Made by a program: the position numbers and the translations under genes
Part shown: piece after piece, positions 1 through 10,379 of the stretch
Layout of the letters: each line of letters begins with the position of its first letter
Numbering within the stretch: position 1 is the stretch's first letter
NCBI GenBank assembly: GCA_048939465.1
Contig: JBHLPL010000068.1
Coordinates: forward strand, 1 to 10,379
Direction of reading: 5' to 3'
DNA from: Promethearchaeota archaeon
GTDB taxonomy: Archaea; Asgardarchaeota; Odinarchaeia; Odinarchaeales; JBHLKK01
DNA length: 10,379 nt
Notes under the pieces: generated by a model
What the model saw: the letters and a program-made list of their open reading frames with translations, nothing else
Database searches by the model: none
What the model was told of the DNA's origin: nothing

Positions 1-632
1 ACGTTAATGTTTATTGCCCCCTCCCGCCTAAGATGTGAGGCTATTGATGCGAGTTTTTCCGGTGTAACGGCTACTCCACTCTCTGGATTTTGGGATATAT
101 CGTAGTTTTGGCATTACGCATGGACACGTTGGATGTGTACATTATGCGCGCACTTGAAATTACATCCAGAGAAGAAAATGGTTCCTGAAGGTACCAGAGG
201 CGCTTCCTCACCTGTGTGAAGAAATGCAGACGATACGCGGGCCGTACCATCCACCTGACAAACTCCTTTCTCCCCTTTTCCTCTGTTTATCCTACATCTG
301 TGTTCACAGAAATGACAATCTTGAAGTATTCGATTCGCGATCTCAGTTTTTAGGTCCAGATATGATGTTTCAGGAGTGGCCATGTCTTGCAGCAAAAGGT
401 CTCCTTTGTCAATATCTTTCAGAAAACTCTTGAAACGCTCGTTTAGTTTATCATGCTCTTCCCATAGTTTACTCATTTCCTCTTGTAGATCTATTTTTGT
501 TTCGATTTTCTTGCAGATTAAGAACTTGGCTGGCACCTTGTCTCCAATAATGTCATAATATCTCCCAAGACGTTCTTGAACGACTTCATCTTTCCATACA
601 CGAGCGGCATCTGGTCGAAATATCCGCCACAT
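1..632 (-). CDS. pflX: PflX-like (COG1313-type) radical SAM protein, interrupted by a 30-nt insert at 114-143; 3' part runs off the window
   Basis: Exon 1 (632-144) has CHFCEHRCRINR...GVC and FLHTGEEAPLVPSGTIFFSGCNFKCAH. After the TAA at 116-114 the same frame continues CQNYDISQNPESGVAVTPEKLASIASHLRREGAININ, the expected continuation of this family. ATG at 632 has GGAGGA upstream (644-639), preferred over the TTG at 650. Confidence 0.9.
114..143 (-). other. Putative bulge-helix-bulge (BHB) mRNA intron, 30 nt (AAUGUACACAUCCAACGUGUCCAUGCGUAA)
   Basis: 5' bulge AUA (145-143), 4-bp central helix GCGC(149-146)/GCGU(119-116), 3' bulge AAU (115-113), intron stem AUGUACAC/GUGUCCAU (7 of 8 pairs) with a 7-nt loop. 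Cutting after the 2nd nt of each bulge removes exactly 143-114 and gives TGC GCG CAT TGC (C-A-H-C). Confidence 0.82.
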
Positions 633-727
633 TCGAATTCCTCCTATCAAGTATCCTAGCTTAATTTCAATTTGGGGGAATAAAAAACGTATGTTTCTTG
701 ATTAGGATCGAACCATTGTTGTTAGAC

Positions 728-741
728 AAAAGCTTTAATGG
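728..741 (+). promoter_or_regulatory. Candidate BRE/TATA box for the glycosyltransferase gene
   Basis: AAAAGC followed by TTTAAT (734-739) in the divergent intergenic region. Confidence 0.4.
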
Positions 742-817
742 TCATAGAAGAGTTAGATAGAGACACAACAAAGATAGGCTGTTGGGAACTACATTGGGCA
801 AATCAGTTCTTCGATCA

Positions 818-2008
818 ATGCAGGGGATTCGAGCCTATTTTTCTCCTAATGGTGTAGCCTTAGGTCATGCAGGCAGGTGCGTTCCAATTGCCCAGCAGAT
901 TCAAGGGTACGGTGGACGGGTTCTATTCTCTACGTACGGGGATGCTGTGGATTTTGTAAAAGCAGCTATGCTCCCTGTTGTGAGAGGCCCTGCTATTAGA
1001 TTCGAAGAGATGGGCGACGGCACGGTTGCTATGCTAGAGACTGCCGTCAAATGGCCTAAGCATGTTTACACCTTTATAAGACAGTTGGGAAATGAGATTC
1101 GATTGATTCGTGGCTTCAAAACCGATGTTGTAATATCCGATTCCCGCTTGTCTCCAGTCTTCGCGGCTTGGGGACTGAACGTACCCTGCGTCCTACTCCT
1201 TCACCAACTCAAAATGTTAATCCCACATCGAACAAAACTGACTCCGTTCAAGATGAAACTAAAGGCTTTCGGTGAAAAGATCATTCTTTATGATACGAGT
1301 CTGTTTTGGCACAGAAGCGACATAATCCTTGTTCCTGACTTTCCGCCGCCTTTCACAATCGCCAAAGCAAATCTAGAAATTCCTCAAAAGCTTATGAAGA
1401 ACGTTAGACTTATCGGCCAAGTCATCAGCAAACGTCCTGAGCAATATCCGAGCCGAGAAGAGCTGAAAGAGCAGCTGGGTTTTGATGACCGTCCATTGAT
1501 ATTCGCAGCAATTGCGGGTACTCGGCTTGAGAAAAAACAATTAACCGAGATTCTTGTGGATATCTTTTCTCGTTTTCCAAATGACTACCAAATAGCTATG
1601 ACCCGAGGCATTCCGGGAAAGATCGACGTCCCCGTAATGAAAAGAGATAATTTGAAAGTATACGATTGGGTTAGTGATCGTTATAAGCTTCTTAAGGCCG
1701 CAGACTTGGTTGTTTCCCGTGCAGGACATAACACTATTGCAGAGTGCATGTATTACGGGAAACCCATGATCTTAATTCCTACGCCAGCCCATACAGAACA
1801 TCAGAGCAATGCAGAATCAGTGGAGAGATTGAAGTTTGGTGAGGTCATACAACAACAAGACCTTACTTTTGAGATGCTTATGAATGGTCTAAAGAGTCTG
1901 ATGGACAACGTAGAGGTCAAGAGAAGTATTTCAAGAATTCAAAAAAAGATCCTAAAATTGAATGCGGTTAATACTGTTCTAGAAACCATTGTCAAGTTGA
2001 AGGGGTAA
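818..2008 (+). CDS. Glycosyltransferase, GT-B fold, GT28/MurG-like (MJ1255-type)
   Basis: N-terminal FSPNGVALGHAGR motif. C-terminal LKVYDWV...LLKAADLVVSRAGHNTIAECMYYGKPMILIP...EHQSNA, typical of the GT28 C-domain. ATG 818 is preferred over TTG 782. Confidence 0.88.
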   Translation: MQGIRAYFSPNGVALGHAGRCVPIAQQIQGYGGRVLFSTYGDAVDFVKAAMLPVVRGPAIRFEEMGDGTVAMLETAVKWPKHVYTFIRQLGNEIRLIRGFKTDVVISDSRLSPVFAAWGLNVPCVLLLHQLKMLIPHRTKLTPFKMKLKAFGEKIILYDTSLFWHRSDIILVPDFPPPFTIAKANLEIPQKLMKNVRLIGQVISKRPEQYPSREELKEQLGFDDRPLIFAAIAGTRLEKKQLTEILVDIFSRFPNDYQIAMTRGIPGKIDVPVMKRDNLKVYDWVSDRYKLLKAADLVVSRAGHNTIAECMYYGKPMILIPTPAHTEHQSNAESVERLKFGEVIQQQDLTFEMLMNGLKSLMDNVEVKRSISRIQKKILKLNAVNTVLETIVKLKG

Positions 2009-2095
2009 GAGCTTTAACTCAAGAAGTGCAGCTTAAATCTGATGAATTCTTAAATCTATTATTAATGAGAAGTGCCCATATTTCTGGGGATAATT

Positions 2096-3061
2096 GTGAC
2101 ACGAGCCAAACCAAAGTTTGTCTGCGATTGTATGCTGATGAGGCTAGGTAGATGGCTGAGACTGCTGGGCTATGATACTATACTCTCCAACATTTTGACC
2201 GATGAAGAGTTGATCCGCATAACCTCAGATGAGAATCTCACTCGAAAAATCGAACTTGCTGAGCTATTCTATCACGTCTTTCAGAGATATTCGCTTTGCG
2301 GAGACGTGTTAAGGTGTAAAGACTCGGAACACAGTATTCTGGTTAAATCACCCTGCAGGGAGTTCCATTTCAGAATCAAGACTGTCCCCGGAATTATTGC
2401 CTCGAATGACTATCAGTCAAGGAAAAGCATCTGTTATATTGTTCCAGACGAAAGTTTGGCATCTGCAAAAGGATCATATAGCCTGTCTTCAAAATTCGGG
2501 CGGGAAAACATGAACATGATTCCGGTCAGCAGTATTGGGATGTTCCCATACTTGCTCAGCGTTCTTTCCGACCAGGGAATCTTAGTGCCATGCTGGGATG
2601 GAAAAGATCTATGTACGCTCAAATTGCTTCAGGTTTGGATGAAAATAGGGGAGGCTATGCCAAATTACCATTATGATGTTGATGGTGGAGAGGGTAGGAT
2701 CCTCATTACAAGAGATGTCAATCTCTACCGACGCGCAGTAAAAAGAGGATTAGACGCGTTTTTACTGACTTCAAACCTACACACCAAACAGATTGCAGAA
2801 ATTACCCATCGCTACAATCTGGGCGTTTCTGTGAACCCTGCTCTGTCTAGATGTCCCCACTGTAACGGACGTCTTGAGAAAGCAGAGGACGTTACTAAGT
2901 TGGCGGAATTGATTCCCATTAATACTCTAAAGGCTTACAACGATTTTTGGTTGTGCAAACAGTGCAAGCAAGTGTTCTGGCAAGGAAGAATGTGGTCAAA
3001 TATCATGGATGTGGCAGAACGTGTCAAAGGCTTCAAAAATGAGCTAGAATCCACCTGCTGA
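2096..3061 (+). CDS. Mut7-C RNase domain protein (DUF82-like, PIN-related with C-terminal Zn ribbon) carrying a 153-aa in-frame insertion
   Basis: KFVCDCMLMRLGRWLRLLGYDT...DEELIRITSDE, then after the insert GRILITRD...SRCPHCNGRL...FWLCKQCKQVFWQG. GTG 2096 is preceded by GGGGA (2086-2090); the ORF track start is 2072. Confidence 0.88.
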   Translation: MTRAKPKFVCDCMLMRLGRWLRLLGYDTILSNILTDEELIRITSDENLTRKIELAELFYHVFQRYSLCGDVLRCKDSEHSILVKSPCREFHFRIKTVPGIIASNDYQSRKSICYIVPDESLASAKGSYSLSSKFGRENMNMIPVSSIGMFPYLLSVLSDQGILVPCWDGKDLCTLKLLQVWMKIGEAMPNYHYDVDGGEGRILITRDVNLYRRAVKRGLDAFLLTSNLHTKQIAEITHRYNLGVSVNPALSRCPHCNGRLEKAEDVTKLAELIPINTLKAYNDFWLCKQCKQVFWQGRMWSNIMDVAERVKGFKNELESTC

Positions 3062-3150
3062 TCTTGCTCTAATTCGACTTAACGCATCCTGGCTCAGCCA
3101 ATAATGGGGAAGATAATGCATGCGGCTGTGAATAGTCGTTGATCTGGGGC

Positions 3151-3762
3151 TCATTTCAAAGGTTCAAAATAGTCCTCTGCACCGTTTAATGTTATAGTGA
3201 GAACGTCAATGCCTTCTCCGGAAGCAACGTCTCTCTCACTAGCAGATTTAATGGCTCTAATCGCCAGATCTCTCCCCTCTTTTACACCCATCTCTGGCTT
3301 GTAATCTGCTTCCAAGACACCGATTGCTACCTTAGCTCCTGAACCTACAGCAGCGTATTGATCGGGGACGAGAGACCCCAGCAAATCTAGGGCATACAGC
3401 TTCGCTCCTTCTTCATCTACGCCGGCTACAATCGTCTGCGTTATCAGCGGTGTCATACGTCTGGAAAACAATATGTTTGACATCAATTTTGCAGCAGCTT
3501 TGACAGGTATTTCCTTACGCATCTCCAAAGCGTAAAGATTGGCTTGCGCTATCATGGTTCTGACTAAAATCTGGAAATCTGAAGTTAGGCCTGCACACGC
3601 CGCTCCAATCCTATCAGTTATCCTAAAGACTTTCTTCCCAGTTTTGCTCATTACAAACTGACCGAAAGAAACACGTTTCTCTGAAGCAAGAACAACGCCG
3701 TCTTTACATATAAGACCAATAGTTGTAGCGCCAATAACCCATTGAGGCAACTCTTGTGCCAA
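3151..3762 (-). CDS. psmB: Proteasome beta subunit, probably non-catalytic type (Ala in place of Thr1)
   Basis: GATTIGLICKDGVVLASEKRVS...KKVFRITDRIGAACAG...AAVGSG...AIKSASERDVASG. TTG 3762 is preceded by GGGGTG; the ORF track GTG at 3771 lies within that RBS. Confidence 0.93.
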   Translation of the reverse strand: MAQELPQWVIGATTIGLICKDGVVLASEKRVSFGQFVMSKTGKKVFRITDRIGAACAGLTSDFQILVRTMIAQANLYALEMRKEIPVKAAAKLMSNILFSRRMTPLITQTIVAGVDEEGAKLYALDLLGSLVPDQYAAVGSGAKVAIGVLEADYKPEMGVKEGRDLAIRAIKSASERDVASGEGIDVLTITLNGAEDYFEPLK

Positions 3763-3798
3763 TATATGCACCCCTTATGTTGATTCAAGTCTCTCCTT

Positions 3799-4053
3799 GT
3801 GAACTGCCCCCAGCTTTCGCAAGAGGCTTCCTCCCTTGCTGTCTGGATCGCTATTAAGTCTCCTTTCGAAGTTGTGAACTCTGGGGAGGTTTGGGGCTGG
3901 TTCACTTCCCGTTTTACGCAGCCACAGACTGCGGGACAGCCCTGCTCCTAGGCATATAGCCTAAGAGGCCGTTACCTATATTAATGCACCTAACCGACAC
4001 CCTTCTTCACTTTCGAGGTCGCAGACCTCAACCTCAAATATCCAAAAAGATAT
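3799..4053 (-). mobile_element. Non-autonomous IS200/IS605 derivative: decayed tnpB 3' end plus omegaRNA-like right end, no transposase or nuclease
   Basis: Minus strand ends GAAGCCTCTTGCGAAAGCTGGGGGCAGTTCAC, resembling the IS605 right-end pattern (GAAGCC-hairpin-GGGG-AGTTCAC). Residual frames read CINIGNGLLGYM and VNQP...EASCESWGQFT, reminiscent of TnpB C-termini. Hairpins at 3806-3827, 3945-3967 and 4015-4029. The left boundary is inferred. Confidence 0.62.
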
Positions 4054-4059
4054 TTAAAT
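4044..4059. promoter_or_regulatory. TATA box usable in both directions (AAAAAGA-TATTTAAAT on +; TTTAAATA on -)
   Basis: Most evident TATA-like motif between divergent psmB/IS remnant and DUF504. A purine-rich BRE-like stretch lies on the + side. Confidence 0.5.
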
Positions 4060-4081
4060 GCAACGCAATTCTTCCCCACAC

Positions 4082-4104
4082 TTACGCAAGGGATCCTTGC
4101 GTGA
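4082..4104. repeat. Inverted repeat/hairpin ACGCAAGG-gat-CCTTGCGT
   Basis: 8 perfect pairs (4084-4091/4095-4102) extendable by a U-G and a U-A pair. Confidence 0.7.
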
Positions 4105-4142
4105 ATGGTAGATGAAACTCTGCAGAGTGTAGATCGAGAATA

Positions 4143-4403
4143 ATGGCGATCAAGATGAGAATTCGTGACTTGTTAAATAGGCTGCGTTGGCATCCTGAGG
4201 AGGATATTAAAGACTACGAGATAACATTCATTCATCGGGGCGCGTTTCAGGACAAGAAAACGATACCTGCCAAAGAAATAGTTGACATCCTATCATCCTA
4301 TTTCACTTACAAAGAGCACAAAGAGATTGTTGTAATTCCTTTCCATCGAATACTTGAGATAAGAAATAGGAAAACCGGCGAAGTATCCTGGAGAAAGAGA
4401 TGA
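4143..4403 (+). CDS. DUF504/UPF0248 (MJ1316-like) small protein, predicted RNA-end recognition domain
   Basis: IRDLLNRLRW...YEITFIHRGA...IPFHRILEIR...W-K pattern typical of this family. The start may be ATG 4155. Confidence 0.85.
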   Translation: MAIKMRIRDLLNRLRWHPEEDIKDYEITFIHRGAFQDKKTIPAKEIVDILSSYFTYKEHKEIVVIPFHRILEIRNRKTGEVSWRKR

Positions 4404-4468
4404 GAAATGAATTCTCTAATGCTCTGACCTTTCAGTTTAATTGCTGTGTTAAGAAAAACAATATTGAA

Positions 4469-5512
4469 CTAATAATCTGGAATAGAATAATCTGGGATGG
4501 ACAATTTTTCATCTTGCTTCATCTTTCTTACGGCTAAAACCTTTCCTATGCAGTTTCCAATATTTTCAAATTCCATGCTAGGGCCAGGCAATGTGTGCAG
4601 ATCCGTGTACATTGGGATTCTGACTCTCCTGTATCTCAAACCCTTGCATGTCTTGTAATCAATCCGCCAATTGAGATATAACTGGAATAGATCACGATGC
4701 TTGGTTCTAAAACGCCCCTTTACATCTATTTTTCCATAGCTCCAAGGAGCAGTCTGAATCCGTCTTGATACTGAAGCGGAGGTTATCAAATCTATTGGAA
4801 TCTCCCAATTTGCTTTCTTTGCTCCATCTGATCTGTATCTTATTACTCTCTCAGAAGTAATCAAAAAGATATCTTCATCTACCAGTTCTCTACGTGGTAC
4901 CCGCATGTATAAATCTGCAAAATAATAAATCCATTCATTGGAATGAAGCATATATCGTACATGCGATGAAAAAGACTGATTGATTTCTTCCTGTTCCATA
5001 AGAAGCCTTCTTCTTTGCTCTACAGGAATCTCAAAATCTCCCAATTCGTTCCTCATGAAGTATAGACCACAAGAGTAACAGAATAGCCTTCCGTTTCCGG
5101 TGATTGAAAAACCACAATAGGGGCATCTTTTGCTTTTTAGAAAAACAGAAGTCACCTCAACGCCAAAATTCTCCTCAAATGCTCTTTTAATCTCCTCTCT
5201 CAGAAGCTCTAAATCCTCTCCCACAAGTTTTTTTCCCAAAGCAACCTCCGACCTCTCGAAATACTCTTCATCCAGCCTAGGTCTTTCTTCTCTCCACCAA
5301 ACCTCAAAGTCTTTTCTTGTTAGATTAAGACGGATTTCCCCTGTTTTGATTTCACTTATCATATCTTTAGGAATCATCAGTTTTCCTCTATGTCCTACAT
5401 AGACATCCATAACGATTTCATTGGAGAGAACCTCTCGAACAACACCCAATTGCTTGTCGTCGGCGCTTTTGACTTCATCGTATTTTTCTATTATTTCAGA
5501 GGTCTTTTTCAA
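4469..5512 (-). CDS. Hypothetical protein: PRC-barrel-like N-domain + C4 zinc ribbon + PH-like domain
   Basis: 347-aa ORF with G-rich RBS before TTG. RCPYCG...FCYSCG and DIFLITSERVIRY...WEIPIDLITSASV. The domain calls are pattern-based only. Confidence 0.75.
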   Translation of the reverse strand: MKKTSEIIEKYDEVKSADDKQLGVVREVLSNEIVMDVYVGHRGKLMIPKDMISEIKTGEIRLNLTRKDFEVWWREERPRLDEEYFERSEVALGKKLVGEDLELLREEIKRAFEENFGVEVTSVFLKSKRCPYCGFSITGNGRLFCYSCGLYFMRNELGDFEIPVEQRRRLLMEQEEINQSFSSHVRYMLHSNEWIYYFADLYMRVPRRELVDEDIFLITSERVIRYRSDGAKKANWEIPIDLITSASVSRRIQTAPWSYGKIDVKGRFRTKHRDLFQLYLNWRIDYKTCKGLRYRRVRIPMYTDLHTLPGPSMEFENIGNCIGKVLAVRKMKQDEKLSIPDYSIPDY

Positions 5513-5530
5513 GAAATCCCCCCAGTAATA

Positions 5531-6325
5531 CTAATGGCCTGATCTTATCCTCCTTACATCTCTCGCTCTTTCTATATATTCTTCAACAACCCAAAGGTTA
5601 ACTTCAGGCGAGACATGCTCACCCCCGTGGCGACGGATCTTTACTTCTTTATACGTAGGCCCCCTATTCGTCTGGAAACTAATTCGGAAATAGGTGTAGA
5701 GAAGATCAGAATGCGAGTATGCGTAATCTTTGCTGCTCGGCAGAAACCTCTCAATACCGCTAAATTCGTCATCAAATATGCCGGAGGCTAGAACTGATTC
5801 TATTTTCTCGATGGGAATTATCCAGTTATCCTCTTTTTTTCCTCCGGACTTATGCCTGATCAGTCTTTCAGAGGTAATGATTAATACGTCCTCAAATGTC
5901 CTAGGGGTGAAGGGTTCCAAGCCAAAATGTAACCAATAAAAAAAACCTGCCAACGAAGCGCGAAACTTTCTGCGGTACTGTTTTTTAAAAAAATCAGCGT
6001 AGTAATAGATCCATTCATTGAAATGTAGGATCTCTCTAGATTCTTGGGGAATAGATAGTCTTATCATCTCTTGTTCCATGCAGAGTTTTACTCTTTGCTC
6101 TTTGGGTATTTCATAATTGCCCAAACTATCTTTCATAAAATACAATCCGCAAAAATCACAAAATAACCGCTCTTCTCTCGTAATGAAACTACCACAATAA
6201 GGGCATCTATTATTGTCTATGAATGCTGAAATTGCTTTCCCACTAAAGTTCTCGTCAAATGCTGTTCTAATTTCTTCCCTCAGAAGTTCCAGATTTCTTT
6301 CTGTTGCTTCGGACGGTTTTTTCAA
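5531..6325 (-). CDS. Hypothetical protein, paralog of 4469-5512: C4 zinc ribbon + PH-like domain
   Basis: 264-aa ORF sharing LELLREEI..AF.ENF, RCPYCG..I....RLFC..CGLYFM.D/N.LG..EIP.EQR, NEWIYY.AD, ED...ITSER.IR..S.G.K..NW.IPI with the neighbour. Confidence 0.78.
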   Translation of the reverse strand: MKKPSEATERNLELLREEIRTAFDENFSGKAISAFIDNNRCPYCGSFITREERLFCDFCGLYFMKDSLGNYEIPKEQRVKLCMEQEMIRLSIPQESREILHFNEWIYYYADFFKKQYRRKFRASLAGFFYWLHFGLEPFTPRTFEDVLIITSERLIRHKSGGKKEDNWIIPIEKIESVLASGIFDDEFSGIERFLPSSKDYAYSHSDLLYTYFRISFQTNRGPTYKEVKIRRHGGEHVSPEVNLWVVEEYIERARDVRRIRSGH

Positions 6326-6477
6326 GAACCTCCCCCCAGTAACATATTTTATATTTACTTCTAGGTTAAAAAATATTAGCTTCTATTATATCTGAGAAAA
6401 TATGTCTATTATTAAATTGAGGGGTTGCACATCTCCCCTCACGTTTGTAAAGAATGAATCTCCCCTTGGTGGCCTCT

Positions 6478-7476
6478 ATGAATCCTTTTGCCGATTTCAA
6501 GTCTGTTCGTAGTTCCGAGGAGATTCTAGAGACCGCTATCAAGAGAGCTTCAAAAATCAAGAAACGCTTTTCGCCTCGCCTATCAAAAATATCAAGAATC
6601 AAGAAAGAAGAAGTGACAAAAGTCAGAGTGCTGGCTCAGAACATAACCAAACCACTAGACAAGGTGGTCAAGCAAATGCCAACACTAAGTGACGTCGACC
6701 CTTTCTATCGAGAGTTGACTGAAATCCTTGTTGGCATTGACAAGTTAAGAAAAACCTTAGCTTCCTTGAGTGGTTCTATAAGAGTCATTAAGAATATAGC
6801 CAATCAGCATATCCGTAGAATTCGCAAAACAACTAATTTAAGCGTCATAACTTCAGAACGAAAAGCGGCCTATGGACGGATAGCGTCTGTTATGAAGAAA
6901 CTTCAGGGGCGGATGACTTTCCTAAAAGATGTGTTTCGTCTTCTTAGAGGATTGCCTTCCACTGATCCAAGTGTACTAACAATAGCTGTTGGTGGTCCTC
7001 CGAATGTTGGCAAATCCACTTTTGTAAAAGCAGTTTCAAGTGCAAAGCCAGAGATTGCAGCCTATCCTTTTACGACTCGTGAGCTAATTGTAGGTCATAT
7101 TGAACTCGATAAGCAAAGAGTCCAAATCATCGATTTACCAGGATTACTGGATCGCCCCCTCGGTGAGCGAAATGCCATTGAATTACAGGCTATCGCCGCT
7201 TTAAAGCATCTTGCTAATGTAATCATTTTCATGATTGATCCTTCAGAGACATCTGGCTATTCAATAGATAATCAGCTTTCCTTGTTTCAGGAGATAAAAA
7301 CTACATTCGAGAAAATCCCCATAATTCCTGTGATCAATAAAACTGATCTCGCTTCCCGTCAGCAAATCAAATATGTTAAAGAAAGAATGAGAGGTATTTC
7401 TGAAATGGTGGCTACTAAAGGTACTGGGGTAAGAGAACTTTTGCAGAGAGCTTTAGGAGTGTTAAACCTCTCCTGA
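6478..7476 (+). CDS. nog1: NOG1 family GTP-binding protein (OBG-related, ribosome biogenesis)
   Basis: Helical N-domain (FYRELTEIL...LRKTLASL), G1 GPPNVGKST, G2 YPFTT, G3 DLPG, G4 NKTD. ATG 6478 is preceded by GGTGG; an alternative start is 6454. Confidence 0.93.
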   Translation: MNPFADFKSVRSSEEILETAIKRASKIKKRFSPRLSKISRIKKEEVTKVRVLAQNITKPLDKVVKQMPTLSDVDPFYRELTEILVGIDKLRKTLASLSGSIRVIKNIANQHIRRIRKTTNLSVITSERKAAYGRIASVMKKLQGRMTFLKDVFRLLRGLPSTDPSVLTIAVGGPPNVGKSTFVKAVSSAKPEIAAYPFTTRELIVGHIELDKQRVQIIDLPGLLDRPLGERNAIELQAIAALKHLANVIIFMIDPSETSGYSIDNQLSLFQEIKTTFEKIPIIPVINKTDLASRQQIKYVKERMRGISEMVATKGTGVRELLQRALGVLNLS

Positions 7477-7493
7477 GAGCAGCAGACTTAGGC

Positions 7494-7511
7494 AAAATCA
7501 AAAAGGGAAAA
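7494..7511 (-). terminator. Possible oligo-U terminator for rtcA
   Basis: Minus strand TTTTCCCTTTTTGATTTT about 25 nt past the rtcA stop, between convergent genes. Confidence 0.35.
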
Positions 7512-7534
7512 TTGTGATTAGCTTCTCGTCCGTG

Positions 7535-8590
7535 TTAATGTATCTTTATCCCCTCTACTTTTATTCTTCCCGATTCTCCCTCTTTTCCCTTGATCTGGAA
7601 TTTAACCCCCAATATTTTCTGGGTTATTTGGATATTCGTCAATGAATGGAGAGTCAATTTAGACACACTAATTTCTGACACGCCGTCAGTGATAGCCATA
7701 TAAGGTATTAGCATATCCCCCGTGTGTTTATCTACTGCCTGTTTGCTCCTTATCTCTGAGATTAGTTTTTCAGCAACTTCTGATCCGACCTTTTCAGCGG
7801 GCTTTCCTCTTTCGCCAAGTGCATCTGCTCCCAAAATGGCTCCAGTTGATGTGATTGCCCAGAGGGCAATACCACTGCCCGGTCCAAGAGCGTCTCTGGA
7901 ATGGAAATCACCATCGACCTTTATGTTGATCTTCTCAAATCCTGCGGTTCTTAAGACCTTGGCTGCTTCTTCTTTCTGTCTTTCCGCAACGTGGAGTGGG
8001 AGCTTAACGCAATGGGAAATCCCACCTATTTCCATGACTTCTCCTTGTTCTAAGAGGGTTATAGGGGAGAATCTCTTAACAGGGTGTGCTTTGAATTCGA
8101 CTTCTCCTCCTCCTTTTGGATAGTGTCCTCTCTTTTCTACACTGATGCCCCCCTCATAACCAATCTTCTTCAGCATAGGAAATGTTACGTGTTGAAGATA
8201 GTCTATTGTGGGACTCCATTTGACGTCGGTTCCCCCCCTAATTCTTATAACAACATCTGAAGGAGCTAATGCTGCAACAGGCATTAGTGCCTGAAGAACA
8301 AGTGAAATACTCCCCGCTGTTCCTACGTTGAACCTAAACGAGCCAGACCTCCGGTTTTTTGGCGAGAAGGTCACTTCCGATGAGCCTATGGCCGTTCCAG
8401 TAATCTCTGCGTCAACTAAAGCAGCTACGGCCTTAATTCCTGTCAGGTGCTGTGGTCTTAATCCTGGATTAGGTCGTTTAGCTCTAATTCTTATGATGTT
8501 TATTGGTTTCATAACCGAAGCTGATAGGGCTACACTTGTGCGTAGGACTTGGCCACCCCCCTCTCCTAGACTCCCGTCAATTTCAATCAT
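7535..8590 (-). CDS. rtcA: RNA 3'-terminal phosphate cyclase
   Basis: MIEIDGSLGEGGGQVLRT, IRAKRPNPGLRPQHL, GTAGSISLVLQ, GGTDVKWSP, RGHYPKGGG, and catalytic-region DKHTGDML. Confidence 0.97.
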   Translation of the reverse strand: MIEIDGSLGEGGGQVLRTSVALSASVMKPINIIRIRAKRPNPGLRPQHLTGIKAVAALVDAEITGTAIGSSEVTFSPKNRRSGSFRFNVGTAGSISLVLQALMPVAALAPSDVVIRIRGGTDVKWSPTIDYLQHVTFPMLKKIGYEGGISVEKRGHYPKGGGEVEFKAHPVKRFSPITLLEQGEVMEIGGISHCVKLPLHVAERQKEEAAKVLRTAGFEKINIKVDGDFHSRDALGPGSGIALWAITSTGAILGADALGERGKPAEKVGSEVAEKLISEIRSKQAVDKHTGDMLIPYMAITDGVSEISVSKLTLHSLTNIQITQKILGVKFQIKGKEGESGRIKVEGIKIH

Positions 8591-8609
8591 AGAACCCCAT
8601 CCTTTCCTA

Positions 8610-8623
8610 GAAAAATATAAAAG
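8610..8623. promoter_or_regulatory. BRE/TATA in the divergent rtcA-MGMT intergenic region
   Basis: GAAAAA-TATAAAAG on +; reads TTTTATAT on -. Confidence 0.55.
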
Positions 8624-8658
8624 CCTTCAAACATACGCTTCTGATACAGTGAGGAAAA

Positions 8659-8997
8659 ATGCATCAAAAAAACCTATCGCTTTCTGAGTTTCAAAAGAAG
8701 GTATATGGGGTTACCTCAAAAATACCAAAAGGCTCAGTTACGACATATGCTACGATAGCCAAAATCCTGGGCAACTCCTCTTTAGCCAGAGCAGTCGGTA
8801 ATGCTCTAAACAAAAATCCATTTCCGTCTGAAAAGGTTCCGTGTCATCGTGTTGTTCGAGCCAACGGAGAAGTAGGTGGCTTCGCATCTGGAACCAAAAA
8901 CAAAATCACTATGCTTGAGAAGGAAGGAATAGCAATTGTTGACGGGAGAGTTGACCTTAGAAGGTTCTCAGCCAATCCGGACCTTCTCACCCGATAG
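8659..8997 (+). CDS. ogt: Methylated-DNA-protein-cysteine methyltransferase (single-domain MGMT)
   Basis: KIPKGSVTTYATIAK...RAVGNALNKNP...VPCHRVV; the active-site Cys is retained. Confidence 0.93.
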   Translation: MHQKNLSLSEFQKKVYGVTSKIPKGSVTTYATIAKILGNSSLARAVGNALNKNPFPSEKVPCHRVVRANGEVGGFASGTKNKITMLEKEGIAIVDGRVDLRRFSANPDLLTR

Positions 8998-9068
8998 AAC
9001 CTGGTAAAAAGATACACTTAAAGATATTAATAACACTACCAGCCACTCCGTTAGGAGGTAGAACAAGA

Positions 9069-9593
9069 TTGAAAACAGCACTGTTCATTGGTAGATTCCA
9101 ACCGTTCCATAAAGGCCACCTACATGCTATCACCGAGATATTGGAAGATGTTGATGAGATCATAATCGGAATAGGGAGCGCTCAGCATAGCCATACCATA
9201 AATAACCCATTTAACGCTGGAGAACGAATTCATATGATTCGAGACTCTCTTAATGAAGACGGTATTGACCCCTCTCGCTACTATTTAGTTCCAATACCCG
9301 ATATAAACGACAATCGTCTTTGGGTGCCTCATGTTATCACACTTACTCCGCCGTTTCAGTTGGTTTATACAAATGACCCCCTGACTACTCAGCTGTTTAA
9401 TGAAGCACAATTCAAAGTTGTGCCTGTCAAATTGCATCGGAGAGAGCTGTACTGTGCCACGGAGATAAGAATGAAAATGCTGAAAGGAGAAAGTTGGGAA
9501 GAGTTGGTTCCTAAGAAAGTTGTAGAAATAATCCACGAAATTGATGGTCTTACAAGAATAAGAAAGATCGGGACTGCAAAACTCAAGATTTGA
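9069..9593 (+). CDS. nadM: Nicotinamide-nucleotide adenylyltransferase (archaeal NMNAT)
   Basis: LFIGRFQPFHKGH, IGIGSAQHSHTINNPFNAGER, W-V-H; GGAGGT RBS at 9055-9060. Confidence 0.96.
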   Translation: MKTALFIGRFQPFHKGHLHAITEILEDVDEIIIGIGSAQHSHTINNPFNAGERIHMIRDSLNEDGIDPSRYYLVPIPDINDNRLWVPHVITLTPPFQLVYTNDPLTTQLFNEAQFKVVPVKLHRRELYCATEIRMKMLKGESWEELVPKKVVEIIHEIDGLTRIRKIGTAKLKI

Positions 9594-9655
9594 CACCTCT
9601 CCTTGCACTAGTCACTTTCTTTGAGAATAGTAGCAATCAAGTAGGAGGTTGTTTA

Positions 9656-10379
9656 TTGAAACCATCTCCAATAATTACACTTCTTACAGATTTTGGGATC
9701 AAGGATGCATATGTGGCTGCCATGAAGGGTACAATCTTAAAGATATGCCCGGTCGCCAAAATTGTGGATATATCACACGAAGTTCCGAGGTTTAATATTG
9801 AGTACGCGGCTTTTCTATTAATGCAGACAGCTCAATACTTTCCTGAGGGAACGATTCATGTGGTGGTGGTCGATCCTGGAGTTGGAACGCGTCGACGAAG
9901 GATAATAATCAAAACTAAGAGGAGCTTTTTCATAGGACCTGATAATGGCGTCTTGATCCCTGCTGCCGAAAGAGAAGGCCTTTCACAGATAATAAAGATA
10001 GAAAGCGCGAAATACATGCTTTGTGAAACATCCAAGACCTTTGAAGGCAGAGATGTGTTTGCCCCTGTAGCGGCCCATCTTGCGTCTGGTACTCCTTTGG
10101 AGTCTTTTGGGCGTCTCATAGAGAATGTGATTGAGCATCCTTTTCCAAGTCCGAAAGTCTCCGAAGAAGGTATTTCTGGCGAAGTAATTCACATAGACGG
10201 TTTCGGAAACTTGATCACAAACATAAGTACTATGCATATTAGAGAAAAGAATATCAGATTCGGAGAAACAATTAAGGTCTCCATTAATGATTGGATATCA
10301 AAAATCCCTTTTCTGAGAACTTATGGTAGCACCAGTAAGGGGGAATATCTAACTATAATTGGAAGCTCTGATCTTTTAG
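9656..10379 (+). CDS. SAM hydroxide adenosyltransferase / DUF62 (chlorinase-fluorinase family), partial at the 3' edge; not in the ORF track
   Basis: Manual translation from TTG 9656 (AGGAGGT upstream): IITLLTDFGIKDAYVAAMKG...DISHEV...FPEGTIHVVVVDPGVGTRRR...GPDNGVL...TFEGRDVFAP...IHIDGFGNLITNI, with no stop before the window end. Confidence 0.94.
   Translation, partial: MKPSPIITLLTDFGIKDAYVAAMKGTILKICPVAKIVDISHEVPRFNIEYAAFLLMQTAQYFPEGTIHVVVVDPGVGTRRRRIIIKTKRSFFIGPDNGVLIPAAEREGLSQIIKIESAKYMLCETSKTFEGRDVFAPVAAHLASGTPLESFGRLIENVIEHPFPSPKVSEEGISGEVIHIDGFGNLITNISTMHIREKNIRFGETIKVSINDWISKIPFLRTYGSTSKGEYLTIIGSSDLL

What the first reader, a model, noticed from the sequence alone, without database searches (positions are those of the whole stretch)
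111..152. 30-nt BHB micro-intron inside the [4Fe-4S] motif of a radical SAM gene
Seen: on the - strand the frame reads C-N-F-K-C-[A H N V H I Q R V H A stop]-C-Q-N-Y-D-I-S-Q, so 36 nt separate the 2nd and 3rd Cys where 6 are required. The RNA folds as bulge AUA / 4-bp helix GCGC:GCGU / bulge AAU, closed by a 7-of-8-bp intron stem and C150-G112, G151-C111. Known: archaeal tRNA-splicing endonuclease (EndA) cuts after the 2nd nt of each BHB bulge and RtcB ligates; cbf5 in some crenarchaea is the classic mRNA example. Applied here this removes exactly 143-114, deletes the stop and yields CNFKCAHC, a CxxxCx(aromatic)C motif. Inference: this is a protein-coding gene whose activity depends on tRNA-type splicing. 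Gene callers would annotate a truncated or split gene, and other 'pseudogenes' in this genome may hide similar introns.
Basis: partly seen in the sequence, partly recalled or inferred. Interest (0 to 1): 0.93.

Follow-up and report, generated by a model that had tools for sequence, protein, structure and literature searches.

The report
tRNA-type intron inside a protein gene
A 30-base insert that breaks the iron-sulfur motif of a radical SAM enzyme gene in this Asgard archaeon is almost certainly a tRNA-type (bulge-helix-bulge) intron cut out of the mRNA, a kind of intron confirmed by experiment in only one other archaeal protein gene (cbf5).

Summary
On the minus strand the gene reads C-N-F-K-C-A-H, then 30 nt carrying an in-frame TAA, then C-Q-N-Y-D-I-S. 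[quoted passage not shown]

- **Gene integrity:** the rest of the gene, on an overlapping contig, is intact. The spliced 369-aa protein keeps 88 of 93 positions that are invariant in intron-less orthologues.
- **Same site in relatives:** the congener carries the same intron, with changes confined to the loop and a bulge. Four genomes of a sister family carry a 29-nt, frame-shifting intron at the same site, with compensatory stem changes.
- **Selection:** the exon downstream of that frameshift is under strong purifying selection (dN/dS 0.05-0.09).
- **Second site:** ten genomes of three other Asgard families have a BHB intron 13 codons upstream in the same gene.
- **Machinery:** the genome encodes a two-subunit EndA and two RtcB ligases. 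Its tRNA genes are intron-rich, and gcvPA and pyrG carry BHB introns too.

No RNA data exist, so splicing is inferred. This scan has noted the same phenomenon before on other Asgard DNA. The papers I could search confirm such mRNA splicing only for cbf5.

The parts
114..143 (-). 30-nt BHB intron (phase 0, between the His codon CAT 146-144 and the Cys codon TGC 113-111); contains an in-frame TAA at 116-114
   Evidence: removal restores CNFKCAHCQNYDIS
146..151 (-). 5' exon strand of the BHB: outer-helix nucleotides G151 C150 and central-helix strand G149-C146
   Evidence: pairs conserved or compensated in 6 genomes
143..145 (-). 5' bulge A145 U144 | A143; predicted cleavage between 144 and 143
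   Evidence: only this register restores the frame and motif here and in the 29-nt relatives
135..142 (-). 5' strand of the inner (intron) stem; pairs with 120-127
   Evidence: 4 of 8 inner pairs show changes on both sides between families
128..134 (-). 7-nt intron loop AUCCAAC; 4 of 7 positions differ in the congener G001 while all stem nucleotides are identical
120..127 (-). 3' strand of the inner (intron) stem
116..119 (-). 3' strand of the central 4-bp helix (G119 C118 G117 U116), intronic
113..115 (-). 3' bulge A115 A114 | U113; predicted cleavage between 114 and 113
111..112 (-). 3' exon strand of the outer helix (G112, C111); C111 is U in G001, keeping a G-U pair
144..632 (-). exon 1 of the radical SAM gene (ATG 632-630; MWRIFRPDA... 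to ...CNFKCAH), 163 codons
   Evidence: (orthologues start MWR..RPDA)
1..113 (-). start of exon 2 (CQNYDISQ...); it continues on contig C93 (L021:3682-4266, minus), which overlaps the window start by 77 nt; 206 codons in all, ending ...GVIWRPVS*
   Evidence: PF04055 hit over cut-off on the C93 part; Logan contigs bridge the contig joint

Best explanation
Window 143..114 (minus strand) is a bulge-helix-bulge intron in the pre-mRNA of a PflX-like radical SAM enzyme of an Asgard archaeon. The transcript folds locally into a 2-bp exon-exon helix, a 3-nt bulge, a 4-bp central helix, a 3-nt bulge and an 8-bp intron hairpin. The organism's tRNA-splicing endonuclease, encoded as two separate subunit genes, is inferred to cut after the second nucleotide of each bulge. 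RtcB is inferred to join the exons (...GCG CAU|UGC CAA...). That removes the in-frame TAA and restores the CxxxCxxC [4Fe-4S]/SAM motif as CNFKCAHC, giving a 369-aa protein. Shown here: the structure, its conservation and covariation, the integrity of both exons and the selection on them, and the presence of the enzymes. Inferred: the cleavage and ligation themselves, and their efficiency.
For: (1) BHB geometry sits exactly at the insert's borders.
(2) The spliced product aligns without a gap to 12 intron-less orthologues and keeps 88 of 93 invariant positions. One orthologue (L019) naturally reads CAHC.
(3) Exon 2 is intact and hits PF04055 over the cut-off.
(4) The congener G001 has the same intron. 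Its differences are 4 in the 7-nt loop, 1 in a bulge (synonymous) and a C-to-U that keeps a G-U outer pair; none is in a stem.
(5) Four genomes of a sister family (G003-G006) have a 29-nt intron at the identical site with the same geometry. Over the 6 sequences 92.9% of cells are paired and 5 pairs change on both sides; no shuffle reaches the observed pairing or covariation score.
(6) In those four genomes the insert shifts the frame, yet exon 2 shows dN/dS 0.05-0.09 at dS 0.8-2.2. So exon 2 is translated in register with exon 1.
(7) A second BHB intron (27, 28, 31 or 33 nt) lies 13 codons upstream (SGT|IFF) in 10 genomes of three other Asgard families. It always restores PSGTIFF; 93.7% of cells are paired and 6 pairs are compensatory.
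(8) The genome has two EndA genes that match the N- and C-terminal halves of the two-repeat EndA model, plus two RtcB genes.
(9) 19 of the 25 tRNA genes ARAGORN finds have introns. gcvPA (29 nt) and pyrG (31 nt) carry BHB introns that restore conserved motifs.
(10) Independent DNA assemblies carry the insert, and no intron-less DNA form was seen.
Against: There is no RNA evidence of any kind: no spliced junction, no excised or circular intron, no peptide. The exon-exon (outer) helix has only 2 bp, followed by a U-C mismatch, so the motif is at the weak end of strict hBHBh'. The inner stem has one U-C mismatch. The radical SAM gene tree does not place G000 with G003-G006; the branches are long and support is weak, so common descent of the site-A intron rests on position, geometry and taxonomy rather than on the tree. 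The six site-A sequences are only two lineages, so the compensatory changes are few independent events.
Confidence: 0.88

Rival explanations
1. Pseudogene: a radical SAM gene inactivated by a 30-nt insertion that brings a stop codon; the hairpin-like fold is incidental.
For: Read literally, the frame ends after 172 aa. No expression data exist.
Against: Exon 2 is intact over 206 codons and 88 of 93 invariant positions are kept. The insert has persisted in two families whose synonymous sites are saturated, while exon 2 has dN/dS 0.05-0.09. The stems co-vary. The cut sites predicted from the structure alone restore the motif exactly.
Confidence: 0.03
2. Split gene: two separate polypeptides (an N-terminal domain ending at the TAA, and a C-terminal radical SAM barrel) are made and assemble, with the Fe-S motif shared between them.
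For: Both parts are conserved and under selection. Split genes are known in some archaea (my own knowledge, not tested here).
Against: Exon 2 starts directly with the third Cys codon. The two ATGs at the intron's 3' end are in other frames, and the first in-frame Met of exon 2 lies about 50 codons downstream, beyond the invariant CQNYDIS and GGDPTPN blocks. A split gene does not explain the BHB geometry, the covariation, or a second BHB insert at another site of the same gene.
Confidence: 0.03
3. Translational recoding: the ribosome bypasses or reads through the insert (gene-60-like hop, or stop read-through plus frameshift), without RNA splicing.
For: The insert is short, structured and contains a stop, which are superficial features of bypass elements (my own knowledge of T4 gene 60).
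Against: Read-through here would put 12 residues between Cys2 and Cys3 and destroy the CxxC spacing. There are no matching take-off and landing codons: the second CAT is followed by GCG TAA. Relatives have inserts of 27, 28, 29, 30, 31 and 33 nt at two sites, and what they share is the BHB geometry with cuts after the 2nd bulge nucleotide, not codon identities. The genome is rich in the same motif in tRNA genes, where translation plays no part.
Confidence: 0.03

Closest known systems
cbf5 pre-mRNA intron of Crenarchaeota (Watanabe 2002; Yoshinari 2006; Yokobori 2009, PMC2738675)
   Same: It is a short BHB intron inside a protein-coding sequence, removed by the tRNA-splicing endonuclease of a lineage with a hetero-oligomeric, broad-specificity EndA. 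Gene callers mis-annotate it as a frameshift or split gene, and it shows lineage-specific gain and loss.
   Different: The host gene (radical SAM versus pseudouridine synthase) and the phylum (Asgard versus Desulfurococcales/Sulfolobales) both differ. Here the same gene carries introns at two different sites in different families. Splicing of cbf5 was shown experimentally; here it is only inferred. PMC2738675 states that no archaeal pre-mRNA splicing had been confirmed for genes other than cbf5.
[quoted passage not shown]
   Same: The motif is the same (4-bp helix between two 3-nt bulges). The size class is the same: tRNA introns run 11-129 nt with medians of 12-25. The presumed enzymes are the same. 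The own genome has intron-rich tRNA genes.
   Different: The substrate is an mRNA with no tRNA body. The exonic half of the motif must at the same time encode Cys-Ala-His. Neither Asgard paper mentions introns in protein-coding genes.
IRE1/RtcB unconventional splicing of HAC1/XBP1 mRNA in eukaryotes (mentioned in PMC13149111; the rest is my own knowledge)
   Same: Both remove a very short intron from an mRNA without the spliceosome, by a protein endonuclease followed by RtcB-type ligation, and both change the reading of the downstream frame.
   Different: IRE1 is unrelated to EndA and recognises paired stem-loops, not a BHB. That system is a stress-regulated switch, and no regulation is shown here.

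Membership tests
Archaeal BHB (EndA/RtcB-spliced) intron | 4-bp central helix flanked by two 3-nt bulges on opposite strands | tested here: met
   GCGC:GCGU with bulges AUA and AAU. The central helix is 100% paired in all 6 site-A sequences.
Archaeal BHB (EndA/RtcB-spliced) intron | Flanking helices h and h' on both sides (strict hBHBh') | tested here: met
   The outer helix has 2 bp (G151-C111, C150-G112), which is minimal. The inner helix has 7 of 8 bp. The requirement of at least 2 bp is from my memory of Marck and Grosjean 2003, which I did not read here.
Archaeal BHB (EndA/RtcB-spliced) intron | Cleavage at the symmetric bulge positions yields a functional mature RNA | tested here: met
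   In silico only. The cut after the 2nd bulge nucleotide restores CxxxCxxC and a full-length, gap-free alignment. The same rule restores the frame in 15 introns of six lengths (27, 28, 29, 30, 31, 33 nt) at two sites.
Archaeal BHB (EndA/RtcB-spliced) intron | Structure conserved with compensatory changes in relatives | tested here: met
   site A: 5 pairs changed on both sides; site B: 6 pairs. The slid controls are far lower.
Archaeal BHB (EndA/RtcB-spliced) intron | Splicing endonuclease and RNA ligase encoded by the organism | tested here: met
   Two EndA genes with PF01974 and PF02778, matching the two halves of the two-repeat EndA model. Two RtcB genes.
Archaeal BHB (EndA/RtcB-spliced) intron | Spliced RNA or excised intron observed, or cleavage shown in vitro | not testable with these tools
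   No RNA run was listed for this DNA.
Radical SAM superfamily (host gene) | CxxxCxxC cluster motif at the start of a PF04055 domain | tested here: met
   The motif exists only after removal of 143..114. Exon 2 hits PF04055 positions 27-166 at 40.7 bits against a cut-off of 29.5. Intact orthologues hit PF04055 and PF13353. No NCBIfam equivalog reaches its cut-off, so the specific function is unknown.
cbf5 intron family (homology to the known mRNA intron) | Located in the cbf5/TruB-family gene at the conserved site | tested here: not met
   The host gene is a radical SAM enzyme. It works like the cbf5 intron but is not a member of that intron lineage.

The most novel reading that the evidence does not exclude
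This intron is one instance of pervasive, ancient tRNA-type splicing of mRNAs in Asgard archaea. Many housekeeping and metabolic genes of this order would be interrupted by 19-33-nt BHB introns that predate family-level divergence. EndA/RtcB would then be a general mRNA-maturation machinery in the closest prokaryotic relatives of eukaryotes, and intron retention (here a 172-aa N-terminal product versus the full enzyme) could serve as a regulatory layer.
Probability: 0.6. Interest if true: 0.92.

Novelty: new member of a known kind. Interest (0 to 1): 0.8.

Why it matters
For more than twenty years cbf5 has been the only archaeal protein-coding gene with confirmed tRNA-type splicing.

- **New lineage and scale:** a second, unrelated gene carries such introns at two independent sites, conserved across families of Asgard archaea. 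It lies in a genome where at least two further genes (gcvPA, pyrG) carry them. This suggests mRNA splicing by the tRNA endonuclease is a regular part of gene expression in the lineage closest to eukaryotes.
- **Annotation:** standard gene callers will report these genes as truncated, frameshifted or absent. That distorts metabolic reconstructions and completeness estimates for Asgard genomes.
- **Experimental handle:** it gives a simple substrate, a 60-80-nt RNA, for testing the specificity of a two-subunit Asgard EndA.

Tried and rejected
- **MFE folding** of 95-170 gives another structure with z = 0.44. Thermodynamic folding does not favour two 3-nt bulges, so I gave it no weight.
- **Genome-wide scan** for BHB motifs whose removal joins two long open frames. 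Observed counts (279, 170, 93, 57) equal the chance expectation (284, 155, 90, 58), because adjacent same-strand genes pass the test. The screen is not specific and gives no estimate of intron number. The finding's own intron lies too near the contig end to be scored by it.
- **Two BHB-like hits in this window** (8681-8705 and 9519-9553, plus strand) are such gene-junction chance hits.
- **RNA evidence:** no RNA holder was listed.
- **DNA contigs of run X7** stop at 108 and resume at 145. A part without cover is not evidence.
- **ARAGORN intron borders as a calibration of the cut rule:** only 2 of 19 agree exactly with a BHB. ARAGORN models a single anticodon-loop intron, so the test is uninformative.
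- **Repeat search:** the intron and its BHB have no other copy in the genome, so it is not a repetitive mobile element.
- **Gene tree**: neither a single nor a multiple origin of the site-A or site-B introns can be decided. Branches are long, and one origin is not ruled out.
- **Motif searches** for kae1 and ahcY introns reported by earlier notes found no anchor with my patterns. They remain untested, not refuted.
- **Split matches** in G090, G103, G195 and G232 are contig-end truncations, not introns. G326 is a single partial match that I did not follow up.

Full report
**What is in the sequence.**
The window is one whole contig (C127) of a 1.96-Mb, 152-contig genome with 43% G+C. On the minus strand an ORF starts at ATG 632 (MWRIFRPDA...) and reads ...FFSGCNFKCAH NVHIQRVHA stop CQNYDISQ.... 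Thirty-six nucleotides therefore separate the second and third Cys codons, where every intact orthologue has six. The gene runs off the window at position 1. Contig C93 overlaps the window start by 77 nt and carries the rest. Public contigs of three runs bridge that joint. After the stop the same frame stays open for 206 codons and ends ...GVIWRPVS, as the orthologues do.

**The BHB.**
- The outer pairs are G151-C111 and C150-G112.
- The central helix is GCGC (149-146) with GCGU (119-116).
- The bulges are AUA (145-143) and AAU (115-113).
- The inner stem is 142-135 with 127-120 (7 of 8 pairs) and closes a 7-nt loop.

Cutting after the second nucleotide of each bulge removes 143..114, deletes the TAA and gives CNFKCAHC. 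Motifs of the relaxed form used in the scan occur at 1.6e-4 per position-length pair in this genome. Only about seven placements of a 30-nt deletion would restore the spacing, so coincidence is about 1e-3 or less. Plain MFE folding does not find the motif. I expect that for bulged structures and do not count it.

**The gene is otherwise healthy.**
The spliced 369-aa product aligns without a gap at the junction to 12 intron-less orthologues. It keeps 88 of their 93 invariant positions, and the five changes are conservative. One intron-less orthologue (L019) reads GCNLRCAHCQNYDIS, the same CAHC as predicted. Exon 2 hits PF04055 (Radical_SAM) over the cut-off from profile position 27 onward, so the missing first part of the domain is what the intron interrupts. 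Intact orthologues hit PF04055 and PF13353. They reach no NCBIfam equivalog cut-off; the nearest are activases of glycyl-radical enzymes and NrdG. The enzyme's specific function is unknown. The label 'PflX-like' is from my own knowledge.

**Relatives with the same intron (site A).**
The congener G001 has the same 30-nt insert. Its differences from the window are four in the 7-nt loop, one in the 5' bulge (a synonymous CAT to CAC) and C111 to U, which keeps a G-U pair. No stem nucleotide differs.

Four genomes of the only other family found in the same order (G003-G006) carry a 29-nt insert at exactly the same place: TGC GCG TAT | 29 nt | TGC CAG. The geometry is the same: outer GC:GC, central GCGU:ACGC or GCGU:GCGU, bulges AUA and ACU or AAU, and a 7-bp inner stem.

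On the six-sequence alignment 92.9% of cells pair and five pairs change on both sides. No shuffle of 500 reaches the observed pairing or covariation score. The odd-numbered slides give 2.5-8.3% pairing. Slides of plus or minus 2 give 56-67%, because of the GC-repeat.

Twenty-nine nucleotides shift the frame, yet exon 2 in these four genomes has dN/dS 0.05-0.09 at dS 0.8-2.2, and exon 1 has 0.13-0.28. The downstream frame has thus been kept by selection through long divergence while the insert stayed. That excludes a pseudogene and requires that the insert be removed before or during decoding.

**A second intron site in the same gene (site B).**
Ten genomes of three other families of the same phylum have an insert of 27, 28, 31 or 33 nt between SGT and IFF, 13 codons upstream of site A, in phase 1. 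They are f7 (G011, G021, G138, G139, G140), f19 (G040, G141) and f25 (G145, G146, G147). In nine of them the flanks were checked and form a BHB: central GCAC or GUAC with GUGC, and bulges AAA or AAU with AAU or AUU. In all ten the canonical cuts give PSGTIFF. For G145 the border pattern fits the same motif, but its pairs were not scored. The inner stems differ completely between families (CGCCAGAG/CUCUGGCG, GAAUUGAAA/UUUCAAUUC, CGCUGGAUG/CGUCCAGCG). Here 93.7% of cells pair and six pairs are compensatory, against 34-53% pairing in the slid controls. Most of the 357 Asgard genomes with a match have an uninterrupted gene. Several other weak or split matches are contig-end truncations.

**Who and with what machinery.**
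Named records identical to relatives of the same phylum are Baldr-, Borr-, Wukong-, Hod-, Sif-, Hel-, Thor- and Atabeyarchaeia. The organism is therefore an Asgard archaeon. Its DNA occurs in mangrove and sediment metagenomes. I suspect the order is Odinarchaeia-like, because one same-order genome is a single 1.42-Mb contig. That is from memory and was not tested.

The genome encodes two EndA proteins of 204 and 191 aa, each with PF02778 and PF01974. They match the C-terminal and the N-terminal repeat of the two-repeat EndA model respectively. I read this as a two-subunit enzyme. That the two-subunit type has broad substrate specificity is from the literature (PMC5829648 abstract). The genome also has two RtcB genes, one apparently with an insertion.

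ARAGORN finds only 25 tRNA genes, 19 of them with an intron. This fits the published intron richness of Asgard tRNA genes (PMC11291895; preprint 10.64898/2026.10.13.758758). In the same genome I verified a 29-nt BHB intron in gcvPA that restores YTPYQAEISQG and a 31-nt one in pyrG that restores SGIGKG.

**Rivals.**
- **Pseudogene:** excluded by the selection and covariation data.
- **Split gene with two polypeptides:** exon 2 begins with the third Cys codon and has no in-frame start before the invariant CQNYDIS and GGDPTPN blocks. This reading also does not explain the BHB.
- **Translational bypass or read-through:** read-through would give Cx12C. There are no matching take-off and landing codons. 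The feature shared by 15 inserts of six lengths at two sites is the BHB cut geometry, not codons.
- **Assembly artefact:** excluded by independent contigs.
- **Mobile repeat:** there is no other copy in the genome.

**What is not shown.**
No RNA data could be found, so cleavage, ligation and their efficiency are inferred. The outer helix has only two pairs. Whether the site-A introns of the two families descend from one insertion is likely from position and geometry but is not resolved by the gene tree. My genome-wide ORF-restoration screen was not specific, so I give no intron count.

**Comparison with what is known, and novelty.**
The searchable literature confirms BHB splicing of an archaeal mRNA only for cbf5 of Desulfurococcales and Sulfolobales. 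PMC2738675 says other cases were only predicted. Reviews up to 2025 cite only those papers. The Asgard papers I read report tRNA introns only. I found no paper on introns in radical SAM genes or in Asgard mRNAs.

Earlier notes of this scan describe the same phenomenon on other Asgard DNA and on other pieces of this genome, including the site-B intron and the 29-nt site-A intron. I reached sites A and B in relatives independently, and I checked the gcvPA and pyrG notes myself.

I class the finding as a new member of a known kind (a BHB intron in an mRNA) in a new gene and a new phylum. It probably belongs to a much wider pattern.

Noticed in passing
L020, L022, L023, L110-L114, L123, L124 (G011, G021, G040, G138-G141, G145-G147): A second BHB intron site (27, 28, 31 or 33 nt, phase 1, between SGT and IFF) in the same radical SAM gene in three other Asgard families. 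The inner stems are fully compensated.
   Followed up: yes
G000 C150 around 6524 (+) and G000 C116 around 20794 (-): gcvPA carries a 29-nt BHB intron and pyrG a 31-nt one in the same genome. Removal restores YTPYQAEISQG and SGIGKG. The pyrG inner stem is very weak.
   Followed up: yes
G000 C31:2961-5708 (-) (L140): One of the two RtcB genes lies in a 973-aa open frame, with the Pfam match split (profile 1-57 and 45-426) about 1.4 kb apart. This looks like an intein or another large in-frame insertion.
   Followed up: no
window 2072-3061 (+): A 329-aa ORF has a Mut7-C RNase domain matched in two stretches (best stretch residues 207-312, profile 41-143). That suggests an insertion of roughly 150 aa inside the domain.
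   Followed up: no
whole genome G000: ARAGORN finds only 25 tRNA genes, 19 with an intron. Only 2 of its 19 intron borders coincide with a BHB, which is consistent with many tRNA genes having several non-canonical introns that the program cannot model.
   Followed up: partly
window 1-77 / G000 C93:4190-4266: The assembly is broken 37 nt downstream of the intron, although the two contigs overlap by 77 nt and public contigs bridge the joint. The congener's contig (G001 C76) also ends just downstream of the intron.
   Followed up: partly
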